Part shown: one piece after another, positions 1 through 64,000 of the stretch
How the letters are laid out: every line of letters begins with the position of its first letter
Position numbering within the stretch: the stretch's first letter is position 1
Translations under genes and position numbers: made by a program
Notes under the pieces: generated by a model
What the model saw: the letters and a program-made list of their open reading frames with translations, nothing else
Database searches by the model: none
What the model was told of the DNA's origin: nothing
Source: an uncultured Bacillales bacterium
Lineage (GTDB): Bacteria > Bacillota_I > Bacilli_A > RFN20 > CAG-826
DNA length: 64,000 bases
Assembly (NCBI GenBank): GCA_947302535.1
Contig: CAMYVX010000004.1
Location: 221 to 64,220, forward strand
Direction: 5' to 3'

Positions 1-1052
1 TTCATTTCTCCAACGAATGCAAAGGTAACATCTTTGCTTCCCAGAGCCTTGATGGCAGCGTTAACAAATTCGCTGTTGAAAGAGACTCTGAGATTTTGTC
101 CTTCGAATTTGAATAAATCAATTCTTTCAGTAGCGGATCCCATTTGTGAGCTCTTAGCGGAAACTTCAACGCCGTCTTCACTCATAGTGAGATCAACAAC
201 GTTTTCTCTGTCGATAGAAAGGATGTTGGCTCTATCAATGGCCTTTAATAAATCAGAGGCATTAACTTCTAGTGTGTAGTTAGTAATACGTGGAACAATG
301 TTCTTGGTATTTGGATATTCACCAGCAACCAAACGTGTAGCAACAACAGTTCTATCTAAGGAGAACAATGCTTTCTTATCGCTAAAAGCGATATGCACAG
401 CATCAACACCATCTAATAAGTGATTAACTTCCACCATCATCTTGGCAGGAACGTTAGCAACGAAAGAAACATCTTCTTCAATGTTGATGGTCTTTCTTGC
501 CATTCTTGCGGAGTCAGTGGCAGTTGCTGTTAATAATCCATCGGCCGCTTCTAAATTTAAAGCGGTAAGGATTGGCCTTTGTTCTTTGGTTGAGGCCGCA
601 AAAGCTGTTTGAGTAACCAATGAGTCAAAAACTTCTCTAGAAAGAACAATTTCTGTTCCGCTTGGAATTAAATCAAGGTCTGGATATTCTTCTGGTCTAA
701 TGCAGTTAAGTTTATATTCAGAGCGGTTATCTGCGATAGTAGCAATTGTGGAGTCAATAACATCAAAGGTAATTTCTTCAGATTCAATTTTACGAGCAAT
801 GTCGGTAATGATTTTGGCATTGATTAATGTCGCACCTTCTTTGTAATTACGGATAATTTCTACTCCGTTAAAAGAATAAGGAATAAATGTGCGGATAGAG
901 ATTTCATAATTTGAACCAGTAATAAATAATCCATTTTCATTTAATTCAATTTTTAAATTAAGCAAAACCGGAACAGCGGCTTTATTGGCAACAGCTCTAC
1001 CAGCAATGGTTAAGCCTTTTAAAAATTCTTCTCTTTTGATCGTAAATCTCAT
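1..1052 (-). CDS. dnaN: DNA polymerase III beta subunit (sliding clamp), partial; C-terminal part runs off the window start
   Basis: Reverse-strand translation starts at ATG (complement of 1050..1052) as MRFTIKREEFLKGLTIAGRAV..., typical of beta clamps. It lies immediately downstream of dnaA on the same strand. The ORF is cut by the window edge. Confidence 0.9.
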   Translation of the reverse strand, partial: MRFTIKREEFLKGLTIAGRAVANKAAVPVLLNLKIELNENGLFITGSNYEISIRTFIPYSFNGVEIIRNYKEGATLINAKIITDIARKIESEEITFDVIDSTIATIADNRSEYKLNCIRPEEYPDLDLIPSGTEIVLSREVFDSLVTQTAFAASTKEQRPILTALNLEAADGLLTATATDSARMARKTINIEEDVSFVANVPAKMMVEVNHLLDGVDAVHIAFSDKKALFSLDRTVVATRLVAGEYPNTKNIVPRITNYTLEVNASDLLKAIDRANILSIDRENVVDLTMSEDGVEVSAKSSQMGSATERIDLFKFEGQNLRVSFNSEFVNAAIKALGSKDVTFAFVGEM

Positions 1053-1094
1053 ATCAATTCCTTCTTTCTTTTATATATTAATAGTTATTATGCC

Positions 1095-1113
1095 TGTGGA
1101 TAATGTGGATAAC
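1095..1113. promoter_or_regulatory. Two DnaA boxes (TGTGGATAA x2) in the dnaA-dnaN intergenic region
   Basis: Exact 9-mers TGTGGATAA at 1095..1103 and 1105..1113, each the complement of the TTATCCACA consensus. Confidence 0.7.
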
Positions 1114-1193
1114 TCTATTTTTCTTTCAAACCCCGATACAAATAGATTCTATCATATTTGTTTTAAATTTAATATTTTTTTCAAAAATAAAAT

Positions 1194-2564
1194 TTATTGT
1201 GGCTTTATCATGGCTTGAAGTTCATCAACAGCGGTCCTTAGTGACTCATCAGTTTTCAACTCTTTATCCACCTTTGAGATGGCAGACATTACTGTTGTGT
1301 GATCTTTTCCCCCGAAGATAATCCCAATTTTTTGAAGCGAGACATCTAGATTGTTTCTAATTAGATACATAGCGATGTGTCTAGCTAACGCAATTTGACC
1401 AGTTCTTATTTTCCCGGTTAATTGAGACGGCACAAGATTATAGTAGTCAGCGACAATATTGATAATCTTGTTTTCGTTAATTTCGTCCCCGATGGATTTG
1501 TTTCCGGTAATGGATCCGATGGCTTCCACCGCATCATCAAGCGTAATTCTCTCTTCGTGATTAAGATTAATAATTGTGTAGAATATTAACCTATTTAAAG
1601 CACCCTCAAGGTCACGAACATTAGAGGAGAATTTATCAGCGAAAAATGTAAGCACAGATTCATCAAATCTAGTGAGGTCTAAACCGTTGGCAACGACCTT
1701 CTTTTTTAATATCTCAATACACGTATTTTTATCAGGTTCGTTAATTTTTACCGTTAATCCACGGCTAAATCTAGTAACAAGCCTTTCTTCTAGACCGCTT
1801 AATTCTGAGGGTTGTTTATCAGCGGTAATGACAATTTGTTTACCATGATTTGTCATATTCTCAAAGATAGAGAAAAATAACTCTTCTGTTTTATCCCTCT
1901 TTGCTAAAAATTGAACATCATCAAATAAGAGTACGTCAAAGCCTAGAACATAGTCTTTAATGGTTTCAGAATCCTTTTCCCCACGCACATATTTCACATA
2001 CTCTTCTAAGAATTCCATTGCCTGTACGTATAGCACCCTAGCACCAGGGCGCGAAACCTTTTGAATATAATTTCCAATCGCGTGTAATAAGTGAGTCTTT
2101 CCTAAGCCCGAATCCGAGTAGATGAATAAAGGATTAAACATCATACCTGGTTTAGATGCAATCATTAAAGCAGCTTGCGAAGCCTCTCTATTAAAATCAC
2201 CCACAACAAAACTTTCAAAAGTTAAAGTGTTTTTGATCTCTGCATCAGAGAAATAAACAGCCTTCTTTAAAGTTGAAGTAGTTGTGGATTTCTTTTGGAT
2301 TTCGTTTTCAAGTACAAATTCTAATTTGTAGTTCGTCTCTGTAAGTTCTTCAATGACTTCAGCGACTATGTCGTAATATTTCGTTTTAATGAGATTGGCG
2401 CCTAATTGGGAGTTGACCACTATTTGAATTGTGTCAACGTGTATTTCATTGATGTAAGACCCAGCGAAGAACGAATCGAATAATTGTTTCTCACCAAGTC
2501 TTTCTTCTATGCGTTTGAGAGCGCGATCCCATAGCTGTGTAATTTCTGATATTGATTGACCCAT
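1194..2564 (-). CDS. dnaA: Chromosomal replication initiator protein DnaA
   Basis: 456-aa ORF with the AAA+ Walker A motif (GDSGLGKTHL) and a C-terminal DnaA-box-binding helix-turn-helix. Canonical dnaA-dnaN arrangement. Confidence 0.97.
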   Translation of the reverse strand: MGQSISEITQLWDRALKRIEERLGEKQLFDSFFAGSYINEIHVDTIQIVVNSQLGANLIKTKYYDIVAEVIEELTETNYKLEFVLENEIQKKSTTTSTLKKAVYFSDAEIKNTLTFESFVVGDFNREASQAALMIASKPGMMFNPLFIYSDSGLGKTHLLHAIGNYIQKVSRPGARVLYVQAMEFLEEYVKYVRGEKDSETIKDYVLGFDVLLFDDVQFLAKRDKTEELFFSIFENMTNHGKQIVITADKQPSELSGLEERLVTRFSRGLTVKINEPDKNTCIEILKKKVVANGLDLTRFDESVLTFFADKFSSNVRDLEGALNRLIFYTIINLNHEERITLDDAVEAIGSITGNKSIGDEINENKIINIVADYYNLVPSQLTGKIRTGQIALARHIAMYLIRNNLDVSLQKIGIIFGGKDHTTVMSAISKVDKELKTDESLRTAVDELQAMIKPQ

Positions 2565-3025
2565 AATACAAAACCTAATTTTTGTGTCTACATTATATAG
2601 AAATCCACCAAGAAAAAATATGAGAAAATGGATAATTTTAAGTTTTCCACAAAAAATAGATTATTTACTAATAAGATTAAAGAGTTTTCCACAGTTTCCA
2701 CAATTTGCTTTTTGTGGATAAACCTGTGGATAAGTCGATATAATTGTGAAAAATGTGAAGTGCTATAAGAAGTTGATGTATAATGTAACAAAGTTACAAT
2801 TAAGAAAACCTACATTTTTAGTGTTGTAGTATAAAGGTATGTGGAAAACTCATTTTTTGACCATTTTTGACCTTTTGTTCGACTTAATTAAGCGACCCTT
2901 TCCCACAAAGTTGGTTCGTTTTCTATTTTTATTACACCTACACTTGCACGCACATATTTGTTGACTTTTAACTTGTTAAGCATTTATACTTTTAGACGCT
3001 ACGTTTACGGAGGAAATTATTTATT
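2565..3025. promoter_or_regulatory. oriC-like AT-rich region between dnaA and rpmH, with a DnaA box cluster and a candidate rpmH promoter
   Basis: TGTGGATAA at 2713..2721 and 2726..2734. Near-consensus boxes TTTTCCACA at 2643..2651, around 2686..2694 and around 2840. The rest is AT-rich. Candidate rpmH promoter: TTGACT at 2961..2966, an 18-nt spacer, then TATACT at 2985..2990. Confidence 0.75.
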
Positions 3026-3160
3026 ATGAAAAGAACTTATCAACCAAGCAAAATCAAACATCAACACAAAGCTGGTTTCAGAGCCAGAATGAAAACTGCT
3101 AACGGCAGACGTGTTTTAGCTCGTCGTAGAGCAAAAGGCAGAAAAGTCTTAACTGCTTAA
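3026..3160 (+). CDS. rpmH: 50S ribosomal protein L34
   Basis: 44-aa [47 protein letters not shown]. It is below the size cutoff of the ORF track. Canonical position upstream of rnpA. Confidence 0.95.
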
Positions 3161-3169
3161 TTTCCTTTT

Positions 3170-3508
3170 ATGAAAGTCATTAATCGAATTAAAAAAACCG
3201 ATGACTTTGTAATTGCGATTAGAAAAGGTAGAACTTATCGTAACGACGCATTTATTATTCACGTTATTCAAAACCACCAAAACAACACGAGAGTGGGAAT
3301 ATCAGTGTCTAGTAAATTAGGTAACGCGGTAGTTCGTAACCGCATTAAACGTCAATTAAGAGCGATGTGCGATTCCTTGATTGACTATAATGCTCAGACT
3401 TTAGATATTGTTATTGTTGTTAAAAACAAGTTTTTAGAAGATAGTTTTACCAATAACAAACACAAACTAGAAACAATTTTTGTTTCAGAGATAGGAATTA
3501 AACAATGA
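3170..3508 (+). CDS. rnpA: Ribonuclease P protein component
   Basis: 112-aa basic protein between rpmH and yidC. Conserved synteny. Confidence 0.9.
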   Translation: MKVINRIKKTDDFVIAIRKGRTYRNDAFIIHVIQNHQNNTRVGISVSSKLGNAVVRNRIKRQLRAMCDSLIDYNAQTLDIVIVVKNKFLEDSFTNNKHKLETIFVSEIGIKQ

Positions 3509-5049
3509 AGAGAAGTGCAAAGATAGGATTAGGTGCTGCCGCGCTTTTCATGGCCGCAACCTTTTTGACTGGATGTACTGCATCTTTCTGTAATGTTAAC
3601 GATAAAGCACACATGCTATTCATGTTTGACCCAGGCGTCACTATTTATACAAATAGCGAAACCCGTGTGGTTGACGATGAAACAGTTAATAACAAACAAT
3701 TAGTCATTGATGGAGTTGTTGTTGATGGTATTTATACATATACCAACTTCGACGCCAACAAATCTCTTAATGAAATTAAAGCCACTACTGATAAGAACGG
3801 ATTACGTTTCCCTTCAATAGATTATTGGGCGGCTTTTGACCAAATTGTTTTAGAAGAAGCTTTTAAGGCTAGTAATAAATCTATCGATAGCATTAAGAAA
3901 GCTGAAGACATCACTACTTATGATGCCCCAGAACTTTATAAAGAAGGGACTAGGGGATTTCTTGATGAATACGGCTATTTAAAATTTGGTGATGATGCCG
4001 AAAAAGATCAAGAACTTTGGGTGAATTGGGACAATATTAACGACAAGATTTATGTTGATGCCTCAACAAACCATAGCGAGAAATACAATGTTTACATTGA
4101 CGAGCTTCCAACTAGTGATTTTATCGCTCAATACAAAAAGAGCATGAATAACTACATTGCTAGCTACCGTTCATGTTTAGCTATTGAAGATGGTTATTAC
4201 GGTACATATGGTAAGAACGAATTACCAATTAAGATTGAAGGCAAGAAATGGACTGATTGGAATGGTCTATTAGAATTCTTGTTTGTCTGGCCAATTGGTG
4301 CGTTTGTTGACGTTTTAACAAGCGGCATGATTGGTGGCGGTGTGGCTAACGGCGCTGCCCAATTATTGGCTATTTTAATCGTCACTGTTGTTGTGAGAAG
4401 TATCATGCTTCTTATCACATTTAGATCAACCAGAACTACGGCAAAAATGAATGAACTACAGCCAGAAATAGCGAAAATTCAAGCAAAATACCCGAATTCT
4501 AACACGAATAATTATGAAAGACAGAAGATGGCGCAAGAAATGCAACGCCTCTACAAGAAGAACCGTGTTAATCCGCTTAGCTCATTATTAGTGATGATTA
4601 TTCAGTTCCCTGTCTTCATCTGTGTTTGGGGTGCTTTACAAGGTTCCGCTTGGTTATCAACCGGATCATTCTTAGGCTTACAACTTAGCAGTTCTATTAG
4701 CTCTGTTTTATTCTCCGCTGAGGGCTGGAGAACTGGCGGTGCTGCTACGGCATTAGTGCTCTTCTTATTGATGTCTATTGCTCAAGCTATCGCTATGCTT
4801 TTACCTCAATGGATTCAAAAACGCAAAGCTAAGAACGTCGCTAAACTTGGAAGAAACCCAGCTCAAAAATCACAAAACAATAAAATGAAATGGTTCACCT
4901 ATATTATGTTGATCATGATTATTATCATGGGCTTCTCTCTTGCTTCCGCTATGGGTGTTTATTGGTTTGTCGGTGCTTTATTCTCCATCGCTCAAACTTT
5001 AATTATGGAAGCTATCAATGCTAAAAAAGCAAAAAGGAGTAACAAATAA
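3505..5049 (+). CDS. yidC: Membrane protein insertase YidC/Oxa1 family, lipoprotein type with a long N-terminal extracytoplasmic domain
   Basis: Signal peptide with lipobox LTGC. C-terminal core carries the YidC TM helices (…RSTRTTAKMNELQPEIAKIQAKY…). Canonical position after rnpA. Confidence 0.9.
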   Translation: MKRSAKIGLGAAALFMAATFLTGCTASFCNVNDKAHMLFMFDPGVTIYTNSETRVVDDETVNNKQLVIDGVVVDGIYTYTNFDANKSLNEIKATTDKNGLRFPSIDYWAAFDQIVLEEAFKASNKSIDSIKKAEDITTYDAPELYKEGTRGFLDEYGYLKFGDDAEKDQELWVNWDNINDKIYVDASTNHSEKYNVYIDELPTSDFIAQYKKSMNNYIASYRSCLAIEDGYYGTYGKNELPIKIEGKKWTDWNGLLEFLFVWPIGAFVDVLTSGMIGGGVANGAAQLLAILIVTVVVRSIMLLITFRSTRTTAKMNELQPEIAKIQAKYPNSNTNNYERQKMAQEMQRLYKKNRVNPLSSLLVMIIQFPVFICVWGALQGSAWLSTGSFLGLQLSSSISSVLFSAEGWRTGGAATALVLFLLMSIAQAIAMLLPQWIQKRKAKNVAKLGRNPAQKSQNNKMKWFTYIMLIMIIIMGFSLASAMGVYWFVGALFSIAQTLIMEAINAKKAKRSNK

Positions 5050-5648
5050 TGAAATCATACGCTGCTAAGACAGTGGAAGAAGCATTAGAGTTTGCTGCTA
5101 ATGATTTGAATACCCCTGTTGAAAATTTAATCTATATTGTCTCTGACAAGAAAAAAGGCATCTTTTCAAAGAAAGTTGTTGTGGATATTTATGATCTTCC
5201 TGATGTCATTAAATACGCCGAAGATTATTTACTTCACATCACTGATGAATTAGGTGTTGAAAGTACAGTTAATACTCGTTTAGACGACGATATTATTCAT
5301 ATCACTATTGATTCCACTCATAATCCAATTTTAATTGGTAAAGGTGGTAAAACACTTCAAGCTTTCACTGAATTAACTAAGCTTGCTGTCTCTAACCATT
5401 TCCATAAGAGATTTAGAATCTTAATCGACGTTAATGGTTATAAGGATGTGAAGTATTCTCGCTTAAATAAATTAACTCGTAGACTTGCTCGCGAAGTGGC
5501 AAAGACAAAGGAAACTTATGTTTTCGAACCAATGCCAGCTGATGAAAGAAGAATCATTCATAACGCTTGCACAGGTATCGCTCATGTAAGAAGCGAATCC
5601 ACTGGTGAAGGACCACGTCGTAGAGTCCAATTAATTTACGTTGATTAA
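5049..5648 (+). CDS. jag: Jag/KhpB RNA-binding protein (KH plus R3H domains)
   Basis: 199 aa with a KH-like core (ILIGKGGKTLQAF) and a C-terminal R3H-like region. Canonical position after yidC, with a 1-nt start/stop overlap. Confidence 0.88.
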   Translation: MKSYAAKTVEEALEFAANDLNTPVENLIYIVSDKKKGIFSKKVVVDIYDLPDVIKYAEDYLLHITDELGVESTVNTRLDDDIIHITIDSTHNPILIGKGGKTLQAFTELTKLAVSNHFHKRFRILIDVNGYKDVKYSRLNKLTRRLAREVAKTKETYVFEPMPADERRIIHNACTGIAHVRSESTGEGPRRRVQLIYVD

Positions 5649-5657
5649 AATGAAATT

Positions 5658-5685
5658 CACCCTTTAGGGTGTTTTTCGTATTTAT
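5658..5685 (+). terminator. Intrinsic terminator or attenuator hairpin between jag and mnmE
   Basis: CACCC-TTTA-GGGTG stem-loop followed by TTTTTCGTATTT. Confidence 0.6.
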
Positions 5686-5689
5686 TGAT

Positions 5690-7012
5690 ATGTTTGAAAC
5701 AATTGTGGCGCTTGCTACCCCGCCAATGAAGGGTGCCTTAGGAATAGTACGTCTTTCAGGAGATGACTGTTTTGAAGTTGTCAGTAAAGTCTTTTCTAAG
5801 GACATAAGGAAGATAGATAAAAGAACTCTTTTGGTTGGCACTATAAGAGCGCAAGGAGAAAAGATTGATGATGTTGTTTTAGCGGCTTATAAAGGACCTA
5901 AGAGTTTTACTGGAGAAGATTCTGTTGAAATCATTTGCCACGGCTCTATGCTTGTTGCTAATCAGATTATAGAAGCATTGTTACAGAGTGGAGCTCGTAT
6001 GGCCACAAACGGCGAATTCTCTTCTCGTGCTTTTTTACATCAGAAGATCGACTTGGTTCAAGCAGAATCAATTAACGATTTAATTAACTCCACCACTAAC
6101 GAATCAAAAAAGATTTCTATGATGTCCTTAGATGGTAAAGTTAGTTCGGTTGTAAGACCAATCAAAAAATCTTTAGCGGATCTTTTGTCTTTAATTGAGG
6201 TTAACATTGATTATCCTGAATATGAAGACATAGAAGTCGCAAATAAAAACAAAATTGTCAAAGATGTAGCCGATATTAATGGAAAAATCGTCAAAATGAT
6301 TGGCGATGCTGAAAAAGCAAGAATAATCAAAGAAGGGTTAAAAATCGCTATTATTGGTAAACCTAATGTTGGTAAATCTTCTTTACTAAACGCTCTTCTT
6401 GGACAGGATAAAGCCATCGTTACAGATATTGCGGGTACTACTCGTGATATTGTTGAGGGCGATTTCTTATTAAAAGGTATTGTTGTTCATCTTCTTGATA
6501 CTGCTGGAATACGTGAATCAAATAATGTTGTTGAATCTTTTGGTATTGAGAAGAGTAAGAAAGCCATTGAAGAAGCAGATTTAATTATTGTTGTTTTAGA
6601 TGGTTCTCGTGAATTTTCTAAAGAGGACCAAGACATCATTGATTTATGTGGAGAGAAAAAGACCATTATTGTAAATAATAAAGCAGATATTATTAAGAAA
6701 AAAAATGCACTAAATATATCCGCGTTACACAAAGATATAGAACCTCTATTGAATGAGATGTATAAAGCTATTGGTTTAGAAGAAGATTCTTTCTTTAACC
6801 CAGCATTAAACAATGCACGTCAAATTGGTTTGCTTAAACAAGCCAAGGAAGCATTAGATAAAGCCAAAGAAGATGCTTTAAATGATCTTCCTGTGGAATT
6901 AATTGCTGTGTCTTTAAATATCGCTTATTCTGCGATTTTAGAAATTCTTGGTGAATCCAATCAAGTTGATTTTTCTAAAGAAATATTCTCACGCTTCTGC
7001 GTTGGTAAATAA
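5690..7012 (+). CDS. mnmE: tRNA modification GTPase MnmE (TrmE)
   Basis: N-terminus MFETIVALATPPMKGALGIVRLSG is the MnmE signature. G-domain motifs GKPNVGKSS and DTAG are present, and the protein ends in C-terminal CVGK. The ORF track starts at a GTG at 5669 that lies inside the terminator hairpin; the ATG at 5690 is more plausible. Confidence 0.93.
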   Translation: MFETIVALATPPMKGALGIVRLSGDDCFEVVSKVFSKDIRKIDKRTLLVGTIRAQGEKIDDVVLAAYKGPKSFTGEDSVEIICHGSMLVANQIIEALLQSGARMATNGEFSSRAFLHQKIDLVQAESINDLINSTTNESKKISMMSLDGKVSSVVRPIKKSLADLLSLIEVNIDYPEYEDIEVANKNKIVKDVADINGKIVKMIGDAEKARIIKEGLKIAIIGKPNVGKSSLLNALLGQDKAIVTDIAGTTRDIVEGDFLLKGIVVHLLDTAGIRESNNVVESFGIEKSKKAIEEADLIIVVLDGSREFSKEDQDIIDLCGEKKTIIVNNKADIIKKKNALNISALHKDIEPLLNEMYKAIGLEEDSFFNPALNNARQIGLLKQAKEALDKAKEDALNDLPVELIAVSLNIAYSAILEILGESNQVDFSKEIFSRFCVGK

Positions 7013-7014
7013 TT

Positions 7015-7782
7015 ATGCTTTTTGATACTCACTGCCATTTAAATGACGAAAAGTTGCTCGACCGTGTTGATGAAGTGATTTTGGACGCTAATAAAGCCGG
7101 AGTAACTCATTTTCTAGTTGTTGGTTGGGATAAAGAAAGCTCTTTTAAAGCTGTAGAGATTACCGAACAACACGAAAACGTTTATGCGATTATTGGCTTT
7201 CATCCGGAAAACGTCTTCGATGTTAGTGAAGAAGACTTTAACGAAACATTAGAACTATATAAGCACCCTAAGGTTGTTGCTATTGGAGAAATAGGCCTTG
7301 ATTACCATTGGACGAAAGATCCTATTAAAAGAGAAATCCAAAAAGAATATTTTATTAGGCAAATACAATTTGCTAACCACGTAGGTATGCCTGTATCCAT
7401 TCATAATAGAGAAGCGTTCGAAGACTGTTTAAATATCTTAAAAGAATATAAACCTCTATACGGTGGAGTTATGCATTGTTATTCAGGTAGTGTTGAACTA
7501 TTAGAAGACGTTTTAAAACTTGGTTTATACATTGGTTTAGATGGACCGTTAACCTTCTTAAACGCAAAAACCCCAAAGGAAGTATGCGAAAAAGTTCCTT
7601 TAGATAGATTACTCTTAGAAACTGATTGTCCCTACTTAGCACCACACCCGTTAAGAGGCACTATTAACGAACCTAAGAACATAGGATTAATTTTAGATGA
7701 AGTGGCAAGATTGAAAAATCTATCGAAAAAGCATATCGCTGATATCACGAGCCGGAATGCTAAAAAATTGTTTCACGTGTAA
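7015..7782 (+). CDS. tatD: TatD family metal-dependent DNase/hydrolase
   Basis: 255 aa, N-terminal DTHCHL motif, TIM-barrel hydrolase signature. Confidence 0.88.
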   Translation: MLFDTHCHLNDEKLLDRVDEVILDANKAGVTHFLVVGWDKESSFKAVEITEQHENVYAIIGFHPENVFDVSEEDFNETLELYKHPKVVAIGEIGLDYHWTKDPIKREIQKEYFIRQIQFANHVGMPVSIHNREAFEDCLNILKEYKPLYGGVMHCYSGSVELLEDVLKLGLYIGLDGPLTFLNAKTPKEVCEKVPLDRLLLETDCPYLAPHPLRGTINEPKNIGLILDEVARLKNLSKKHIADITSRNAKKLFHV

Positions 7783-7785
7783 ATT

Positions 7786-8319
7786 ATGAAACCAAAATTA
7801 GATTGTGTTTTAGTGGTTGAAGGGACACAAGACGCTTCCCTAATCTCTTCTTTATACGATGTTTGTATAGTGACCACAAATGGATACGAATGTCCTAAAG
7901 CTGAAATTGACTTTTTAAATAGGGCCAGTAGACTCTATCCAATTGTTATTCTTACTGATAGTGATGAGGCTGGAGAGAGTATACGAGTTAAACTGTCATC
8001 TATTAATAACACACAGCATGTTAGAGTAGATCCAAGTAAGTGTGACAAAAGGAATAAACACGGTGTTGCTGAATGTGATATTTACGAAATTAAGCGCGTT
8101 TTATCGCAATTTTCACATCAAAAGACGCAAAATTTTAGTTCAAACATCGAATTAAATGATTTAGCAAATATCGGATTGGATAAAGCAAAAAGAGAATATG
8201 TAGCCACTAAATTGAGTTTAGGTAAATGTAATAGCAAAACATTCATTAAACGAGTCAATTTGCTTGGAATTACATTAGACAATATAAAGGATGTATTAAG
8301 GGAATATGATAATCGATAG
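7786..8319 (+). CDS. rnmV: Ribonuclease M5 (Toprim domain)
   Basis: Toprim motifs VVEGTQD and LTDSDEAG. Conserved neighbour of ksgA in Firmicutes. Confidence 0.85.
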   Translation: MKPKLDCVLVVEGTQDASLISSLYDVCIVTTNGYECPKAEIDFLNRASRLYPIVILTDSDEAGESIRVKLSSINNTQHVRVDPSKCDKRNKHGVAECDIYEIKRVLSQFSHQKTQNFSSNIELNDLANIGLDKAKREYVATKLSLGKCNSKTFIKRVNLLGITLDNIKDVLREYDNR

Positions 8320-9106
8320 AAATAATATTAATGAGATTATTAATAAGACAGGGATAAGACCAGATAAAGATTATGGCCAGAACTTTTTAAGTGATTCTAA
8401 TACCTCCAAATTAATAGTGGATTCTTTAGAAATAAAAAGTGACGATTATGTACTTGAAGTTGGTCCTGGCTTAGGCTCACTAACTCATTTTATTTTGGAA
8501 AATCATGCAAAAACAGCGATTATAGACGTTGATGAAAGAATGATTAGTTTTCTAAATGCCGTTTATAAAGATAATAAAGATTTAGAAATCATAAATGAGG
8601 ATATTAGAAGAGTAAACATTCAAGATTTTACGAAAATTATTAGTAACCTACCTTATAATATTACAACTGAATTGGTTAATTACTTTTTAATCTATGGTAA
8701 AAAAGCAGCAACAATGGTGTTTATGTGCCAGAGCGAAGCATATCCTAGATTCTCTGATTTAAAAGGTAAAGAATATGGACCTAGTTCTATTCTTGTTCAT
8801 CTTTTGGGAACTATTGAAAAAGTTAAAGTTGTTCCACCCGGATCTTTTTACCCATCTCCTAAATGTACATCTACTGTTTTTAAAATTTCTATTAACAATC
8901 ATGATAGAGAAAAAGCCATCAATGTTTATAAGCTTTCTAAGCAACTATTTTTGAATAGAAGAAAGACAATTTATAACAACTTATCTACATATTTAAAAGA
9001 TAGAGAAAAGGCTTTATCTATACTAGAAAAAGCAAGCCTAAAGCCTAATCTTAGACCTGAAGAAATTGAGTATTCTAAGTTTATAGAATTATTTGATTTG
9101 ATTTAA
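8306..9106 (+). CDS. rsmA: 16S rRNA (adenine1518/1519-N6) dimethyltransferase
   Basis: SAM-binding motif VLEVGPGLGSLT plus the KsgA C-terminal domain. Synteny with rnmV. Confidence 0.92.
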   Translation: MIIDRNNINEIINKTGIRPDKDYGQNFLSDSNTSKLIVDSLEIKSDDYVLEVGPGLGSLTHFILENHAKTAIIDVDERMISFLNAVYKDNKDLEIINEDIRRVNIQDFTKIISNLPYNITTELVNYFLIYGKKAATMVFMCQSEAYPRFSDLKGKEYGPSSILVHLLGTIEKVKVVPPGSFYPSPKCTSTVFKISINNHDREKAINVYKLSKQLFLNRRKTIYNNLSTYLKDREKALSILEKASLKPNLRPEEIEYSKFIELFDLI

Positions 9107-9144
9107 CTTGTAGTTAAAATGTCCTAAATGTAATATTAAAGTGC

Positions 9145-9999
9145 ATGAAAAAGTTATCAATTCGCTCACACGCTAAAATTAATATTTGTCTCGACATCAA
9201 AGGAAAGAGGGAAGATGGTTATCATATTCTAGATATGATTATGGTTCCTCTTGAACTTCATGACACGCTTTTGTTATCCGAACTTCCTGCTGGTCATGAC
9301 AACTTTGTTACCATTGATGATTTCTCTATTGCTCCAATTAAATATAACTTAGCAACGTTTGCTATTGATTCGTTGGCGTTTAAATATGGCTTTAAAGACA
9401 AATTCAGAATTACTATTCACAAAGTCATTCCAATGCAAGCTGGTTTAGGTGGTGGTTCATCTAACGCCGCGAACACATTAAAAGGTGTTAATAAATATTT
9501 GAATCTTTCATTGAGTGATGATGAATTAATCGAAGTGGCTAAGAAACTTGGAGCGGATGTTCCATTCTTTATTAAGAATGTTCCCGCAAGGTGTCGTGGT
9601 ATTGGGGATGAGATAGAGCCCATTACCATTAAAAACAATTATTATTGTTTATTAATTAAACCAAATGAAGGATGCGCTACTTCTGACGTATATGCTAAAG
9701 CTGATGAGATTACTCTAATTACCGGAAGTGTTGACGATGTTGTTAAAGCTTTGGAAACTGGCGATGATGAATTATTAGAGAAATCTATATTCAATGTTTT
9801 GCAAGAACCCGCTATCAGTGTTGTTGGTGAGATACAAACCATTATCAATAATTTAAAAAACGACGGGCTTAAGATTGTACAAATGTCTGGATCTGGAAGT
9901 TGTGTCTTCGCTTTAAGCACCGATCTTAAATTATTAAGAAAGATTGCTCGTAAATATGAGGACGATTACTTCGTTGAAGTAACAAGGATATTAAAATAA
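9145..9999 (+). CDS. ispE: 4-diphosphocytidyl-2-C-methyl-D-erythritol kinase (GHMP kinase)
   Basis: N-terminus AKINICLDI plus the GHMP ATP motif PMQAGLGGGSSNAA. Confidence 0.9.
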   Translation: MKKLSIRSHAKINICLDIKGKREDGYHILDMIMVPLELHDTLLLSELPAGHDNFVTIDDFSIAPIKYNLATFAIDSLAFKYGFKDKFRITIHKVIPMQAGLGGGSSNAANTLKGVNKYLNLSLSDDELIEVAKKLGADVPFFIKNVPARCRGIGDEIEPITIKNNYYCLLIKPNEGCATSDVYAKADEITLITGSVDDVVKALETGDDELLEKSIFNVLQEPAISVVGEIQTIINNLKNDGLKIVQMSGSGSCVFALSTDLKLLRKIARKYEDDYFVEVTRILK

Positions 10000-10235
10000 T
10001 GCTTATCGTTGATTGTTTTGGTCATAACATTATCATTAATGATAATATAGTCGGGTATATTAAGGATAACGAGTTAATCATTAACAAGAAAACATTTGCA
10101 ACAATTACTGATGACGGCGTCATCTATTTAGATGGAATAGAACGCGGATTTGTCGATGATGATGGTTCAATCATCATTAATGGCAATGAAGTTGGATATA
10201 TAAATGGAAATAACGATTTTGTATTTTACAAATAG
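9999..10235 (+). CDS. Small hypothetical protein with internal V-G-Y-I repeats
   Basis: 78-aa ORF. Its ATG overlaps the ispE stop by one base (translational coupling). It contains repeated motifs (NIVGYIKDN / GVIYLDG / NEVGYINGN). Confidence 0.5.
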   Translation: MLIVDCFGHNIIINDNIVGYIKDNELIINKKTFATITDDGVIYLDGIERGFVDDDGSIIINGNEVGYINGNNDFVFYK

Positions 10236-10246
10236 GAGGAATAAAT

Positions 10247-11191
10247 ATGGTTGCTATTGGTATTGATATTGGCGGTACTTCAATTAAAGGAGCAGCGGTC
10301 ACACCTGATGGAAAAGTTCTTGATGTCTTTTCTCTACCAGTAGATAAAAACGATAATCAAGATCAAACAATTGATAAACTCATTGTTGTCTTAAAGAATT
10401 ATTTAGCTGAACATCATTACGATAAGAGCAATGTTCTTGGAATTGGTTTAGGCATTCCAGGAAGTATCGATTCTCCAAAAGGTATTGTTTCTTATTCCAA
10501 CAACTTAAAATGGGAAGACCTCCATATTGTTGAAAAAATCGAAAAAGAACTCGGAATTAGGGCAAAAATTACTAATGATGCGAATGCTGCAACATTAGGT
10601 GAAGCCAAATTTGGAGCTGGAAAAGAATATAAGAATTTGTTAATGGTTACCCTTGGAACCGGAGTAGGCGGAGGCATCGTAATTGATGGTAAACTCTACG
10701 AAGGTAACGAAGGTAAAGGAGCAGAAATTGGTCATTCTGTCATTGTGTTAGATGGTAGACCATGTACATGCGGTAGAAAAGGCTGCTTAGAAGCTTATGC
10801 CTCTGCAACCGGATTAATCTATGACACAAAGATTGCTATGGAAGAGCACAAAGATTCTTTAATGTGGAAAGTGGCAGAAAAACTTGGAAAAGTTGATGGT
10901 CGTGTGGCTTTTGAAGCCATGAGACAAAATGATAAATACGCTAAAGATGTAGTTAACAACTACATAAAGTATTTAGGCGAAGGATTGATGAACTTCTTTA
11001 ATGTCCTTAGACCTGACGCGGTTATTTTGTCTGGTGGTATTGCAAACGAAGGCGATTACTTAGTTACTCTTCTTGATAAATATTGTCGTGACCGTAATTT
11101 TGGATATAACTGCACCCCTGAAGTTAAGATTCTTATTTCTAAACTTGGTTACGATTCAGGCAAGATTGGCGCAGCTGCATTGTTCTTCTAA
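10247..11191 (+). CDS. glcK: ROK family glucokinase
   Basis: N-terminal IGIDIGGT ATPase motif, ANDANAA motif, and the ROK zinc motif CTCGRKGCLE. Confidence 0.9.
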   Translation: MVAIGIDIGGTSIKGAAVTPDGKVLDVFSLPVDKNDNQDQTIDKLIVVLKNYLAEHHYDKSNVLGIGLGIPGSIDSPKGIVSYSNNLKWEDLHIVEKIEKELGIRAKITNDANAATLGEAKFGAGKEYKNLLMVTLGTGVGGGIVIDGKLYEGNEGKGAEIGHSVIVLDGRPCTCGRKGCLEAYASATGLIYDTKIAMEEHKDSLMWKVAEKLGKVDGRVAFEAMRQNDKYAKDVVNNYIKYLGEGLMNFFNVLRPDAVILSGGIANEGDYLVTLLDKYCRDRNFGYNCTPEVKILISKLGYDSGKIGAAALFF

Positions 11192-11206
11192 TATTAGGTA
11201 TTAAGT

Positions 11207-12325
11207 ATGGTTTTAAAAAATTTAAAAGTTGTCACAAAAGACACTGTTATAGAGAATGGTTATATTGAAATTGAAAACGGTTTAATCAAATCTATTGGCA
11301 GCAATTACAAAGGAGAAGGGAAAGATTGTTCTGGTCTTATTGCTATGCCTGGATTCATTGATATTCATATTCATGGATCAGCCGGCATTGATTTTATGGA
11401 TGCTAAGGCCAAAGATTATAAAACAATTGCGGACTCTTTATACAAAGAAGGCGTAACAACCTTTTTAGCTACGACATTAACAAGCGATAAAGAATCCTTA
11501 ATGAGAGTTTGCAAAACAGTAGCGGAAGTTAAAGAAAGTATTCCTTCTTTAGGAGGAATTCATTTTGAAGGACCGTATATTAATGAAAAACATAAAGGCG
11601 CTCAAAATGAAAAGTTCATTAGAGATCCTAATTTAGAAGAATTTATGGATTTACAAGAAGCGAGCAACAACAACGTTCGCTATATTTCTTTAGCTCCAGA
11701 AAGAAATGGAGCCCTCCCATTTATTAAAGAGATTACATCTAAGGGTGTCGTTGTTTCTGCAGGACACACGGATGCAACATTTAATGATGTCGAGAAAGCA
11801 ATATCTTGTGGGTTAACTAATACTACCCACACACATAATGCGATGTCTGGACATCACCATCGTAATCCAGGTGTTGTTACCGCTGCATTTTATTTTAATC
11901 AATTATTTACTGAATGTATCTGCGATAAGATTCATGTTTGCCCAGATACATTAAAGACATTCTATAAGATTGTTGGTCCAGATAGATTTATAGTTATTAC
12001 TGACGCTTTAAAGATTAAGAATTCTGATATCCAAGAATTCAAATTGTTTGGTTTAGATTGTGTTAGAAAAAATGGAGCTGCATATTTACTTACTGGTCCA
12101 TTAGCAGGATCTTTGTTAACAATGGATCAAGGCCTAAGAAATGTTAAAGAGATAACTGGGGCTAGTTTAGTTGATTTAGCCAAAATTACATCAAGAAATG
12201 CGGCAAAAAGTATGCATTTCGATGATAGAGGTGAATTACTCGCTGGTAAATTAGCGGATATAGTTCTCCTTGATGATGAGCTTAAAGTTAAAGAAGTTTA
12301 TAAACTTGGAAAGAAGGTATGTTAG
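11207..12325 (+). CDS. nagA: N-acetylglucosamine-6-phosphate deacetylase
   Basis: Metal-binding motif GFIDIHIHG near the N-terminus, amidohydrolase fold, about 372 aa as expected for NagA. Confidence 0.85.
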   Translation: MVLKNLKVVTKDTVIENGYIEIENGLIKSIGSNYKGEGKDCSGLIAMPGFIDIHIHGSAGIDFMDAKAKDYKTIADSLYKEGVTTFLATTLTSDKESLMRVCKTVAEVKESIPSLGGIHFEGPYINEKHKGAQNEKFIRDPNLEEFMDLQEASNNNVRYISLAPERNGALPFIKEITSKGVVVSAGHTDATFNDVEKAISCGLTNTTHTHNAMSGHHHRNPGVVTAAFYFNQLFTECICDKIHVCPDTLKTFYKIVGPDRFIVITDALKIKNSDIQEFKLFGLDCVRKNGAAYLLTGPLAGSLLTMDQGLRNVKEITGASLVDLAKITSRNAAKSMHFDDRGELLAGKLADIVLLDDELKVKEVYKLGKKVC

Positions 12326-13708
12326 ATGAAGAAACCAGTATTAGATGCGAATTTTAAGCCGGCAATTGTCGAATTAAGAAGCTTCTTTTCAGATGTTAGT
12401 AAATGTGACAAAAAACAGCACTTAATTATTGCCATTGAAAGAGCGGAAGGATGTGTTTATCGTCGTGAATTTGATATCTTTGCGGATGGTATTGATGACG
12501 AAAGAAATACATTCATTGCCGAAAGATTTATTAAGTGCATTTTATGGGTTGTTGGAGGATTTAAAATCTTTATCGCTGGCTCCCATGTTGTTTATGAAAA
12601 TATTAAAGATTATTATAGACCAGGTGGGTTAAGAGACTTTGACTATCACTTCATGTCTACTGTCTTTGAAAGACCTATGGAAGTTGTTGAATGTGATTAT
12701 GATAATATTCCAAAAGAAAAGAATCTCCCAGTTTCTATTGGTGGTCATTTAGATGGCAAACGTATTGGCTTTGACGCTGGTGGTAGTGATATTAAAGTTT
12801 CCGCTGTTGTTAATGGAGAGACCATCTATTCTGAAGAAATTGTTTGGTTACCCAAATTACAAGAAGACATTAATTACCATTACGAAAAGATTTATGAAGC
12901 TTTTAAAGTTGGTGTTAATCATTTAGGTGGAGATATTGATGCGATTGGTATTTCTACAGCTGGAGTTTTAGTTAGTAATAAGCCAATGGTCTCGTCTTTA
13001 TTTATTAAAGTTCCTAAAGCTGATTTTGAGGCTGTGAAATACGTTTATATCAACTGTGTTAAACGCTTAAGCGAAGAGTTAGGACACGAAATTCCATTCG
13101 TAGTCGCTAATGATGGTGATGTTACCGCTTTAGCGGGTGCGTTTGATTTAAAAGATAATGGTGTTTTAGGTATATCAATGGGTACGAGCGAAGCTGTTGG
13201 TTATGTTGATAAAAACGGAAATCTTACTGGTTGGTTCTCTGAACTTGCTTTTATGCCTGTTGACTTTGATGTTAATTCAGAAGTTGATGAATGGTCTAAA
13301 GACTTTGGTGTTGGTTGTAAATATTTCTCTCAAGATGCGGTTATCAAATTATTAGATAAAGCAAATATAAAGATTGATCCAAACCTCACTCTTGCTGAGA
13401 AGCTTAAAGCCGTGCAAGCACTTCTTGAGCAAGGCCACGAAGGCGCAGAAAAGATATTTGAAACGATTGGAACTTATTTAGGATATACAATTCCATTCTA
13501 TTGTGAGTTCTATGATATTAAACACATTATAGTTTTAGGAAGAGTTACTTCTGGCCGTGGTGGAGACATCATCTTAGAGACATGTAAGAAGACATTAAAA
13601 GAATGTTTCCCTGAATACGCTCATATCGATATTGGAATGCCAAGTGAATATATGAGGCGTGTTGGCCAATCAGTTGCCGCTGCTTCCTTAGCGGAATCGA
13701 AAAAATAA
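12326..13708 (+). CDS. Atypical ROK/ASKHA-family sugar kinase-like protein with a ~150-aa N-terminal extension
   Basis: 460 aa. It has ASKHA-like motifs (DAGGSDIKV, ANDGDVTALAGAF, GISMGTSEAVGY) but lacks the ROK CxCGxxGC zinc motif. Confidence 0.5.
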   Translation: MKKPVLDANFKPAIVELRSFFSDVSKCDKKQHLIIAIERAEGCVYRREFDIFADGIDDERNTFIAERFIKCILWVVGGFKIFIAGSHVVYENIKDYYRPGGLRDFDYHFMSTVFERPMEVVECDYDNIPKEKNLPVSIGGHLDGKRIGFDAGGSDIKVSAVVNGETIYSEEIVWLPKLQEDINYHYEKIYEAFKVGVNHLGGDIDAIGISTAGVLVSNKPMVSSLFIKVPKADFEAVKYVYINCVKRLSEELGHEIPFVVANDGDVTALAGAFDLKDNGVLGISMGTSEAVGYVDKNGNLTGWFSELAFMPVDFDVNSEVDEWSKDFGVGCKYFSQDAVIKLLDKANIKIDPNLTLAEKLKAVQALLEQGHEGAEKIFETIGTYLGYTIPFYCEFYDIKHIIVLGRVTSGRGGDIILETCKKTLKECFPEYAHIDIGMPSEYMRRVGQSVAAASLAESKK

Positions 13709-13712
13709 AAAA

Positions 13713-13745
13713 ATATGGCGAATTTGACCGCCATATTTTATTTTT
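13713..13745. terminator. Bidirectional intrinsic terminator between the convergent ROK-like gene and nahK
   Basis: ATATGGCG-loop-CGCCATAT hairpin flanked by A-run/T-run. Confidence 0.65.
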
Positions 13746-14823
13746 CTAACACTTTTTTGGTAATTTTATTTAATTCATCAAGATTCTCGATAACATCTTT
13801 TGCTAAGGCTATTTGAGTTCTTGCTCTTAGTAAGTTATGAGCTTTTTTACTAACGTGGAAATAGACATCACCTTTAAGATAATCTTCCAAGAAACGACAC
13901 GCCAACTCAATGGCGATGATATATATGCTCATAGGAAGAAGCTCTTTTTCTCTACGAGTTAAATCATTCTTCATTCTCGACGCATATCCCTCTAAGTAGG
14001 CTTGATAAATTTCCTTGTTCACTTTGAGTTTGCTCAAGTCTTCGCTATCTTCATTATCGCCAGTAAATAATGATCTAAGAGCGTCACCGAAGTCATATAA
14101 GCAACTTCCTGGCATAATGGTGTCTAAATCGATAACGCACTTTACTGAACCATCGTTTTTATCAAACAAGACATTATTAATCTTTGGGTCATTGTGGGTA
14201 ATGCGCATAGGAATGGTCTTATTCTCAATACCTTTAATGATTTGAGAAATACCATCTTTTTGTTTTGTTAAATATTCGACCTCTTCTTTACAAGAATCTA
14301 GACGTCCAAAACTATTCTCTTTAACCGCCTTCATGAGATTTTTATATCTTATAGGGGTGTTATGGAAATCTTTAATGATTTCAAAAATGAGTTTTGGATC
14401 TAATGTTGATAATTTGACATGTAAGTCACCAAACGCTTCACCGGTTTTTTTGACTAATGATAAATCATTGATTTCTTCGTAACACACAGTGTCTTCCACG
14501 AATGTGTACATACGGAAATAATGTAATTTATCAGAATAATAATTCGCTCCATCAAAAGTTTTAACAACTTCCAAAGTCGTAGAACCATGGTTGGCTAAAT
14601 GTTTGGTAACAATATTAATATTTCTCATCAACATCTCAACATCGCCAAAAGCATAGGAGTTAATGATTTGATAGATATAACGATTTTCTGTTGTCTCAAT
14701 CAAAAAAGTTTTGTTAATGTGGCCGTTGCCATACTCCTTAACATTGGTTATTTTTCCGTTGAAGCGGAAGAAGAATATAGATGTTGTAATTAAATGATTT
14801 AATGTCATGACTCGTTCTCGCAA
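13738..14823 (-). CDS. nahK: N-acetylhexosamine 1-kinase-like phosphotransferase (APH/choline kinase fold)
   Basis: Motifs GNGHINKTFL, RITHNDPKINNVLFD and IDLDTIMPGSCLYDFGD closely match, from memory, the Bifidobacterium longum NahK motifs GDGHINTTYL, RVTHNDTKLNNILMD and IDLDTIMPGSMLFDFGD. Confidence 0.75.
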   Translation of the reverse strand: MRERVMTLNHLITTSIFFFRFNGKITNVKEYGNGHINKTFLIETTENRYIYQIINSYAFGDVEMLMRNINIVTKHLANHGSTTLEVVKTFDGANYYSDKLHYFRMYTFVEDTVCYEEINDLSLVKKTGEAFGDLHVKLSTLDPKLIFEIIKDFHNTPIRYKNLMKAVKENSFGRLDSCKEEVEYLTKQKDGISQIIKGIENKTIPMRITHNDPKINNVLFDKNDGSVKCVIDLDTIMPGSCLYDFGDALRSLFTGDNEDSEDLSKLKVNKEIYQAYLEGYASRMKNDLTRREKELLPMSIYIIAIELACRFLEDYLKGDVYFHVSKKAHNLLRARTQIALAKDVIENLDELNKITKKVLEK

Positions 14824-14919
14824 GTGTTTAAATCTTAATAAATATTATTTAATAATGCAAACAAATAAACCAACACATGAATGATTTATGTAAAATATAA
14901 ATATAAAGGAAGTACAAAT

Positions 14920-15819
14920 ATGCAATTAGTAATTTTAGCAGCGGGCATGGGATCACGTTTTGGCGGCCTCAAACAAATGGAACCAATGGATGAAGCCGGG
15001 AATTTCCTTCTTGACTATTCCGTTTATGACGCCAAAAAAGCCGGATTTGATTCTGTTGTCTTTATTATCAAAAAAGAGTTTTATGAAGCTTTCAAAGAAT
15101 CTATTGGAAGGCGTGTCGAAAAGATTATTAAAGTCGAATATGCTTTCCAAGATTTAAATGATTTACCAGAAGGCTTTACTTGCCCAGAAGGAAGAGAAAA
15201 ACCATGGGGAACCGCTCATGCGATTTATGCAGCAAGAAAATTCATTAAAGATGATTTTATCATCATTAACGGTGATGACTTCTATGGTCAAGAAACATAT
15301 AAAGTGGCGTACAACTATTTAGCCTCATTACCAAAAGGCAGTGTTGGTAAATACGCTAATGTGGCCTTCTTAGTGAAGAACACTATGACTGAAAACGGTT
15401 CAGTTAAACGTGGTGTTGTCTTTGCTGATGAAAATAAATTCATGACTACATTAATTGAATCTAATATTGAAAAGGTTAATGGAAAGATTATTGCTACACC
15501 TCTTGAAAAAGGTGAACCATTTGAGATTAAAGAAGATCAATTAGTCTCTATGAACTTATTCGCTTTTAATAAAGATTTAATTGCTCGCTTAGAAGAGAAA
15601 TTCCCACTTTGGTTAAAGGAAAATATTTCTAATCTTAAAGCTGAATTTTTAATCCCAACAGTAGTGGATGAATTAGTCAAAGAGAAAAGAGCAACATTAC
15701 AATTATTAGACACTCCATCAGCTTGGTTTGGTGTCACGTATAAAGAAGATAAACCTGCAGTTGTGAAGGCTCTACAAAACCTTGTTGATAAGGGCGTTTA
15801 CAAAAAAGGATTATATTAA
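14920..15819 (+). CDS. Sugar-1-phosphate nucleotidyltransferase (UDP-HexNAc/UDP-sugar pyrophosphorylase-like)
   Basis: N-terminal LAAGMGSRFGG nucleotidyltransferase motif and a PWGTAHA motif. The start at 14920 is preferred because of the RBS AAAGGAAG at 14905..14912; the ORF track starts earlier at 14881. Confidence 0.7.
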   Translation: MQLVILAAGMGSRFGGLKQMEPMDEAGNFLLDYSVYDAKKAGFDSVVFIIKKEFYEAFKESIGRRVEKIIKVEYAFQDLNDLPEGFTCPEGREKPWGTAHAIYAARKFIKDDFIIINGDDFYGQETYKVAYNYLASLPKGSVGKYANVAFLVKNTMTENGSVKRGVVFADENKFMTTLIESNIEKVNGKIIATPLEKGEPFEIKEDQLVSMNLFAFNKDLIARLEEKFPLWLKENISNLKAEFLIPTVVDELVKEKRATLQLLDTPSAWFGVTYKEDKPAVVKALQNLVDKGVYKKGLY

Positions 15820-15854
15820 AAACTAGTTAAAAACCATTTATTTTAAAGAAAAAA

Positions 15855-15888
15855 GCCTCTAGATTTGAGTTCTAGAGGCCTTTTTTTT
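15855..15888. terminator. Bidirectional intrinsic terminator between the nucleotidyltransferase gene and ppdK
   Basis: GCCTCTAGA-loop-TCTAGAGGC hairpin followed by TTTTTTTT, with an A-run on the other side. Confidence 0.8.
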
Positions 15889-15901
15889 GTTTTAGAATTT
15901 C

Positions 15902-18547
15902 TTATTTCTTTCTTGGGCTTCTGATGGCGGCTTGAGCAGCAGCTAAGCGAGCAACAGGAACTCTGAATGGGGAACAAGAAACGTAATCTAAACCAGCATC
16001 ATGATAGAATTGGATAGAGTTTGGTTCACCACCGGTTTCACCACAAACACCAATATGGAGGTTTGGTCTTGTCGCTCTACCATTCTTGACGGAGAATTTG
16101 ATTAATTGTCCGACACCAGCTTGGTCAAGAGTCTTGAATGGATCTTCTTCTAAGATCTTATTCTTGTAGTAGTCTGGTAAGAATTTGCTAGCATCATCAC
16201 GGCTGAAACCAAAGGTTAATTGGGTTAAGTCGTTGGTTCCGAAGGAGAAGAATTCTGCTTCTTTGGCAAGTTCATCAGATAATAAAGCGGCACGTGGAAT
16301 TTCAATCATGGTACCAACATGATATTTCATGTTAACGCCAGCTTCTTTAATTAACTTATCAGCAGTTTCGGTAACGATAGCTTTGACGAATTTAAGTTCT
16401 CTTAACTCTAAGGTTAATGGAATCATAATTTCAGGTTCAATCTTGATACCTTTTCTCTTGCTGACTGCTAAAGCAGCTTTAATAATAGCGTTTGTTTGCA
16501 TGACAGCGATTTCTGGATAGGAAACGTCAAGACGGCATCCACGGTGACCCATCATTGGGTTGAATTCGTGGAGGTCAGCAATACGTTTGTTGATGAATTC
16601 AACAGTGTGTCCAGTAGCTTTTGCTAATTCAGCAATCTTATCTTCTTCTTGTGGTAAGAATTCATGTAGTGGTGGGTCGAGTAAACGAACGTTAACACTT
16701 AATTCGCCCATTTCTTCAAATAAACCTTCGAAGTCTTTTTGTTGTAATGGTTCGATTTCTGCTAAAGCAGCGACTCTTTCTTCTTTAGTTTCAGCAAGAA
16801 TCATCTTTCTGAAGGAGAAGATTTTGTCTTTATCGAAGAACATATGTTCTGTACGGCATAAACCAATACCTTGAGCACCGAAGACTTTAGCTTGGTGAGC
16901 ATCTCTTGGTGTATCAGCGTTAGCTCTGACTTTTAAATCTCTTCTTTCATCAACCCACGCCATTAAGCGGCCGAAGTTACCACTGGAGAGATCTGGTGCT
17001 ACTTTCTTAATGTCACCAACATAGACAGAACCTGTAGAACCATCTAAGGATAAGACGTCTTGATCGGTGTAGACTTTACCATCAATGGTTAAAGTTCTCT
17101 TTTCTTCATCAATGAGAGCAGCAGCGCAACCTGTGATACAACATTTACCCATACCACGAGCGACAACGGCTGCGTGTGATGTCATACCACCGCGCATTGT
17201 GAGAATACCTTGGCAAGCAATCATACCAGCAAGATCTTCTGGAGATGTTTCGGCACGGACTAAGACAACCTTTTCACCAGCGGCATTACGTTTTTCTGCT
17301 TCTTCAGCAGTGAAAGCGATTTTACCTGTACCAGCGCCTGGGCCAGCAGGATTGCCTTTGGCAATTAAACGATTTTTAGCAGCGGCTAATTCGTCTTTAT
17401 CAAAGTTAGGTAATAATAATTTATCGAAGGAGACTGGATCAATTCTTAAGACAGCTTCGTCTTCAGTAATTAAACCTTCATCAACCATGTCACAAGCCAT
17501 CTTTAAGGCTGCGGCAGGAGTACGTTTTCCAGAACGTGTTTGTAAGAAGTATAATTTTCCTTCTTCAACAGTGAATTCCATATCTTGCATATCGCGATAG
17601 TGGAGTTCCATTGTCTTAATGGTTTTTTCAAATTGAGCGTAGACATATGGCATACGTCTTTTGAGTTCGTCAATGTGAAGTGGTGTACGAATACCAGCGA
17701 CGACGTCTTCACCTTGAGCGTTTGGTAAATATTCAGCAGAGATGGCTTTTTCACCAGTAGCAGCGTTACGAGAGAAGGCAACACCTGTACCGGAAGTTTC
17801 ACCTTTGTTACCAAAGGCCATAGATTGAACGTTAACAGCAGTACCCCAAGAATATGGGATAGAGTATTGCATACGGTAAATGTTAGCACGTGGGTTGTCC
17901 CAGCTTCTAAAGACCGCGGCAACAGCTTCCATTAATTGGACTTTTGGATCACTTGGGAAATCTTCACCAAATGTCTTCTTGTAGTATTCTTTGTAACGAG
18001 CAACTAAATCTCTTAATTGTTCGGTTGTGACTTCAGTATCTAACTTATAGCCATTCTTTTCTTTTAATTCATCGAGCATTTTATCCATAGCATCACGTGG
18101 GTGACCTTTGGCAATGTTTGTGAACATTAAGATGAAACGACGATAAGAGTCTAAAGCGAATCTTTCATTATTTGTTTCTCTTGCTAAAGCAGCACAAGTA
18201 ACATCATTTAAACCTAAGTTTAAAATGGTATCCATCATACCAGGCATACTCACACGAGCGCCAGAACGGACGGACACTAAGAGTGGTTTCTTATCTCCTC
18301 CAAACGCTTTTCCGGTTTTCTTTTCGATACCTTTAATAGCGTCAAAAATTTGTTTTTGAACAAATTCTGGAATGGCTTTTCCACTTTCATAATAAAGAGT
18401 ACAAGCTTCGGTAGTAATGGTGAATCCTTCTGGAACAGGAACACCAATGGATGTCATTTCCGCCAAGCCTGCACCTTTACCGCCAAGAAGTTCTTTGCCT
18501 AAGCCATGAGCTTCTTCAAAGGCGTAAACATATTTTTTTTCAGCCAT
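15902..18547 (-). CDS. ppdK: Pyruvate, phosphate dikinase
   Basis: 880 to 888 aa with PEP-utilising enzyme motifs (GGMTSHAAVVARGMG, GTNDLTQ). Preferred start is MAEKKYVY (complement of 18545..18547), which has the RBS AGGAGG about 6 nt upstream. The track start at 18568 has no RBS. Confidence 0.95.
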   Translation of the reverse strand: MAEKKYVYAFEEAHGLGKELLGGKGAGLAEMTSIGVPVPEGFTITTEACTLYYESGKAIPEFVQKQIFDAIKGIEKKTGKAFGGDKKPLLVSVRSGARVSMPGMMDTILNLGLNDVTCAALARETNNERFALDSYRRFILMFTNIAKGHPRDAMDKMLDELKEKNGYKLDTEVTTEQLRDLVARYKEYYKKTFGEDFPSDPKVQLMEAVAAVFRSWDNPRANIYRMQYSIPYSWGTAVNVQSMAFGNKGETSGTGVAFSRNAATGEKAISAEYLPNAQGEDVVAGIRTPLHIDELKRRMPYVYAQFEKTIKTMELHYRDMQDMEFTVEEGKLYFLQTRSGKRTPAAALKMACDMVDEGLITEDEAVLRIDPVSFDKLLLPNFDKDELAAAKNRLIAKGNPAGPGAGTGKIAFTAEEAEKRNAAGEKVVLVRAETSPEDLAGMIACQGILTMRGGMTSHAAVVARGMGKCCITGCAAALIDEEKRTLTIDGKVYTDQDVLSLDGSTGSVYVGDIKKVAPDLSSGNFGRLMAWVDERRDLKVRANADTPRDAHQAKVFGAQGIGLCRTEHMFFDKDKIFSFRKMILAETKEERVAALAEIEPLQQKDFEGLFEEMGELSVNVRLLDPPLHEFLPQEEDKIAELAKATGHTVEFINKRIADLHEFNPMMGHRGCRLDVSYPEIAVMQTNAIIKAALAVSKRKGIKIEPEIMIPLTLELRELKFVKAIVTETADKLIKEAGVNMKYHVGTMIEIPRAALLSDELAKEAEFFSFGTNDLTQLTFGFSRDDASKFLPDYYKNKILEEDPFKTLDQAGVGQLIKFSVKNGRATRPNLHIGVCGETGGEPNSIQFYHDAGLDYVSCSPFRVPVARLAAAQAAIRSPRKK

Positions 18548-18724
18548 AATTTTCCTCCTATTAGGCATTATTCGAGATGATTACATCTCCTCAACATTTT
18601 TATGCTACCATATCTTGAAGTAAATCAGTAATAAAATTCTTTAAATTTTAAACAGAAAAACAACTAGCAATGAAATAAATGTAGAAAAAAGAGAATAAAA
18701 ATTGTGTAAAATTAATAGGTAATT

Positions 18725-20275
18725 ATGGAAAGCAAACAACTTGTACTAACAATGGATTTTGGAACCCAGTCCTTAAGAGCGGCTCTTGTAAATAAAAATG
18801 GTGATTTTCTTGCGCTTGTAAAAAGAAAATATGAGCCTGCTTATTTTTCTAAACAAAAAGGATATGCGGAACAAGATCCAAATTATTATTGGAATACTTT
18901 AATAAATGCTTTAAAAGAATTAACCTCAAATAACTCAGATTTATTGCCGAATATTATAGGGGCTACTATCACAACTTTTAGAGATACTTCAGTACAGTTA
19001 GATAAGAATTTAAAACCGATAAGAAAATCAATATTATGGTTAGACCAAAGAATGGCAAAAGCTAAGGAAAAACTGCCATTTTTGCATAGAATATTATTTA
19101 AAATGGTGGGAATGAAGGACACTATTGAGCTCAATAGAAAGCGCACTGTTGCCCATTGGTTAAAGGAAAATGAACCAGATACTTGGTCTAAAACTTATAA
19201 GTATGTAAATATATCTGGCTATTTAACCTATAAACTTACTTGTAATCTTGTTGATTCTGTTTCTAGTTTAACAGGTCACTATCCTATTAATTTTAAAAAG
19301 AGAAAATGGTATAAGAAGGGGGCTATGAAAGGAAGGATATATGGTATTCCTCCTTACATGCTTTGCGACTTAAAATTACCTGGAGAACAACTTGGAGTTA
19401 TTCAAGATGAAGTTTGTGAATTAACGGGTCTTCCTAAAAACATCCCACTTATTGCCTCCGGCTCAGATAAATCTTGTGAGACTTTAGGCCTTGGAGCTTT
19501 GGATCATAACGTAGGTGCGGTTTCTTATGGAACAGCTTCTACTATTGAAGTTACAAATAAAAGATTTCATAACCCCGAGAGGTTTTTACCAGCTTATCCT
19601 TCTGTAGTTCCTAATCGTTACAACATGGAAGTACAGATATATCGTGGTTATTGGATGATTAACTGGTTCTCTCATCAGTTCGCTAATGATTTACAAGATA
19701 AATCTATTGATTTAGATAAACCTATCGAAGATATTTTAAATTCACATCTAATGGATGTACCTCCAGGATCAGACGGATTAGTTCTTCAACCTTATTGGGG
19801 ACCAGGATTATCTCGTCCTTTATCTAGAGGTGCGATTGTGGGCTTCTCAGATGTACATACTCGTGAGCACTTCTACCGCGCGATTGTTGAAGGTATTGCT
19901 TATGCTTTAAGAGAAGGCCTTGAAGGTATTGAATTATCCCAAAAACGATTTGTTAAACAACTTCGTATTTCTGGGGGTGGTTCACAAAGTGACGCGATTT
20001 GTCAAATTACCGCGGACATCTTTGGTTTACCTGTTTCTAGGGTACAAACATTTGAAACAACATCTTTAGGTGCGGCTATTGCTACTTTTACTGCCCTAAA
20101 GGTTTATCCAGATTATGAAACCGCTGTTAAAAAGATGAGTCATATTTCTCGTACTTTCTATCCTAATGAAGTATGTCATCAACAATACGATTACTTATAC
20201 AAGAAAGTTTATTTAAAACTTTTCCCAAGACTAAAGTATATCTATAAAGATATAAAAGGATTCGCAAATAAATAA
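18725..20275 (+). CDS. FGGY-family carbohydrate kinase (xylulokinase/ribulokinase-like)
   Basis: N-terminal MDFGTQSLRAAL motif and 516 aa length fit the FGGY N- and C-domains. Confidence 0.8.
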   Translation: MESKQLVLTMDFGTQSLRAALVNKNGDFLALVKRKYEPAYFSKQKGYAEQDPNYYWNTLINALKELTSNNSDLLPNIIGATITTFRDTSVQLDKNLKPIRKSILWLDQRMAKAKEKLPFLHRILFKMVGMKDTIELNRKRTVAHWLKENEPDTWSKTYKYVNISGYLTYKLTCNLVDSVSSLTGHYPINFKKRKWYKKGAMKGRIYGIPPYMLCDLKLPGEQLGVIQDEVCELTGLPKNIPLIASGSDKSCETLGLGALDHNVGAVSYGTASTIEVTNKRFHNPERFLPAYPSVVPNRYNMEVQIYRGYWMINWFSHQFANDLQDKSIDLDKPIEDILNSHLMDVPPGSDGLVLQPYWGPGLSRPLSRGAIVGFSDVHTREHFYRAIVEGIAYALREGLEGIELSQKRFVKQLRISGGGSQSDAICQITADIFGLPVSRVQTFETTSLGAAIATFTALKVYPDYETAVKKMSHISRTFYPNEVCHQQYDYLYKKVYLKLFPRLKYIYKDIKGFANK

Positions 20276-20277
20276 TT

Positions 20278-20409
20278 ATGGAAAAAAGAAGAAAAAGAAA
20301 ACATAGATATCTAACTGGGGAAGATATCGATATGTTTAAAGAAAGAGAATACGAAAACAAAAAGAAAAAAGAACTTCCAATATGTGATACTCATATTGAT
20401 GGAGCATAA
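20278..20409 (+). CDS. Small basic hypothetical peptide (43 aa)
   Basis: ORF MEKRRKRKHRYLTGEDIDMFKEREYENKKKKELPICDTHIDGA, 3 nt after the FGGY kinase stop. No homology is recognised. Confidence 0.25.
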   Translation: MEKRRKRKHRYLTGEDIDMFKEREYENKKKKELPICDTHIDGA

Positions 20410-20451
20410 TTTCTTATCTTTTGTTGTATAGAATGCTAAAATATTAGAAGT

Positions 20452-20961
20452 ATGGTTTCACAATTCGTCAAGATTTATAATTACAACCCTTGCTGGCCTG
20501 AATGTTATGAGAGATCAGTGAAGAAAATTAAAAAGTTTCTTCCTACTCATATTAAGACCTATTTTATGCATGTTGGTTCTACTTCTATTCCAGGTTCTTT
20601 AACTAGTGGTAATCTTGATATCGCTTTAGGAATTAGAAATGTTTTAGATTTAATTACCATCCGCGATATTATGGTGGCTCATGGTTATAAGATTGATGTG
20701 AAGAATTCGAAAATGCACCACTATGTGGTAACACGTGGCATTAACGGAACATTAACTGTGAAAGTTCATATTATTGTGGTCAATTCTGAACCATGGAGAA
20801 GAATGGCGTTGTTTAAAGATTATTTAATCCATAATAATCAAGCTAGAGATGCCTATTCCAACCTCCGTTATTCTTTGTATAAGAACGAAACTATTACCTA
20901 CACAGAATATTCATATCAAAAACGATTATTCCAAGACGAAATATTAGCAAGAATTAAGTAA
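20452..20961 (+). CDS. GrpB family protein (UPF0157)
   Basis: HVGSTSIPG motif and a length near 170 aa, typical of GrpB. Confidence 0.7.
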   Translation: MVSQFVKIYNYNPCWPECYERSVKKIKKFLPTHIKTYFMHVGSTSIPGSLTSGNLDIALGIRNVLDLITIRDIMVAHGYKIDVKNSKMHHYVVTRGINGTLTVKVHIIVVNSEPWRRMALFKDYLIHNNQARDAYSNLRYSLYKNETITYTEYSYQKRLFQDEILARIK

Positions 20962-20996
20962 TGTTACACCTGTAACGTTATATTTAAATTTAAAAG

Positions 20997-21020
20997 TAGA
21001 ATTTCGATTCTATTTTTTTT
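20997..21020 (+). terminator. Intrinsic terminator after grpB
   Basis: TAGAAT-TTCG-ATTCTA hairpin followed by TTTTTTTT. Confidence 0.6.
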
Positions 21021-21049
21021 AATCTTCTAGTGTTGAAAGGAAGACCAAT

Positions 21050-21973
21050 ATGTCAAAATATCAAATTTTTACAGACTCATGTAGTGACTTACCAACATCA
21101 TTACGTCATGAAAATGGAATCGAATATTGCCAAATGCATTGTGTCATCGATGGTGAAGAAAAACCTGCAGATTTAGACTGGAAACTTTATTCTCCAGAAG
21201 AATTCTATGGTTGGATGAAAGAAGGAAAACACATGAAAACCACCCAAGTTCCTTACGAGGAATTTGTAAGGTGTTTAACTCCATACTTAGAAAAAGGTAT
21301 TGATGTTCTTTACATTGCTTGTTCCCATAAATTAACTGGTTCGATGAACATCTTTAATTTAGTTACTCAAGAATTAAAGGAAAAATATCCTGATCGTAAA
21401 ATGGTGGGCGTTGATTCTTTAAGTGCTTCTGCTTGTGAAGGCGCAATTACTTTGGAAGCCGCGAGATTACAAAAAGAAGGAAAGAGTCTTGAAGAAGTGG
21501 TGGCCTGGATTGAGGCTAATAGGAATAAATTCAACCAATTCGCCACTGTGGAAACATTAACTTATATTAAAAACGCTGGCCGTATTAAAGGTTCAAAAGC
21601 TCTCTTAGGAAATTTATTCCACAAAAAGCCAATCTTTATCTCTGATGCTCATGGTGATAACTATACTTTAGGTACAGTTACCGGGACAAAGAACGCTGAT
21701 AAACTTCTTTTAGAAGGTATCATTAAGAGAATTGATAAAGAAAACTGCCACCGTGTTGTTATCTACCAAGGTATGGCTCAAGAAAGAGCGGAAAAACTTA
21801 AACAATCCATTATGGAAGCTCTTAATATTGAACCAGAAATTTGGTGGATTGGGCCTATCATTGGTACCACATGTGGTCCTGGTGTCTTAGCCGTTATGTG
21901 CTATGGTAAAGAAGTTACCATTTACGATGGAGATGGACAACCAACACCACTTGATTATTCAACTCTTGGTTAA
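21050..21973 (+). CDS. DegV family fatty-acid-binding protein
   Basis: N-terminal IFTDSCSDLP motif and a length near 300 aa, characteristic of DegV/EDD. Confidence 0.85.
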   Translation: MSKYQIFTDSCSDLPTSLRHENGIEYCQMHCVIDGEEKPADLDWKLYSPEEFYGWMKEGKHMKTTQVPYEEFVRCLTPYLEKGIDVLYIACSHKLTGSMNIFNLVTQELKEKYPDRKMVGVDSLSASACEGAITLEAARLQKEGKSLEEVVAWIEANRNKFNQFATVETLTYIKNAGRIKGSKALLGNLFHKKPIFISDAHGDNYTLGTVTGTKNADKLLLEGIIKRIDKENCHRVVIYQGMAQERAEKLKQSIMEALNIEPEIWWIGPIIGTTCGPGVLAVMCYGKEVTIYDGDGQPTPLDYSTLG

Positions 21974-21978
21974 AAGAA

Positions 21979-22003
21979 AGGCGGGAAACCGCTTTTTCTT
22001 TAT
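21979..22003 (+). terminator. Intrinsic terminator after degV
   Basis: GGCGGG-AAA-CCGC hairpin followed by a T-run. Confidence 0.6.
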
Positions 22004-22033
22004 TTTAGTATAACTAAAAACTATAATAGTCAC

Positions 22034-22918
22034 ATGACTGGCTTAATTATCACAAATCAAGAAATAGGACATAATCAATATAAGGTTAATAGGTTCTTAG
22101 AAGAGTTTAAGAAAAAGGGAATCCTTTTATCCGTCATTAAGAACGATGGAACCTTAGCGGAGATTACTAATAACGATATTAAAATCAACTTACCGGAAGT
22201 CGACTTTGTCCTTTATCTTGATAAAGATATCTATTTAGCAAGAATGTTAGAAAAGGCTGGATATCGCTTATTCAATAGAGCCGATTTTATTAAGATGTGC
22301 GATGATAAAACATTGACATTTATTAGATGCGCAAACGAAGGTATCCCTATGCCTTTAACTATAGCCGCCCCTCTTGTTTATACTTCATCCACTGATATTC
22401 ATATTGAATTCTTAGATGAAGTGATTAAGAAAATAGGGTTACCAATGGTAGTTAAAAAAGTCTATGGCTCATTAGGAGAAGGTGTATTTTTAGCAAATAA
22501 CAAAGAAGAGTTAATCAAGTTATATAAAGAGATTTGTCATAGCCCAATACTCTTCCAAAAATATGTCAAAACTTCTAAGAGTAAATCCATTAGAGTCCTT
22601 GTTATAGACCATAAAGCATTTGGCTGTTTCGCTCGCGTTAACAGCAAAGATTTTAGAAGCAATTACGGCGATACCGCTGGTGGACTAGATATACAAAATA
22701 AGCAAAAATATCTCGATTTTGCACAAAAAATCGCTGATAAATTAGATATTGAATATGCTGGAATTGATTTATTAGATGATGAAAATGATGAACCAATTCT
22801 CTGCGAAATTAATTCCAATGCATTCTTTGAAGAATTTGAAAAAGTGACAGGACTTAATGTTGCTGAAGCATATGCCGAAATGGTCATAAAGGAGATTAAG
22901 AAAAATGAACAAAATTAA
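22034..22918 (+). CDS. ATP-grasp family ligase (RimK-like)
   Basis: ATP-grasp motifs (VVKKVYGSLGEGVF) and about 290 aa. Confidence 0.6.
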   Translation: MTGLIITNQEIGHNQYKVNRFLEEFKKKGILLSVIKNDGTLAEITNNDIKINLPEVDFVLYLDKDIYLARMLEKAGYRLFNRADFIKMCDDKTLTFIRCANEGIPMPLTIAAPLVYTSSTDIHIEFLDEVIKKIGLPMVVKKVYGSLGEGVFLANNKEELIKLYKEICHSPILFQKYVKTSKSKSIRVLVIDHKAFGCFARVNSKDFRSNYGDTAGGLDIQNKQKYLDFAQKIADKLDIEYAGIDLLDDENDEPILCEINSNAFFEEFEKVTGLNVAEAYAEMVIKEIKKNEQN

Positions 22919-23249
22919 TTTTAATGAATATCAAAAACAAGCTTATGAACTTATTAGTGAAGATGGAAAAAAGGATATGATCACTAATGGGGTTTTAGGT
23001 TTAGCTGGTGAAGCTGGTGAGTGCTGCGATATTGTGAAGAAATATAAATATCAAGGACATGAACTTAATAAAGAAAAACTCCTTGATGAACTTGGCGATG
23101 TTCTTTGGTATATCGCCGAAACAGCTTCTGGACTTGGTGTTACTTTAGAAGAAGTAGCTCAGTACAACCTTGATAAACTCCACAAAAGATATCACGGTAA
23201 CAAATTTAATAAAGATGATTCTATCAATAGACCCGAATACAAAAAATGA
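22905..23249 (+). CDS. MazG-like nucleotide pyrophosphohydrolase domain protein
   Basis: Motif LGLAGEAGE…ELGDVLWY typical of the MazG/YpjD all-alpha NTP pyrophosphatases. Confidence 0.7.
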   Translation: MNKINFNEYQKQAYELISEDGKKDMITNGVLGLAGEAGECCDIVKKYKYQGHELNKEKLLDELGDVLWYIAETASGLGVTLEEVAQYNLDKLHKRYHGNKFNKDDSINRPEYKK

Positions 23250-24154
23250 ACAAAAATAAAAAGCGATTCGAAAAACATAGTAAGGATTATAAAGATGCAA
23301 AAGAATATCCAGTTACTCATCCATGTGAGTTGCTTGCTTTTCTCTTTGAGATTTTTCCTTCTCAATCAAGGAATTCAGTAAAATCTTTATTAGCTTCGCA
23401 TCGCGTTAGTGTTGATGGGGCTCCAACTAGTCAGTTTAACTTTAAACTATTCCCTGGTGATACAGTCATCATTTCGAAAACAGCCATAAGAAAGAAGACA
23501 AGAAGCAATCTACCCATTATCTATGAAGATGATGAAATCATTGTGATAAATAAACCTAGTGGTCTGCTTTCTATTGCCTCTGATAAAGAAAAAGGCTCTA
23601 CTGCTTATCGTATGCTTTCTGACTATGTTCAACAAAAAGATAAACATAATCGTATTTTTGTTGTTCATCGTTTAGATGAGGATACCTCCGGAGTCTTAAT
23701 GGTGGCTAAGAATGTTGACATTCAAAAAGCTTTGCAAGACAACTGGAATGATTTGGTCAGTAAGCGTGGATATTACGCGATTGTCGAAGGAAGAATGGAA
23801 TCTCTTAATGGAACAGTTAAAAGTTATTTAAGAAAGAATGCACAGAATATGATGTATTCAGTTAAAAGTCCTAAAGATGCTCAATTAGCTATTACGCATT
23901 ACAGAGTAATGAAAGAAAATGATAAATATACTTTATTAGATGTCAATATTGATACGGGAAGAAAAAATCAAATCCGTGTTCATATGGGAGACTTAGGTCA
24001 TAACATCATTGGAGATGATAAATACGGTAATCCTTCTAATCCACTTCATCGCTTAGGATTACATGCTTATTGTTTAGAATTGACCCATCCATTCACAAAG
24101 AAAAAGATGACCTTCAAAGCTCCAATGCCAAAAGAATTTGAGTCGCTATTTTAA
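23246..24154 (+). CDS. rluD: RluA-family 23S rRNA pseudouridine synthase (RluD-like)
   Basis: Catalytic motif HRLDEDTSGVLMVAK and an N-terminal S4-like domain. Confidence 0.88.
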   Translation: MNKNKKRFEKHSKDYKDAKEYPVTHPCELLAFLFEIFPSQSRNSVKSLLASHRVSVDGAPTSQFNFKLFPGDTVIISKTAIRKKTRSNLPIIYEDDEIIVINKPSGLLSIASDKEKGSTAYRMLSDYVQQKDKHNRIFVVHRLDEDTSGVLMVAKNVDIQKALQDNWNDLVSKRGYYAIVEGRMESLNGTVKSYLRKNAQNMMYSVKSPKDAQLAITHYRVMKENDKYTLLDVNIDTGRKNQIRVHMGDLGHNIIGDDKYGNPSNPLHRLGLHAYCLELTHPFTKKKMTFKAPMPKEFESLF

Positions 24155-24207
24155 ATTTTTGAAATTAGACTAAAAATTTACCTCTTGTTTGTTTACAATA
24201 TATACCT

Positions 24208-25779
24208 ATGACAAAGAATCGTTATATTAATGCTTTAATATCCGCAACGTTCTCCATCACACCAATTGTGTTGATTGTTTTAGTTTTGTCATGGGTCAAT
24301 CTTTCCCCACTTAACTATAATCGTGGAGATTATCTTTTACTTGCTATTGGCGCAATTGTGTTGATTGTTGGTATGGCTATTTTTCAAATTGGTGCGGGTG
24401 CATCCTTAACCAAAGTTGGAGAATATATGGGTGCTTCTTTATCAAAACAAAAGAACCTCTTAATCGTTGTTTTATTTGCTTTAGTATTAGGAACTCTTAT
24501 TACTACAGCTGAGCCTTCTATCATGATTGTCTCTAAGCAAGTTAATATCAATTCTGGTTTACTGATTGGTGGCATCGCTATTGGTGTTGGTATCTTTTTA
24601 GTAATTGGAATTTTACGTATTATTTTTCAAAAATCCCTGAAAATCTGGTATTTATTTTTCTATTTTGTCACTTTTATGCTTCTTTTTATTGTCCAACTAG
24701 ACGAGAGTAAAAAGATGTTTCTTCCCTTCATTTTTGATTCGGGTGGTGTGACTACTGGCTCGGCGACCGTCCCATTTATCTTGTCTTTAGGATTTGGTAT
24801 TGCGATGGTTCGTGGTGGTAAAAACGCGAAGAATGAATCGTTTGGTTTAGTTGGTTTAGCCTCTATTGGACCTATTATTACCGTTGCTCTTTTACTTATT
24901 ATTTTGCCTACTAGTGGAGACTTTGTTCCTACTTACTACGATATTACTGCTCATGGGAATTTAAATATTCTTGAGATGTTTGCCCACGCTTTGTTCCCGA
25001 CTTCAGGTGGCTTAGGCACAATGATTCAAGTTGCCATCGCTTTAGCGCCTACTCTTCTTATTTTCCTTATTTATAATTTCATCTATATCAAACTTCCTAA
25101 GAAGAAGATTTCTCAATTACTATTTGGCTTTCTCTTAACATATGTTGGATTAATGGTTTTCTTAGCTTCTACTGATGCGGTTATGACTCCGTTAGGCAAT
25201 TACGTTGGTAAGTGTTTGGGCTTAAAAGATAATTGGGTTATTATCTTCATTGCCTTCATCATTGGTTTAGTGACTATTCTTTGTGAACCTGCGGTTCATG
25301 TTCTTACTGGTCAAATGGAAACTATTTCTGATGGTCACATTAAAAAGATTACAGTTTTATTAACATTATCTATTGGTGTTGGTATTGCTATTGGGTTAGC
25401 CGCGATTAGAACTGTTTATAATTTCTCTATCATGTATTACATGATTCCAGGATATTTATTATCAATCGGATTGATGTTTATTTGTCCTGATATTTATACC
25501 GCGATGGCATTTGACTCTGGTGGTACAGCTTCTGGACCAATGTCTTCTTCATTTGTCCTCCCCTTATTAGTGGGTGTAACCGCTTCTTTAGGCATTAAGA
25601 GTGAAACTGATCCAAATTATTATGACCAATCTTTTGGTATTGTTGCTCTTATCGCTTTAACTCCAGTTATAGCTATTCAAATTTTGGGTGTTGTTGAAAG
25701 ATTTAAAACTATACGCGCCCACCGTATTATGCGTCAATTCATCTATACTGAAGAAGATGCACAGATTATTCATTTTTAG
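24208..25779 (+). CDS. Polytopic membrane protein with two internal repeats (DUF1538-like)
   Basis: 523 aa, highly hydrophobic, with two homologous halves each containing a FDSGGxTxG motif. It is immediately followed by two P-II-like genes. Confidence 0.7.
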   Translation: MTKNRYINALISATFSITPIVLIVLVLSWVNLSPLNYNRGDYLLLAIGAIVLIVGMAIFQIGAGASLTKVGEYMGASLSKQKNLLIVVLFALVLGTLITTAEPSIMIVSKQVNINSGLLIGGIAIGVGIFLVIGILRIIFQKSLKIWYLFFYFVTFMLLFIVQLDESKKMFLPFIFDSGGVTTGSATVPFILSLGFGIAMVRGGKNAKNESFGLVGLASIGPIITVALLLIILPTSGDFVPTYYDITAHGNLNILEMFAHALFPTSGGLGTMIQVAIALAPTLLIFLIYNFIYIKLPKKKISQLLFGFLLTYVGLMVFLASTDAVMTPLGNYVGKCLGLKDNWVIIFIAFIIGLVTILCEPAVHVLTGQMETISDGHIKKITVLLTLSIGVGIAIGLAAIRTVYNFSIMYYMIPGYLLSIGLMFICPDIYTAMAFDSGGTASGPMSSSFVLPLLVGVTASLGIKSETDPNYYDQSFGIVALIALTPVIAIQILGVVERFKTIRAHRIMRQFIYTEEDAQIIHF

Positions 25780-25788
25780 AGGTAATTT

Positions 25789-26169
25789 ATGGCAAGAAAC
25801 AAAGTTGGAAAATCATTACCTTATGATAGAGAACACGAGATAAAGAAATTGTCTTTATTTATTACTGTCGTTAGTCGTGGCCAAGGCGGAGCGATTATTA
25901 AGATTTGTGAAAGAATGGGCGCTAGTGTTCAATTCGTTCACAATGGTCAAGGAACTGCTCAAAGAGAAATTCTAGATATTCTTGGTATTAGTGATAATTC
26001 TAAAGAAGTTATTTTCTCTTTAATTAAGAAAGACAATATCTTTGACTTAAAAAGAGAACTTGAAGCATTCTTTATGGCGGCTAAAAGAAACCAAGGAATT
26101 GCTTTCTCTATACCTCTCACGACAGTCGCGGGTGTTCGAGTATATGAGTTTTTAACGAATAGTTTATAG
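25789..26169 (+). CDS. P-II (GlnB-like) family protein
   Basis: 126 aa with a GlnB-like fold signature (…RGQGG…GIAFSIP…). Confidence 0.6.
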   Translation: MARNKVGKSLPYDREHEIKKLSLFITVVSRGQGGAIIKICERMGASVQFVHNGQGTAQREILDILGISDNSKEVIFSLIKKDNIFDLKRELEAFFMAAKRNQGIAFSIPLTTVAGVRVYEFLTNSL

Positions 26170-26180
26170 GAGGCTTATTT

Positions 26181-26531
26181 ATGGTTAAACATGAAGTCAT
26201 ATTTGCATTAATTAATACAGGCTTTTCCCAAGTGGCAATGGAAGCCGCAAAAGAAAGTGGAGCTCGTGGTGGTACGATCATGCACGCTCGTGGAACTGGA
26301 GATAAGAGTTTAGAGAAAAAATATAATATTGTTATTACTCCAGATAAAGAAGTTTTGATGATCCTTGTCGAAAGCAGAATCCGTGATAAAGTTTTGGCCT
26401 CTATTTATAAAGCTGTGGGGCTTGGAACACCTGGGCAAGGCATTGCTTTCTCTCTTCCAGTAGAAGATGTCGTTGGACTAAAATTCTCTAGCGAAGACGA
26501 AAGCGAAGAAGATACAGAAAATAAAAAATAA
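26181..26531 (+). CDS. P-II (GlnB-like) family protein
   Basis: 116 aa, a paralogue of the preceding gene (…ARGTGDKS…GIAFSLPVEDVVGL…). Confidence 0.6.
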   Translation: MVKHEVIFALINTGFSQVAMEAAKESGARGGTIMHARGTGDKSLEKKYNIVITPDKEVLMILVESRIRDKVLASIYKAVGLGTPGQGIAFSLPVEDVVGLKFSSEDESEEDTENKK

Positions 26532-26556
26532 TCCGCAAAATCGGATTATTTTTTTG
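26529..26556. terminator. Bidirectional intrinsic terminator between the P-II gene and typA
   Basis: ATCCG-CAAAA-CGGAT hairpin with a T-run and A-run on either side. Confidence 0.7.
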
Positions 26557-26565
26557 TAAAAGCGT

Positions 26566-28398
26566 TTATTCCACTAGATCTCCACGTTTAACATGGGAAT
26601 CGTATTTCTTTCTATCAGCTGTATTAAGAATCTTCTTTCTCATGCGATAAGCATTAGGTGTAATCTCCACTAACTCATCGCTGTTAATATAATCTAAGCA
26701 AGCTTCTAGAGACATTGTTCTTGGTGTTTTTAAGACGACTGTATTGTCTTTAGTAGCGCTTCTAACGTTAGTCAAATTTTTCTTTAAAACTACGTTAACG
26801 GCTAAGTCGATTGAATAACGGTTTTCACCGACAATCATACCTTCATAAACCATTGTTCCAGGATAGATGAACATTGTTCCTCTTTCTTCAACGTGCTCAA
26901 TAGCGTATGGGGTTGCCTGTCCTGCTTCTGTAGCCACTAAGACACCGATTTGTCTTTCTCCTAAATTTGTCGCACCTAATGGACGATATTCTCTATAGGT
27001 ATGTGATAAGATTCCATAACCTTTGGTTAAGGTCATGAAATGAGTCATATAACCAAGTAAGGCACGGGATGGAGAAATATATTGCAAGATGGTGACTGTT
27101 TCTTTCGCATCCATAGAGACTAATTCAGAATTGTTAGCCCCGAATGTAGTCATAACATCACCGACAAATTCATTAGGAACGTCGATAGTTAAGTCTTCGT
27201 AAGGCTCGTATTTAACTCCATCGATTTCTTTTATAATTACTCGTGGTTTAGAGACTTCTAATTCAAAACCTTCCCTTCTCATATTCTCTATGAGAATGCC
27301 AAGGTGAAGTTCGCCTCTACCAGAGACAATCCAGCTTTCAGAATTTGGCACTCTTTGGACTTTTAAAGCCACGTCTTTTTGCGTTTCTTTAAATAATCTT
27401 TCTTCAATCTTTCTTGCGGTTAGAAGTTTTCCATCTTGACCAGCGAAAGGAGAAGAGTTTGTACCAAAGGTCATTTGTAGTGTTGGTTCATCAAGACGTA
27501 TTGGAGGAAGGGGCTCAACGTTTGCTGTATCACAAATAGTTTCTCCGACGTTAATATCAGTTAAACCTGCAACCGCAACGATTTCGCCAGCGCTAGCCTC
27601 CTCTATTTCTAGTCTTTTTGTGGCTTGATAGCCAAATAGTTTCATAACTTTAAATTGTTTTACAGTTCCATCTAAACGTGCACATGAAACAACTTGATCT
27701 ACTTTGATTGTTCCTCTTTTGATGGTGCCGATACCAATACGACCAACGAAGTCGTTATAGTCAAGTAAAGCAACTTGAAGTTGTAAACCACCCTCTTTAT
27801 CAATCTTTGGAGCAGGAATCTTATCAATGATAGTCTGTAAAACAGCGTCCATACCTGGCTTTTGTGTACTAGGATCCTTATCGTAGGAACTCGTTCCTTT
27901 TAAAGCTGAAGCGTAGACAACATCAAAATCTAAGAATTCTTCTGGAGCACCAAGTTCAATAAATAAATCTAAAACCTCATCCAATGTTTTATCGATATCT
28001 GCATTGCTTCTATCAATTTTATTGATAACAACGATGGGCTTGATATGGGCTTGCAAGGCTTTTTTCAAAACAAAGCGAGTTTGTGGCATAGTGCCTTCAA
28101 AGGCGTCAACAAGAAGAAGACAACCATCAACCATGTTCATGATTCTTTCAACTTCTCCACCGAAATCAGCATGGCCTGGAGTGTCTAAAATATTAATTTT
28201 AGTATCTTTATAAATTAAGGAAGTGGTTTTCGCTAAGATAGTAATTCCTCTTTCTCTTTCGATATCATTACTATCCATAACTCTATCGGACACTTCTTCG
28301 TTACTACGAAAAGCCCCTGATGTTTTTAATAATTGGTCAACAAGAGTGGTTTTGCCGTGGTCGACGTGAGCGATAATTGCAATATTTCTCATTTCCAT
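26566..28398 (-). CDS. typA: Translational GTPase TypA/BipA
   Basis: N-terminal G domain ([21 protein letters not shown]) and 610 aa, EF-G-like. Confidence 0.95.
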
Positions 28399-28487
28399 AA
28401 TTTAGCCCTCCTTAGAAAAAAAGCCTTAAAAATATTAAGACTAATCAATGATTAAAATCAAGAAAATTACACTTTTCTTGAGAATTT

Positions 28488-29333
28488 CTACTTCTTATGA
28501 ACTTTGTTATACAAAACGTTTTTATTTATTTTATAGATTTTAGCGCTTACTTCGATAGCGTCTTTAGTGGTTAAACCTTTACCGATTAATTCATTAACGG
28601 TATTAAGAGCCTCTTTATCATCGATTGTGGCTACTTCATCATTTCCTTTAATAACGATAACCATTTCGCCTTTTAAAGTTACTTCATCTATATCTGTTAA
28701 TTCTTCTAAAGTTCCAGAAATGAATTCTTCATTTATTTTTGTTAATTCTCTTCCAATAACAGCTTCTCGATTACCAAGAACATCATAGAGAGTACAAAGT
28801 GTTTTATGTATACGATGAGGACTCTCATAAAAGATTAACGTATCTTTAAAAGATTTAAGATTCTCTAATTCACTAATTGCTTCATTATTCTTCACTGGTA
28901 GGAAGCCATAGAAATAGAAATGATTAGTAGGTAATCCAGAAGATACAAGAGCGGCTAAAAAGGCTGAACTACCCGCGACAGTAGAAACTTTAATTCCTGC
29001 ATTTTTGGCGTTTTTAACTAATAGGTATCCAGGGTCGGAAATTCCAGGGTATCCGGCATCGGAAATATAGGCAATTTTCTTTCCTTGTTTTAAGAGCGAA
29101 ATAAGATGTTCAGACGCTTGATTTTCGTTATGTTCACGCAAAGAAAACATCTCTTTTCTTATAGAAAACTTTTCTAATAAAGCAAAAGAATTACGTGTGT
29201 CTTCTGCGGCAATAATATCGGCATCGGCAAGAATCTCAAGTGCTCTAGGCGTCATTTCTTTAAGGTTACCAATTGGGGTAGCGACAAGATAAAGTAGAGG
29301 TTCTTTGCCTTCAAAATTCTTATTTCTTTTCAT
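28488..29333 (-). CDS. rsmI: 16S rRNA (cytidine1402-2'-O)-methyltransferase
   Basis: Tetrapyrrole-methylase fold with motif LYLVATPIGNL…AAEDTR. Confidence 0.9.
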   Translation of the reverse strand: MKRNKNFEGKEPLLYLVATPIGNLKEMTPRALEILADADIIAAEDTRNSFALLEKFSIRKEMFSLREHNENQASEHLISLLKQGKKIAYISDAGYPGISDPGYLLVKNAKNAGIKVSTVAGSSAFLAALVSSGLPTNHFYFYGFLPVKNNEAISELENLKSFKDTLIFYESPHRIHKTLCTLYDVLGNREAVIGRELTKINEEFISGTLEELTDIDEVTLKGEMVIVIKGNDEVATIDDKEALNTVNELIGKGLTTKDAIEVSAKIYKINKNVLYNKVHKK

Positions 29334-30207
29334 TATTTTCTCTATTATCGCGTGACTTAAGAAAACGAGCTGATTTCTTTAAGTCTTCATAAGGAACAAA
29401 TTTAATATCTTCAGGATTATCAATTCTTACTAAACCAGAAAGAATATTGATGTTAGCAATAATGTATTCTTTATTATCGTAAATGAGCTTACTTCCAAGT
29501 TCAGGGTATTTGGCTCTTTCTTGACTATAAGCCTCATCTTCATATTTTAAACAGCAAATAAGCTTACCACATTGACCAGAAAGTTTAGGGATATTGATAA
29601 CAAGCATTTGATTTTTAGCTCGACCAATTGAGATGCCGTCAAACTCATTTAAGAAGGTAGAACAACAAAGAGGAAGGCCACATAAACCTAACCCACCAAC
29701 GGCTTTAGCTTTATCACGTGGTCCAATTTGACGTAATTCAATACGAGAATGTAGACGAGATGCTAAAACCTTAAGAAGTTCTCTAAAATCTACACGATCA
29801 TCTGCTAAATAAGAGAAGAGAACTTTTGATTTATCTAATGAGTACTCACAAGATATAAGATGCATGTCTAAGCCAAGGCGTTTTACTTCATTTTTACAAA
29901 TTTCAAATGCATATTTGGCGTCTTTTTTATTTAATTCGTACATTTTTAAATCAATATCAGTGGCTTTTCTGATAATTGGTTTTAGCGCTAGTGAGCTTTT
30001 ATATTTTCCGATTTCAATAGGTTCAAAGGCAATTTGACCAACTTCAATTCCTTTGCTTGTTTCAACTACAACCATATCATCTAGAACGATGTCTAAATCT
30101 TTATAGCCAAAAAAATACGCTCTTGGAGTAGTTGCAAATTTAACCCCCACATAATGGGAGTACATGGAATTATCTATAACTTGATTTTCGTTTTGATTAT
30201 CTAACAT
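29320..30207 (-). CDS. ricT: PSP1 domain protein (YaaT/RicT-like)
   Basis: Cys-rich PSP1 C-terminal region. Conserved position between holB and rsmI. Confidence 0.8.
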   Translation of the reverse strand: MLDNQNENQVIDNSMYSHYVGVKFATTPRAYFFGYKDLDIVLDDMVVVETSKGIEVGQIAFEPIEIGKYKSSLALKPIIRKATDIDLKMYELNKKDAKYAFEICKNEVKRLGLDMHLISCEYSLDKSKVLFSYLADDRVDFRELLKVLASRLHSRIELRQIGPRDKAKAVGGLGLCGLPLCCSTFLNEFDGISIGRAKNQMLVINIPKLSGQCGKLICCLKYEDEAYSQERAKYPELGSKLIYDNKEYIIANINILSGLVRIDNPEDIKFVPYEDLKKSARFLKSRDNRENNEKK

Positions 30208-31280
30208 AATGGCTCCTTTACAAGAGAAAGAAATAGGTGATCTAATAAGGAAGAAAGACTCACTCTTAGATTAATCATATTTCTCGCTTTGAGAATGCTA
30301 AGTATATCTTTATCAACATGATTCATTTTATTTGCTAAATCAAATAATGAGTCTTGATAACTGGTTAGTATTATATCTCTACCATTTTGAACATTCAAAA
30401 TATCTTCGTATAACTGAGCAAGCATATCTAAAAAGAATCTTGCAGTTTCTTTATCGTTAACTTTAGGTACTATTCTTGTTTGATAATAATAGATTAATTC
30501 TCTATCATCGTTATTTTTCAATACTTCAATAAGGTCAACTAGGATTTGTTTAGCCTCTTCATAAGTCTCTTTGTTTTCGTTATGAGCCTCGGCTTCTTTA
30601 TTATATTCGCTGATTCTTTCTTTTTCGTCAGGATTAGATGATTTTTTTAATGTTGTTTTAGTAACTAAAACATCCACAATTAATTCACTGGAATTGTAGA
30701 AGTAAGATAATAGTTCTGCATCTTCTCTTTCTACTCCTAGTTCAATGGCTTCATTGATAACTTGTTTACGATCAATTTGTTTTAAATGTAGAGTTTGGCA
30801 ACGTGAAATAATAGTGGGCAAAATAATGCTCTCATTATTCGTGGTTAAAAAGGCATAGATGTTACTTTCGGGTTCTTCTAAGAACTTAAGGATACTGTTT
30901 GTGGCTTGTACGTTCATATTCTCCACTAAATGGATGATATAAATCATAATGCCTTTACTTTCAAACGCCTTCTTTTCAAAGCGGGTTTCTATTTCTTCAA
31001 CTGCCCCTTTTTTGATTTCTTCTTTTGCTCCGTCATAGACAATAAAGTCTGGGTAATTATCATCATCAATTCTTAAACATGTAATACAGTTATTACACGC
31101 TAGTGGAGATGGGTCATCACATAAAATAGATTTAGCTAAATAAATAGCCACTTCCTTTAAAGGAGTGCCAGGATTGCCACTTATTAAATAAGCATGAGAA
31201 AGTTTCTTTTCTTTTAAAGAATTTAAAAACGTTTTATATATGATTGGTTGATATGTTTTAAGGTATTTCTCTATTTGCAT
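30201..31280 (-). CDS. holB: DNA polymerase III delta-prime subunit
   Basis: AAA+-like clamp-loader fold with an SRC motif (ISRCQTLH). Conserved position after tmk. Confidence 0.85.
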   Translation of the reverse strand: MQIEKYLKTYQPIIYKTFLNSLKEKKLSHAYLISGNPGTPLKEVAIYLAKSILCDDPSPLACNNCITCLRIDDDNYPDFIVYDGAKEEIKKGAVEEIETRFEKKAFESKGIMIYIIHLVENMNVQATNSILKFLEEPESNIYAFLTTNNESIILPTIISRCQTLHLKQIDRKQVINEAIELGVEREDAELLSYFYNSSELIVDVLVTKTTLKKSSNPDEKERISEYNKEAEAHNENKETYEEAKQILVDLIEVLKNNDDRELIYYYQTRIVPKVNDKETARFFLDMLAQLYEDILNVQNGRDIILTSYQDSLFDLANKMNHVDKDILSILKARNMINLRVSLSSLLDHLFLSLVKEPLC

Positions 31281-31891
31281 AAACGAGATAATATTGCCTC
31301 AATCGTTGCTCTAGCAACATCATCTCTAGATTGACTAGCGTCAATAATGACATATCTATCGGGATATTGTTTTGCAAGTTCGAGGAAAGTGTTTCTCACT
31401 TTCTTATGGAAATCTAATTTTTCTAAATCAAGACGATTAACTTCACGAGAAGCATTCGCACTGATTCTTTGTAGACCGATTTCTGGGTCTATATCAAATA
31501 ACAAAGTTAAATCAGGAAATGTTCCTTCGGTAGCGAAGGAGTTAATATTCAAGATATTGTCAATGCCTAATCCTCTTGCTCCACCTTGATAAGCTAAAGA
31601 AGAATCTAAATAGCGATCACAAATGACAATTTTGCCCTCTTTAATAGCGGGCCATACTTTTTCAACAAGGTGTTGCCTTCTACTAGCAGCATAAAGAAGA
31701 GCTTCAGTTCTTGGATCCATTTTAGTGTTTTCTTTATCCAAGATAACATTTCTAATTTGTTCACTAATTGGTGTTCCACCGGGTTCTCTAGTTCTAACAA
31801 TTTGATAGCCCATTTCTTCTAAACGAGTCACAGCTTTTTCAACAGCGGTAGTTTTGCCTGAACCTTCAGGTCCTTCAAGTGTAATAAACAT
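31271..31891 (-). CDS. tmk: Thymidylate kinase
   Basis: P-loop FITLEGPEGSGKTT and the DRY motif. Confidence 0.93.
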   Translation of the reverse strand: MFITLEGPEGSGKTTAVEKAVTRLEEMGYQIVRTREPGGTPISEQIRNVILDKENTKMDPRTEALLYAASRRQHLVEKVWPAIKEGKIVICDRYLDSSLAYQGGARGLGIDNILNINSFATEGTFPDLTLLFDIDPEIGLQRISANASREVNRLDLEKLDFHKKVRNTFLELAKQYPDRYVIIDASQSRDDVARATIEAILSRLCK

Positions 31892-31902
31892 AGTATAGCT
31901 CC

Positions 31903-32499
31903 TTAAATTTTCCTTCTGCCTTCCAAGGCTTTTGATATTGTCATTGAGTCTGTGTAATCTAAATTACCACCCATTGGTAATCCATAAGCAATACGGGTTA
32001 CGTTAAGTGGATATTTTTCTAATATTTTTGCTAAATATAAAGCAGTTGTTTCTCCATCAATAGTGGGATTTGTTGCGATGATAACTTCTTTAAAGTTACC
32101 TTCTTCAATTCGTTTAATTAAAGGATTGATTGATAAATCTTCAACACCTTTTCCTTTACTTAAGGAAATTGTTCCACCTAAAACATGATAGAGGCCATGG
32201 AAACCTTCCGCTTTTTCAAAAGCGAGTAAATCCTTAGGATGAGAAACCACTAATAAAGTGGATTGATCTCTTGAAGTATCAGAACAAATTTCACAAATCT
32301 CATCTTCAGTGAGATTGCCACATATAGGGCAAACGTGAATCTTTTCTTTTAGTTCTTTTATCGCAAGTGAAAACTCTTCCAAACTGTCTTCATCCATATC
32401 AAGCATCGCGTAGGCCATACGCTCGGCGGATTTTTTACCAACACTTGGAAGCTTCGCTAGTGATTCTTCAACTCTTTCTAGGGATTTAAGTTTTTCCAT
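31903..32499 (-). CDS. recR: Recombination protein RecR
   Basis: C4 zinc finger (CPICGNLTEDEICEIC) plus a Toprim domain, 198 aa. Confidence 0.93.
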   Translation of the reverse strand: MEKLKSLERVEESLAKLPSVGKKSAERMAYAMLDMDEDSLEEFSLAIKELKEKIHVCPICGNLTEDEICEICSDTSRDQSTLLVVSHPKDLLAFEKAEGFHGLYHVLGGTISLSKGKGVEDLSINPLIKRIEEGNFKEVIIATNPTIDGETTALYLAKILEKYPLNVTRIAYGLPMGGNLDYTDSMTISKALEGRRKI

Positions 32500-32801
32500 T
32501 ACATTCCTAATCCGGTTCTACTACCAGTAATACGTTCATTGATGTCGCCCTTTTCTTTATCGATAAGAGCAATGGCTTCATTGATAGCCATTTTAATCAT
32601 GTCTTCAATCATTTCTTTGTTCTCTTTTTCAAGAGCGTCTTCTTCAATATTGATAGAAGTGATTTCATGATTACCTAACATAGTGATACTTACTGCTCCG
32701 CCTTTAGAAACAGTAAATTCTTTTGCGTTAAGTTCATTGATTGCTTTAGCAAGTTCTCTTTGCATTTTTTGAGCTTGCATCATCATTTGTTGCATGTTCA
32801 T
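32499..32801 (-). CDS. ybaB: Nucleoid-associated protein YbaB/EbfC
   Basis: 100 aa. Conserved position between dnaX and recR. YbaB-like composition. Confidence 0.85.
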   Translation of the reverse strand: MNMQQMMMQAQKMQRELAKAINELNAKEFTVSKGGAVSITMLGNHEITSINIEEDALEKENKEMIEDMIKMAINEAIALIDKEKGDINERITGSRTGLGM

Positions 32802-32805
32802 AAAG

Positions 32806-34554
32806 TTATTCTCCTATAAATTCTAAAGTAATATCGGCGATTTTAGGTAATTTGTTTAGTTGTGCTAAGTCCATATATTTCTTTTGTAAACGTACTGAGT
32901 TACTTCTATCGACGGCGTAGATAAACATCTTCATACCAAAGACATTAAAGATAACATCTTGTAAGTTCTTTTGATTTTCTTTGTTGTTAATAAAGTCCAC
33001 TGATTTCGCAAGTGGGACTTCCACGATAAGAATCTTTTTATTAGCGACGAGTGGATGGGCATCCGCTAAAAGGGAAGCAGCCTTTCCTAATTCTGGATGA
33101 GCAATAATACGTTTAATATCTTTCCAACCATCCAAGAGTTTGTTTTTGGTTTCCTTTTTACTAGCCACCATTATGTCGATCATAAGTAAATCATCAATTT
33201 CAAAAGTGGTGTCTTTTTCGGTATGTTTAAGGATTAGTGTATCTTTTGAAAGGACAATTTTCGGAAGTGGTTTTTCCTCTTCTTTTGGTGCATCAAATAG
33301 TGATAATTGTTCTTCTTCAATTATTGGTTTTTCTACTGGTTTTTCCTCTTTTTGTGGGGTTTCTACAGGTTTATTAAAGACAATGTCCTCGATTTTTTCT
33401 TCAATCGGCTTCTTAATAATGCTCTCTTGTACTGGCTTTACTGGGTCAACTTTTTTCATCGTGATTGGCGTGGAAGAATTTTCTAAAGCCGCCATTTTCA
33501 GAAGTGTCACTTCGAATAAAGGATTGATGGAAGTCACATTCTTATAATCACGAGTAGTGTCCATTAATGTTTGCACCATTGATAAAACTTTCTTGTTATC
33601 TATTTGACTCCCTAATGCCATTGCCTCTTCCTCATTAAGAACTTCTAGATAATCAGGCATACGGCATGTTTGATAAATCAGTACATCCTTTAACATGATG
33701 AGTAAGTCATCTGTTAATCTTTTAATATCTGTGCCACGAGAAATATAGTGGTTTAATCTAGCAAGGACATCAGATACATCTGATTTATTAATAGAATTAA
33801 CTAATGCGATTTTTTCTTCTTTAGATTCAAGTGCAAAGATATTTAAAACATCTTCCACGGTTAAATCTCCACCTGTATACGCGAGTACTTGATCAAGAAT
33901 GGATAAGGCATCGCGCATTCCGCCATCAGCTAAGTTGATAACCAAGTCAATAGCCTCCTCATTAAAAGAAATACCTTCTTCATCTAAAACAACTTTTATT
34001 CTTTCTTTAATATCCTCATTGCTTAATCTTGTGAAGTCATATCTTTGGCATCTAGAAAGAATAGTGGGGAGAATCTTATGAGGTTCAGTTGTTGCTAGGA
34101 TAAATATGACATGTGCAGGAGGTTCCTCTAATGTCTTTAATAAGGCATTAAATGCTCCAGCAGAAAGCATATGAACTTCGTCAATAATATAAACTTTATA
34201 ACGGCCTAAAATACATCCATATTTAACACGGTCAATTAAGTCACGGATTTCATCAACACCGTTATTACTAGCCGCGTCTAATTCTAAAACATCTGGATGA
34301 GAGCCATCGTTGATAGCTTTACAGTTTTGACATTCATTACATTGCTCACCAATGCCTTCATCACAGTTTAAAGCCTTGGCTAATAATTTAGCCATTGTGG
34401 TTTTGCCTGTTCCACGAGGCCCAGCGAATAAGTATGCATGAGCAATCTTGCCTGTGGCTAAGGCGTTTTTTAATGTTCTCATGATATGTTGTTGACCAGC
34501 GACCTCGTCAAATGTGGTTGGTCTATATTTTCTATATAATGCTTTATATGCCAT
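32806..34554 (-). CDS. dnaX: DNA polymerase III subunits gamma/tau
   Basis: AAA+ clamp-loader motifs (GPRGTGKTT, DEVHML). Preferred start is MAYKALYRKY (complement of 34552..34554). The ORF track extends to a GTG at 34581. Confidence 0.93.
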   Translation of the reverse strand: MAYKALYRKYRPTTFDEVAGQQHIMRTLKNALATGKIAHAYLFAGPRGTGKTTMAKLLAKALNCDEGIGEQCNECQNCKAINDGSHPDVLELDAASNNGVDEIRDLIDRVKYGCILGRYKVYIIDEVHMLSAGAFNALLKTLEEPPAHVIFILATTEPHKILPTILSRCQRYDFTRLSNEDIKERIKVVLDEEGISFNEEAIDLVINLADGGMRDALSILDQVLAYTGGDLTVEDVLNIFALESKEEKIALVNSINKSDVSDVLARLNHYISRGTDIKRLTDDLLIMLKDVLIYQTCRMPDYLEVLNEEEAMALGSQIDNKKVLSMVQTLMDTTRDYKNVTSINPLFEVTLLKMAALENSSTPITMKKVDPVKPVQESIIKKPIEEKIEDIVFNKPVETPQKEEKPVEKPIIEEEQLSLFDAPKEEEKPLPKIVLSKDTLILKHTEKDTTFEIDDLLMIDIMVASKKETKNKLLDGWKDIKRIIAHPELGKAASLLADAHPLVANKKILIVEVPLAKSVDFINNKENQKNLQDVIFNVFGMKMFIYAVDRSNSVRLQKKYMDLAQLNKLPKIADITLEFIGE

Positions 34555-34694
34555 TTGTGTACACCTAGTAAGATTATACACAATCTACAAGATTTAATGA
34601 AACATTAATATTAATATTAACTAAAAATATTTGTTTCTTTTTCTATTATCGTGGTTATGATACAATATCAAACGCGAAATTGAGGATTTAATTT

Positions 34695-35771
34695 ATGGAA
34701 GAAAGCATGTATCAACGTTTAGAGGTCGCGATTAAACGATTAAAAGAAATTGATGAAGAACTCATGGATGAAAATGTCATGAAGGACATCAAGCATTTTC
34801 GTGAGATTTCTAAAGAAAGAGCTGTTTTAGAACCACAAGTTGAAGCCTTTACTCGTTATAAACAAAATATTGAAGATTTAGCTGGGGCAGTGGAAATGTC
34901 CCGTGATAATGATCCTGAAATGTCTGAGATGGGTAAAGAAGAAGTTAAACGCATTGAAGAAGAGCAGGAAAAACTAGAAGAAGAATTAAAGGAATTACTT
35001 CTTCCTAAAGATCCTAATGATGATAAAAATATCATTGTGGAAATCCGTGGAGCGGTTGGTGGCGATGAAGCCAATATTTTTGCTGGTGACCTTTTTAGAA
35101 TGTATACAAGATATGCAGAAAGCCAAAACTGGAAGATTCAAATGCTTGATGAAAACCCATCTGAAGCTGGTGGCTTTTCCTTAGTATCTTTTAAGATTAG
35201 CGGCAAGATGGTTTATTCTAAATTGAAATTTGAAAGCGGAGCGCATCGTGTACAACGTGTTCCTAAAACTGAAGCTAGTGGACGTATTCATACATCCACC
35301 GCGACAGTTTTGGTCATGCCTGAAGCTGAAGAAATTGATGTAGAAATTAATCCTAATGATTTACAAGTTGATACATACCATTCTCAAGGCGCTGGCGGAC
35401 AAAACGTTAACAAAACCGAATCCGCGGTAAGAATTACACACGTTCCTACTGGAATTGTCGTGGCGTGCCAAACTGAAAAATCACAAATCCAAAACCGTGA
35501 AATTGCTATGCAAATGTTAAGAGCAAAGATGTACGCAACCCTTTTATCAGAACAACAGGAAGCACGTGGTAATGAAAGAAAATTGAAGATTGGTACCGGT
35601 GAAAGAAGCGAAAAGATTAGAACCTATAACTACCCACAAAATCGTGTTACTGATCACCGTATTGGTTTTACTATTCAAAAGCTTGACCGTGTAATGGAAG
35701 GCGAACTTGACGAAGTCATCAACGCTTTAATCCATTACGATCAATCACAAAAGATGGCGGGTGAAGAATAA
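34695..35771 (+). CDS. prfA: Peptide chain release factor 1
   Basis: GGQ motif ([20 protein letters not shown]) and an RF1-type PxT region. The start could instead be the ATG at 34707 (MYQRLE…). Confidence 0.95.
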   Translation: MEESMYQRLEVAIKRLKEIDEELMDENVMKDIKHFREISKERAVLEPQVEAFTRYKQNIEDLAGAVEMSRDNDPEMSEMGKEEVKRIEEEQEKLEEELKELLLPKDPNDDKNIIVEIRGAVGGDEANIFAGDLFRMYTRYAESQNWKIQMLDENPSEAGGFSLVSFKISGKMVYSKLKFESGAHRVQRVPKTEASGRIHTSTATVLVMPEAEEIDVEINPNDLQVDTYHSQGAGGQNVNKTESAVRITHVPTGIVVACQTEKSQIQNREIAMQMLRAKMYATLLSEQQEARGNERKLKIGTGERSEKIRTYNYPQNRVTDHRIGFTIQKLDRVMEGELDEVINALIHYDQSQKMAGEE

Positions 35772-36628
35772 TGCCCACGAATCGTGAAGTATATTTCTCT
35801 CTTATAAATAAGAAAGATAAATATCTCACTAGACTAGTTGTTAAAAGTTTATTAGAGGATGCGAATGGTTTCTCTTCTCCTATGGACTTATATAAATACT
35901 TTGATATGGAATGTCTTCATTATGATGATTTGATGGTTAAAGTTAATCGAGTCATAAGTGGAGAGCCATTTCAGTATGTTATTGGATATGCGAATTTTAT
36001 CGACCGCTTTTTTAAAGTGACTCCTGATGTTTTAATTCCAAGACAGGAAACAGAACAGCTTGTAATTAATGTTAAAGGCATGATTGAAGGCGGGTTTAAA
36101 AAAGACGCTCCGATAGTTATTGCAGACATTGGTACAGGGTCTGGTGCTATTGCTATTTCCTTAAAAAGATACTTCCCTAACGCAATTGTTTATGGCGTGG
36201 ATATTGATGAAAAATGTTTAGCGGTTGCACGCGAAAACTCAGCAAATCTAGGACAAAAAGTTGAGTTTTTGCAAGGAAATATGCTAGAACCATTAATTCA
36301 AAACAATATTAAAGTTGATGTTCTTGTCTCAAATCCTCCCTACATTGAGAAGATAGCAGAGATTGATGAACAAGTGTATAAATATGAACCTCATAAAGCT
36401 CTTCTTGCTTCCCCTTGCACTAAGTTTTATGAAGAGGTTTTTAAAAGAGCGAATGAAGTTTTAAAAGACGATGGAGTAATGGCTTTTGAAATAGGTGAAG
36501 ACATGGAAGAAGCTTTAACTGATTTAGTTTATAAATATTTCCCAACATGTAATATTTTATTTTCTAAGGATATATATAATAAGACACGTTTTTTATATAT
36601 AATTGATAAAGGAGAGATTCAATTATGA
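35771..36628 (+). CDS. prmC: Release factor glutamine N5-methyltransferase (HemK)
   Basis: NPPY catalytic motif (VSNPPYI) and SAM motif DIGTGSG. Directly follows prfA. Confidence 0.9.
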   Translation: MPTNREVYFSLINKKDKYLTRLVVKSLLEDANGFSSPMDLYKYFDMECLHYDDLMVKVNRVISGEPFQYVIGYANFIDRFFKVTPDVLIPRQETEQLVINVKGMIEGGFKKDAPIVIADIGTGSGAIAISLKRYFPNAIVYGVDIDEKCLAVARENSANLGQKVEFLQGNMLEPLIQNNIKVDVLVSNPPYIEKIAEIDEQVYKYEPHKALLASPCTKFYEEVFKRANEVLKDDGVMAFEIGEDMEEALTDLVYKYFPTCNILFSKDIYNKTRFLYIIDKGEIQL

Positions 36629-37059
36629 GAATTGCTATTGGTTCAGATCATGGTGGCTTTGAAGCCAAAGAAAAAGTTGTTGCTTATTTAAAAAATAAGG
36701 GGCACGAAGTAATTGATGTTGGCACTCATTCATTAGATTCTTGTCATTATCCAATCTATGGAGAAAAGGTGGCAAGATTAGTTGCTAGTAAAGAATGTGA
36801 GTACGGCGTTGTTATTTGCACTTCTGGTGAAGGCATTATGATGGCGGCAAATAAAGTTCCTGGAGTCCGTTGTGGTCTAGCTTATAACGATGAAGTAGCT
36901 GCTTTGATGAGACAACATAATAACGCGAATGTTATTTCCTTCGGTGCGAAGTTTATGGCGGTCCCAGATATTATTAGAAGAATTGATATCTTCCTTGAGA
37001 CAAAATTCGAAGGTGGACGTCACCAAACTCGTGTAGATTTAATTGATAATATTAAATAG
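36625..37059 (+). CDS. rpiB: Ribose-5-phosphate isomerase B (RpiB/LacAB family)
   Basis: N-terminus MRIAIGSDHGGF and length 144 aa. Confidence 0.88.
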   Translation: MRIAIGSDHGGFEAKEKVVAYLKNKGHEVIDVGTHSLDSCHYPIYGEKVARLVASKECEYGVVICTSGEGIMMAANKVPGVRCGLAYNDEVAALMRQHNNANVISFGAKFMAVPDIIRRIDIFLETKFEGGRHQTRVDLIDNIK

Positions 37060-37067
37060 ATAAAATT

Positions 37068-37092
37068 TCCATGCTTTGCATGGATTTTTTTC
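37068..37092 (+). terminator. Intrinsic terminator after rpiB
   Basis: TCCATGC-TTTG-CATGGA hairpin followed by TTTTTTTC. Confidence 0.75.
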
Positions 37093-37166
37093 TTTTATAA
37101 AAATCGTATGTTTTCGCCCTCTATTAATTTATAGAAGGTTTTTTATTTTTATTAAGGAGGGAAAGT

Positions 37167-38321
37167 ATGAATACATATGTATGCCCAGTGTGTGGGAACG
37201 CTGATACAAGAGCGATCGGATTTTTGAATAACAAACCATATTGCCGAAAATGTTTAACATTTAAAGGGCAAGAAGCGAAGAAGGATTACCAAGTTAATAC
37301 AAAAGGCGATTTATATCTCTCTTATCCTTTAACCGAAGATCAAAGCAAGATATCCGCTCAACTGATTGAGAACTTCAAAAACAAAGAGAATTCTTTTGTC
37401 GCGGCTATATGTGGAAGCGGTAAGACCGAAATAATACTAGGAGCTATACATTATTGTTTAACTAACGGTTTGCATGTGGGCTTTTGTGTTCCACGTCGAG
37501 ATGTTGCGATTGATTTATATGATCGTTTTAAAACTATCTTTAAAGATAATAGTATTGCCTTAGTGTACGGAGGCCATACCACTTTAATCCAAGCCGATAT
37601 CATTTGTTGCACAACCCATCAACTATTCCGTTATAAAGATTATTTTGATTTATTAATTGTTGATGAAGTGGATGCCTTCCCATTTCATAACAATGAAACA
37701 CTTAATTCGATATTCTATCGTTCTATAAAAGGCAACTATATTATGCTTTCTGCGACAGCCTCCGAAGCTTCATTAAAAGAATTTGAAAAAGAAGGCGGAA
37801 AAGTCTTATATCTTAATGAAAGATTCCATCGTTATCCTTTACCAGTTCCAGAAGTAAAAACAGGAAATAGATTTGCTTTATTATTTAAACTATATAGGTT
37901 AATTAGAATTTTTGAAAAACAAGAAAAACAAGTATTCATTTTTACCCCCACAATTAAAGAATGCGAATCGATTTATCGTTTTCTTCATATCCTTGTTAAA
38001 AAAGGAAATTATGTTCATTCAAAAAGAGATAACCGAGAAGGAATTATTCAAGATTTTAAAGATAAAAAATATATGTATCTTGTAACAACATCAGTACTAG
38101 AAAGAGGAGTAACAGTTAAAGACTTACAAGTTGTGATTTTTAATGCTTCTCATTCTATTTATACAAGTGAAACTTTGATTCAGATTTCAGGAAGAGTGGG
38201 AAGAAAAATGGACGCTCCTGAAGGAAAGGTGGTGTACTTAAGTGAAAGATATAATGAAGCGATTCAAGAATCTATCGCAAGCATTAACAAATCAAACAAA
38301 AATCTGCAGAATTTGTTTTAA
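37167..38321 (+). CDS. comFA: Competence protein ComFA-like DEAD/DEAH helicase
   Basis: N-terminal Cys4 zinc finger (CPVCGN…CRKC), Walker A motif GSGKTE, DEVD box and SAT motif. Confidence 0.8.
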   Translation: MNTYVCPVCGNADTRAIGFLNNKPYCRKCLTFKGQEAKKDYQVNTKGDLYLSYPLTEDQSKISAQLIENFKNKENSFVAAICGSGKTEIILGAIHYCLTNGLHVGFCVPRRDVAIDLYDRFKTIFKDNSIALVYGGHTTLIQADIICCTTHQLFRYKDYFDLLIVDEVDAFPFHNNETLNSIFYRSIKGNYIMLSATASEASLKEFEKEGGKVLYLNERFHRYPLPVPEVKTGNRFALLFKLYRLIRIFEKQEKQVFIFTPTIKECESIYRFLHILVKKGNYVHSKRDNREGIIQDFKDKKYMYLVTTSVLERGVTVKDLQVVIFNASHSIYTSETLIQISGRVGRKMDAPEGKVVYLSERYNEAIQESIASINKSNKNLQNLF

Positions 38322-38919
38322 AAATCTGATAAATAAAGGTATTTTCGAATTATTTAATCCAAATTATTGTTTGTGTGATGATTGTCGTAACGCCTTTAAA
38401 ATTAAGTATCACCGCTTTAAAGTAAAAGCATATCCAGCCCTTGCTTTATATGATTATGATGAGTGGATAAAGAAGAACCTCTACCAGCTCAAAGGTTGTT
38501 ACGATATTGAACTAGCTCCAGTATTTTTAGAGAAGATGTTATTACTTTTAAAGATTCGTTATAAAGGATATAACATTGTTCCTGTACCTTCTAGCGATGA
38601 CGATGATAAGGAGCGTGGTTTTAATCACGTGAAAGAGATTTTCTCATCTTTAAAATGTAAATTTCTTCCGATTATTAAAAAGAAAATACATTATAAACAA
38701 TCAGACCAACATATAGATCAAAGAGGAAGAATTAAAGATATATTATTCATTAAAGAAAATGTAGATTTGTATGGTAAACATATTTTAATAGTGGATGATG
38801 TTTTTACTACCGGAAACACAATTAAAGCAATGGTGGATTTAGTTGAACAACTTCATCCAAAAAAGATTAAGATTCTTCTTATTGCGAAAACCACTTTTGT
38901 AGAGAGGAGAAATGTTTAG
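38242..38919 (+). CDS. comFC: ComFC-like phosphoribosyltransferase-domain protein
   Basis: N-terminal Cys cluster (CRIC…CLCDDC) and the PRTase motif ILIVDDVFTTGNT. As called it overlaps the comFA 3' end by 80 nt, so the true start is uncertain. Confidence 0.75.
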   Translation: MKDIMKRFKNLSQALTNQTKICRICFKNLINKGIFELFNPNYCLCDDCRNAFKIKYHRFKVKAYPALALYDYDEWIKKNLYQLKGCYDIELAPVFLEKMLLLLKIRYKGYNIVPVPSSDDDDKERGFNHVKEIFSSLKCKFLPIIKKKIHYKQSDQHIDQRGRIKDILFIKENVDLYGKHILIVDDVFTTGNTIKAMVDLVEQLHPKKIKILLIAKTTFVERRNV

Positions 38920-39033
38920 GCTATATATTTTTAAACATATAGACTAAATTTGACATTTTTGATAGAATAATCAAGCGATTGTTTTAATCGATTTATTTTA
39001 TAAAGGAAGGCGCTGAATGCGTTGGTGAAATGA

Positions 39034-41430
39034 ATGGGATTTTTTGATAAAAGAATGCTAAAAAGATATAGCAAAGAAGCTGAGAAGGTTTTAGCACTTG
39101 AAGAAACAATGAAAGCTATGAGCGATGAAGATTTAAGAGCAAAGACTCCTTACTTCAAAGATTTATTAGCTCATGGAAAAACTTTAGATGATATTAAAGT
39201 AGAAGCATTCGCAGTTGCTCGTGAAGCTGCGAGAAGAACATTAGGCGAATTCCCTTACAAGGTCCAAATTATTGGTTCATTAGTTCTTCACGCTGGTGAT
39301 GTTGCAGAAATGAGAACCGGTGAAGGTAAAACCTTAACCGCCACAATGGCTGTTTATTTAAATGCTTTAGCAGGCAAAGGTGTTGAAGTTGTTACTGTAA
39401 ACGAATACTTATCAAAGCGTGACGCTGAATGGATGGGTCAAATTTATCGTTTCTTAGGTTTGACTGTTGGCGTTAACTTACGTGAAAAAACCACAAGTGA
39501 AAAACGCGAAGCTTATCTTTGCGATATTACATATACCACTAACTCTGAATTGGGTTTCGATTATCTTAGAGATAACATGGCGGTTGATATGGCACACCGT
39601 GTTTTAAGAGGGTTGAATTTCTGTATCGTCGATGAAGCTGACTCAATCTTAATCGATGAATCACGCACTCCTCTTATTATTTCTGGCGGTGCTCGTACTA
39701 GCGCATCCCAATACACAGTCGCTGATAGATTCTGTAAAGCCCTCAAAAAAGAAGTTGACTATGTGATCGACATTAAAGAAAAAACTGTCAATTTAACTGA
39801 AGAAGGTAATGCAAAAGCAGAAAAAATGTTCGGGATTAAGAATCTTTATGATCCAGAATACGCGGATTTAGTGCATAGAATTCATAACGCTTTAAAAGCC
39901 AACTACATCATGATTCGTGATGTTGATTATTTAGTTGATGGTGAAGGACAGGTGCAAATTATTGACCAATTCACAGGACGTGTTTTACCTGGCCGTGAAT
40001 GGTCTGATGGTTTACACCAAGCTGTTCAAGCTAAAGAAAACGTTACTATCAAACAAGAAACAGTAACTATGGCCACCATTACATATCAGAACTTCTTCCG
40101 TTTATTCAAGAAGGTTGCTGGTATGACTGGTACTGCAAAAACTGAAGAAGAAGAATTCCGTAAAATTTATAACATGCGCGTTATTTGCATACCTACGAAT
40201 AGACCAATCATTCGTAAAGATGCTTTAGACTATGTCTATGCCCATAAAGAACCAAAATTAAGAGCTTTAATTAAAGAGGTCAAAGAAAGACATGAAAAAG
40301 GTCAACCAATCTTAATTGGTACCGTTTCAGTCGAATCTTCTGAAGAGATTTCTAAAATGTTAACAGAAGCAGGATTACCTCATGAAATGTTAAACGCAAA
40401 AAACCATGCTCGCGAAGCGGAAATCATTGCTGATGCTGGTAAGAAAGGTCATATTACCTTAGCTACCAACATGGCTGGTCGTGGTACCGATATTAAGATT
40501 GATGACGAAGTCAGAGCCCTTGGTGGTTTATGTGTTTTTGGAACTGAAAGACATGAATCCAGGCGTATTGATAATCAGTTACGTGGACGTTCTGGACGTC
40601 AAGGTGATCCAGGATTCTCTCGTTTCTATGTTTCTTTCGATGACACTTTATTGGTGAGATTCGGTCAAGACAAAATGCGTGATTTTATCCAAAAACATTT
40701 TGGAGACGAAGCACTAGAAATGAAAACAGTTACTAACTTTATCACAAGCGCGCAGAAGAGAATTGAAGGTATGAACTTTGATACTCGTAAAAACTTACTT
40801 GATTACGATGATGTTTTAGCTAAACAAAGACAAATTGTCTATGACAAACGTGATCGTATCATCGAAGGCAAAGATATCAATGATATTATTGAAGAAGTAT
40901 TTGATACCACTGGTAAATTCTTAGCCGAAAAGGCAGTTCCTGTCGGTAGTAGTTCTAAAGTTGTTTCCGGTGAATTATTAGTCAAACAATTAGAACCACG
41001 TTTCTTACCCAATGGGTCAATTGTTAAAAGTTTATATGATGAAGCTCCAGTTGAAGATGTCGGAGCGGATTTAGGTGTTGTTTTACTCGATAGATATATT
41101 GAAAGACGTAGAGAATGGCCACAAGATATGGTCGAGAAAGTAACCCGTTCTATTGTTTTACACTGTATTGACCAAAACTGGACCAAACATATTGACGCGA
41201 TGGCGAGATTAAGAGAAGCCATTCACTTAAGAAGTTACGCTAACGTAAACCCACTTCAAGATTACGTCAATGAAGGTTATAGAATGTTTAAAGAATGTTT
41301 AGAATTAGCTTCTGTTGATGCTGTTTTAAATCTCTTAAATGTGAAGATTGAACCACGCCCAGTTGAAGAAGAGAAAAAAGACGTAGTTGCGGAAGTCGAT
41401 CCTAACGAAAAGAAGGATGAAGAGAAATAA
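39034..41430 (+). CDS. secA: Preprotein translocase ATPase SecA
   Basis: 798 aa with SecA motifs (MRTGEGKTLTATMAVYLNAL, DEADSILIDE). Confidence 0.97.
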   Translation: MGFFDKRMLKRYSKEAEKVLALEETMKAMSDEDLRAKTPYFKDLLAHGKTLDDIKVEAFAVAREAARRTLGEFPYKVQIIGSLVLHAGDVAEMRTGEGKTLTATMAVYLNALAGKGVEVVTVNEYLSKRDAEWMGQIYRFLGLTVGVNLREKTTSEKREAYLCDITYTTNSELGFDYLRDNMAVDMAHRVLRGLNFCIVDEADSILIDESRTPLIISGGARTSASQYTVADRFCKALKKEVDYVIDIKEKTVNLTEEGNAKAEKMFGIKNLYDPEYADLVHRIHNALKANYIMIRDVDYLVDGEGQVQIIDQFTGRVLPGREWSDGLHQAVQAKENVTIKQETVTMATITYQNFFRLFKKVAGMTGTAKTEEEEFRKIYNMRVICIPTNRPIIRKDALDYVYAHKEPKLRALIKEVKERHEKGQPILIGTVSVESSEEISKMLTEAGLPHEMLNAKNHAREAEIIADAGKKGHITLATNMAGRGTDIKIDDEVRALGGLCVFGTERHESRRIDNQLRGRSGRQGDPGFSRFYVSFDDTLLVRFGQDKMRDFIQKHFGDEALEMKTVTNFITSAQKRIEGMNFDTRKNLLDYDDVLAKQRQIVYDKRDRIIEGKDINDIIEEVFDTTGKFLAEKAVPVGSSSKVVSGELLVKQLEPRFLPNGSIVKSLYDEAPVEDVGADLGVVLLDRYIERRREWPQDMVEKVTRSIVLHCIDQNWTKHIDAMARLREAIHLRSYANVNPLQDYVNEGYRMFKECLELASVDAVLNLLNVKIEPRPVEEEKKDVVAEVDPNEKKDEEK

Positions 41431-42534
41431 TGAAAGACATTGCTACTTTAAAACAAGAGCTTTGTGCTGTTGGTGAGTTAATCCATCAACTCGGGTCTTC
41501 TCTTTGACTTCGATAAGTTTGAAAAAGAAATAAATGAATTAACCATAATCAGCGAGAAAGAAGACTTTTGGGACAATTCAAAAGATGCTTTAAGCACGAT
41601 TTCTCGTTTGAATTATTGCAAAGATATTGTAGGAAAAATGTCCAAATTACGGTCAAATTACCAAGATTTGGAAGAATTATTGTCTCTTGATGATGATTCG
41701 ATTTTAGACCAACTTGAAGTTTCATTAAACCAATTAAAAGAGGAAAGTAAAGACTTTGAACTTCAGATTCTTTTCACTGGTGAGTTTGATGATTTAAATG
41801 CAATTTTAGAAATCCATCCAGGTGCTGGTGGAACAGAGGCGCAAGACTGGGCAGACATGCTTTATCGTATGTATACGTTTTATGCTGAGTCTCATAAATT
41901 GAAGATATCATTAATCTATTTAGAGGCTGGTGAAGAAGCTGGAATTAAATCTGTTACATTTAAAATTTCAGGTAAACACGCTTATGGTTTACTTAAAGGA
42001 GAAAAAGGCGTACATAGGTTAGTTCGTATATCTCCATTTGATGCGAATAAACGTCGTCATACATCTTTTGCTTCTGTTAATGTTGTTCCTGAATTTAAAA
42101 ACGACAGCATTGATATTCAAATTGCTGATAGCGAACTTAAAATTGATACCTATAGGAGTGGTGGAGCAGGCGGCCAAAATGTTAATAAAGTGGAAACTGC
42201 TGTCCGTATTACCCATCTTCCGACAGGTATTGTTGTGTCATGCCAAATTGAACGTTCTCAATTACTCAACAAAGAGACCGCTATGTCGATGCTTAAAGGT
42301 AAACTGTATCTTCTTGAATTAGAGAAAAGACAAAATAAGCTTAATTCAATTGTGGGAGAGAAAAAGAATATTGAATGGGGTAGTCAAATCCGTTCATATG
42401 TTTTCTGTCCATACACATTAGTGAAAGATAACCGCACTAATTACGAAGAGACCGATGTTGATAATGTTATGAATGGTGGTATTGATAACTTTATCTATGC
42501 ATATCTACAAATGGAGGCAAAGAATAATGTCTAA
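41430..42534 (+). CDS. prfB: Peptide chain release factor 2, made by a programmed +1 ribosomal frameshift
   Basis: Frame 0 (41430..41504) encodes [25 protein letters not shown] and runs into CTT TGA C at 41502..41508. The +1 frame from 41506 continues [12 protein letters not shown]… into the 308-aa RF2 body, which carries the GGQ and SPF motifs. The ATG shares its A with the secA stop codon (overlap at 41430). The expressed product is join(41430..41504,41506..42534). Confidence 0.92.
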
Positions 42535-43474
42535 CATCAAAATGTATTTAAAAAAGAATATGACTGGATTCATTTATGTCCTTTTAGGTTCTATCCTTTT
42601 AGCTTTTGGCACTGCTATCTTCTTAACAAACTTAGAGATTAATGCTGGTGGTCTTAGTGGACTTGGTATTGTTATTCAAAAGATCATCAATCATTCCACT
42701 GGTAGCAATACAAAGATTATTGACTTCTTTGTTTTGGGGTTAACATGGGTCTTCTGGTTTATTGGTTTAATCTTTATTGGTAAAGACTTTGCTTTAAAGA
42801 CATTGTTATCATCTATATTGTTCCCATTATTCTTATCACTATTCTATAGAATAGATATATTTAATTCTTGGTCTGAATCTATTTCTGGAATTGCTAATGG
42901 AGCCGCTCCTACACCTGGCAATTATTTATTATGTGCTTTATTCGGTGGCACTTTTATTGGAGCTGGTGTAGCTTTAACATTTATCGGTGGAGGTTCTACT
43001 GGTGGTGTTGATGTTTTAATCTTCCTTATGGAAAAACATTTAAGGATTAAAGAGTCAGTGGCTTGCTTCCTTATTGATGGAGTAATTGTTTTATTCGGTA
43101 TTATCGTATTTGCTATCTATAGAGAAAACTTAATTCCTTCATTATGTGGTATGCTTTCAGCATTTATTACAGCGTTGATGATTGAACATGTTTATATTGG
43201 CAATCAAACAAGCTATCAAGTTGATATCATTTCTGATAAGTGGGAAGAGATTTCTCGCTTTGCTCAAGATGAGCTTGAAAGAGGCGCGACAATTATCAGA
43301 GCGGAAGGTGGATATAAGGGTGACCCACGTGTTATTCTTCGTATTGTTTTCGATAAAAGACAATATAAATTAATCCGTCGTTACATCGCTAAAGTCGATC
43401 CAAAAGCCTTTGTTACATTTACTCAAACTAATGCTGTTTATGGTGAAGGTTTTAAGAAAAATAGCAAGGAATAA
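42527..43474 (+). CDS. YitT-family membrane protein (DUF161 plus DUF2179)
   Basis: Preferred start MSNIKMY has the RBS GGAGG upstream; the track start at 42473 overlaps prfB. Multi-TM N-terminal region and a C-terminal DUF2179-like domain. Confidence 0.75.
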
Positions 43475-43494
43475 TATAGTTTTTTTGATATTTT

Positions 43495-45468
43495 ATGCCT
43501 AAATTTGAGATAGTTTCTCCTTATAAACCAACTGGTGATCAACCTGAAGCCATTAATAAATTAGTTGATGGAATTTTAACCAAGAAACAATTTCAAGTTT
43601 TATTAGGGGCAACGGGAACTGGCAAAACTTTTACGATGGCTAACGTCATTGAAAGAGTGCAAAAACCAACACTTGTTTTAGTTCATAACAAAACCCTCGC
43701 GGGTCAGCTTTATTCCGAATTCAAAGAACTCTTCCCTCACAATAGGGTTGAGTATTTTATTTCTAACTTTGATTTTTATCAACCTGAAGCTTATATACCA
43801 TCAAGCGACACATATATTGATAAGAATGCGGTCATGAATGATGAAATCGAAATGATGAGAACATCTGCGATTAATTCAGTTTTAGAAAGAGAGGACACTA
43901 TTGTAGTAGCCTCAGTGGCCTCTATCTATGGTTTAACTGATCCTGATGAATATCGTAACTTAGTCTTTAATATTCGAGTGGGCGAAACTATCAATCGTAG
44001 TGAGTTTTTCAAAAAACTCGTTGATGCTCAATATAAAAGAAATAACATGGATGCTGCTCCAGGGACTTTTAGAGTTCGTGGGGATTTAATTGAAATCGTT
44101 CCCGCTAGTTTTGAAAATAATCACGTTATCCGAATCGATACTTTTGGAGACGAAGTGGAAAAGATTATGGAAGTTGATTTATTAAGTGGCCAAATCCTTC
44201 ATAGCTATCGTACTTATCCTATATTCCCTGCTTATGATCATGCTTCTACTAGAGAAAGAATTAAAGAAGCTTGCGTTGGTATTAAAGAAGAACTAAAAGA
44301 GAGATTAGTGTTCTTTAAAGAACAAGGCAAATTATTAGAGGCCGAAAGATTAGAAATGAGAACTAATCAAGATGTTGAAAATATGGAAGAATTTGGTATG
44401 TGCCCTGGTATTGAAAACTATTCACGTCATATCGATAAACGTCTTCCCGGGCAAAGGCCATTCTGTTTATTAGATTATTTTCCAAAAGACTTCCTGCTTT
44501 TTGTTGATGAATCTCATGTTTCCTTACCACAAGTTAGAGGTATGTATAACGGAGATAGAGCGAGAAAGACAAATCTAGTAGATTATGGTTTTAGACTACC
44601 TTCTGCTTTAGATAATAGACCACTTAATTTTGAAGAATTTGAATCATTAATGCCTCAAACCATATGTACAAGTGCCACTCCTGGAGATTATGAATTAGAT
44701 AAAGCTCATCATGAAGTAGTGGAACAAATCATTCGTCCAACTGGTTTATTAGATCCAAGGATTGAAGTAAGACCAACATTGGGTCAAATCAATGATTTGA
44801 TTAGCGAAATTCAAAAAAGAAATAAGAACAATGAAAGAACAATGATTGTGACTTTGACTGTTCGTATGGCGGAAGATTTAACTAACTATCTTAAAGAAAG
44901 AGGAATTAAGGTTGTTTATCTCCATCATGAAACTAAGACGCTTGAGAGAAGTGAAGTCATCTATCAATTAAGAAAAGGCAAATATGATGTCCTTGTCGGT
45001 ATCAACTTATTAAGAGAAGGTCTAGATATACCTGAAGTTTCTTTAATCTGTATTTTAGATGCGGATAAAGAAGGATTCTTAAGAAGCACAAGATCTTTAA
45101 TTCAGATAGTTGGAAGAGCTGCAAGAAATGAACATGGTTTAGTTATTATGTATGCGGATACAATAACTGATTCTATGAAAGAGGCTATTAATGAAACTCA
45201 AAGAAGAAGACAAATTCAAGCTGAATATAATTCCTTAAATGGAATTATTCCTCGAACTGTTTATAAAGAAATACGCGCTCCAATTCACATTAGTGATAAT
45301 GATGATTTCGAAGAAATGAACACTTTAATTAAGAAAGGTTCACGTCAAGAAATTAACGCGAAGATTAAAGAACTTGAAAAACAAATGAAGCAAGCCGCTC
45401 ATGATTTTGAATTTGAGCATGCCGCGGAATTAAGAGATATTATTTTGGAATTAAAAGCGAGTTTGTAA
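43495..45468 (+). CDS. uvrB: Excinuclease ABC subunit B
   Basis: 657 aa with Walker A motif GATGTGKT, helicase motifs and a C-terminal UVR domain. Confidence 0.97.
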
Positions 45469-45542
45469 TATAAAACATTTGATTTATCAAACACTTTTCT
45501 ATATGATTAATAACGCATTAAAGAAGAAAGGAAGTAGACCTT

Positions 45543-45767
45543 ATGCAATGGTATGATTGGATTTTAATCTCTATCTCAATTGGTATTATCATTCTTTGTT
45601 TATTGCAAGGTGGTAAATCCGAAGGTGCTTCTGGTGCGATTACAGGTGGTGGCCTTAACGTCTTTGTGAAAACAAAAGAAAGAGGTGCGGAGAAAGTTGT
45701 TTCTATTCTCACATTAATCGCCGTCGCTATCTTCTTCTTAGTGACACTCATCATTGAGTTACAATAA
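45543..45767 (+). CDS. secG: Preprotein translocase subunit SecG
   Basis: 74 aa, two TM helices, with the Gly-rich loop LLQGGKSEGASGAITGGG. Confidence 0.8.
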   Translation: MQWYDWILISISIGIIILCLLQGGKSEGASGAITGGGLNVFVKTKERGAEKVVSILTLIAVAIFFLVTLIIELQ

Positions 45768-45791
45768 AATTCGCTTCGGCGATTTTTTATT

Positions 45792-45832
45792 TATAAAAAA
45801 AGATCCATTTTATTTGGATCTTTTCTTTTTTG
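45792..45832. terminator. Bidirectional intrinsic terminator between secG and the convergent membrane-protein gene
   Basis: AGATCCA-TTTTATT-TGGATCT hairpin flanked by an A-run and a T-run. Confidence 0.75.
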
Positions 45833-46460
45833 TGATTTCCTTAGGTTCTTCTATAGCCTCTATTGGTTCATTATCTTTTGGCTTTCTAAATCCATAGAAT
45901 AATCCATAAACAAAGAAGACTAAACCAACTAGTGCAATAACCGCAGCGACTGAACCATAAATCCATTTTAAGGTATCGCTCTTATTATTAACTAAGATGA
46001 CACCTAATGTTAATGTAATAGCCCCAAAGACAAGATAAACAATCCAGGCTTTATAGTTTTGCCTTGTTTCTTCTCCCAAAAGGAGACACAAAGTAAGAAT
46101 CAAGCAAGCACCACCAATACCAATTAAGGTATATGGGACTAAATATAAAACAATGCTTTCAAGCCATGTAGAGACTTCTTCAAAACATAAGGTAATACCT
46201 AAACCAATGGATGAACCTGCGCTGATGAAGGCTCCAGCAGCTCCTGCTGTTTTACTTTTAAAAACATTAACGATTCCGGATAAAAGAAGGATGGTGGCGA
46301 ATAAGAAGAAATAAACGGCTAATAGAATGCAAAGAGCATAAGTAATCTTATGATTTTCATTTTTGGTTAAAACAAACCAAATAGCCAATCCTCCTAAAGC
46401 CATCAAAGCCGCTCCGAGAATTAAGAATAACCATTTATGTTTTAAAAATAAGTTTTTCAT
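45810..46460 (-). CDS. Hypothetical polytopic membrane protein
   Basis: 216 aa, about 6 hydrophobic helices, with a basic C-terminal tail. Confidence 0.55.
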   Translation of the reverse strand: MKNLFLKHKWLFLILGAALMALGGLAIWFVLTKNENHKITYALCILLAVYFFLFATILLLSGIVNVFKSKTAGAAGAFISAGSSIGLGITLCFEEVSTWLESIVLYLVPYTLIGIGGACLILTLCLLLGEETRQNYKAWIVYLVFGAITLTLGVILVNNKSDTLKWIYGSVAAVIALVGLVFFVYGLFYGFRKPKDNEPIEAIEEPKEITKKKRSK

Positions 46461-46545
46461 GTTTAAGATTATAATCTTTAAAAAATGATAATTCTATAAG
46501 ATGTAACAAAGTTGTTACAATATATGGGCATATGGAGGTGCATAT

Positions 46546-47772
46546 ATGAACCAAGAATTATTAAATGAATACGCAAAACTAATTGTTAACATTGGTGCTC
46601 ATGTTCAAAAAGGAGAAATAGTGTGGATTAATGCTCAATTAGATCAACCAGACTTTATCACCACATTAACTGAAGAATGTTATAAAGCAGGCGCTAAAGA
46701 AGTATTGGTAAGATGGAGTAGTGACCAAATTAGTAAACTCCATTATAAATATCAAAGTGTGGACACTTTAGGAAGTGTCGACTCCATGGCTTTAGCTAGA
46801 TATAAATACATGTTAAAGAAGTTACCAACAATGATTCATATCATCTCCGAAGACCCAGATGCTTTAAAAGGCGTTAATCAAAATAAATTAAGTAAGGCAA
46901 GACAAAAGTCATATCCAAAACTCAAGAAGTATTACGATATGATGGACGGCAAATATAAATGGTGTATCGCCGCTGTTCCAGGTAAGGCTTGGGCGAAGAA
47001 AGTCTTCCCTTCTTTAAATGAAAATGAAGCAATAGAAAAGTTGTGGGAATCTATTCTATTAACATCAAGAGTGGAGCCCAATAAAACGATAAGCAATTGG
47101 GAAGAACATAACAAAATTCTCATTGAAAAACGCGAAAAACTCATTAAAATGCGCTTAAAATCACTAAAATATAAAGAAAATAATGGTACAGACTTCTTTG
47201 TTGAACTTGATCCAAATAGACTTTGGGGAGCGGGTGTTGAAGTGGCGCCTAATAAGGGAGTATATAATCCTAATATTCCAACTGAAGAAGTATTTACCAG
47301 CCCAATTTGCGGAAAGTGTGAAGGTAAACTTGTTGCCTCTTTACCCCTTTCTTATAACGGGGAACTAATTGAAGATTTCACTATTACTTTTGAAAACGGA
47401 AAGGTCAAAGAAGTAACCGCTAAGAAGAACCAAAAACTTTTAGAAGAGATGGTCCATATGGATGAAGGGGCCTCAATGTTAGGAGAGGTTGCTCTTGTTC
47501 CTTTTGAATCACCAATTAATAAAACTGGCATTCTTTTCTATAATACTCTATTTGATGAAAATGCTGTTTGCCATGTGGCTTTAGGTAGAGGCTTTGTGGA
47601 GCTTGTTCCGGGTGGAGATAAGATGAGTCAAGATGAACTAAAAGCAGCAGGACTAAATTCCTCAATGATACATGTTGACTTTATGATTGGAACACGTGAT
47701 TTATCAATTATTGGTGTTACTGAACAAGGCCAAGAAATACAAATATTTAAAGATGGCACTTGGGCTATATGA
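46546..47772 (+). CDS. ampS: M29-family aminopeptidase (AmpS/PepS-like)
   Basis: 408 aa with an N-terminus (LLNEYAKLIVNIGAHVQKGE) typical of the thermophilic metalloprotease M29 family. Confidence 0.8.
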   Translation: MNQELLNEYAKLIVNIGAHVQKGEIVWINAQLDQPDFITTLTEECYKAGAKEVLVRWSSDQISKLHYKYQSVDTLGSVDSMALARYKYMLKKLPTMIHIISEDPDALKGVNQNKLSKARQKSYPKLKKYYDMMDGKYKWCIAAVPGKAWAKKVFPSLNENEAIEKLWESILLTSRVEPNKTISNWEEHNKILIEKREKLIKMRLKSLKYKENNGTDFFVELDPNRLWGAGVEVAPNKGVYNPNIPTEEVFTSPICGKCEGKLVASLPLSYNGELIEDFTITFENGKVKEVTAKKNQKLLEEMVHMDEGASMLGEVALVPFESPINKTGILFYNTLFDENAVCHVALGRGFVELVPGGDKMSQDELKAAGLNSSMIHVDFMIGTRDLSIIGVTEQGQEIQIFKDGTWAI

Positions 47773-48076
47773 TTTTTAAATCATATATTTCTGAGAATTT
47801 GATAGTCAAAGAATCAATAGTTAAAAGTTGATGATTAAAGGCGTCGACTTTTTTGATATATGTATTTATTTCGTTTTTACGGTTATTACGGAAATATTTG
47901 ATATTCACTTCTTCACCTTTATAATTGCTCAATATTTCATTAATCTCTTCCGCTCTTTCGTTTGAGATAAGAGGTTTAGTTTCTACATTCTTCTTATTAG
48001 CGGTTTTGCTTAAGGAGTCCTGCTGTTCGACAAGTGACTTATAAGCATTCCATTTTTTAATTCCGCGGTCACTCAT
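47765..48076 (-). CDS. YolD-like protein
   Basis: 103-aa ORF. Its start overlaps the stop of the upstream Y-family polymerase gene. Confidence 0.6.
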   Translation of the reverse strand: MSDRGIKKWNAYKSLVEQQDSLSKTANKKNVETKPLISNERAEEINEILSNYKGEEVNIKYFRNNRKNEINTYIKKVDAFNHQLLTIDSLTIKFSEIYDLKII

Positions 48077-49314
48077 CTTTTGTGCCCTCCTATTTGTCCA
48101 TGTCTTTCTTTAATCGTGCTATTCTCCGTTAAGGCGCTAGCTCTTAATAATATATTGTTACCATAAATCTTCTTAGCTTTATCAATAGCTAGTTGCAGAT
48201 TGTAATTATCAATTTGATCTTTTAAATCTTCAAAGACATTGAGCTGTTGATAGTGGGCTTTACTTAAGTGAGAAAAGCCTAAATGTACCCCTCTAATAGG
48301 TTTATCTTGTATATGTTTTTTAAATATTTCCATTAATGCTTTATAAAGTACATCTTGGTCACTTGTTTGTGAAAGAAGCGACATTTGTGAAGAAAATCCC
48401 CCAGAATTGCCGGAATATTGAATAGTTAATGATACTACCCCAGCGGTTTTATTCTCGTTTCTAAGACGGAAAGTTAAGTCATCACACATCTCACGAATGA
48501 TAAGTGGAATATTCTTTTTGTTATAGTCTTTGAAGAGGACTTGTCCGATGGATAAACTTTTTTCAGCTGGTTCATATTCTTCATGCATGTCTGATTCATC
48601 GTTTCCATTAGCGTGTTCATATAACTGTTCACCCATGATACCAAATTTCATAATGAGATAATCTTTTTCAGAATTAGCGATATCACCCACGGTGAATAGA
48701 CCTAATTGGTTAAGCTTTCTTTCGCTTCGTTCACCTATACCCCAAACTTTGTTTAAAGGAGTGATGGGCCAGAGTTTAGTTTTTATCTCATCCTTATGAA
48801 GGATACCGATCCCTTCTTTATCTTTTTTAGCGTATATATCTAGAGCCACTTTTGCTAAGAACATATTGTCTCCAATTCCGGCTGTAGCAAATAGGCCTGT
48901 CTTTTCTTTAATTCTTGCTAATATTGTTTTTGTGAGTGCGAGCGCGTCTTTTTTGTAATAGGAAAGATAAGTAGTGATATCTAAGAATGCTTCGTCGATT
49001 GAGTAGACATGAATATCTTCTTCAGAGACAAATTCTAAAAAGACATTAATGACTTCACACGATCTTTCTATATACCTCTCCATCCTCGGTGTTGCATAAA
49101 TATAGTCATATCCAGGAGGTAGTTCCTTTACTCTTAATCTAGAAGGAATGCCTTTAGATTTTAAAAATGGAGAGACGGACAAAACAATCGTGTTTTTTCC
49201 TCTTTCTTTATCCGCGACCACTAAAGGAGTAGTCCAAGGGTCTAGACCACGGTCAAGACATTCCACAAAGGAATAGAAAGCTTTTAAATCAATAACAATA
49301 ATTGTCCTCTCCAT
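48073..49314 (-). CDS. Y-family translesion DNA polymerase (UmuC/DinB-like)
   Basis: N-terminal IDLKAFYSFVE motif of the ImpB/MucB/SamB family, 413 aa. Confidence 0.85.
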   Translation of the reverse strand: MERTIIVIDLKAFYSFVECLDRGLDPWTTPLVVADKERGKNTIVLSVSPFLKSKGIPSRLRVKELPPGYDYIYATPRMERYIERSCEVINVFLEFVSEEDIHVYSIDEAFLDITTYLSYYKKDALALTKTILARIKEKTGLFATAGIGDNMFLAKVALDIYAKKDKEGIGILHKDEIKTKLWPITPLNKVWGIGERSERKLNQLGLFTVGDIANSEKDYLIMKFGIMGEQLYEHANGNDESDMHEEYEPAEKSLSIGQVLFKDYNKKNIPLIIREMCDDLTFRLRNENKTAGVVSLTIQYSGNSGGFSSQMSLLSQTSDQDVLYKALMEIFKKHIQDKPIRGVHLGFSHLSKAHYQQLNVFEDLKDQIDNYNLQLAIDKAKKIYGNNILLRASALTENSTIKERHGQIGGHKR

Positions 49315-49534
49315 AGTGTCAATATTATATAGAAAGAAGAATAATTTTACATTAGTAAACTCTCTTATTTGTCATAATTCATTAAACAAAATAACCTTCA
49401 TTATCAATGTCTCTATATAAACGAAACAACATACATTGAAATATATAAAATTTATACAGTGAAAAAGTTTTCAAAAAAGATAAAAAGAGAGCCTTAAGAT
49501 TGCTATAATGTTAACAAGCATTTTGGAGGTCTTT

Positions 49535-50755
49535 ATGGAAATTATCATCATCGTTCTTTCTATCTTAATTCTTATAGGCTTAATCGTTATTTTTGTTTTA
49601 CTTCTTAAGAACAACAAGAAGAGTGTTGAAGTCACTCCTTCTAGTGTTGATTTAAAAGAACTTGGGGCGATTCAAAAGCAGATAGAGCTTCTATCTAACC
49701 AAATGAAAAGCGATATTGAACTTGCTGTTTCTAAAGAGATGAATAAAGTTAATGAACAATCATTAAAGACTAGTGAAAACCAAAATGAGAAGCTTGAAAG
49801 ATTTCAAAGAAATATCAATGAGTCTTTTGAAATGAAGTTTGAATCTTTAAATCGTCAAATTAACGACAAGTTAAAAGAGATGAATGAAAAGGTCGATAAT
49901 AAACTCGCTGAAGGCTTTAAAGGGACAACAGAAACCATTGCCCAAGTTAGAGAAAGACTCCAGGCTATTGATGACGCGCAAAAGAATATTGAAAATCTCT
50001 CTAAGGATGTTGTTTCCTTAAAGACTGTTCTTGAAGGTAACCAAAGCCGTGGACAATATGGAGAATATCAGTTAAGCATGGTGCTTCACAATGTCTTTGG
50101 CGACACGATTGGTTGCTATGAAGAACAATATACGATGAAAAGAGTCAAAGATGGAAATGATGTCCGCGCGGACGCAGTGGTGTTTATGCCTGAACCAAAT
50201 AAAATGATCTGTATTGACTCTAAATTCCCATTCCAAGATTACTCTCGTTTACTCGACGCTGATAGTAGTGAAGAAAGAGAAAACTTAAAAAAAGAGTTCG
50301 GAAATGCCGTAAAAAAGCATATTACTACGATAAAAGACAAATATATTGTGGAAGGTAAGACCGCTCCTGAAGCATTAATGTTTATTCCTAATGATGGTGT
50401 TTTTGCCTTCATTCATCATGAGTTAGAAGATGTTGTTGACTATGCCCGAGAAAGAAGAGTCATTCTCACCTCTCCTAGCACATTGCCCGCTATTCTATTG
50501 ACTATTAACATGGTGAAGATTGAAGTTGAAAGAGCAAAGAATGTAAGAGAGATATCTAAACATCTTAGTCGTTTAGGAAAAGACTTTGAAATGTTTGGAC
50601 GTGAGTGGGAACAATTCTCTAGCCAATTAGCGCTCGCTGGTAGAACTCGTGAAAAACTTAATACTCGCGTAGAGAAGATTTCCTCAAAATTTGAAAGTAT
50701 CTCTTCTTCCTCCCCTATGCTAGAAGACAATCTTTCTGATGATATCAATGATTAG
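49535..50755 (+). CDS. rmuC: DNA recombination protein RmuC
   Basis: N-terminal TM helix, coiled-coil region and a C-terminal RmuC nuclease-like domain. Preferred start is MEIIII… at 49535 with the RBS GGAGG upstream; the track starts at 49508. A TATAAT box lies at 49504..49509. Confidence 0.8.
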   Translation: MEIIIIVLSILILIGLIVIFVLLLKNNKKSVEVTPSSVDLKELGAIQKQIELLSNQMKSDIELAVSKEMNKVNEQSLKTSENQNEKLERFQRNINESFEMKFESLNRQINDKLKEMNEKVDNKLAEGFKGTTETIAQVRERLQAIDDAQKNIENLSKDVVSLKTVLEGNQSRGQYGEYQLSMVLHNVFGDTIGCYEEQYTMKRVKDGNDVRADAVVFMPEPNKMICIDSKFPFQDYSRLLDADSSEERENLKKEFGNAVKKHITTIKDKYIVEGKTAPEALMFIPNDGVFAFIHHELEDVVDYARERRVILTSPSTLPAILLTINMVKIEVERAKNVREISKHLSRLGKDFEMFGREWEQFSSQLALAGRTREKLNTRVEKISSKFESISSSSPMLEDNLSDDIND

Positions 50756-50825
50756 CAAGCAACTTGCTGAAGCGTAATAAATATTGTAGATATTTTTGTT
50801 CAAATATCTTAAGATTATATGCGCT

Positions 50826-50901
50826 GGGTCTGTAGCTCACCTGGGAGAGCGCATCGTTCGCAACGATGAGGCAGCCGGTTCGATCCCGGTCAGATCCACC
50901 A
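50826..50901 (+). tRNA. tRNA-Ala with anticodon CGC
   Basis: Manual fold of the 76-nt sequence GGGTCTG TA GCTC ACCTGGGA GAGC G CATCG TTCGCAA CGATG AGGCA GCCGG TTCGATC CCGGT CAGATCC A CCA. It has the G3:U70 wobble pair (alanine identity element), discriminator A73 and an encoded CCA. The anticodon loop is TTCGCAA, reading anticodon CGC. Confidence 0.85.
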
Positions 50902-51097
50902 GAAATACCCGCTACCAGCTTTGCTGGTAAACATAGATAAGAAGTCAATCTACGGGAAAGATTTCAAAACACAAGAAGGATGATAATCCATCCTTGGTAA
51001 GTATAGCCCCCATTTATGTAACTATACGAAAGCATTTGAGTCATAGAGATTATTCGCTAGCTTGTTGGGGCAAGCGGCTTGATGCGAAATCATCTTC

Positions 51098-51289
51098 CTA
51101 TTTGGAAGATTTTTTCTTTTCAAGAACGTCAATTAACTCCTCGTCTTCTTTTGATAAATGCCAATTGAGAAATGGCTTGGAGAAATACTTTTGGGGAATG
51201 TTTTCAATCCTAACGACGCAAAGATAAGCGGGGCTGTCATCTTTAGGGTTTGGATTACTATTCATCTGAATATATGTGTCGTCGGCCAA
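51098..51289 (-). CDS. Doubtful small ORF abutting repeat A1
   Basis: 63 aa from a TTG start that lies inside the repeat boundary. No recognisable domain. It may be a gene remnant or spurious. Confidence 0.15.
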   Translation of the reverse strand: MADDTYIQMNSNPNPKDDSPAYLCVVRIENIPQKYFSKPFLNWHLSKEDEELIDVLEKKKSSK

Positions 51290-51698
51290 ACTCGTTTATT
51301 CGGTTTTGCACAAAACGACTTATCCAACATAGATGAGGCCTCCGTGTGAGGTCTTTTCTTGTGTCTCAGACCAGGCTCGAACTCCCGACCTCTTGCGAAC
51401 GATGCGCTTTCCCAGCATGAGCTAGCCATATTCGAGTTCTAAGGAACGTTTATATAAATATAAAGCATTTACTTGCTTGCCTGATTTCTATGTCCCAGAT
51501 GGCTTGTTTTTCAAATGTCTCTCATGGTGTGACAAAAAGAGCTGTCTATATAACGTATAGTATTGATGTGAGCAATCGAAGTAGCCTCACGCCTCATTAT
51601 AAACTCCATCTCACATATTTTAAGTTCATTTTACCAAAGCGCATATCTAAAGCTGGCCTACTTGCTACTTCAGGGCTGGCTTTTTCTTTGCTTTAACA
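51277..51698 (+). repeat. Repeat A, copy 1 (about 420 bp)
   Basis: Near-identical to 53039..53462, and its first 92 bp also recur at 57905..57996. It contains the palindrome GTTTTGCACAAAAC, a CCTC-CGTGT-GAGG hairpin followed by TCTTTTCTT, and at 51368..51428 (reverse strand) a degenerate tRNA-Ala-like segment that shares the 15-mer GCGCATCGTTCGCAA with the real tRNA. The track ORF 51490..51696 (MSQMACF…) lies inside it and is probably non-coding. Confidence 0.85.
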
Positions 51699-52085
51699 TT
51701 GTTAACGATGCTTACACTAGGTATGCTATGTAGTTGTGGGGGATATGTTAAGAATTATTCTGCAACCATTTTGATTACTTCTTGTCAAGGTGATGAAGCA
51801 AGTATGAAATTTGATACATTTAATGGAACGTATAATTTCAAATTAAGAAGAGATAATATGGCTGAGTATACACTTGATTATGAAGCAAGTCTAGCTGAAG
51901 GTGAAATGAGTGTTTATATCGGAGTTGATGGTGAAAAAGAATTATTATTTGTAGTTAAGGGTGGAGAATCCTACGACGAAACGATTACACTTCATAATAA
52001 ATATGATAATGAAAAAACAATCTACATTATTCTTGAATCGACAGGTAAATGTGTAGATGGTGATTTTGAGTTTGAGTACAATTAA
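51699..52085 (+). CDS. Hypothetical small secreted or lipoprotein-like protein
   Basis: 128 aa with a short hydrophobic N-terminus containing Cys residues (MLTMLTLGMLCSCGG). The called start is TTG; an ATG lies at 51708. It begins exactly where repeat A1 ends. Confidence 0.45.
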   Translation: MLTMLTLGMLCSCGGYVKNYSATILITSCQGDEASMKFDTFNGTYNFKLRRDNMAEYTLDYEASLAEGEMSVYIGVDGEKELLFVVKGGESYDETITLHNKYDNEKTIYIILESTGKCVDGDFEFEYN

Positions 52086-52134
52086 TTTAAGTGAAACAAA
52101 CAAATAAATTAGAATTTGTAAAGGAGAAACAACG

Positions 52135-52917
52135 ATGAAAATTGACGTTAATGAATTGTTTGAAGAACTTGGAAGCCTTTCGCAAGTAGAAGCGATTGCT
52201 CTTGGTGGGTCAAGAGCGACTGGTAGAAATGATGAAAAATCAGATTACGATGTGTATGTGTACATAACAAGCAGTATTGATGAAAATGTGCGAAGAAATA
52301 TTCTGGAAAAATACTGCAGATATATGGAAATCGGGAATTCCTTTTGGGAACTTGAAGATGATGTTACCTTAAATGATGGAATTGATATGGACATCATTTA
52401 CAGAAATATGCAGGATTTTGAAGACATGGTTTCCTCTGTTGTAATAGACTGTGTGCCATGTAATGGCTATACCACTTGTATGTGGCATAATCTCATTACC
52501 GCTAAAATTGTAATAGATAAAAATGGAAAACTGAGCGCTCTACAGGAAAAATATCGGATTCCATATCCAAAGAAGCTAAAGGAGAAGATCATATCCAATA
52601 ATCTAAAGCTTCTTAGTGGTATGTTACCGTCATTTGATATGCAGATAAAAAAGGCAGAGAATAGAGGGGACCTTGTAAGCGTCAATCATAGGGTTGCTGA
52701 ATTCCTCGCAAGTTATTTCGATATTATTTTTGCACTGAATGAGATGACACACCCTGGGGAGAAGAGAATGCAAAGTATTTGTTCTGAGGAATGCAAGATT
52801 TTGCCTAATCGCTTTGACGAAAATCTGAACAGATTATTTGCAGGAATGTTCAGAGAGAGTATATCAGATGTAATAAATGATATGATAATTGAGATAAAAA
52901 CGATTACGAAGATGTAG
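52135..52917 (+). CDS. Pol-beta superfamily nucleotidyltransferase with a C-terminal helical domain (LnuB/ANT-like architecture)
   Basis: N-terminal motif LGGSRATGRNDEKSDYDVYVY (GS…DxD) and a downstream DMDIIY motif, 260 aa. This is the architecture of lincosamide and aminoglycoside nucleotidyltransferases. Confidence 0.6.
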   Translation: MKIDVNELFEELGSLSQVEAIALGGSRATGRNDEKSDYDVYVYITSSIDENVRRNILEKYCRYMEIGNSFWELEDDVTLNDGIDMDIIYRNMQDFEDMVSSVVIDCVPCNGYTTCMWHNLITAKIVIDKNGKLSALQEKYRIPYPKKLKEKIISNNLKLLSGMLPSFDMQIKKAENRGDLVSVNHRVAEFLASYFDIIFALNEMTHPGEKRMQSICSEECKILPNRFDENLNRLFAGMFRESISDVINDMIIEIKTITKM

Positions 52918-53038
52918 TCAAATTCCTATTTATCGATTAGATATTATTATTAAACGATTACAAGCAGGTGGTTTCATTATTAAACGATTATATTTAAATT
53001 GTATTAATATTGTCGTACCTTGCCACATAAGTAAATCA

Positions 53039-53462
53039 TGTCGTTGGTCAAACTCGTTTATTCGGTTTTACACAAAACGACTTATCCAACATAGATGAGG
53101 CCTCCGTGTGAGGTCTTTTCTTGTGTCTCAGACCAGGCTCGAACTCCCGACCTCTTGCGAACGATGCGCTTTCCCAGCATGAGCTAGCCATATTCGAGTT
53201 CTAAGGAACGTTTATATAAATATAAAGCATTTACTTGCTTGCCTGATTTCTATGTCCCAGATGGCTTGTTTTTCAAATGTCTCTCATGGTGTGACAAAAA
53301 GAGCTGTCTATATAACGTATAGTATTGATGTGAGCAATCGAAGTAGCCTCACGCCTCATTATAAACTCCATCTCACATATTTTAAGTTCATTTTACCAAA
53401 GCGCATATCTAAAGCTGGCCTACTTGCTACTTCAGGGCTGGCTTTTTTTCTTGCCTTTAACA
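53039..53462 (+). repeat. Repeat A, copy 2
   Basis: About 98% identical to 51277..51698, differing by a few substitutions and a small indel near the 3' end. The track ORF 53252..53473 is the same frame as in copy 1. Confidence 0.85.
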
Positions 53463-53506
53463 TAGTTAACTAAAATAGCATTCAGTACCCCGTGCGATCA
53501 TCAGTG

Positions 53507-53594
53507 TTTTCTTGTTCGCGAATGGATTGAATCACGACATAATACGGATAGTGACTTTTAGACAAAACTGAATGGATGAGTTTGTACAACTACA
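53507..53594 (+). repeat. Repeat B, copy 1 (about 88 bp)
   Basis: TTTTCTTGTTCGCGAATGGATTGAATCACGACATAATACGGATAGTGACTTTTAGACAAAACTGAATGGATGAGTTTGTACAACTACA. Related copies lie at 59027..59114, 63144..63231 and, partially, 63953..64000. Its 3' 49 bp is an imperfect inverted repeat of the 5' 49 bp of repeat A. Confidence 0.8.
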
Positions 53595-54063
53595 ATATGA
53601 TTTTGGATAATCTAACATTTTCTTAATATCATGTGTAATCATGTAACCATTTAATTTTGTTTTTGAATTCTCGCTTCTTGTTTCTACTAAAACGACGATA
53701 AATGGATGATGGCCATTTCTTCTATAAAAACGAAAATGATACTTGTCGTGGCCATTATACTTTCTGTATCTAGACATATAAAAAATCACCTTCCTATATA
53801 TCGTTCCTTAAGAAAGAGTTGTGATTGGGGGGAACGATATATTTAGGCAATTAAACAATATAGTGCAGCGATTGTTCCTAATGTTTGTACATATAGAGTA
53901 CTTTGGGAATAAAGCAATAGCAATAAAAACTTTGTATTTATTGAATGTTAGCAAAAATAAGCTTGTTACATAGTAACAATTAGCAGTATTGCGTCGTGAC
54001 TGCTTGCTTCCTCTTCTTCTTCTTATAATTTGACTATAAAAATATAAGGGAAGCCTATAAATC

Positions 54064-54810
54064 ATGCTGTTTTGTCTTTTCAAGCAAAACACCATGAAAA
54101 AAGTTGTTATGAAAACGCTATTAGAAAATATACTTTCAAATATCATCAATTTAGGAATTGTTTTTACAAACGAATTAGAATTTCAGTTTTATCTTGCTCA
54201 AGAATTGAAATCAAATTCAACTGTAAAAGATGTTCTATTTGAGGTTCCTTCTTTTTCAAAACCTTGGTCTATTGTTAGTAAAAATTTAAAATCAATATCA
54301 AAAAAGGATAAACAATATACAGATTTGATTGCTTGTTTAAAAAATGGAATGCATGTAGCAATTGAATTAAAATATAAAACACCTAACAAAGCACATATTT
54401 ACTTGACTTCTAATGGCCCTGTGCTAACAATGGCACAAGGCGCTTATTATTTAGGTGCTTATTCTTTTCTGAGAGATGTTGAAAGACTAGTTAATGTTAT
54501 CTCAAAGAAAAGATTTTATGTAAACAATATTACCATTGATGAAGCTTATGCTATTTTTTTAACGAACGATTCAAATTACAGGAATAATTCTTTCACTAAA
54601 GGAAGTGGCGTTTGGAAGAAATTTGCGATTAATGATGGTGCAACAATCCCAAATAAGATTTTAACGACCCCTAGTAGTTATAATAAATTACATTTACCAC
54701 AATTAAATCTTTCTGGTTTAAAAACGAAGGGGGTTTTTAATTGGACTCCAAAATCCACTATAACTAATAATTCTTCTGATTTTGCATATATAGTTTTGGA
54801 GGTTAAATAA
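54064..54810 (+). CDS. Hypothetical protein with a PD-(D/E)xK nuclease-like motif
   Basis: 248 aa with D…(hydrophobic)xELKYK arrangement (YTDLIACLKNGMHVAIELKYK). The true start may be MKKVVMK at 54094. Confidence 0.5.
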   Translation: MLFCLFKQNTMKKVVMKTLLENILSNIINLGIVFTNELEFQFYLAQELKSNSTVKDVLFEVPSFSKPWSIVSKNLKSISKKDKQYTDLIACLKNGMHVAIELKYKTPNKAHIYLTSNGPVLTMAQGAYYLGAYSFLRDVERLVNVISKKRFYVNNITIDEAYAIFLTNDSNYRNNSFTKGSGVWKKFAINDGATIPNKILTTPSSYNKLHLPQLNLSGLKTKGVFNWTPKSTITNNSSDFAYIVLEVK

Positions 54811-54813
54811 AAC

Positions 54814-57540
54814 ATGAAAAACAAAAAATGTATTTTAGGTATTAGTATAATTGGATCAGTTCTGCTAGCTTGTTCAACTCTCTCATTGATTATTAATACA
54901 AATTTTTCTATTGATTTTTCTTACGCGGGTAATACAACATATGGTATCTCTTTTAATTCCTCGAAAAATAAATTTCACTCATATACAGGCAACACCGCTT
55001 ATGATGGTGAGGCCACAATTAAAACAGAATTAGATAATGATGTTAACTTCTCTTATTACCAGATTAAAGGTGTGACCACTACATGGCACGTTTTAGGTAG
55101 TGGTGGTTATTTTTATAACACCGATCCAATTCACGGAATTGAAAGTATCACGTTGAATTTCAAAACCAACAATGCCGATTATGATATTCTCTATTCCTAT
55201 GATAAAAGTTTTGATCATTCTCAATCATTTGTCTCATCTACTACAGGTGGTACGACATATAGTTTTGATGGATATAAGCCAAACTATTTTAAAGTAGTTA
55301 ATAATAGTGGCGCTAACTTTAATATTTCTTCAATCGATATCGTCTTATCTTGTTTGAATAATTATCCAACCTTATCTATCAGTAGTGAGAACCCAACAAT
55401 GGGCACTGTTTCTGGTGGAGGAGTTAAGATTCAAGGAACACAAACCACAATTGTGGCCACTCCAGATCAAGGCTATAGATTTGTTGGCTGGTATGATGGA
55501 GAGACTCTAATTTCCTCTCAATCATCATATACATTCACTATTGAAAATGATGATGTAACTTATGTTGCTAGATTTACATATCAAACATATAACTTAGTGG
55601 TTCAATCTGAATCGTCAACAAAAGGGACTGTTTCTGATTCCACAGGACAATATGATTATCTAACCCCAGTTACTATTGAAGCCACACCAAAACCAGGTTA
55701 TTCATTCAATGGCTGGTACGAAGGAAATAATCTTGTTTCTAACAGCAACCCATATAATTTCACAATGCCTTATACAAACAAGACATATACCGCTAAATTT
55801 AGTACAAATTCCTATGAATTAACTCTTGTGAACGCTAATAGTGAGCTAGGTAGTATTACTGGAGCGGGAACTAAAACATATGGTAGTAGTGTGACTATTA
55901 CCGCCACTCCTAATACCGGTGTATCTTTCCTAGGCTGGTACAATAGTGGTGATAATCTAATCTCTTCTTTAACATCCTATACATTCAATATGCCTTATGA
56001 AGATTTAACATATACAGCTAAATTTGCATGGACTCCATATTCAGTTAGTTTAAGCATTAATGATGATTCTATGGGCTCTGTCAGCGGCAGTGGCTCTTAT
56101 ACTTATGGACAAGAAGTATCTTTAGTGGCCACTCCTAACGAACATTATTCATTCTTTGGTTGGTATGATGGAGAAACATTATTATCTCAAAAAACAACAT
56201 ATGTATTTGATATGCCTGATAACTCATTAGATTATCAAGCTAGATTTGTCCAAAACCATAGCCTCTATATTTATAGCGAAGACGAATCTAAAGGAACCGT
56301 TTCTTATCCAAATGAATGGGGGGAAGGGTTAGAAGTAACTATAACTGCGAACGCGGATACTGGATACGCTCTCGACTACTGGTATGATGAAGATTTAAAC
56401 CCAGTTTCCTATGATTTTTCTTATACATTTATCATGCCAAATAATGATGTTACACTCTGGGCAGCATTTACCCAAGGATATACGTTAACAGTGATATCTA
56501 GTGATGAAACAAAAGGCGCTGTCACTGGTAGCGGACAATATGTTGCAGGCAGAAATGTCACTGTTACAATGAACTATCTTTCCGGAACATTTAAGGGCTG
56601 GTTTGATAGTAATAATCAATTAGTTAGTATAGATAATCCTTACACATTTGTTATGCCAACCAACAATTATTCTCTTGAAGCTAGATTTATAACGCAAGAA
56701 GAAGAATGGAATATAGCCCATGGTGTAACACCAATTATTTCTAATGATGGAAAAACAATCACATATGGTTTATACCCTCAAACAAATATTGATGATCCTT
56801 CATTGATATCCACACTTAATGGTTTAACCACTCCTGAAACGAATGGATGGTACTTATACGAAGATGAATACTATGCAAAAACAAGCGCCCATCCATATTT
56901 TTCGAATTATAAGTTTGATAATGGTGAAACAATTGTAAGTGGTACAACTTATTGGTTTAAATGTGAGCCTATCGTTTGGAATGTTTTAAGCAACAATAAC
57001 ACAGAGTATTCTATCCTCTCATCTTTATTAATAGATTCACATAGATATAACGAATCTTATGATGGCACTAAAGATGGCCATTATGCAAATAATTACAAGT
57101 ATTCGGAAATAAGAAGCTGGTTAAATGATGACTTTTATAATTCTGCATTTGCTCTAGACAATAGTTATATCCAAACAACAAACGTCGATAACAGTGCTTC
57201 CACTACAGATAGTTCAAGTAATCAATATGCCTGTGAGAATACAAATGACAAGGTATTCTTACCTAGTTATAAAGACTATCTTAATAGCTCATACGGATTC
57301 TCAACATCAACCAGTTCAACCAGTTCTAGATACTGCAGAACTACTGACTGGGCAAGAGCAAGAGGCTCAAGCTATTACAGTGGCTCTTATCAATATAATG
57401 GCGAATATTGTACCCGTTCTCCTTACAGCTACGGCCCCTACTATGCGTGGATTGTCTATGGCGATGGTAGTCTCCGCACCAACGACATCTGTTACAATGG
57501 TCGCAGTGTTCGCCCCAGCCTTTCACTTCATATTGCGTAG
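54814..57540 (+). CDS. Large surface lipoprotein with about 8 tandem InlB-B/Listeria-Bacteroides-type repeats and a distinct C-terminal domain
   Basis: Signal peptide with lipobox LLAC. Repeated modules of about 90 aa carry the signature G(S/T)VSG…TATPN.GY.F.GWYDG…YTF.MP…Y.A.F. The C-terminal domain of about 290 aa ends …YNGRSVRPSLSLHIA, reminiscent of FISUMP/DUF1566-like C-terminal domains. Confidence 0.8.
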   Translation: MKNKKCILGISIIGSVLLACSTLSLIINTNFSIDFSYAGNTTYGISFNSSKNKFHSYTGNTAYDGEATIKTELDNDVNFSYYQIKGVTTTWHVLGSGGYFYNTDPIHGIESITLNFKTNNADYDILYSYDKSFDHSQSFVSSTTGGTTYSFDGYKPNYFKVVNNSGANFNISSIDIVLSCLNNYPTLSISSENPTMGTVSGGGVKIQGTQTTIVATPDQGYRFVGWYDGETLISSQSSYTFTIENDDVTYVARFTYQTYNLVVQSESSTKGTVSDSTGQYDYLTPVTIEATPKPGYSFNGWYEGNNLVSNSNPYNFTMPYTNKTYTAKFSTNSYELTLVNANSELGSITGAGTKTYGSSVTITATPNTGVSFLGWYNSGDNLISSLTSYTFNMPYEDLTYTAKFAWTPYSVSLSINDDSMGSVSGSGSYTYGQEVSLVATPNEHYSFFGWYDGETLLSQKTTYVFDMPDNSLDYQARFVQNHSLYIYSEDESKGTVSYPNEWGEGLEVTITANADTGYALDYWYDEDLNPVSYDFSYTFIMPNNDVTLWAAFTQGYTLTVISSDETKGAVTGSGQYVAGRNVTVTMNYLSGTFKGWFDSNNQLVSIDNPYTFVMPTNNYSLEARFITQEEEWNIAHGVTPIISNDGKTITYGLYPQTNIDDPSLISTLNGLTTPETNGWYLYEDEYYAKTSAHPYFSNYKFDNGETIVSGTTYWFKCEPIVWNVLSNNNTEYSILSSLLIDSHRYNESYDGTKDGHYANNYKYSEIRSWLNDDFYNSAFALDNSYIQTTNVDNSASTTDSSSNQYACENTNDKVFLPSYKDYLNSSYGFSTSTSSTSSRYCRTTDWARARGSSYYSGSYQYNGEYCTRSPYSYGPYYAWIVYGDGSLRTNDICYNGRSVRPSLSLHIA

Positions 57541-57904
57541 TTTACAAAACAATAATCGACCACTTATCAAAAGCAAAAGAGGTGGCATTATGCAAGAAAG
57601 AAAAATAAAATGATTAGCAATGGATTAAAGAATAAACCTCTATGATACCGGCAAGCAAAGTCAATTGTCCCGTTTTTGTATAATGATTTGAAAAGCGATG
57701 ATAAGTGACAAAAACTGCATAAATAATAGCATTTTCGCCGCAAAACCCTAATATTTTAAAATTTTATTGTAACTTATATATGGTGTAGAAGCCAGAATAA
57801 TACACTAGCTCAATTAAAAACAGGACATTGAGTTCTCCTGTCCCGAAAATATAAGAGGTAGCATGTTATTATCGTAGCGCTTCAGATCCACCATAAATAT
57901 GAAC

Positions 57905-57996
57905 TGTCGTCGGCCAAACTCGTTTATTCGGTTTTGCACAAAACGACTTATCCAACATAGATGAGGCCTCCGTGTGAGGTCTTTTCTTGTGTCTCA
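57905..57996 (+). repeat. Repeat A, copy 3 (5' 92 bp only)
   Basis: Identical to the first 92 bp of repeat A, then diverges into a GACCTC-CTCGT-GAGGTC hairpin followed by TTTTT (58005..58026) and a CATTGTTCGAAACAATG palindrome. A 12-nt copy of the tRNA-Ala 3' end (TCAGATCCACCA) lies at 57883..57894. Confidence 0.8.
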
Positions 57997-58065
57997 AACT
58001 CGCCGACCTCCTCGTGAGGTCTTTTTCATTGTTCGAAACAATGTATAATTACTATTGAAAGCAAA

Positions 58066-58938
58066 ATGATTAGATTTGTAAATTTTCAACATTGTTATTA
58101 TCAACAAGTTTGTGATTTTTTGATTGAAATTAACAAAGAGAATAATTATCACAACAATTGGAATTGGGCGCGATTTGAATGGATGTATGAGCACCCTTTA
58201 ACCCAAAAAGAACTACTACATTATATGGGTCTATGGTTTGATGATAATCATCTTGTGGGTGCGGCTTTAATCGATATGTTTTTTGGTGAAGCGTTCGTTG
58301 GTGTACTAAATAAATATCAAAGCTTATATCCAGAAGTATTAAAATACGCTTTTGATAATTTAAAAGATGATCAAGGCTTAGGCATATCTTTCCGCGATGA
58401 AAATATAGATGAAATTAATGAAGCGATTAAACAAGGCTTTAGTAAAGTTGAAGTAGAAGAAATAGATTGTGAAATTAATCTTGATAAGGAATTTGCTATT
58501 TCCTTGCCTGAAGGATTTAGTGTTGAAACGTTTGATGCTGAAAAAAACGCTAAAGAAATAGAATGGTTATTTTATCAGGGTTTTGATCACGGAAATGATA
58601 AAGAAGAATTTCTAAAACAACATAAAGAGCCAACAGGATCTAGACCTCATTTTAATCCATATCTGTGTATTGTTATTAGAAATAAACAAGGTGAACTGGT
58701 GGCTAGCGCCTCAACTTGGTATGACCCAAGAACTGATTACGCTTATGTAGAACCAGTTTGTGTCATTCCTGAATGTCGAAAGATGGGCTTAGGAAAGGCT
58801 GCGGTCTACACCGCGATTAATCACGCTAGAGAATTAGGTGCAAAAAGAGCAATAGTTAATTCTGGACAAGAATTCTACCAAAGGATAGGTTTTAGAAAGA
58901 AAAACCATTACTCCTTCTATTGGAAAAAAGAACTATAA
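58066..58938 (+). CDS. GNAT family N-acetyltransferase
   Basis: C-terminal GNAT motif A (VIPECRKMGLGKAAVYTAINHARELG), 290 aa. Confidence 0.75.
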   Translation: MIRFVNFQHCYYQQVCDFLIEINKENNYHNNWNWARFEWMYEHPLTQKELLHYMGLWFDDNHLVGAALIDMFFGEAFVGVLNKYQSLYPEVLKYAFDNLKDDQGLGISFRDENIDEINEAIKQGFSKVEVEEIDCEINLDKEFAISLPEGFSVETFDAEKNAKEIEWLFYQGFDHGNDKEEFLKQHKEPTGSRPHFNPYLCIVIRNKQGELVASASTWYDPRTDYAYVEPVCVIPECRKMGLGKAAVYTAINHARELGAKRAIVNSGQEFYQRIGFRKKNHYSFYWKKEL

Positions 58939-59026
58939 AGTCACCCTTAAACATTTCTACATTTACACTTTTTCAAAAATAACATAATCAAAGTAAAAGA
59001 ATTGGTCGAGTGAAATATCTCGGTTT

Positions 59027-59114
59027 TTTCTTGTTCGCGAATGAATTTAAACACGACATAATACGGATAGAGACTTTTGTGCAAAACAAGATGGATGAGT
59101 TTGTGTAACTACAG
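59027..59114 (+). repeat. Repeat B, copy 2
   Basis: TTTTCTTGTTCGCGAATGAATTTAAACACGACATAATACGGATAGAGACTTTTGTGCAAAACAAGATGGATGAGTTTGTGTAACTACA. It follows the GNAT gene. Confidence 0.8.
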
Positions 59115-59168
59115 AAAATCCCCCCGTTTATTGGACCGTTTCGGTACAATGATTTAGGGGGGTTTTTA

Positions 59169-59762
59169 TTACTCTTTGTAGAGAAAATCAATCTTAAAGA
59201 GGTTGGTCTTTAAGTCCGCCATAAGCTGTTTAATCTCGGCTTTATAGGATTGATTTTTGTGATGGATTAAATATGTTAATGCAGAGACAAAACCACCATA
59301 GATGAATGATGCGGTGACTGGGATTGAATACTTAAATGGTCTAATCTTATCGATTTCCACTAATAGTTCACTGATACCATCTTCACAGACTCTGGTTATG
59401 ATGTTGATGAGTTCAAAACTGTAGTTCTTTTCTAGTGAACGGATATATTCAATATTTGTTTCAATATATTCGATAACCTTACCCAATATACTGATGAGGT
59501 ATTCAGCAATATCATCGATTGATGTTGTTTGTTTCTTTGGAACCTGATTCATGATGCTATCTTTGATTTCGTTAATCGCATCATCTAATAGGAGATACTT
59601 ATCTTCATAATACTTATAGAATGTCATCCTATTAATCAGCGCGTGCTCGCATATATCTTTAACTGTAATCTTCTCTAATGGACGATCCTTTAATAATGCG
59701 AGAATTGATTCTCTTAATACCTTTCTAGTCTTTTGAATTCTTAAGTCTTCTTTGTACTGCAT
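59169..59762 (-). CDS. TetR/AcrR family transcriptional regulator
   Basis: N-terminal helix-turn-helix (ITVKDICEHALINRMTFYKYY), 197 aa. Divergent from the MMPL transporter gene. Confidence 0.85.
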   Translation of the reverse strand: MQYKEDLRIQKTRKVLRESILALLKDRPLEKITVKDICEHALINRMTFYKYYEDKYLLLDDAINEIKDSIMNQVPKKQTTSIDDIAEYLISILGKVIEYIETNIEYIRSLEKNYSFELINIITRVCEDGISELLVEIDKIRPFKYSIPVTASFIYGGFVSALTYLIHHKNQSYKAEIKQLMADLKTNLFKIDFLYKE

Positions 59763-59946
59763 AATTGATACACTTCCAATCTTTTGTATTAATAACTCTA
59801 CAATTACGGGTATTTATATACCCTATGTTTTTTGAATTGCTTGATTAATTAATGTTTTATACTAAAATGATTTACGAATCAATAGAAAATAATACAAGTG
59901 TATTGTTAAGTCTATTGCAGTATTAGTTTTAGGAGGACCAAATTAC

Positions 59947-62900
59947 ATGAAAAAAATTTGTTCATTCATTGTAAGGTTTAGATATTGGCTCTTAGGCTTA
60001 TTCGCTATCTTAGTTGGTTCATCTTGCATTCTCATGCAACACGTGAATATCAACTATAACTTAATGCAATATCTAGACAAGGGTTCATCATCCACAGTGG
60101 CGTTAACTGTCATGGAAGATGAATTCGGAAGTGTCGGTCAATGTCAAGTATTAGTGACCCACCTCACCTATCAAGAAGCAGAAGAAGCCAAAGACAAGAT
60201 TGAAAGTGTCGAAGGTGTTGCTTCTGTTGTCTTCGCTTCCAGTGAAGCAGATTCTGATTATTACAATCCTGTGACAGGTGACGCTTTATACAAAGTGTTC
60301 TTAACCACAAGTAACTACGATAAAGCGACATATAAAACACTAGATAGGATTAGAGCGGAATTAAAAGATTACACAATCTCATTAAATGGTGGTTCAGTTG
60401 AATCTGAATTCTTAACTAAGGCACTCGCTAGAGATATGACGATTATTCTAACAATTGTTGTAGTGGTGGTTTTGGGTATTTTATTACTCACATCATCTTC
60501 ATATGTTGAACCACTTATCTTCTTATTTGTCGCTGGTGGTGCGATTCTCATCAACCTCGGTACAAACATCCTATTGAACGCAATTCCATATATCGGTAAT
60601 TCCATGTCATTCATCACGAAGAGCATTGCCGCGGTTATGCAATTAGCGTTATCCATGGACTATGCGATTATTCTCCTTCATACGTATAAAGAAGAAAAAG
60701 AACATTACGATGACAATAAAGAAGCGATGAAAGCCGCTTTAAGAAGAGCGTTCGCTCCTGTATCCTCATCATCCATTACCACAATCGCTGGTTTAGTGGC
60801 CTTGATGTTCATGAGCTTCTCCATCGGATTTGACGTTGGTCTAGTTCTCGCAAAAGGTATTTTACTCAGCTTATTATGCGTGTTCTTATTCATGCCTGCA
60901 TTATTACTTACATTTGATAAATTACTCGCAAAAACCTCGCAAAAACCAATCGATCGTATCATTATTGGCAAAATCAAAGCCCATCACTTAAAGAGAAAAC
61001 AACAAGGTAAGAAAGTCCATTCAATGGCTTCCTTCCAAAAGAAAACAAGAATCGTTGTTCCTCTTTTAGCGGTCGCCTTATTCGGTGTAGCTGCGGTGTT
61101 CAATTTCACCTCAACTTATAGCTTCACCCTTCAAGCATCAACGGATGCGAATTCCACGATTAACGTTGATGATAAAAAGATTACAGATGAATTCGGTACA
61201 CAAAATACCTTAGTCGTCTTAATTGAAAAGAAGGATAGACAAAAATCCGAAATCAAAGTGGAAGAAGAGGAAATCATCAACTACTTAAAGAACTATGAAT
61301 ACAATGGTGAAAAGGTGATTAACTCCGTTCAAGGTTATAGCACATACGGTGTATATAATGATTTAACCGCTGAACAATTCGCTGGATTATATCTCGATGC
61401 GGATATGTATAACGCAAACGTCAGAGGCGTTACAGTGTTATATCAATATCTCCAAGCCAGTGGATTAGCCTATCTCGATAGTGAAAATAACTTAAGAGCA
61501 AACGTTTATAACGTCGTTGCATTCGCTAAAGAGAATGAAGGTGCGAAAAAGATTACCGAACAATCTCAAGCCTTAATGGATAAAGTTGCTTCAGCCTATT
61601 ATGTGGAATTAACCAAAGAACAATTCGCTGCTGCGAACAATATCAACGCCACAATCGTTGAAAACATCTACTCCACAATGTCAGTGGAAAAAGCGACAAC
61701 ATATGATGTCTTAAAGTTCGTCCATGATAATAATTATGCTGTTGCAGCATTCACCAATATTCAAAACAACATCAATTCTTCTTATGAAGATTTGAAGACC
61801 AATGGTGTATTTAACGCTGATGGTTCAGTCAATGAAACCGTTGTCGGTGGTATGAAAGCATATTGTGATGCTTATGAAGCTGGTCAAGTTGATACAACAG
61901 ATCCTGCAAATCAACAAAAATATGCAACCTATAAGAAGATTGTTATTGAATTCAATAAAGAACAATTAATGGCTCAATACCCATTCATCACTGAAGATAC
62001 CGCTTCTGCCTTATTACAAGGTAAAGAAACAGTTCCTAACTATTTAGTGGTTCAAGCTTCTTCTCTTAACAATATCCCTGCTCAATATGGACAAGGTATG
62101 CAAGGGGTGATTAACGCTAAATATGCGGAAATCCCTGTTAAAGATGAAGTCATCACCAAAGAAGACGCCAAGATGAACTATGGTGTTGATGACCAAACTC
62201 TTGCTGCACTATATCAAAGTGGTGATATCACCAATGGTGTCTTATTCAAATTCTTAAGCGATAACAAATACTACACCAACGAACAATATCAAGGTCAAAT
62301 GCAAGCTAGATTCGATGCCAGCTATGAAGCATTCGCAAACTTTGAATCTGATAACTACATCAGAGTCATCTTCAACTTCAATATGCCAACATCTAGCAAA
62401 GACTCCTTCAAAGCAATTAACGAAATTAGCAATCACTTATATGGCACATATGATGATGTTAAATTGGTTTCGGAAACATTCGTGTATTCACAAATCAAAC
62501 AAGTCTTCAACCGTGACGTTGTCATCGTTAACATCATCTCATTCGTCGCTATCTTATTAATCATCGCTGTCACATTCAAATCAGCGTTCACCCCAGTATT
62601 ATTAACATTATTAATCCAAGGTGCTATCTGGTTCACAATGGGTATCTCCACAGTGTTTGGAAAAGAAATCTTCTTCATCTGTTACATCGTGGTTATGTGT
62701 GTCCAAATGGGTGCGACAATTGACTATGGTATCTTATTAACTAATAACTATATTCAAAATAGAAAGAAATATAGTAGAAAAGACTCTATGGCTTTAGCGA
62801 TGAACTCATCCATCGCCACAATCTTGACCTCTGGTTCAATTCTCGTCTTAGCAACATTAATCATTGGGTTAGTTTCTAAGGTTTCCATCGTTTCAGACTT

Positions 62901-63114
62901 AGGTATGCTCTTATCAAGAGGCTGCTTAATCTCCTTATTGATGATTATCTTCGTCTTACCACAGTGCTTAATTATCTGTGATAAGGTGATTGAAAAAACA
63001 TCAGTTAAGACCAAGTTTGCTGATCCAAATAATGATGTCTTAGATGAAGACCTCATTGAAATTGATGATAATGGTGAAACCAAACAAATCGAATCTCATG
63101 AAGAGAGTAAATAA
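59947..63114 (+). CDS. MMPL-family (RND superfamily) membrane transporter
   Basis: 1055 aa with two TM bundles, each followed by a large extracytoplasmic domain, as in MMPL/YdfJ. Paired with the TetR regulator. Confidence 0.85.
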   Translation: MKKICSFIVRFRYWLLGLFAILVGSSCILMQHVNINYNLMQYLDKGSSSTVALTVMEDEFGSVGQCQVLVTHLTYQEAEEAKDKIESVEGVASVVFASSEADSDYYNPVTGDALYKVFLTTSNYDKATYKTLDRIRAELKDYTISLNGGSVESEFLTKALARDMTIILTIVVVVVLGILLLTSSSYVEPLIFLFVAGGAILINLGTNILLNAIPYIGNSMSFITKSIAAVMQLALSMDYAIILLHTYKEEKEHYDDNKEAMKAALRRAFAPVSSSSITTIAGLVALMFMSFSIGFDVGLVLAKGILLSLLCVFLFMPALLLTFDKLLAKTSQKPIDRIIIGKIKAHHLKRKQQGKKVHSMASFQKKTRIVVPLLAVALFGVAAVFNFTSTYSFTLQASTDANSTINVDDKKITDEFGTQNTLVVLIEKKDRQKSEIKVEEEEIINYLKNYEYNGEKVINSVQGYSTYGVYNDLTAEQFAGLYLDADMYNANVRGVTVLYQYLQASGLAYLDSENNLRANVYNVVAFAKENEGAKKITEQSQALMDKVASAYYVELTKEQFAAANNINATIVENIYSTMSVEKATTYDVLKFVHDNNYAVAAFTNIQNNINSSYEDLKTNGVFNADGSVNETVVGGMKAYCDAYEAGQVDTTDPANQQKYATYKKIVIEFNKEQLMAQYPFITEDTASALLQGKETVPNYLVVQASSLNNIPAQYGQGMQGVINAKYAEIPVKDEVITKEDAKMNYGVDDQTLAALYQSGDITNGVLFKFLSDNKYYTNEQYQGQMQARFDASYEAFANFESDNYIRVIFNFNMPTSSKDSFKAINEISNHLYGTYDDVKLVSETFVYSQIKQVFNRDVVIVNIISFVAILLIIAVTFKSAFTPVLLTLLIQGAIWFTMGISTVFGKEIFFICYIVVMCVQMGATIDYGILLTNNYIQNRKKYSRKDSMALAMNSSIATILTSGSILVLATLIIGLVSKVSIVSDLGMLLSRGCLISLLMIIFVLPQCLIICDKVIEKTSVKTKFADPNNDVLDEDLIEIDDNGETKQIESHEESK

Positions 63115-63125
63115 CAACATTCATT

Positions 63126-63150
63126 AGCCACCTCACTGGTGGCTTTTCTT
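63126..63150 (+). terminator. Intrinsic terminator after the MMPL gene; its T-run is the start of repeat B3
   Basis: AGCCACC-TCACT-GGTGGCT hairpin followed by TTTTCTTG. Confidence 0.7.
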
Positions 63151-63231
63151 GTTCGCGAATGATTATAAACACGACATAATACGGATAGAGACTTTTGTGC
63201 AATTCTTGATAAGTGAGTCTGTGTAACTACA
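63144..63231 (+). repeat. Repeat B, copy 3
   Basis: TTTTCTTGTTCGCGAATGATTATAAACACGACATAATACGGATAGAGACTTTTGTGCAATTCTTGATAAGTGAGTCTGTGTAACTACA. Confidence 0.8.
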
Positions 63232-63325
63232 AGTTAGAAGGTCGCTAGTAATGGAGACTTTTTGTGTGGCACTTTTGTGATAGTTATTTGATATAATGAA
63301 ATCACTTATTCAAGGAGAAAAAGTT

Positions 63326-63613
63326 GTGAAAAAAGAATTACTAAAAGGTCTTAGCAATGAACAAATCGCTAAAATTGAGAAATGTAAAAACACAGACGAA
63401 ATATTAGCTTTAGCTAAATCTGAAGGCATTGAACTTACCGATGAACAATTAGAAGCTGTCAATGGCGGATGTGGTAAATCAAAAGAATGGTACGAAATTG
63501 ACAATATGCAATGTCCAGAATGTCTTAACAGCCACTGTATGGAAAAAGTCTCAGACGCATGGTATAGATGCAAGTACTGTAATAAAATTACAGTCAATAA
63601 AAATCTTCAATAA
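63326..63613 (+). CDS. Nif11-like leader, double-glycine, Cys-rich precursor peptide 1 (putative RiPP/bacteriocin precursor)
   Basis: Leader (V)KKELLKGLSNEQIAKIEKCKNTDEILALAKSEGIELTDEQLEAVNGG, then core CGKSKEWYEIDNMQCPECLNSHCMEKVSDAWYRCKYCNKITVNKNLQ with 6 Cys. Preferred start is GTG at 63326 with the RBS AAGGAG at 63313..63318; the track ORF starts at 63296. Confidence 0.7.
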   Translation: MKKELLKGLSNEQIAKIEKCKNTDEILALAKSEGIELTDEQLEAVNGGCGKSKEWYEIDNMQCPECLNSHCMEKVSDAWYRCKYCNKITVNKNLQ

Positions 63614-63630
63614 ACGATAAAGGATTTGTT

Positions 63631-63921
63631 TTGAACATGAAACAAGAATTATTGAAAGGTTTAACCAAAGAACAAATTGAAAAAATTAAAGCGTGTAAGA
63701 ATCAAGAAGAATTATTGGCGCTAGCCAGAGCTGAAGGAATCGAACTTACTGACGAACAACTCACCGCTATTAATGGTGGTGGTGCTTGTAGTGTTATTTC
63801 AGATATTGGAGATTATATCAATCCATATGATTGTCCAAGATGTGGCAGTAATAATATTAAAGACAAAGGCACCTATTATATCTGCCAAAGCTGTGGCTAC
63901 AAAATTGAAAATTACGATTAA
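63631..63921 (+). CDS. Nif11-like leader, double-glycine, Cys-rich precursor peptide 2 (paralogue)
   Basis: Leader MNMKQELLKGLTKEQIEKIKACKNQEELLALARAEGIELTDEQLTAINGGG, then core ACSVISDIGDYINPYDCPRCGSNNIKDKGTYYICQSCGYKIENYD, which has a zinc-ribbon-like CPRC…CQSC pattern. Confidence 0.7.
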   Translation: MNMKQELLKGLTKEQIEKIKACKNQEELLALARAEGIELTDEQLTAINGGGACSVISDIGDYINPYDCPRCGSNNIKDKGTYYICQSCGYKIENYD

Positions 63922-63934
63922 ACAAACGAGTATA

Positions 63935-63957
63935 ACCGAGCTTAGCTCGGTTTTTTC
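63935..63957 (+). terminator. Intrinsic terminator after precursor peptide 2
   Basis: ACCGAGC-TTA-GCTCGGT hairpin followed by TTTTTTCTTG. Confidence 0.7.
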
Positions 63958-64000
63958 TTGTCTGAGCCATCGTGCGAACGATGAGCGAGTTAAAACCCCC
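63953..64000 (+). repeat. Repeat B-like element (variant), truncated by the window end
   Basis: TTTTTTCTTGTCTGAGCCATCGTGCGAACGATGAGCGAG… Same TTTTCTTGT entry point as the other B copies, then an anticodon-arm-like CATCG-TGCGAA-CGATG resembling the tRNA-Ala anticodon arm. Confidence 0.55.

Follow-up and report, generated by a model that had tools for sequence, protein, structure and literature searches.

Which process assembled the accessory genes that follow tRNA-Ala(CGC) in the window, the whole 64,000-nucleotide stretch of DNA analyzed here? The original prediction had noted two repeat families, A and B, between cargo genes and had likened them to the recombination sites of a cassette array. 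Both families are present where it had placed them, the region is accessory, and comparison with related genomes confirmed that the cargo lies in discrete repeat-bounded units, with differences between strains and species breaking exactly at the repeat edges. We propose, with a probability of about 0.85, that repeat A forms the left end and repeat B the right end in a family of DNA transposons that carry cargo and are non-autonomous; because the repeat families would then be the ends of small transposons, we read the locus (Table 1) as a transposon-built gene array and not as an integron-like one.

Table 1. Features of the array at tRNA-Ala(CGC), in window coordinates
Coordinates	Strand	Feature	Remark
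50826-50901	+	tRNA-Ala(CGC)	Attachment-site gene in relatives
50902-57893	.	DNA bounded by the tRNA and a degenerate 3'-half copy of it	
51098-51276	-	118-aa gene split by transposon, 3' part	
51272-51276 and 53595-53599	.	5-nt stretches directly flanking the 2,318-bp transposon	
51277-53594	+	Non-autonomous transposon, 2,318 bp	Left end A1, right end B1, internal second left end A2
51277-51336	+	Left terminal inverted repeat (module X, A-type)	Begins TGTCGTCGG
51337-51372	+	Hairpin and T-run, intrinsic-terminator-like	Just inside left end
51366-51430	-	Antisense tRNA-Ala-like pseudogene within element	
51431-51706	+	Noncoding A-body, leads into cargo gene	AT-rich TATAAATATA box
51699-52085	+	Cargo: small lipoprotein-like ORF	Lipobox LCSC
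52135-52917	+	Cargo: nucleotidyltransferase, NTP_transf_2 and DUF4037	Pfam
53039-53470	+	A2, second left-end block	X, terminator, antisense tRNA-like segment, A-body
53507-53594	+	B1, right end	Conserved head TTCGCGAATG…CACGACATAATACGGATAG and inverted X module, end …CAACTACA
53600-53777	-	118-aa gene split by transposon, 5' part	
54814-57540	+	Surface lipoprotein, 908 aa, InlB B-repeats and DUF6273	Pfam
57852-57893	+	Degenerate copy of tRNA-Ala 3' half	Ends in exact 12-mer TCAGATCCACCA
57905-59113	+	Second element, at ancestral attachment position	11 nt past the CCA of the remnant
59114-59172	.	C6…G6 hairpin terminator	Conserved flank distal to attachment site
59169-63114		TetR (59169-59762, minus) and MMPL transporter (59947-63114)	Pfam
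63144-63231	+	B3, solitary right end	Adjoins promoter region of peptide genes; left partner missing
63296-63921	+	Two precursor-peptide genes	Nif11-like leader, GG motif, CxxC…CxxC core
63925-64000	+	Terminator, then antisense tRNA-anticodon-arm fragment (CATCGTGCGAACGATG)	Cut by window end

The two long copies of repeat A, A1 (51277-51706) and A2, are 98% identical over 432 nt, and the 92 nt of the truncated copy A3 (57905-57996) match A1 at 100% identity; the copies of B (53507-53594, about 59026-59113, and 63144-63231) show pairwise identities of 74 to 97%. The remaining 50 kb of the window contain neither repeat. The ∼60 nt at the start of A correspond, in inverted orientation, to the last ∼60 nt of B, a shared module (X) that had escaped the original prediction; a 39-nt degenerate pattern of this module was observed 5 times, versus 0 expected by chance. 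The element ends are imperfect terminal inverted repeats of ∼60 to 70 nt with 5'-TGT…ACA-3' tips, each containing two ∼18-bp direct sub-repeats 24 bp apart (mean identity at the 24-nt offset of 65% against a background of 27 ± 8%, from 64 distinct ends). A hairpin terminator comes next inside the left end, and a conserved ∼35-nt head precedes the right end. In A, X and the terminator are followed by the antisense tRNA-like segment and the A-body, which may act as promoter and leader. The antisense segment, which had also been overlooked, is identical to tRNA positions 50841-50863 at 22/23 nt and carries a 5-nt deletion in the anticodon stem. By eye, the supposed variant copy of B at 63953 consists of a terminator T-run and such an antisense fragment, as inside A. 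B1 is preceded by noncoding DNA, so the claim that every B copy stands directly 3' of a cargo gene does not hold; together, A2 and B1 form a 556-bp cargo-less unit that is found alone in relatives.

The 2,318-bp element arrived in the 118-aa gene by transposition. It is flanked by the 5-bp duplication ATATG, and its deletion in silico together with one ATATG fuses the two minus-strand ORFs in frame; the fused product is 99% identical to P0001 over 100% of the length and has 31 further homologs, mostly of 115 to 124 aa. P0001 is carried by L030, a 652-nt metagenome contig that represents the exact empty site: it matches window positions 51276-50865 (98%) and 53820-53595 (100%), and the overlap is exactly the single 5-mer. 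Copies of the element are found in the related loci L010 (94.8% identical) and L059 (92.9%). Between L010 and the window, the neighboring gene for a Y-family polymerase shows no more than 70% identity, so the 94.8% identity of the element indicates mobility between species; the DNA core encoding the nucleotidyltransferase (52104-52944) is 99.5 to 100% identical in many unrelated contexts.

The empty site bears directly on the idea that the repeats act as regulatory RNA or transcription modules and owe their spread solely to tandem duplication and homologous recombination in a bacteriocin-type locus. The junction does combine an intrinsic terminator with a promoter-like head (TTCGCG-N17-CATAAT) and a sequence that could form a long hairpin, the right end in L027 directly adjoins a peptide gene's ribosome-binding site, and repeats are interleaved with tandem peptide genes. 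Yet the RNAalifold consensus of the junction reaches only -3.8 kcal/mol with two compensated pairs, the repeats have no match in Rfam, and duplication and recombination explain neither how an element entered an unrelated gene, with 5 bp duplicated and the empty site recovered, nor why different elements are stacked behind identical 5-mers. Because the empty site was recovered, regulatory modules are contradicted as the sole explanation, which we consider most improbable; the element ends may nevertheless have a regulatory side role.

Target duplications recur in the related loci: AATAT surrounds the same 2.3-kb element in L010, GAAAA surrounds 5.2 kb in L029, and GTAGC surrounds a 563-bp peptide element plus an 807-bp GNAT element in L001, whereas CGAAA (L023, around two elements), ACATT (L035), and AGTTT (L053) each occur three times. 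For any one pair, a 5/5 match would arise by chance with a probability of about 0.002. No intact duplication flanks the GNAT element of the window (TGAAC/GAAAA) or the element in L059 (AAAAT/GAATT). Being 5-bp direct duplications whose sequence differs by site, the flanking 5-mers are the footprint of transposition and not of core-site recombination. Head-to-head pairs of ends have a spacer of exactly 5 nt in 13 of the 21 listed (junctions read by eye), and stacked elements are separated by an identical 5-mer, consistent with insertion having recurred at a single target.

An integron-like cassette array, with attC-type single-stranded DNA (ssDNA) hairpins and a tyrosine recombinase encoded outside the window, would account for discrete single-gene units between conserved, partly palindromic junctions of about 130 to 200 nt, for unit content that varies by strain, and for cargo classes similar to those of cassettes. 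However, the units are bounded not by GTTRRRY cores but by the TGT…ACA tips of inverted repeats, next to 5-bp duplications that derive from the target and differ in sequence. Contrary to the attC-like folding that had been suggested, repeat B alone does not fold as ssDNA on either strand (z-scores of +0.1 to +2.3), and the full junction does so weakly (z of about -1.7). Furthermore, one element lies within an ordinary gene with its exact empty site recovered, no tyrosine or serine recombinase adjoins the arrays of about 25 genomes, and the units have their own terminators and promoter-like regions, with the TetR gene on the opposite strand. We regard cassette recombination as extremely unlikely.

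We judge equally remote the proposal that the repeats are REP/BIME- or REPIN-like palindromic doublets, moved on ssDNA hairpins by a Y1 (RAYT or IS200/IS605-type) transposase. Most ends are indeed head-to-head doublets, the GT(A/C)G tip resembles the GTAG motif of REP sequences, the A-type arm has the potential to fold into a hairpin in which subtypes differ by compensatory changes, and IS605 copies lie at or beside two junctions. Y1 transposition is not known to make target duplications; this mechanism is contradicted because the elements carry target duplications, which are the rule here. In addition, the units carry cargo of up to 6 kb, the B-type arms do not fold, and the only Y1 genes found are two sporadic IS605 copies. 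Generic genome-wide REP/BOX-like repeats, which the original prediction had named as an alternative, are not what we found: the comparison supports confinement of the repeats to one locus, as seen by collection scans whose patterns are specific to two end subtypes and would let copies of other subtypes elsewhere in the genomes escape.

Nor is the region syntenic and invariant. In related loci, most of them on short metagenome contigs ending at a repeat, the cargo differs by species and strain (RiPP precursor peptides, GNAT, toxin-antitoxin pairs, ATPases, and surface proteins), and L035 differs in content from L037-L039, strains with identical core genes. The smallest elements measure 378 bp and the largest about 6 kb; many hold one gene, and cargo-less versions are 378 to 606 bp long. 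Single genes of the window's precursor-peptide family are the cargo of 563-bp elements in relatives, and the same TetR/MMPL pair is bounded by diverged X ends in JAXFZD01. The second element of the window comprises A3 (57905-57964), a terminator (to 57996), the GNAT gene (58066-58938), and B2 (59027-59113); its distal flank follows an element in L059 and directly follows the tRNA in L049. Pfam bore out most of the cargo classes first assigned (NTP_transf_2/DUF4037, InlB B-repeat/DUF6273, GNAT, TetR, and MMPL), but the PD-(D/E)xK-like label of 54064-54810 found no match in Pfam or NCBIfam, and the Nif11-leader matches of the two peptides, although detected, were all below threshold.

Small transposase-less elements with accessory genes pile up directly after tRNA-Ala in a group of rumen bacteria. 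The TGT tip lies 12 to 16 nt past the CCA of tRNA-Ala(CGC) in 14 distinct genomes and in two more with a further end subtype, and in all 16 the tRNA-side element has a single orientation, with its left end toward the tRNA; the distance is near-constant across these genomes even though their spacers are unrelated in sequence. New elements in L010, L023, and L035 entered exactly at the tRNA-proximal position and reused the same 5-mer, and successive insertions at this point give a head-to-tail stack. Most insertions are at tRNA-Ala(CGC), with occasional ones elsewhere, as in the 118-aa gene.

Tn7-like elements are characterized by duplication of 5 bp, by TGT/ACA tips and arrayed transposase-binding sites, and by control of orientation and the use of tRNA attachment sites (PMC11406308, PMC11014353, PMC8649781). 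Like Tn7 at glmS, Tn6022/AbaR at comM, and the tRNA-targeting I-B2, I-D, and V-K CASTs, the present elements combine a 5-bp target duplication and TGT/ACA tips with asymmetric ends that both carry repeated binding-site-like motifs, insertion downstream of a conserved gene at a set distance and in a single orientation, cargo of the accessory or defense type, and several ends at one site from successive insertions. Unlike them, they are tiny, often single-gene, and lack tnsA/B/C/tniQ in every copy seen here. They also form stacks of at least three elements, which the target immunity of the Tn7 family would be expected to prevent, and two sub-repeats were detected per end, versus three and four in Tn7. 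The elements thus appear Tn7-like in behavior alone, as membership of the family could be claimed only with a transposase.

These differences lend some weight to an ordinary IS family whose TGT…ACA ends contain multiple repeats (IS21-, Tn552-, or Mu-like), the clustering at tRNA-Ala then reflecting vertical inheritance and a preference for resident ends. With two binding-site-like sub-repeats each, the ends are closer to those of Tn552 or IS21 than to those of Tn7, and where they abut with short spacers they are reminiscent of reactive IS tandem junctions. Stacking is at odds with immunity of the Tn7 type, and one insertion lies away from any tRNA. Such an origin is less easily reconciled with the constant tRNA distance and single orientation in 16 genomes despite unrelated spacers, or with the entry of new elements at the exact tRNA-proximal position behind the same 5-mer, and IstA/IstB-type genes are also absent; we consider it unlikely, though the least so of the alternatives.

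Neither the window ORFs of at least 180 aa at 1 to 29 kb nor the cargo ORFs at 49.5 to 64 kb yielded a transposase, an AAA+ regulator, or a TniQ-like gene; the original prediction had likewise seen no integrase or transposase. In about 60 related loci, no gene of these three kinds lies between element ends, and the only transposases seen are IS605, IS66, IS110, and IS4 copies unrelated to the elements. Our working hypothesis for the transposons is that they are moved in trans by a DDE transposase of the TnsB/MuA/TniA/IstA type, and that a target selector would read the tRNA-Ala gene as TnsD/TniQ proteins do in Tn7-like elements. The end modules may also insulate cargo transcription, through the left-end terminator and the promoter-like right-end head.

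The window adds a further layer to this arrangement. Islands that tyrosine recombinases integrate at tRNA genes usually lie between the tRNA and a repeated 3' half of it, and 50902-57893 (about 4.7 kb once the 2,318-bp transposon is subtracted) appears from its sequence to bear this signature, although it contains no integrase and the likeness covers only this stretch, not the repeat-bounded units. The degenerate 3'-half copy, another feature missed earlier, apparently marks the original tRNA/att junction; the 908-aa lipoprotein gene belongs to the island and not to an X-bounded unit. We suggest that the GNAT element (57905-59113), the peptide genes, and the lone B3 (63144-63231) are what remains of the original stack, that a separate island later inserted between the tRNA and this stack, and that the 2.3-kb family member then jumped into the island.

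The elements resemble MITEs and other non-autonomous derivatives (Tn3-derived TIMEs and Correia elements) in their terminal inverted repeats, target duplication, lack of a transposase, and cargo-less versions, with ends that can mobilize any DNA between them, but they are site-specific and locus-confined rather than dispersed, and most copies carry what appears to be functional cargo with its own terminator and promoter-like modules. With integron cassette arrays, including the Vibrio superintegron and its conserved VCR repeats, they share a strain-variable platform of stacked single accessory genes separated by conserved junctions. They differ in moving by transposition with target duplication instead of IntI/attC recombination, in having no integrase and no attC hairpin, and in that each unit brings both of its own ends. 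Together, the functional outcome is integron-like, a chromosomal platform for variable accessory genes, reached by transposition instead.

A transposon of 2,318 bp occupies positions 51277-53594 of the window; it has terminal inverted repeats, duplicates 5 bp of its target, and encodes no transposase. On their outer side, both ends are flanked by the 5 nt ATATG, and deleting the element together with one ATATG in silico fuses two minus-strand ORFs in frame into a single ORF of 118 aa. Over its full length, the restored product shares 99% identity with one database protein (P0001), and it has 31 more homologs. The contig that encodes P0001 (L030) matches window positions 51276-50865 (98%) and 53820-53595 (100%), and because these two matches share exactly one ATATG by overlap, L030 is the empty site from a near-identical strain, which establishes that 51277-53594 is a transposon. 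The family of the interrupted gene numbers at least 32 proteins from gut and rumen assemblies (P0001-P0032), mostly of 115-124 aa, and has no Pfam match. Between the window and L010, a related locus, the element is 94.8% identical, vs 70% for the adjoining polymerase gene, and its identity to a third copy, in L059, is 92.9%; these values indicate that it moved horizontally.

The ends of this transposon belong to the repeats A and B of the original prediction, which are real and correctly placed, with A copies 98% identical over 432 nt and three copies of B. The "variant B" proposed at 63953 is no B copy; the sequence there is a terminator with an antisense tRNA-like fragment behind it. The other 50 kb of the window contain neither repeat. 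The first ∼60 nt of A, the left element end, recur inverted as the last ∼60 nt of B, the right element end; this common module, X, points rightward at 51277, 53039, and 57905 and leftward with ends at 53594, 59113, and 63231. Of the 81 distinct end copies, all but five begin with TGT (the exceptions being TGC twice, TTT, AAT, and GGT), the consensus begins TGT(C/A)GT, and the end subtypes read TGTCGTCGGCCAAAC…, TGTCGTAGTCCAAAG…, TGTAGTTACACAAAC…, TGTACTTATCTAAAC…, and TGTTGTAATTATCTAAAC…. Each end holds two ∼18-bp sub-repeats 24 bp apart, with an identity of 65% vs a background of 27 ± 8% (64 distinct ends). The ends are asymmetric, with a terminator on the left, where a hairpin with a T-run lies directly internal to the A-type X, vs a conserved head on the right.

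A search for relatives with a degenerate X pattern retrieved eight stretches in six metagenome-assembled genomes of rumen Erysipelotrichaceae/Bacilli and 21 metagenome contigs. Viral contigs gave no match to this pattern or to a second end pattern, and a cargo-less element compared with plasmids and phages gave tRNA-like matches only. Matches to X are confined to one locus per genome, and in relatives an A-type X lies directly behind tRNA-Ala(cgc). The TGT tip is 12-16 nt past the CCA of this tRNA in 14 genomes and in 2 with another end subtype; in all 16, the left end is proximal to the tRNA, even though the spacers are unrelated in sequence. Most frequently, a B-type X is followed head-to-head by an A-type X; such pairs separate unrelated genes and often the tandem copies of precursor-peptide genes. 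Their spacer, which we read from the printed junctions, measures exactly 5 nt in 13 of the 21 pairs, the expected product of repeated insertion at one target. Besides ATATG in the window, six more exact 5-bp duplications were found in relatives (table), L010, L023, and L035 each reusing their own 5-mer, and the elements stacked at the tRNA-Ala site number from two to four or more. Elements are polymorphic for presence or absence, and stacks differ between strains whose polymerase protein is identical (L035 vs L037-L039). Having terminal inverted repeats and a target duplication and lacking a transposase, the elements are non-autonomous, MITE-like transposons on every count tested. Contigs from the same species all end at the repeats, and an exact look-up of the window RmuC returned no record.

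Positions of the features discussed, in the window unless a related locus or contig (L number) is named
Feature	Location	Strand	Remark
dnaA	1194-2564	minus	
rmuC	49508-50755		
tRNA-Ala(cgc) gene	50826-50901		
Repeat A, copies 1 and 2	51277-51706 and 53039-53470		432 nt aligned, 98%
Repeat A, third copy	57905-57996		92 nt, identical to copy 1
Repeat B, three copies	53507-53594, 59026-59113, 63144-63231		
Interrupted gene	51098-51276 plus 53600-53777	minus	restored ORF of 118 aa
Antisense tRNA-Ala-like pseudogene	51366-51430 and 53129-53192	minus	also in L003, L005, L010, L012, L037
Nucleotidyltransferase gene	52135-52917		260-aa protein
Nucleotidyltransferase DNA core	52104-52944		∼840 bp
Precursor-peptide genes	63296-63921; L001 3165-5181; L026 5663-9802; L004 503-7013		
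Duplication AATAT	L010		flanks 2.3-kb element matching that of the window, right behind the tRNA
Duplication CGAAA, three times	L023		flanks 456-bp and 378-bp elements
Duplication GTAGC	L001		flanks 563-bp one-peptide-gene element and 807-bp GNAT element
Duplication GAAAA	L029		flanks 5.2 kb
Duplication ACATT, three times	L035		flanks two different ∼3-kb elements
Duplication AGTTT, three times	L053		flanks several elements, one of 6.2 kb
IS66-family element	L041/L042 7276-9624		three genes
IS200/IS605-type insertion	L010 13945-14424		exactly at the right-end tip
IS200/IS605-type insertion	L016 6776-8263		terminator hairpin just upstream of the right end
Second small element type	L060 9566-10842; L061 9658-10933; L064 1224-2500		∼1.3 kb, carries the same nucleotidyltransferase gene

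These results bear on the original prediction of an integron-like cassette array with repeat B as an attC-like site. Mobile cargo units bounded by repeats at a tRNA hotspot were borne out, and the attC mechanism was not. The boundaries are TGT…ACA tips with variable 5-bp duplications, not a GTTRRRY core without duplication; because the 5-mers vary in sequence by site, they derive from the target, and core-site recombination is therefore excluded. Folded as single-stranded DNA, repeat B forms a hairpin no better than shuffled sequences do (z from +0.09 to +2.27, both strands), and no IntI-type tyrosine recombinase was found between 49.5 and 64 kb of the window or beside related arrays.

An affiliation with REPIN/RAYT systems was suggested by IS605 tnpA/tnpB genes beside B copies in L010 and L016 and is countered by the duplications, the cargo, and the confinement to one locus; apart from sporadic IS605 copies, no Y1 gene was found. 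These IS605 copies are independent insertions into a junction and a terminator hairpin, points of entry which suggest that hairpin-prone junctions attract single-strand transposons. An IS66-family element was also seen, inside the sole X-bounded element adjacent to tRNA-Ala in L041/L042; it is present in some strains of one species and missing in others (compare L044). A small RNA or attenuator at the B|A junction was weighed and rejected as the primary explanation, single junction sequences folding to long hairpins; the RNAalifold consensus of 20 junctions is weak (-3.8 kcal/mol), Rfam at gathering and permissive thresholds returned tRNA only, and regulatory RNA alone would leave the empty site unexplained. 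A transcriptional side-role of the element ends is plausible, since the right end in L027 abuts the ribosome-binding site of a peptide gene. We conclude that non-autonomous transposons, most of them carrying a single gene, are stacked site-specifically at this locus, with a partner enzyme that would act in trans.

Inspection of ORFs and Pfam matches revealed no transposase for these elements in any of the loci, in about 25 tRNA-Ala neighborhoods obtained through homologs of the adjoining Y-family polymerase, or in the first 29 kb of the window, where the ORFs of 180 aa or longer all proved to be housekeeping genes, dnaA among them. The elements have inverted-repeat ends, duplicate their target, move both within species and between them, prefer one site and one orientation, and lack a transposase in cis. 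We propose that a DDE transposase of the TnsB/MuA/TniA/IstA kind is supplied in trans and that it is partnered by a selector recognizing the tRNA gene. In published work, Tn7-like elements are characterized by a 5-bp duplication, TGT/ACA tips that are essential, arrays of binding sites, control of orientation, and tRNA attachment sites (PMC11406308, PMC11014353, PMC8649781). Here, too, a 5-bp target duplication is found in the window and its relatives, the termini are TGT…ACA, and insertion occurs at a fixed distance and in a fixed orientation downstream of a conserved gene, that of tRNA-Ala. Like the TnsB-site arrays at both Tn7-like ends, the two sub-repeats per end may be binding sites, although they are fewer than in Tn7. 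Stacking, in contrast, departs from the target immunity that limits Tn7-like elements to one per site, a rule with known exceptions in Tn6022. By analogy, the system appears to work like a Tn7-like one; we do not class it as a member, because genes for a TnsB-type DDE transposase, a TnsC-type AAA+ regulator, or a TniQ/TnsD selector were found in no element or locus examined. An origin of the elements from IS21, Tn552, or Mu-type transposons is a live alternative.

Just inside the left end, internal to its hairpin, most elements carry an antisense tRNA-Ala-like pseudogene, which in the window is identical to tRNA positions 50841-50863 at 22 of 23 nt. Its blocks ATCGTTCGC and GAGGTCGG-GAGTTCGA are invariant even across diverged end subtypes, acceptor pairing is absent, and between some genomes the segment is conserved above the true tRNA (98.6% vs 92%). 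No convincing covariation supporting a structured RNA was found in the body of A together with this segment. The antisense segment might be part of the homing apparatus (a guide, decoy, or recognition element) and not a relic, in an integron-like gene-capture platform made wholly of transposase-less single-gene mini-transposons, which a trans enzyme, possibly with a new kind of selector, would home to tRNA-Ala(CGC) without target immunity; we consider this full picture unlikely.

Within the window, the 3' half of the tRNA recurs in degenerate form at 57852-57893, ending in the exact 12-mer TCAGATCCACCA, 11 nt ahead of the third A. We read this remnant followed by the GNAT element (57905-59113) as the ancestral junction. 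Behind this element comes a C6…G6 terminator (59114-59172), which recurs behind the L059 element and directly behind the L049 tRNA. About 4.7 kb of other DNA separate the functional tRNA from the remnant, the signature of a tRNA island, and contain no integrase; the 2.3-kb element later inserted into the 118-aa gene inside this stretch. Downstream follow a TetR-MMPL pair (flanked in JAXFZD01 by X ends that have diverged), a solitary right end at 63144-63231 for which no left-end partner was found, and the peptide genes. No intact target duplication was found for the GNAT element or the solitary right end. As for the surroundings, only the window lineage and a few relatives (L032-L034, L059) have rmuC between the Y-family polymerase/YolD pair and tRNA-Ala, the polymerase gene immediately adjoining the tRNA in most others, and the position of dnaA puts the tRNA-Ala attachment site ∼50 kb from the likely replication origin.

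Of the predicted cargo, Pfam backs the nucleotidyltransferase (with DUF4037), the surface protein (InlB repeats), GNAT, TetR, and MMPL; the Nif11-leader assignment of the peptides is sub-threshold, and the PD-(D/E)xK label found no support. The precursor peptides, of ∼95 aa, combine a Nif11-like leader and a GG cleavage motif with a zinc-ribbon-like CxxC…CxxC core, and a TGGCAC-N5-GTGAC box is conserved upstream of every one of their genes. Their tandem arrays reach about eleven copies, as in L026, where radical-SAM and peptidase-ABC-exporter genes follow; radical-SAM, HlyD-like, and C39-peptidase ABC-exporter genes adjoin such arrays. The nucleotidyltransferase matches no NCBIfam resistance family, and 1,448 blocks of the assembly collection encode the identical protein. 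At 99.5-100% identity, its DNA core also occurs in widely differing contexts lacking X (L058, L060, L061, L063-L067): behind tRNA-Leu, tRNA-Thr, tRNA-Met, or a cluster of tRNAs, beside a resolvase, and within a prophage-like region. A second small element type carrying this gene has no recombinase or transposase, starts exactly behind tRNA-Leu(caa) or tRNA-Thr(cgt), past the terminal …GCACCA, contains repeated TTTAACGATTA and AGGGTATGCAAAA motifs, and ends …GTGTAACGTTTCCA; the motif TAAACGATTA occurs twice just 3' of the window gene (52945-52992).

Together, our results describe an integron-like outcome reached by another route, in which accessory genes are gathered singly at a safe chromosomal site by stacked miniature transposons, each with its own ends, terminator, and promoter-like module. 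Element ends break short-read assemblies, and annotation should treat them as the boundaries of transposons and not as intergenic repeats. If identified, the trans transposase and its selector could provide a compact site-specific insertion system for Firmicutes. Stacking accounts for the differences at this locus among near-identical strains and for the shuffling of RiPP precursor genes, toxin-antitoxin pairs, and other small cargo among rumen Erysipelotrichaceae-like bacteria.

Follow-up and report, generated by a model that had tools for sequence, protein, structure and literature searches.

A displaced copy of a tRNA-Ala(CGC) 3' end as the probable scar of layered insertions in an uncultured Bacillales genome

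The 3' end of a tRNA-Ala(CGC) gene recurs about 7 kb downstream of the gene in the DNA that we analyzed, a 64-kb stretch from an uncultured Bacillales bacterium (the window). We lean towards reading the copy at 57882-57893 as an attR-type scar of an earlier tRNA 3' end, displaced by two layers of insertion, of which the ~7-kb segment would have arrived by site-specific recombination. The window holds the repeats, a conserved module around the second of them, end segments shared with other species, an ancestral terminator and a nested element; that a recombinase acted, and the order of events, is what we infer. A tRNA-Ala gene that is an insertion hotspot, with a scar of its own 3' end marking a decayed island, is a common situation. 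The preliminary description had indeed proposed an island inserted at the tRNA end by an integrase, and this model is partly supported by the displaced tRNA end, with ~7 kb inserted and the ancestral terminator beyond, and by a homologous island bounded by a 29-nt repeat in a sister species (L054/L086). It does not hold for a single unit, and no integrase accompanies the island.

The tRNA gene is the only one that ARAGORN finds in the whole window, and it has a cloverleaf, the anticodon CGC and, read from the sequence, the G3:U70 pair (G3:T70 in DNA) and CCA. It had been considered unusual and possibly strain-specific, which it is not: at least 37 species-level genomes of relatives have the gene after rmuC, and 17% of the window's alanine codons are GCG. 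The tRNA had also been placed at a boundary between core and accessory DNA, and this agrees with a synteny border at which the upstream genes are conserved and the downstream ones are not. When the window's downstream genes were sought 3' of rmuC in 74 related loci, none was found apart from one weak match (L061) and paralogues of small peptide genes (L019). The GC content stays within 0.32-0.39 and does not shift at 50.9 or 57.9 kb. An exact-sequence look-up of RmuC (from its first ATG), and one of the GNAT protein encoded further downstream, returned no record.

Table 1. Features of the tRNA-Ala(CGC) locus, in window coordinates
Feature	Coordinates	Strand	Basis or remark
tRNA-Ala(CGC), intact, encoded CCA	50826-50901	+	ARAGORN; Rfam tRNA model 57.7 bits
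Direct-repeat copy 1: last 12 nt of the tRNA and 6 nt of trailer	50890-50907	+	Exact match, extended 17/18
Conserved structured block, left end of the inserted segment	50902-51122	+	75-88% identical to L054 12387-12604
Terminator closing the left structured block	51092-51110	+	Terminator-like site found
Nested 2.3-kb inverted-repeat element	51277-53594 (51272-53599 with ATATG target duplications)	+	5-bp duplication on both sides
Degenerate tRNA-Ala(CGC)-like sequence within A1	51355-51424	-	76% identical to the real tRNA, at most 83% to relatives' tRNAs
NTase cassette (841 nt)	52104-52944	+	ORF 52135-52917; Pfam NTP_transf_2 and DUF4037
Gene pair: 248-aa protein and 908-aa InlB B-repeat/DUF6273 lipoprotein	54064-57540	+	Pfam
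Conserved 45-nt block towards the right end of the inserted DNA	57636-57680	+	91% identical to L054 21115-21159; also in L089
Relic module GGTAGC..GTTATTATCGTA..TTCAGATCCACCA and 11-nt spacer	57856-57904	+	Direct-repeat copy 2 = 57882-57893
Second inverted-repeat element, ~1.2 kb: A3 end, GNAT gene, B2 end	57905-59113	+	End alignment
Long hairpin and T-run, ancestral tRNA terminator	59114-59170	+	Homologous to sequence directly 3' of tRNA-Ala(CGC) in L044, L035, L046, L005
B3, third B-type end, no partner identified	63182-63231	-	3' of TetR and MMPL genes

The repeated sequence, TCAGATCCACCA, has exactly two copies, both on the same strand; the first spans 50890-50901, and the second lies one base to the left of where it had been placed (57882-57893, not 57883-57894). 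After the 12-mer comes one mismatch and then a matching AAATA, bringing the repeat to 17 of 18 positions. A chance match had been estimated at about 0.01 copies and called unlikely. For exact same-strand copies in 64 kb of this base composition the expectation is lower still (0.0017), but a broader test, in which every 12-mer of a 50-nt stretch around the tRNA end may match anywhere in the 13 kb downstream, gives about 0.03 per locus, and over 36 related loci it produced one comparable chance match, within a coding region of L055. The statistics are therefore only moderate, and it is homology that settles that the repeat is not fortuitous. The homologous modules in four other lineages, the 29-nt repeat among them, and the ancestral terminator just beyond the 12-mer effectively refute a chance origin, which we regard as extremely improbable.

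The 12-mer is embedded in a conserved module of ~57 nt that is found in the window and in four other lineages (L076, L086/L087, L088 and L089), with GTTATTAWCGTA invariant across all five. The 90 nt before repeat A3 align with tRNA-Ala and trailer sequences at z = 4.8-10.5 against shuffles. This signal arises only when the relic is set against relatives and the conserved module; upstream of the 12-mer, the relic has no significant similarity to the window's own tRNA (score 15, shuffle mean 14.6). The window's arrangement is repeated in two short contigs of other assemblies, L083 and L082, the latter from the same sample as L001 and possibly the window's own data. Two further candidates for decayed tRNA ends were rejected: the flanks of A1 and A2, picked out by eye, were invisible to the relic profile at E=100 and scored z <1.6 against four tRNA-plus-trailer sequences, and CAGACAACCA, before an A end in L019, is a B-end terminus.

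Upstream of the exact repeat, the relic retains GGTAGC and, where a T-arm would be, an inverted repeat of 5-6 bp. In L086, L088 and L089 it is followed by TAAATACCCGCTACC, a hairpin and finally a terminator, which together resemble a shortened version of the block that trails the real tRNA. An ancient duplicate of the tRNA gene would account for these features as well. On that account the relic is a decayed second, paralogous tRNA-Ala gene with its trailer, left by an ancient tandem or segmental duplication, and unrelated insertions, for instance of inverted-repeat elements and cassettes, of which the clearly mosaic interval between the copies could be the result, filled the space without site-specific integration of any 7-kb unit. 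We consider this unlikely, since the relics of the five lineages are more alike to each other than to their own resident tRNAs, and since both the repeat of the L054 species and the conservation of the segment ends run against it.

In the L054 species, which includes L086 (97% identical to L054 over 5.7 kb), the tRNA end and trailer (L054 12373-12401) are repeated perfectly over 29 nt in the relic (L086 5879-5907). The identity ends sharply on either side and the flanks are unrelated, as an att core would look and uniform decay would not. Between the two copies lies a ~9-kb island whose end segments are homologous to those of the window and whose cargo is entirely different, coding for a 968-aa protein, a 1110-aa protein and a C11 peptidase. 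At the left end, the ~220 nt directly 3' of the window's tRNA (50902-51122) include seven base pairs with compensatory changes relative to L054; by sequence comparison this is a conserved structured block and not random accessory DNA, and an Rfam search with it gave no match. Towards the right end, a 45-nt block lies ~180 nt upstream of the relic in three lineages. The species that share these segments are only 61-64% identical in RmuC, whereas the short non-coding stretches are 75-91% identical, far more than one would expect at that level of RmuC identity, which argues for horizontal spread or selection over neutral decay.

Selection could in principle act on the module itself, if it belonged to a functional RNA or to a regulatory site bound by a protein and resembled a tRNA end through mimicry. 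The invariant GTTATTAWCGTA, the upstream 45-nt block and the hairpin just 5' of the relic, which shows compensatory changes (ACAGGA/TCCTGT versus ACGGGAA/TTCCCG), are all consistent with this idea. However, the T-arm-like stem is lost in the window and in L089, the 45-nt block is missing in L088, the ~180 nt between that block and the relic are not conserved, and although the block had looked like a promoter, a consensus scan of the + strand gave no support for one. We therefore think functional mimicry very unlikely.

Beyond the second copy, the window continues with the 11-nt spacer, the A3...B2 element carrying the GNAT gene and then a long terminator hairpin. Because relatives have this hairpin directly 3' of an intact tRNA, 57882-57893 marks an old tRNA 3' end. 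The preliminary description had asked for related genomes with such an arrangement, and other species have it: there the intact tRNA runs directly into the terminator hairpin or is followed after 7-16 nt by an A-type end, two features that the window shows past the relic. The same hairpin comes after a B end in L095. In L035, where an IS3 element follows, we had considered the CCCCC...GGGGG hairpin as an IS3 inverted repeat, and alignment identified it as the conserved tRNA terminator.

The history that we favor would begin with the tRNA, ~12 nt and then the terminator hairpin now at the far side of the locus. The GNAT element would have inserted first, 11 nt past CCA, which is where the A/B family sits in about a dozen related genomes. 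Later, the ~7-kb segment (50902-57881) would have entered by site-specific recombination, with a crossover inside the last ~13 nt of the tRNA and at most 15 nt of trailer. A new tRNA end and the structured trailer block would have come with the incoming DNA, and the old end would have been left stranded at the far side. The nested 2.3-kb element may have been gained afterwards or may already have been aboard. Against this scenario stand the even GC content, the failure to find a recombinase or a same-species empty site in the searches described below, and the identity in the window, which at 12 nt (17/18) is short for an att core.

The segment had been described as one island (50902-57894), and it is instead a mosaic, with the NTase and small lipoprotein genes inside the nested inverted-repeat element. 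Besides its A1 and B1 ends and the two genes, that element holds A2, a duplicate internal to it (53039-53470), and a version 93-95% identical begins 13-14 nt past tRNA-Ala(CGC) in L095 and L098. The degenerate tRNA-Ala(CGC)-like sequence in A1, which neither ARAGORN nor Rfam calls, has a second copy at 53117-53186. The NTase protein is listed in identical form in 1448 blocks of the contig index, and at the DNA level its cassette shows 99.5-100% identity across seven contexts that are unrelated. Near-identical NTase cassettes of unrelated contigs lie mostly beside tRNA genes. The gene pair of the 248-aa and 908-aa proteins is conserved in L090, in a context without a tRNA. As for the GNAT gene (58066-58938), it lacks 484 nt relative to homologues of 456 aa.

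An integrase had been reported as absent from the island, and a Pfam scan of the island ORFs bore this out, finding no integrase or other recombinase. The 248-aa protein was considered as a hidden recombinase and rejected: its structure model, searched with Foldseek, gave only weak matches to PD-(D/E)xK nuclease folds (best E 0.027), with TnsA matched over 74 columns only. The L054 island likewise yielded no integrase, and there was no recombinase in the best 25 of 44 PHROG families for 42 upstream window ORFs, and no tyrosine integrase in 50 downstream ORFs of relatives scanned with Pfam/PHROG in five batches of ten. Two Pfam/PHROG batch scans of 79 representative downstream ORFs also had no integrase among the best 25 families listed, and scans of viral contigs with the A end, the relic and the att core gave 0 matches each. 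Lacking a recombinase, the segment, if it is still mobile, would need an enzyme supplied from another locus, as cis-mobilizable elements do. No same-species empty-site variant was found.

The A- and B-type ends delimit a family of cassettes of 0.5-8 kb with ordinary cargo and terminal inverted repeats of ~50 nt. Alignment of 14 ends gave 5'-TGT...ACA-3' termini and two or three subterminal repeats per end (..AGTCACTTATCC.., ..AGACTTATCC..), which would bind a transposase. In 75 loci and 1.2 Mb of related sequence, the end profile matches only 3' of tRNA-Ala(CGC). The A-type end (TGT) lies about 7-16 nt after CCA (11-16 nt in L006, L019, L073, L043, L049, L060, L025, L095 and L098), and the 11-16-nt distance is seen in at least 11 genomes. 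Target duplication is exact in the nested element (ATATG), matches at four of five positions in L073 and is absent for A3/B2, L008 and L095. Between A/B ends in the window, L008, L019, L025, L046, L073, L095 and L098, no TnsA, TnsB, TnsC, TniQ or DDE transposase was found; the transposases seen nearby, IS3 in L035 and TnpB in L044, are not linked to A/B ends.

Such elements might themselves have produced the displacement, if one that homes ~13 nt past the tRNA had carried a copy of its target, tRNA end and trailer, to the distal side, so that insertion created what looks like a long direct repeat. On its right, the 29-nt repeat (...CCCGCTACC) stops within 1-2 nt of the A-end start in L049 and L076, and the elements do stack in tandem, 4-7 nt apart, in L019, L025, L076 and L098. 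Yet the 7-kb segment is bordered neither by an A end on the left nor by a B end on the right, the delimitable elements give target duplications of 5 bp and not of 12-29 nt, and a transposase was not found in any copy examined, so we hold this origin to be quite improbable.

Under site-specific recombination, the closest known counterparts are CIMEs, elements of the tRNA-3'-end type that retain attL and attR and have lost integration and transfer genes (PMC5704250), and the window segment, as such elements do, keeps both att-type ends without those genes. Like CIMEs and tRNA islands, it has an intact tRNA at one border, a partial 3'-end copy at the other and no integrase inside, its accessory cargo consists of surface proteins, a nucleotidyltransferase and a nuclease-like protein, and more elements have accreted at the same tRNA-Ala site. 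Unlike them, it has no cognate ICE, IME or prophage with an integrase for this att site in the ~100 loci examined, a ~220-nt structured block replaces the tRNA trailer in its end segment, and the exact repeat of this putatively mobile segment is only 12 nt. As tRNA-linked genomic islands go, the locus is of an ordinary kind, made of mosaic mobile DNA.

The A/B elements recall Tn7-like transposons, which home to fixed sites 3' of tRNA genes (PMC9881144, PMC10293859). They share with Tn7-like transposons the TGT...ACA termini, the subterminal repeats, a 5-bp target duplication (in the nested element), tandem copies ~5 nt apart, a fixed orientation and a set spacing from the end of a conserved gene (11-16 nt after CCA). 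Unlike such transposons, the copies examined encode no TnsA, TnsB, TnsC, TniQ or DDE transposase and are 0.5-8-kb cassettes of ordinary cargo. Tn7 inserts ~25 bp past the TnsD site, whereas these elements insert much nearer the recognized gene; island formation at attTn7 was reportedly described by Parks and Peters in 2007. In being short and transposase-less, with ~50-nt terminal inverted repeats and several copies per locus, the A/B elements also resemble MITEs and other trans-mobilized elements, but they differ from MITEs in carrying genes and in being found, in 1.2 Mb, only 3' of one tRNA gene and not dispersed.

It is possible, though we think it doubtful, that the 3' flank of tRNA-Ala(CGC) hosts a two-tier trans-mobilized system, in which transposase-less TGT...ACA cassettes home ~13 nt past CCA and integrase-less islands have a copy of the tRNA end at their flank, with a previously undescribed structured RNA of ~220 nt replacing the trailer and the enzymes encoded elsewhere in these small genomes. 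If so, those enzymes could be domesticated or could represent a new kind of target-specific recombinase. The tRNA-targeting transposase-less inverted-repeat cassettes, the structured block fused to the tRNA trailer and the 841-nt NTase cassette may each be of separate interest. The value of our analysis is mostly local: it supplies precise junctions (50901/50902, 57881/57882, 57904/57905 and 59113/59114) and accounts for the architecture of a hypervariable locus of surface proteins and cassettes in a little-known clade of Bacilli from rumen and gut.

The last 12 nt of tRNA-Ala(CGC), TCAGATCCACCA, recur once in the window on the same strand, as the preliminary description had reported, although the second copy (the relic) lies one base to the left of where it had been placed. 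Beyond one mismatch a further five bases match, giving 17 of 18. From base composition, 0.0017 exact copies of the 12-mer would be expected on the same strand, and a broader test (recurrence, up to 13 kb downstream, of any of the 12-mers in the 50 nt surrounding the tRNA end) gives an expectation of about 0.03 per locus; one such chance recurrence was seen among 36 related loci, within a gene of L055 (L-numbers denote the related loci and contigs compared, all of them MAGs or short contigs). By themselves, these statistics are suggestive and not decisive. A chance match of the kind seen in L055 is nevertheless exceedingly improbable for the window, where the 12-mer is embedded in a module of ~57 nt, GGTAGC-[R][K]GTTATTA[W]CGTA[R]C[S]C-TT[Y]AGATCCACCA plus trailer. 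The module is also present in L076, a contig with a GNAT gene that matches the window's at 89% identity; in L086 and L087, two Logan contigs that match L054 at 97% identity over 5.7 kb; and in L088 and L089, both detected when JGI metagenomes were scanned for the pattern. The relics of five lineages are closer to one another than each is to its own tRNA. A functional RNA or a binding site might be conserved in this way, and we regard such a role for the relic as highly improbable. In the sister species represented by L054 and L086, CTTCAGATCCACCATAAATACCCGCTACC forms a perfect 29-nt repeat, joined from two assemblies of that one species, between the tRNA end with its trailer (L054 12373-12401) and the relic (L086 5879-5907), and the flanks are unrelated on both sides. 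The ~9 kb that it bounds codes for a C11 peptidase and for two proteins, of 968 and 1110 aa.

The tRNA gene itself, with G3:T70 and an encoded CCA read from the sequence, had been described as unusual, and its distribution does not bear this out. It lies downstream of the gene for RmuC, and an RmuC scan of species-representative genomes returned 74 loci, all from MAGs of uncultured rumen, gut or faecal "Bacilli" or "Erysipelotrichaceae", the best RmuC match being only 76% identical. A same-strand tRNA-Ala(CGC) follows rmuC in 37 of the 74 and lies nearby on the opposite strand in one more; many of the remaining loci stop shortly past rmuC. The clade has therefore inherited this gene, which is no peculiarity of the strain. 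GCG makes up 17% of the alanine codons in 21 window genes. Genes for tRNA-Ala(UGC) and tRNA-Ala(GGC) were seen in L068 and L101. The first 46 kb of the window encode housekeeping functions, among others DnaN, the clamp loader, release factors, SecA and UvrB.

Features of the tRNA-Ala(CGC) region (window coordinates unless a contig is named)
Feature	Position	Strand	Remarks
tRNA-Ala(CGC)	50826-50901	+	ARAGORN, sole tRNA called in the window; Rfam 57.7 bits
~220-nt structured block	50902-51122; L054 12387-12604		Left end of inserted segment, directly after tRNA; sequence comparison
Nested 2.3-kb inverted-repeat element	51277-53594		Exact 5-bp duplication ATATG on both flanks; holds A1, degenerate tRNA-Ala-like stretch, small lipoprotein gene, nucleotidyltransferase (NTase) gene, A2 duplicate, B1
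A-type ends	51277-51325 (A1); 53039-53087 (A2); 57905-57953 (A3)	+	TGTCGTYGNCCAAA..TTATCC..
Degenerate tRNA-Ala(CGC)-like sequence	51355-51424 (in A1); 53117-53186 (in A2)	-	Points towards element end
NTase cassette	52104-52944		841 nt; sole gene NTP_transf_2/DUF4037
B-type ends	53545-53594 (B1); 59064-59113 (B2); 63182-63231 (B3)	-	Inverted form, terminating ..TGTAACTACA
Gene pair	54064-57540		248-aa protein; 908-aa InlB B-repeat/DUF6273 lipoprotein
45-nt block	57636-57680; L054 21115-21159		Near right end of inserted segment; also in L089
Relic of tRNA 3' end	57882-57893	+	TCAGATCCACCA
A3...B2 unit	57905-59113		Carries GNAT gene
Terminator hairpin	59114-59170		Long hairpin and T-run, conserved tRNA terminator, CCCCC..TTATTGGACC..GGTAC..GGGGG; immediately after B2

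What follows the relic is informative. The terminator hairpin past B2 is homologous to the sequence directly 3' of the intact tRNA in L044, L035, L046 and L005, and also to the sequence past the B end in L095. Because the hairpin directly follows the intact tRNA in these relatives, the order relic, spacer, inserted element, terminator reproduces the native 3' region of the tRNA, and this order is the strongest evidence that the tRNA gene probably once ended at the relic. For the comparison with an empty site that had been proposed, the correspondence holds across species only: an intact tRNA followed by its terminator exists in other species, and no empty site was found within the species of the window. 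The relic could instead descend from an old duplicated tRNA gene, which we consider unlikely. In the window the hairpin also forms the end of a convergent TetR gene, and in L035 (11302-12714) it is followed by an IS3-family transposase gene. The GNAT gene of the window (58066-58938; 290 aa) is without 484 nt that are found in 456-aa homologues (89-93% identity), and proteins of both lengths occur commonly in the protein database.

The element between spacer and terminator belongs to a larger group. What had been called repeat A3 is a member of a family of ~50-nt terminal inverted repeats, TGT...ACA, that bound gene cassettes, and a profile of the A and B ends (14 ends) run over 75 loci, or ~1.2 Mb, matched only downstream of tRNA-Ala(CGC). 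The TGT of an A end begins 11-16 nt past CCA in L006, L019, L073, L043, L049, L060, L025, L095 and L098, with weaker A-like starts at 12-13 nt in L018 and L020, and the window junction, in which 11 nt separate the relic from A3, matches this CCA-to-A-end junction. Tandem elements spaced 4-7 nt apart in L019, L025, L076 and L098 are the pattern expected if one target were repeatedly reused by insertions. The inverted-repeat system might itself have displaced the tRNA end, a possibility that we judge quite improbable. In batch family scans of ORFs (best 25 families per scan), none of the A/B-end copies examined encodes a transposase among the families listed, and the transposases listed for the relatives, IS3 and TnpB, are not linked to A/B ends. 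The elements share with tRNA-targeting members of the Tn7 family (PMC9881144, PMC10293859) their TGT...ACA ends, subterminal repeats, and fixed site and orientation; however, they lack the gene content that defines that family and are therefore not classed as Tn7-like. A 5-bp duplication like that of the Tn7 family is exact around the nested element and matches at 4 of 5 positions in L073, whereas the flanks of A3/B2, L008 and L095 do not match.

A third B-type end, B3, lies downstream of TetR and MMPL genes and may close a further cassette at 59.1-63.2 kb; neither a matching A end nor a target duplication was found for it. Small genes at 63296-63613 and 63631-63921 code for Nif11-like leader peptides, which have a GG cleavage motif and zinc-ribbon-like cores rich in Cys; relatives (L019 12116-16716; L078) carry arrays of up to 11 paralogues in which A/B ends and GNAT genes are interspersed.

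The segment between the tRNA and the relic shares its end blocks with the corresponding segment of L054, despite the genes of the two being unrelated. Across species with RmuC proteins only 61-64% identical, these shared non-coding pieces show 75-91% identity. The left block, for which Rfam gave no match at E up to 1, contains several hairpins, its own terminator and seven base pairs that have changed in a compensatory manner between the two species; judged from its sequence, it may represent an undescribed RNA that is transcribed together with tRNA-Ala(CGC).

Between these ends, the ~7 kb is a mosaic. The nested element is found, 93-95% identical, in L095 and L098, 13-14 nt past tRNA-Ala(CGC), and it therefore moves as a unit. 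A2 is a 432-nt internal duplicate, 98% identical to A1, and the degenerate tRNA-like sequence, which lacks ~5 nt of the anticodon stem, shares 76% identity with the real tRNA. Within the species, short-read contigs are interrupted in A1 (L001 end, equivalent to 51331), B1 (L082 start, 53497) and A3 (L083 end, 57934); the assembly of the window across the A1/A2 duplicates is therefore to be read with caution. Seven unrelated genomic contexts share the DNA of the NTase cassette at 99.5-100% identity, and in five of them a different tRNA gene (Leu-CAA, Thr-CGT, Met) lies upstream, at 0.1-0.3 kb in four and 2 kb in L103; the contig index has 1448 blocks that list the identical 260-aa protein. Iterated motifs, TTAAACGATTA..GGTGGTTTCA or TAACGATTA..AGGGTATGCAAA, flank the cassette (window 52945-53030; L101 520-940; L096/L097/L100) and look like arrays of putative protein-binding sites. 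In L096, L097 and L100 the flank starts right after the CCA of two different tRNAs, with a tRNA 3'-end-like stretch. The gene pair is conserved in another species (L090 10001-13413; 65% aa, 70% nt), with no tRNA, relic or A/B end nearby. The 248-aa protein has a D...ELK motif and weak PD-(D/E)xK fold matches to SduA, Exo5, Cas4 and TnsA, all at E > 0.02; it was ruled out as a recombinase, these weak matches being the only ones.

Site-specific recombination at the tRNA end is the simplest reading and also that of the preliminary description. The crossover would have fallen in the last ~13 nt of the tRNA and its trailer, leaving an attR-type scar. The candidate attB would then unite 50826-50901 with the sequence from 57894 on, and the candidate attP would unite 57881 with 50902. 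The inverted-repeat cassette would have reached the site before the ~7-kb segment, itself composite and without a recombinase. We lean modestly towards this account of a composite, recombinase-less segment entering a previously occupied site; we infer both the order of events and a tyrosine-type recombinase as the agent. Like tRNA-integrated elements, the island is bordered by a tRNA gene and a partial repeat of its end, as had been proposed; unlike them, it contains no integrase and shows no shift in base composition (GC stays at 0.32-0.39 over the entire window and steps neither at the tRNA nor at the repeat). The repeat is confirmed and the integrase-type interpretation partly supported. 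The feature belongs to an already known kind, and the inserted segment is similar to the cis-mobilizable elements that PMC5704250 defines.

Follow-up and report, generated by a model that had tools for sequence, protein, structure and literature searches.

The window, that is the whole 64,000-nucleotide stretch of DNA analysed here, corresponds to positions 1-64000 of contig JAXFZD010000018.1, from which we also read the extension of the contig. Its sole tRNA gene is a tRNA-Ala(CGC) at 50826-50901 on the plus strand, which folds into a cloverleaf (-28 kcal/mol) and at which an island of gene cassettes begins. Self-comparison of the window revealed a repeat, A, in three copies: A1 (51277-51706), A2 (53039-53470) and A3 (57905-57996), the last of which aligns with A1 over its first 92 nt. 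A second repeat family, with direct repeats at 53501, 59020 and 63138, proved to be homologous, in inverted orientation, to the initial ~60 nt of A. We refer to the two types as A ends, which begin TGTCGTCGGCCAAAC..., and D ends, which begin TGTAGTTACACAAAC.... A profile search with the six window copies gave no match in positions 1-50000, the core chromosome that starts near dnaA, and the 18 kb of contig beyond the window contained six further repeat copies. The features of the locus are as follows.

50826-50901, plus strand: functional tRNA-Ala(CGC), the attachment-site gene of the element family (ARAGORN; Rfam RF00005, 57.7 bits)
50902-50913, plus strand: tRNA trailer of 12 nt, GAAATACCCGCT (comparison of 12 tRNA-Ala(CGC) loci)
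51272-51276, no strand: left target duplication (TSD), ATATG, present as a single copy in the empty site of contig L043
51277-53594, plus strand: non-autonomous transposon of 2,318 bp, 5'-TGT...ACA-3', running from an A-type end to an inverted D-type end (copy in L010, TSD, empty site)
51277-51333, plus strand: terminal module of the A end, beginning TGTCGTCGG (nhmmer family matches; alignment of ~60 ends)
51335-51367, plus strand: intrinsic terminator, hairpin GAGGCCTCCGTGTGAGGTC followed by TTTTCTTGTG (terminator scan)
51368-51428 (59-nt core 51369-51427), minus strand: pseudo-tRNA-Ala(CGC), copy A1 (MAFFT alignment, 15-mer, recurrence)
51429-51475, no strand: conserved block adjoining the pseudo-tRNA, 95% pairwise identity, as strong as the pseudo-tRNA itself
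52104-52935, plus strand: nested 832-bp nucleotidyltransferase cassette (NTP_transf_2 and DUF4037)
53039-53470, plus strand: repeat A2, an internal duplicate of the A end, preceded by a decayed flank resembling a tRNA 3' end
53130-53190 (core 53131-53189), minus strand: pseudo-tRNA-Ala(CGC), copy A2 (repeat A2, shared 15-mer)
53497-53594, minus strand: D-type end, inverted homologue of the A end, beginning TGTAGTTGTAC, with TTCGCGAAC-AAGAAAA on its inner side
53595-53599, no strand: right target duplication, ATATG
57882-57893, plus strand: tRNA 3'-end fragment TCAGATCCACCA in direct orientation, 11 nt before the A3 end
57905-59113, plus strand: second element, from A end (A3) to D end (D3b), with GNAT cargo
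63134-63231, minus strand: solo D-type end (D3c), upstream of RiPP precursor genes
63936-63990, plus strand: terminator hairpin and TTTTTTCTTG, then a third pseudo-tRNA remnant

Within repeat A, a preliminary description of this DNA had pointed to a degenerate copy of the tRNA-Ala(CGC) body on the reverse strand. The sequence that it gave is correct, being the reverse complement of 51369-51427, whereas the interval quoted for it (51368-51428) is one base off on each side. In a MAFFT alignment the stretch is collinear with tRNA-Ala positions 8-72, as had been proposed, and the 3' strand of the anticodon stem is indeed absent: four or five bases are gone, aligned as the 4-nt gap CGAT. The exact 15-mer GCGCATCGTTCGCAA shared with the tRNA was found at three sites in the window, at 50849 (plus strand), 51393 (minus strand) and 53155 (minus strand), and had no chance match in 100 shuffles. 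The pseudo-tRNA recurs in A2, again as described, and A1 and A2 are 98.4% identical over ~430 bp. The CATCGTGCGAACGATG fragment reported for a B-like variant was located at 63968-63983, and in the remnant at 63961-63990 neither strand of the anticodon stem has been lost (minus-strand sequence CATCG TTCGCA CGATG).

Pairing in the pseudo-tRNA, read from the alignment, is reduced to 3 of 7 pairs in the acceptor stem, 3 of 4 in the D stem and 3 of 5 in the T stem, and the anticodon stem has no 3' strand. Two central G-G mismatches interrupt the T stem. ARAGORN called no tRNA at the pseudo-tRNA, and cmscan at E ≤ 10 returned no RF00005 match in 51200-51600 or 52950-53700, which hold the two copies. 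Members of RF00005 have four paired stems and score at or above the gathering threshold of 29 bits; the pseudo-tRNA falls outside this definition. Its folding energy is at the level of shuffled sequence (z = +0.1 to +0.7), and comparison of its folding with shuffles gave no RNA-structure signal. The broken stems and the negative ARAGORN and cmscan results together indicate that 51369-51427 is not a complete tRNA gene. A complete, correctly folding tRNA, named in the preliminary description as the case that would overturn its view, was thus found there by neither ARAGORN nor Rfam cmscan, and the assignment as a non-functional tRNA stands. The stretch derives from tRNA-Ala(CGC) and is both inverted and non-functional.

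Mobility of the element and homing to tRNA-Ala(CGC)

The repeat that carries the pseudo-tRNA had been taken for a mobile element, and a 5-bp duplication, an independent empty site and a 95% identical copy elsewhere confirm this. Positions 51272-53599 of the window align with 9980-12281 of L010, a rumen metagenome contig, at 95% identity over 2,330 bp, with the flanks unaligned. The L010 copy lies behind a different tRNA-Ala(CGC) in another organism and is flanked by AATAT, whereas the window copy is flanked by ATATG. Excision of the unit plus one pentamer in silico restored a minus-strand ORF of 118 aa, for which there are 49 homologues; the majority are full-length, at 117-118 aa, and the best match shares 97% identity. 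Moreover, an independent metagenome contig of 652 bp (L043) aligns to both window flanks with an overlap of exactly five bases, ATATG, and thus represents the empty site, which lies within the intact 118-aa ORF.

Duplications were also found around other copies. Tandem copies directly behind the tRNA share one duplicated pentamer (L023; contig positions 68757-69319): in L023, two tandem elements that immediately follow the tRNA are bordered by three copies of CGAAA, and GTAGC surrounds a 563-bp element with one precursor-peptide gene at the latter positions. Abutting termini are separated by 5 nt in 12 of the 13 junctions read and by 4 or 5 nt in the remaining one. Many adjacent end pairs have no matching TSD, and none was found for the A3-D3b element at 57905-59113; we attribute the many end pairs without matching pentamers to recombination among many similar ends, which would have scrambled the arrays. 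The termini are TGT in ~60 aligned ends, and the ends are long and imperfectly inverted, over ~60-100 bp.

The terminal module of the A end contains two direct sub-repeats of ~24 bp, of the form CAAA-N-TTATCC (read by eye). The terminator hairpin behind it is oriented against read-through from the tRNA side and is kept among the copies, though loop and stem sequences vary. A1 and A2, and likewise the two pseudo-tRNAs, result from an internal duplication inside a single 2.3-kb copy. The nested 832-bp cassette is 99.5-100% identical in seven unrelated contexts, and its protein is listed in 1,448 collection blocks. In the second element, a shortened pseudo-tRNA remnant, TCTCA-AACTCGCCGACCTC, follows the terminator and has a 12-nt deletion; the stretch 57883-57996, which reaches into this element, aligns with the junction of tRNA end and A end in L010.

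We rejected several other candidate identities for the repeat. A site-specific recombinase core, with two inverted arms and a 5-nt spacer, is contradicted by pentamers that differ between insertions and by the empty site, which shows a true duplication. A D end lies 170-260 nt downstream of the tnpB gene in L016, the only TnpB gene; an IS200/IS605-TnpB end or omega RNA was nevertheless discarded, and TnpB is read as cargo, because the ends are inverted homologues that make 5-bp duplications, whereas elements of that kind have neither and place a guide just outside their right end. A riboswitch, leader or sRNA was dismissed on the basis of no Rfam match and energies no better than those of shuffles. 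The internal hairpin GTTTTG..CAAAAC of the repeat is not kept in D-type copies, and nothing supported a resemblance of GTTTTG...CTATCCGT to CRISPR/tracrRNA sequences.

To place the window copy among its relatives, we compared 12 tRNA-Ala(CGC) loci from MAGs and metagenomes, the window included. The tRNAs of these loci have diverged, and their acceptor, anticodon and T stems show compensatory changes. In 11 of the 12, an A-type end lies 12-14 nt past CCA in a single orientation (L006 can be read as 16 nt). The twelfth is the window: where an A-type end begins elsewhere directly after the equivalent trailer, the same 12-nt trailer is followed here by a decayed remnant only, including AACATAGATAAG (recognised by eye). 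The family inserts preferentially 12-14 nt downstream of tRNA-Ala(CGC), with the A end always tRNA-proximal, and successive insertions at this site stack small cassettes head to tail. The window copy at 51277-53594 jumped instead into the 118-aa ORF ~370 bp further on. The link between the element family and tRNA-Ala(CGC) that had been suggested earlier is upheld by this preferred landing site 12-14 nt downstream, and by a T-arm and polymorphisms in the pseudo-tRNA that match alleles of the clade.

The cargo of the copies includes RiPP precursors, GNATs, a ParE/Phd pair, a KilA-N protein, RhuM, AAA_14/DUF4143 and one TnpB.

Relation to known mobile elements

A 5-bp target duplication, orientation control and arrays of TnsB sites in the ends are features of Tn7 and its relatives (PMC11406308). 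Among these, the type I-D CAST homes to a position 30-33 nt downstream of tRNA-Leu in a TnsD-dependent manner (PMC10293859), and cyanobacterial elements with a TnsA-TnsB fusion are likewise tRNA-homing, TnsD/TniQ-selected Tn7-like examples (bioRxiv 10.1101/2021.02.06.429022). Like tRNA-homing Tn7-like transposons, the present family has a 5-bp TSD and TGT...ACA termini, and its long asymmetric ends contain direct sub-repeats, read by eye, that may correspond to such arrays; it also inserts with a single polarity at a constant, short spacing behind a tRNA gene and carries accessory or defence-type cargo. It differs from the type I-D CAST in inserting at 12-14 nt rather than at 30-33 nt from the tRNA end, and from known tRNA-homing Tn7-like elements in its host, a rumen/gut Erysipelotrichaceae-like lineage of Bacilli. 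Unlike Tn7-like elements, it forms tandem arrays at one site, where target immunity would leave a single insertion, and its copies, which are non-autonomous and often single-gene, were found to contain no TnsB, TnsC or TniQ. A further difference is the near-full-length inverted pseudo-tRNA inside the tRNA-proximal end. We know of no described Tn7 relative with a near-complete inverted copy of the target tRNA in its target-proximal end. The family is a variant of site-specific tRNA-homing transposons and their non-autonomous derivatives, and the near-complete inverted target tRNA in the end is its unusual feature.

Other systems resemble the family in part. Like MITEs and other non-autonomous derivatives, it consists of short, transposase-less elements that would be mobilised in trans. 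Like integron cassette arrays, it stacks single-gene cassettes at one site, but it has no attC/attI and its 5-bp duplications vary. An island at a tRNA gene with scattered tRNA fragments within it also recalls tRNA-targeting integrative elements (phages, ICEs and genomic islands); these, however, leave direct 3'-end repeats at the island borders via a tyrosine integrase, whereas the copy described here is inverted, rich in the 5' half and internal. A tRNA-derived module in a mobile element is shared with eukaryotic tRNA-derived SINEs, although the family is not a retroelement and its tRNA module is, as far as visible, neither a promoter nor a primer site.

We searched for the machinery that moves these elements. 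Pfam and NCBIfam searches of most of the larger ORFs in the window, the remaining 18 kb and the related loci identified no transposase, TnsC, TniQ, integrase, reverse transcriptase or Cas gene, and all copies are non-autonomous. Because transposase genes were not found, the term Tn7-like is drawn from cis features only. Machinery of the IS21, Mu or Tn5053 type would fit most of these features, and tandem insertions at one site sit uneasily with target immunity of the Tn7 type. Searches for autonomous relatives in phage and plasmid collections gave tRNA-like matches only, or nothing, and viral contigs contained no match to the A or D end. Look-ups of the cargo proteins returned genomic contexts with no transposase adjoining these ends, and literature searches found no description of this family.

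Taken as a whole, the family consists of small non-autonomous transposons that home behind tRNA-Ala(CGC) in uncultured rumen/gut Bacilli (Erysipelotrichaceae-like MAGs), where they stack single-gene cassettes, among them cassettes for RiPP precursors, acetyltransferases, toxin-antitoxins and a nucleotidyltransferase of very wide distribution. The outcome is integron-like, while the chemistry is apparently of the Tn7 type. The element explains in part how the gene-cassette island beside tRNA-Ala(CGC) was built.

The pseudo-tRNA as a module of the A end

The pseudo-tRNA lies 91 nt inside the A terminus, just past the intrinsic terminator and on the opposite strand, with its 3' end outward. The canonical order of tRNA, 12-14 nt, A end and inverted pseudo-tRNA was seen in L010, L012, L018, L020, L022 and L031 and, in variant form, in L005 and L023, so that the real and the pseudo-tRNA point towards each other across the transposon terminus. 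In at least 12 copies, at 94-99% identity, the module has this position and orientation. In the preliminary description, absence of the 15-mer from other copies was to count against the finding. The module itself does recur, at 94-99% identity on at least ten further contigs, but the exact 15-mer is not invariant: some copies on other contigs carry GCGTATCG, GCGCCTCG or GCGCTTCG in its place.

Not every A end contains the module. Among ~30 A ends with enough sequence, 9-12 have the full form (94-99%), ~7 have another or shortened form and ~12 have none; roughly 19 of the ~30 are thus without the full module, ~12 of these without a trace. The other versions found at the same place are the deletion form of A3, a type with a different 5' part (L005/L026) and the remnant at 63961-63990. 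One element without a pseudo-tRNA has a perfect TSD, which suggests that the module is not needed in cis; ends without it appear mobile, and the module appears to be optional. We then compared pairwise identities among six copies, which reached 95-100% in the pseudo-tRNA and the next 47 nt, compared with 78-87% in the interior and 83% at the terminus. That the pseudo-tRNA block is the most conserved argues for some constraint and against a pure passenger, and mosaic recombination in the other segments offers an alternative explanation of the same pattern.

Sequence variation in the module also follows that of the functional tRNAs. The T-arm GGGAGTTCGAGCCT of the pseudo-tRNA is that of the L022-type group of tRNA-Ala(CGC) alleles of the clade, and the 5' half of the pseudo-tRNA varies at the same positions as the functional tRNAs. 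The L023 pseudo-tRNA is identical at 30 of 30 positions to the L006/L020-type tRNA and not to its own neighbour, the L018 pseudo-tRNA has the D-loop of its neighbouring tRNA, and the L012 pseudo-tRNA carries the GCGCCTCG allele. The 5'-half polymorphisms held in common with resident tRNA alleles suggest, from sequence comparison, patch-wise gene conversion followed by movement of the element. Gene conversion by the resident tRNA would explain the exact 15-mer in the window. The pseudo-tRNA thus appears to exchange sequence with resident tRNA genes, and it is either a fossil of the evolution of the end or a clue to how targeting information is carried.

Origin and possible role of the pseudo-tRNA

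We consider it probable, at roughly 70%, that the pseudo-tRNA is an attachment-site-derived passenger without RNA function, residing in the target-proximal end of a Tn7-like transposon that homes and is mobilised in trans. The elements would be moved in trans by Tn7-like machinery, comprising a TnsB-type DDE transposase and a selector that recognises the tRNA gene. The pseudo-tRNA would have been captured from the attachment site and would now be chiefly a passenger, propagated through transposition and through the internal A1/A2 duplication. It would be homogenised patch-wise with resident tRNAs through gene conversion, and would not act as an RNA. Among simple, nested and tandem insertion schemes, we found none that yields its inverted, internal position.

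Alternatively, the pseudo-tRNA could be a working targeting or regulatory module, which we regard as unlikely. On one version it would be a DNA mimic of the attachment site, bound by the selector and serving end-target coupling, autoregulation or immunity; on the other it would be transcribed into a guide-like RNA pairing with the tRNA gene, much as CAST att-targeting guides do. Its standing as the most conserved block of the unit favours such a role, as does its presence, in full or variant form, in all examinable tRNA-adjacent elements except L011, and its 5' half tracks the tRNA alleles. The shared segment of 31-32 nt (tRNA nt 8-38) ends ~51 bp before the insertion point, a distance that we take to resemble the spacing of type I-F CASTs, and a promoter-like site on the minus strand (51623-51596) lies ~170 nt upstream of the pseudo-tRNA. 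On the other hand, ends without the pseudo-tRNA appear mobile, the L010 pseudo-tRNA mismatches the adjacent tRNA in at least 4 of 31 positions, and the module has been left to decay in several lineages. Nor does it show an RNA structure signal, an adjoining CRISPR-like repeat or a flanking motif common to its variants, and there is no Cas gene among the ORFs scanned. V-K CASTs, with truncated repeat-spacer units that match a tRNA over 17 bp, provide a precedent (bioRxiv 10.1101/2021.02.06.429022). In these att-targeting units the 17-bp match is usually perfect and lies beside a partial CRISPR repeat, in the company of Cas12k and a GTN PAM (bioRxiv 10.1101/2021.02.06.429022). Like them, the family element carries a sequence matching the tRNA gene beside which it inserts; unlike them, it has a ~60-nt tRNA relic with imperfect matches, no repeat and no Cas gene.

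It is quite unlikely that the pseudo-tRNA itself determines where the element homes. In that case it would be a portable attachment-site copy, read by trans machinery either as selector-bound DNA or as a guide-like transcript that pairs with tRNA nt 8-38, and insertion would thereby be directed ~51 bp further, behind tRNA-Ala(CGC). Such a determinant would be a CRISPR-independent analogue of the att-targeting guides of CASTs; even mini-elements without genes would carry it, and gene conversion would maintain its match to the host tRNA.

Three further origins can be weighed against the attachment-site-derived passenger. An attL/attR-type scar of tyrosine-integrase islands integrated into tRNA-Ala(CGC) is very unlikely. 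The pseudo-tRNA is inverted relative to the tRNA and internal, and what it preserves is the 5' half, not the 3' end; the unit is flanked by variable 5-bp duplications, which a fixed-core recombinase would not leave; no integrase gene was found among the ORFs scanned. These observations stand against an island that does begin at the tRNA, against L005 pseudo-tRNAs whose swapped 3' halves suggest exchange at the anticodon loop, and against the direct 12-nt tRNA 3'-end fragment at 57882-57893, the only piece that fits an att pattern.

The tRNA and the inverted pseudo-tRNA are convergent inverted repeats of 31-32 nt, with ~90% identity and ~190 bp apart in the canonical arrangement, and might therefore form the arms of an invertible switch, turning over a ~190-bp segment with the end and the terminator or swapping the 3' half of the tRNA. 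Between the window and L005, the 3'-half types of tRNA and pseudo-tRNA are indeed swapped. However, an inversion would destroy the tRNA, no hybrid of a tRNA 5' end with a pseudo-tRNA 3' half was seen in the 12 loci, and no invertase gene was found, which makes a switch highly improbable. A plain tRNA pseudogene arising by local segmental duplication, or a tRNA-primed cDNA chimera, is hardly to be credited. In favour of these readings, A1 and A2 are a local duplication, and at the junction of ...CACAA with GAAAAGACC the 3' end of a tRNA seems to meet the complement of a transcript that has terminated. Against them, the supposed junction also resembles the natural tRNA trailer CCAAGAAAA, no reverse transcriptase was found, and the module occupies one fixed position of a transposon end in many organisms; its spread within a TSD-flanked unit speaks against a purely local origin.

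In D ends, TTCGCGAAC-AAGAAAA occupies the place equivalent to that of the pseudo-tRNA and may, tentatively, be a still shorter relic.

Cargo of the transposon and neighbouring island genes

The transposon at 51277-53594 carries a nucleotidyltransferase cassette and splits a 118-aa ORF, and a 248-aa ORF of the island lies beyond it.

Window 52104-52935: nucleotidyltransferase cassette, 832 bp, gene product 260 aa
Window 51098-51276 and 53595-53789, minus strand: halves of the 118-aa ORF, either side of the transposon
Window 54064-54810: 248-aa ORF of the island

The 260-aa protein contains NTP_transf_2 and DUF4037 domains, with a weak MntA-like match. We found the cassette, bounded by ATAAAT...ATTTATCG, in seven unrelated contexts at 99.5-100% identity, including a prophage with serine recombinases, an argS-adjacent site and an rpmF/rpsU-adjacent site. 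Several copies are followed by TAGGGGTATGCAAA-type repeats, and 1,448 collection blocks list the identical protein. The cassette looks like a separate and highly successful mobile gene.

The split ORF has no Pfam match and is conserved, with 49 mostly full-length homologues in varied contexts. No family match was obtained for the 248-aa ORF, whose D...E-x-K-like motif (VAIELKYK) recalls PD-(D/E)xK nucleases. Downstream of it lies a gene for a 908-aa surface protein that contains InlB B-repeats and DUF6273.

RiPP-type precursor genes

Window 63296-63613 and 63631-63921: RiPP-type precursor paralogues
L001 3165-5178, minus strand: further paralogues

The window and L001 together contain at least seven paralogous precursor genes. 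Their products all combine a Nif11-like leader with a GG cleavage motif and a core that is Cys-rich and zinc-ribbon-like, and several of the genes make up their own transposon cassette. The motif GTGGCAC-N5-TGTGACA/TGTGGCA, found upstream of these genes, loosely resembles a sigma-54 -24/-12 element. Related loci encode a radical-SAM/SPASM enzyme as well as C39-peptidase ABC exporters (L004).

Element ends and pseudo-tRNAs at related loci

L016 6689-8107: tnpB, with OrfB_IS605 and a Cas12f1-like TNB domain
L005 570-645 and 2670-2745: an additional pair of inverted pseudo-tRNAs

At L016, a D-type end lies 170-260 nt downstream of tnpB, preceded by the usual terminator, TTTTCTTG and TTCGCGAA. We treated this tnpB as cargo; TnpB may be functionally linked with such ends.

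Both L005 pseudo-tRNAs share a non-tRNA 5' part, GGTCGCTGCYGGAGAGACAAG, which joins the 3' half at the anticodon loop. The 3' halves differ, one being the 3' half of the window-type tRNA together with its own terminator. The shared 5' part and differing 3' halves suggest exchange at the anticodon loop. A small ORF (~109 aa, ~50% GC) follows each pseudo-tRNA.

Chromosomal setting and extent of the island

The window starts close to the replication origin; dnaA, yidC and mnmE are encoded from 1194-2564 onward. The island starts at tRNA-Ala(CGC), ~50 kb from dnaA, and uvrB, yolD/impB and rmuC lie upstream. The source contig terminates within a D-type end (contig positions 82357-82461; L002 2357-2461), and several metagenome contigs likewise start or stop within an A or D end. 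Short-read assemblies therefore break at these repeats, and the full island is probably larger than its visible extent.

Follow-up and report, generated by a model that had tools for sequence, protein, structure and literature searches.

A family of non-autonomous inverted-repeat transposons arrayed beside tRNA-Ala(CGC) in uncultured Bacilli

MITEs and mobile insertion cassettes (MICs), such as the IS231-derived MIC231 of Bacillus cereus, are bounded by inverted repeats, lack a transposase and are mobilised in trans; some carry one passenger gene, and their insertion generates a target duplication. They are scattered over genomes in many copies with unrelated cargo, and are not known to show tRNA targeting or ordered arrays. 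Integron arrays and tycheposons gather many small, mostly single-gene and co-oriented cassettes on one platform, which in tycheposons adjoins a tRNA gene; they rely on a tyrosine or serine recombinase and a constant core site, and are not known to make a target duplication. To our knowledge, classical integrons have not been reported in the Bacilli lineage considered here. Elements of the Tn5053/Tn402 group (TniA-TniB-TniQ-TniR, which includes class 1 integron ends) make a 5-bp duplication and insert in an oriented and targeted manner, and defective derivatives moved in trans are common. Tn7-like elements terminate in TGT/ACA, enter at a constant distance from an attachment gene and normally show target immunity (PMC11014353); experiments have demonstrated TnsD-directed homing to a position 30–33 nt downstream of a tRNA gene (PMC10293859).

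In this study, we analyse two repeats, A and B, in 64,000 nucleotides of DNA from an uncultured Bacillales bacterium (the window, by which we mean this whole stretch) and compare them with related metagenome loci. The kind of element that they delimit is familiar, namely a non-autonomous inverted-repeat transposon with target duplication, and its behaviour is unfamiliar: units are directed to one tRNA gene, hold one or a few accessory genes each and stand as a co-oriented, stacked cassette array. The ends are unrelated to those of MITEs and MICs, from which the family also differs in going to one tRNA gene and forming head-to-tail arrays. Tn7-like elements that home to tRNA genes via TnsD/TniQ (for example, the type I-B2 and I-D CRISPR-associated transposons; type V-K also lies by tRNA genes) share the termini, the 5-bp duplication, direct repeats in each end, a fixed distance and single orientation downstream of a conserved gene, and diverse accessory or defence cargo. 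They differ in that the units here are tiny and no tnsA, tnsB, tnsC or tniQ was found in any copy; the distance is 12–14 bp rather than the 30–33 nt of CyCAST homing; each end has two sites in the same layout, whereas TnsB repeats are asymmetric between left and right; and the ends abut (15 junctions at 2–8 bp), against target immunity (PMC11014353). The initial TGTCGT matches the first six nucleotides of the Tn5053/Tn402 inverted repeat IRi, TGTCGTTTTCAGAAGACGGCTGCAC (PMC8248536). However, there is no end similarity beyond the first 6–7 nt, the targets of that group are res sites of plasmids and transposons in Proteobacteria, and no tni genes occur here.

Architecture of the ends

Copies of A, each opening with TGTCGT, begin at 51277, 53039 and 57905, and copies of B, each closing with ACTACA, finish at 53594, 59113 and 63231; repeat comparison and an end HMM found neither repeat in positions 1–50,000 of the window. 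An earlier note on this DNA had proposed that A and B are opposite ends of one element, citing a match at about 33 of 49 positions between the 5′ end of A and the reverse-complemented 3′ end of B. Ungapped alignment of these 49-nt ends gives 33/49 in six of the nine window pairs and 31/49 in the three that involve B3, compared with 13.1±3.1 (maximum 23) for shuffled B sequences and 27/49 for the best of 200,000 random window 49-mers. The similarity recurs on other contigs, where 26 distinct A ends aligned with 17 distinct B ends average 31/49 (range 24–35). The coordinates given earlier also hold, except that 59114 lies one base beyond the ACA terminus at 59113. A 13-mer singled out as common to both ends, GTTTTGCACAAAA, occurs in A1, A3 and B2 but lacks conservation in the family at large, and is therefore not the functional core. 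Its palindrome was considered as a functional hairpin and rejected, both for this lack of conservation and because the ends show no significant single-strand folding (z = −0.8, +0.4 and −0.1).

Across the family, the termini are TGT...ACA. Nearly all end-HMM matches start with TGT, with rare TGC and a few degraded termini, and the end pattern is TGT(C/A)GT...CAAA..C..TTATCC. Each end consists of an imperfect inverted repeat of about 55 bp that holds two direct 18-bp sites, 24 bp apart. Self-identity within an end is 11.1/18 at an offset of 24 nt and about 4.5 at other offsets, and the 18-bp motif scores 9–25 bits, whereas the background peaks at 11.9 bits in 100 kb. The sites are equal in number and layout on left and right ends, and the two motifs per end are presumably transposase-binding sites. 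In A1 (51277..51331, plus strand; end HMM E=2.9e-16), the TGT terminus is followed by sites at 51285–51302 and 51309–51326, scoring 18.4 and 25.5 bits; in B1 (53540..53594, minus strand; E=1.3e-10), the sites lie at 53569–53586 and 53545–53562 and score 15.9 and 9.3 bits.

Just inside the left end is an intrinsic terminator (terminator scan; fold z = −2.6) that reads inward from the tRNA side, located at 51335..51362 on the plus strand in A1 and at 53097–53124 and 57963–57990 in the other copies. The sequence TTTTCTTGT, carried by the terminators in A and just before B, occurs seven times on the plus strand of the window, always within 51–64 kb. The long form of A also contains a tRNA-Ala(CGC)-like pseudogene in reverse orientation (51355..51424, minus strand; second copy at 53117–53186), which shares 76% identity with the real tRNA across 74 nt, receives no ARAGORN call and is nearly invariant among six diverged copies. 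An Rfam scan of 50–64 kb (E<=1) returned only the tRNA and a sub-threshold isrD match, so A and B are no known RNAs, and a full-text literature search for the end sequences found no match.

Insertion of the A1..B1 composite and its MITE-type component

The 2318-bp unit from A1 to B1 (51277..53594, plus strand) splits a gene for a 118-aa protein. The 3′ part of this gene, with the left ATATG at 51272–51276, occupies 51098..51276 on the minus strand, while the right ATATG at 53595–53599 and the 5′ part occupy 53595..53777 on the same strand. When 51277–53594 and one ATATG are deleted, 51098–51276 joins 53600–53777 to give an uninterrupted 357-nt coding sequence, and intact 118-aa homologues exist (P0001, 99% identity over 100% of the length). 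The empty site to which the earlier note had looked for confirmation is found in metagenome contig L067, where both flanks are joined at a single ATATG: positions 230–642 correspond to window 51276–50865 (98%) and positions 9–234 to window 53820–53595 (100%), with one ATATG as the overlap. The restored gene and the empty site therefore identify the 2318-bp composite as the unit that moved, and show that its insertion creates a 5-bp target duplication. The same composite adjoins tRNA-Ala at +13/14 bp in L002 and L005, at 93–95% identity, which implies at least two moves of the whole unit. Together with the recurring end similarity, the ATATG duplication and the empty site bear out the proposal that A and B are opposite ends of one cargo-carrying family, for which the earlier note had taken missing duplications and non-recurring similarity as the contrary signs.

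The cargo of the composite comprises an ORF of 128 aa (51699..52085, plus strand), which has no family match and is kept with its neighbour in L002, L005 and L008, and a nucleotidyltransferase of 260 aa (52135..52917, plus strand; Pfam NTP_transf_2 and DUF4037). The latter belongs to a separately mobile cassette at 52104–52944, whose DNA is more than 99.5% identical in eight unrelated contexts without A or B, and 1448 indexed blocks of a sequence collection contain the identical protein. No match to A1..B1 was obtained by blastn against plasmid and phage collections, and pattern scans of viral contigs found no family member. A1 and A2 had been read as a pair of ends separated by this cargo; both are left ends in the same orientation, and A2 is internal to the composite.

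Nested within the composite is the 556-bp A2-B1 unit (53039..53594, plus strand), in which A2 spans 53039–53470 and B1 spans 53501–53594. The two repeats had been described as lying back to back with no cargo; the adjacency and length are correct, but the interior is not empty, as it holds the terminator, the reverse tRNA-Ala-like pseudogene and non-coding DNA that is conserved over about 330 bp. A small RNA was considered for this interior, and no convincing structure or Rfam match was found. A2-B1 itself lacks the target-site duplication that had been anticipated at its borders (AATCA vs ATATG). It is nevertheless a genuine MITE-type member of the family, as had been suggested, since full-length stand-alone homologues exist in L023 (1440–895, 546 bp, 83% identity, 13 bp after tRNA-Ala) and L013 (2177–1644, 534 bp, 81% identity). 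In addition, a 378-bp deletion derivative lies at 2476–2853 of L040, flanked by CGAAA on both sides.

The tRNA-Ala(CGC) target and the cassette arrays

The variable array of the window is anchored by a tRNA-Ala(CGC) gene at 50826..50901 on the plus strand (ARAGORN; Rfam tRNA 57.7 bits), upstream of which the sequence is core genome. Neither site-specificity for this tRNA nor tandem cassette arrays had featured in the earlier note. tRNA-Ala(CGC) likewise precedes the arrays of L002, L005, L013, L014, L023, L040, L050 and L061, where the distance from the CCA of the tRNA to the TGT of the first unit is 13, 14, 14, 13, 13, 13, 13 and 12 nt, respectively. The end nearest the tRNA is of the A (left) type in all eight, and the spacer sequences differ. 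Constant distance and orientation despite differing spacers and proximal elements are the signature of measuring from the tRNA, and the preferred target is thus shown to lie 12–14 bp downstream of the CCA end of tRNA-Ala(CGC), with the A end nearest. Targeting is not absolute, because the insertion proven by the empty site interrupts a gene, 375 bp away from the tRNA and not at +13. Unoccupied tRNA-Ala(CGC) sites occur in the relatives L074/L076 and L018; the allele ...TGGATCCACCA is seen at unoccupied sites, compared with the ...CAGATCCACCA end. RmuC-anchored contexts in relatives showed either unoccupied tRNA-Ala sites (L074–L076) or, where scanned, no called tRNA or ends (L079, L081 and L082), and none held an autonomous element.

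Within arrays, units stand head to tail, mostly with 5-bp spacers and often with the same 5-mer. The array loci are metagenome assemblies, in which chimeras are possible at repeats, and their 15 junctions between a right and a left end have spacers of 5 bp (seven), 6 bp (three), 4 bp (two), 8 bp (two) and 2 bp (one). Recurring 5-mers include CGAAA (three times in L040), GCTAC (twice in L012), ATCCT (three times in L043), CTATT (twice in L050), GAAAA/GAAAA (L061) and AATAT/AATA (L005). Besides ATATG, exact flanking pairs are found in L012, L040 and L061; most units lack an exact target duplication, and spacers are unequal in several arrays (AAAAT/AGTAC/GAAAC in L023; also L042), so that later recombination or composite moves are required.

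Units range from 0.4 to about 5 kb, and cargo runs from A to B in 14 of the 15 units that have an ORF of at least 70 aa, once the orientation of L061 is corrected. The genes carried between A and B ends are unrelated from unit to unit across contigs, in agreement with the cargo-carrying role first proposed: some units have none, and others encode NTase, GNAT, RhuM, Fic, NUDIX, ParE/Phd toxin-antitoxin, AcnX or peptide precursors. The family explains accessory-gene exchange in uncultured ruminant-gut Bacilli, involving toxin-antitoxin pairs, Fic, RhuM, acetyltransferases, nucleotidyltransferases and peptide precursors. For annotation, the region downstream of tRNA-Ala(CGC) is hypervariable and a hotspot of assembly breaks: it is inside the array that the source contig and two independent contigs stop, all at the same place.

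Mobilisation and competing explanations

We consider it probable, at about three chances in four, that the A/B units are inverted-repeat transposons mobilised in trans, with a 5-bp duplication and a preference for tRNA-Ala. On this reading, A marks the left end and B the right end of cut-and-paste DNA transposons that are not autonomous, and the DNA between them ranges from conserved non-coding sequence alone (the MITE forms of 378–556 bp) to one or a few genes, nearly always pointing from A to B. A DDE transposase would be supplied in trans. Repeated insertion into the same 5-bp site beside the tRNA would build head-to-tail arrays, as would composites moving by an outer A and an outer B, again with 5-bp spacers, and the array would behave as a gene-cassette platform. 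In the window, A1, the 128-aa ORF, the NTase gene, A2 and B1 jumped as one unit into the 118-aa gene.

No candidate for this enzyme was recovered in the DNA surveyed. Pfam revealed no transposase, AAA+ regulator or TniQ/TnsD in the 64-kb window, and 20 core ORFs of the window matched only housekeeping genes near oriC. None of these was found inside about 20 delimited units, and Pfam with NCBIfam detected only cargo among about 45 ORFs from array loci; the check for transposase domains covered the larger ORFs of the window and of the units in L005, L011, L012, L014–L016, L018, L033, L043 and L061. PDB sequence searches with two large ORFs of no assigned family gave no match. Among 61 other loci, the end HMM matched only a duplicate of the window, and genome, metagenome and viral scans turned up no autonomous copy. 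TnsB/TniA with TnsC/TniB and TniQ/TnsD, bounded by these ends, was found neither in the window nor in the roughly 30 array loci or the 61 other loci. The ORF at 54064–54810 was considered as a TnsA relic and rejected, since its model (pLDDT 78) gave only weak, generic PD-(D/E)xK matches (SduA E=0.004; TnsA E=0.24).

We tentatively place the enzyme among DDE transposases of the retroviral-integrase type, in the Tn7/Tn5053/Mu group, acting with a tRNA-recognising, TnsD/TniQ-like selector, an assignment to which we give slightly less than an even chance. It is suggested by the TGT/ACA termini, the 5-bp duplication, the subterminal sites, and the fixed distance and orientation beside a conserved gene. 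A more speculative and, in our estimation, doubtful extension would make the position 13 bp beyond tRNA-Ala(CGC) a transposase-built equivalent of an integron, at which a trans-acting, tRNA-guided and immunity-free Tn7-like enzyme, possibly chromosomal or domesticated, loads, stacks and reshuffles terminator-insulated single-gene cassettes with 55-bp TGT/ACA ends, while the conserved reverse tRNA-Ala-like sequence aids targeting or regulation. On the preferred reading of transposons mobilised in trans, the niche of the integron is reached by transposition and not by site-specific recombination in Firmicutes-type ruminant-gut bacteria, and the family opens a tractable way to a tRNA-homing transposase that may be immunity-free.

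The strongest competitor, which we judge unlikely, invokes a TG...CA transposase of the IS21, IS3 or IS481 type and an array that was seeded once by tRNA-Ala and then grew by end-targeting, with no recognition of the tRNA. TGT...ACA termini, repeated end sites and a 5-bp duplication are compatible with IS21-like elements and fit this explanation as well; end-targeting is known for IS21 and IS30, and IS21/IS3/IS481-type elements are not known to show target immunity. The abutment of ends at about 5 bp, which immunity-proficient Tn7-like systems disfavour, and the location of the proven insertion away from +13 also speak for it. However, one seeding event does not sit well with a 12–14-nt distance and an orientation that are kept in eight loci despite differences in spacer and proximal element, and no IstA/IstB-type genes were seen in any locus examined.

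Integron-like recombination is considerably less probable still. Here, the B-5bp-A junction, an imperfect palindrome of about 110 bp, would act as attC for a tyrosine or serine recombinase that shuffles cassettes, as is suggested by the palindromic junctions, the single chromosomal locus, the single-gene cassettes in mostly one orientation, and cargo types known from integron arrays (acetyltransferases, toxin-antitoxin pairs and NTase). Yet five target bases are duplicated relative to the empty site, the junction 5-mers vary between genomes (CGAAA, GCTAC, ATCCT and ATATG) and thus contain no constant crossover core, and the boundary of the ectopic insertion falls in the middle of the palindrome rather than at its edge, which parts A from B. 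The ends also lack significant single-strand structure, and no recombinase lies beside the platform. Unlike integrons and tycheposons, the family has inverted-repeat ends, a variable 5-bp duplication and no linked recombinase; each unit has two separate inverted ends, whereas an integron cassette has one attC, and no integrase with an attI site is linked to the platform.

The chance that B instead represents the right end or the guide-RNA region of a TnpA/TnpB element of the IS200/IS605 type, with the A/B units as palindrome-associated derivatives, is very slight. The idea draws on L033, where a B end has, about 160 nt upstream of it, the 3′ end of tnpA and a complete tnpB (Cas12f1-like_TNB, OrfB_IS605); this TnpB looks like an ordinary IS605 insertion inside a cassette, unrelated to the family. 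IS200/IS605 elements carry subterminal hairpins and insert 3′ of a fixed 4–5-nt target; they have no inverted terminal repeats and make no target duplications, so the inverted repeats and the 5-bp duplication effectively refute this origin. Moreover, tnpB is missing from the neighbourhood of more than 30 other B ends, there is no Rfam match, fold z-scores are near 0 and the flanking 5-mers vary. Finally, the fallback of the earlier note, that A and B share a terminator or regulatory motif and nothing is mobile, can be dismissed: although terminators with TTTTCTTGT do lie inside A and just before B, the similarity is in the outer 55 bp, outside them, identical units occur in different genomic contexts, and the single ATATG at the empty site of L067 refutes it.

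Beyond the composite, the window holds one further complete unit, A3-GNAT-B2 (57905..59113, 1209 bp, plus strand), composed of A3 at 57905–57999, a GNAT acetyltransferase gene at 58066–58938 and B2 at 59020–59113. It had been cited as a case of ends split by cargo; the unit holds, but its flanks, TGAAC and GAAAA, differ, and the duplication is therefore only a decayed one. Directly before A3, at 57880..57904 on the plus strand, are a 3′ remnant of tRNA-Ala, CTTCAGATCCACCA (57880–57893; all 14 nt match the 3′ end of tRNA-Ala in L002), and an 11-nt spacer, which repeat the usual layout of CCA, 12–14 nt and TGT. Exact-protein context look-ups yielded no records for the RmuC, GNAT and MMPL proteins of the window or for one start variant of a peptide gene. 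The last right end, B3 (63138..63231, plus strand), follows genes for TetR (59169–59762, minus strand) and MMPL (59947–63114) with no left end next to it. A larger unit that starts at A3 may end here, and the independent contig L089 shows the same arrangement.

A mobile composite and its empty site

Repeats A (A1–A3) and B (B1–B3) are the left and right ends of one mini-transposon family, and the earlier reading of them as opposite ends of a cargo-carrying element family is essentially right, with a target duplication, an empty site and recurrent ends behind it. The result added here is that this is a tRNA-Ala-directed family that builds an integron-like cassette array; the non-autonomous transposon is a known kind of element, and the tRNA-Ala direction and the cassette array are the variant.

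Positions 1–50,755 of the window (35% G+C) belong to the core genome close to the replication origin (dnaA, yidC, mnmE, secA, prfB-like, uvrB, Y-family polymerase and yolD, rmuC), and past a tRNA-Ala(CGC) gene at 50826–50901 the window is accessory DNA throughout. The accessory order is a small gene; A1, a 128-aa ORF, a nucleotidyltransferase gene, A2 and B1; a PD-(D/E)xK-like ORF, an InlB-repeat surface protein and a 14-nt tRNA 3' remnant; A3, a GNAT gene and B2; TetR, MMPL and B3; and two Nif11-leader/zinc-ribbon peptide genes. The A copies start at 51277, 53039 and 57905 and all open with TGTCGT, while the B copies end at 53594, 59113 and 63231 and all close with ACTACA. A1 and A2 have 432 bp in common (98%), A3 only the first 95 bp, and about 94 bp are common to the B copies. 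No A or B copy was found in the first 50 kb, and the whole window is without transposase or integrase.

A1 and B1 bound a composite of 2318 bp (51277–53594), and ATATG forms both the 5 nt preceding A1 and the 5 nt following B1. Removing 51277–53594 with one ATATG joins two minus-strand fragments into an uninterrupted 118-aa ORF, whose product has full-length homologues, among them P0001 (118 aa, 99% identity). P0001 is encoded on L067, a 652-bp contig that matches window 51276–50865 at 98% and 53820–53595 at 100%, the two matches overlapping by one ATATG. L067 is a classic empty site, the two flanks of A1..B1 being joined there by a single ATATG, and A1..B1 is an insertion that duplicated 5 bp of its target. 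The composite, internal A copy included, is 93–95% identical in contigs L002 and L005, where it adjoins tRNA-Ala; with this placement and the insertion in the window, A1..B1 has transposed whole on more than one occasion. Homologues of the 118-aa gene adjoin a tRNA-Ala(GGC)/tRNA-Arg(CCT) pair in L069–L072 (other Bacilli contigs, without A/B ends), and L053 has a B end near such a pair.

Ends, the 556-bp unit and arrays

When the outermost 49 nt of A are compared with the outermost 49 nt of B in reverse complement, 33/49 positions agree in the window, as first reported, and 31/49 with B3. This similarity is beyond chance (shuffled B ends, 13.1±3.1; best among 200,000 random window 49-mers, 27) and recurs in other contigs, where 26 distinct A ends aligned against 17 distinct B ends give a mean of 31 of 49 (range 24–35). 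A profile from 43 distinct ends reads TGTcGT..(.)CAAA.TCActTATcc......TTGcACAAAAcgactTATCC. Each end contains an 18-bp motif in two direct copies 24 bp apart, with a self-identity of 11.1/18 at the 24-bp offset versus about 4.5 at adjacent offsets; a weight matrix for the motif finds exactly two sites per end in every window copy (9–25 bits; best score in 100 kb of background, 11.9 bits). Single-strand folding of the ends gave nothing significant (z = -0.8, +0.4, -0.1), and conservation of the 13-mer palindrome noted as common to A and B fails across the family. A plus-strand terminator lies just interior to A, and the T-run of the cargo gene's terminator is the start of B. TTTTCTTGT has seven plus-strand occurrences in the window, all inside 51–64 kb.

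The A2-B1 stretch (53039–53594), described in the earlier note as a 556-bp MITE-like unit, is a real MITE-type member: full-length homologues stand on their own at L023 1440–895 (83%, 13 nt past the tRNA) and L013 2177–1644 (81%), and L040 2476–2853 is a 378-bp internal-deletion derivative with CGAAA at either side. It has no target duplication of its own in the window (AATCA versus ATATG) because it is nested in A1..B1. Its interior is not empty, holding an intrinsic terminator, a reverse-oriented tRNA-Ala(CGC)-like pseudogene (76% to the real tRNA gene over 74 nt) and more conserved non-coding DNA; A1...cargo...A2, taken for a cargo-split pair, is two left ends in the same orientation. The pseudogene, whose anticodon stem is missing its 3' arm, follows the terminator directly in every A end (minus strand, 51355–51424 and 53117–53186; shortened in A3, about 57985–58010), and a further one lies at 63953–64000. 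It is near-invariant in six copies despite diverged terminal repeats; it may be left over from targeting, serve as a decoy or have a regulatory part.

Units, each bounded by one A-type and one B-type end, stand head to tail in arrays, as read from short-read metagenome assemblies. The spacers between a right end and the next left end at 15 junctions measure 5 bp (seven), 6 bp (three), 4 bp (two), 8 bp (two) and 2 bp (one), and more diverged end variants adjoin likewise. One and the same 5-mer is frequently repeated within a single array (three copies of CGAAA in L040 and of ATCCT in L043; two of GCTAC in L012 and of CTATT in L050; GAAAA flanking a 5.2-kb unit of L061 on either side; AATAT/AATA in L005), as would arise if each newcomer inserted in the same 5-bp target and duplicated it. 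Spacers are unequal in other arrays (L023, L042), which may reflect recombination between near-identical ends or composite moves, of which A1..B1 is a proven example. Two independent contigs end at the same point as the window's source contig, and assemblies thus break within the array region.

Preference for tRNA-Ala and the proposed mobilising enzyme

Among 185,579 species genomes the A probe found six stretches only, all in MAGs of uncultured Bacilli or Erysipelotrichaceae from reindeer and, as far as names suggest, rumen samples; the B probe found about 25 true copies among metagenome contigs. The first left end falls 12–14 nt past the CCA of tRNA-Ala(CGC) in each of eight independent contigs (12 nt in L061; 13 in L002, L014, L023, L040 and L050; 14 in L005 and L013), the left end proximal each time, with varying spacer sequences and proximal elements. 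In the window, A3 lies 11 nt past the tRNA 3' remnant, and at unoccupied tRNA-Ala(CGC) sites in relatives (L074/L076, L018) the terminator directly follows the tRNA. A fixed distance and orientation with variable sequence is the pattern that would be expected of a protein measuring from the tRNA. Part of it could be inherited, since the eight contigs come from related organisms with upstream synteny in common, although proximal elements and spacers vary among them, which speaks for repeated events.

Ends that are inverted repeats carrying two repeated sites, termini of TGT/ACA, duplication of 5 bp, a strong bias toward one position and orientation next to a single tRNA gene, and elements without internal transposase are together the features of a cut-and-paste transposon of the TG...CA DDE class that is mobilised in trans. 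In behaviour the nearest counterpart is the Tn7/Tn5053 group, whose members terminate in TGT/ACA and integrate at a precise position next to an attachment gene (PMC11014353); homing under the direction of TnsD to a point 30–33 nt downstream of a tRNA is established by experiment (PMC10293859). The first six bases of the family's ends equal those of Tn402 IRi, a weak indication of kinship. Against membership count the lack of tns/tni genes in the loci examined, the like layout of the two ends, and the tight abutment of neighbouring ends, although Tn7-like systems have target immunity (PMC11014353). The main rival is an enzyme free of immunity and given to end-targeting, IS21-like or other. Recombination of the integron kind and an IS200/IS605 origin are both contradicted by the target duplication, by junction 5-mers that vary and by ends without structure. 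At L033 6944–8263, minus strand, a cassette contains an IS200/IS605-type element (tnpA 3' end and full 381-aa tnpB) some 160 nt upstream of a B end; it appears to be a normal IS insertion.

Cargo and surrounding DNA

Cargo genes, foremost those of Nif11-leader peptides, also encode NTase, GNAT, RhuM, Fic, NUDIX, hexapeptide acetyltransferases, Phd/ParE, and AcnX with an oxidoreductase, and run from A to B in 14 of the 15 units that contain an ORF of 70 aa or longer (L061 re-oriented). The commonest recurring family, at 11 loci, comprises Nif11-leader, double-glycine, zinc-ribbon peptides of about 95 aa (window 63296–63613 and 63637–63921; L012 3165–5178; L043 188–4159). L012 has several such genes in series, some each with its own A/B ends, and in L043 a C39-peptidase ABC exporter and a radical-SAM/SPASM enzyme adjoin the array, which suggests that A/B cassettes diversify a bacteriocin/RiPP precursor repertoire. 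A TGGCAC-N5-TTGT motif that resembles a sigma-54-type -24/-12 promoter follows several B ends, 5' of peptide genes (window about 63262–63280; B flanks in L034 and L018).

The nucleotidyltransferase gene (52135–52917) is part of a second, distinct mobile cassette (52104–53027). The collection indexes the identical 260-aa protein in 1448 blocks, and the cassette DNA is >99.5% identical in eight unrelated A/B-free contexts (L001, L003, L004, L006–L010), including a prophage with two large serine recombinases, a site near a small resolvase, and positions following tRNA-Met or a cluster of four tRNAs. The cassette has a right end of its own, with iterons (ATTATTAAACGATTA twice in the window; TAGGGGTATGCAAA / AACGATTA elsewhere) and the terminus ...TTGCCA / ...TTTCCA. 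The nucleotidyltransferase gene is not among the recognised resistance genes, its one NCBIfam match being a weak MntA-like one.

The 248-aa plus-strand ORF at 54064–54810 has no Pfam or NCBIfam match; in 17 homologues E37, E60, D87 and E101-L-K103 are invariant. The modelled structure (pLDDT 78) shows a PD-(D/E)xK nuclease fold of generic type, matched best by the Shedu defence nuclease SduA (E=0.004), with TnsA matching only at E=0.24; the product is probably a defence-type nuclease rather than a protein of the transposon.

Between the intact tRNA-Ala and the 14-nt remnant CTTCAGATCCACCA (57880–57893; 14/14 match to the L002 tRNA-Ala) lie about 7 kb (50902–57893). With an intact tRNA on the left and, on the right, a remnant followed by the usual spacer and A3, this stretch has the appearance of an island that entered the tRNA gene, its integrase no longer present. 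Directly 3' of the intact tRNA, the sequence is similar first to the L013 spacer and then to part of an A end (AACATAGATAAG), and may be what is left of a decayed left end. After the last B, window 59114–59168 is homologous to L002 11439–11500 (GAA(A/T)(A/T)TCCCCC ... GTACAATGA ... GGGGG(G)TTTT), a long-loop hairpin that is probably the native tRNA-Ala terminator, pushed away by insertions.
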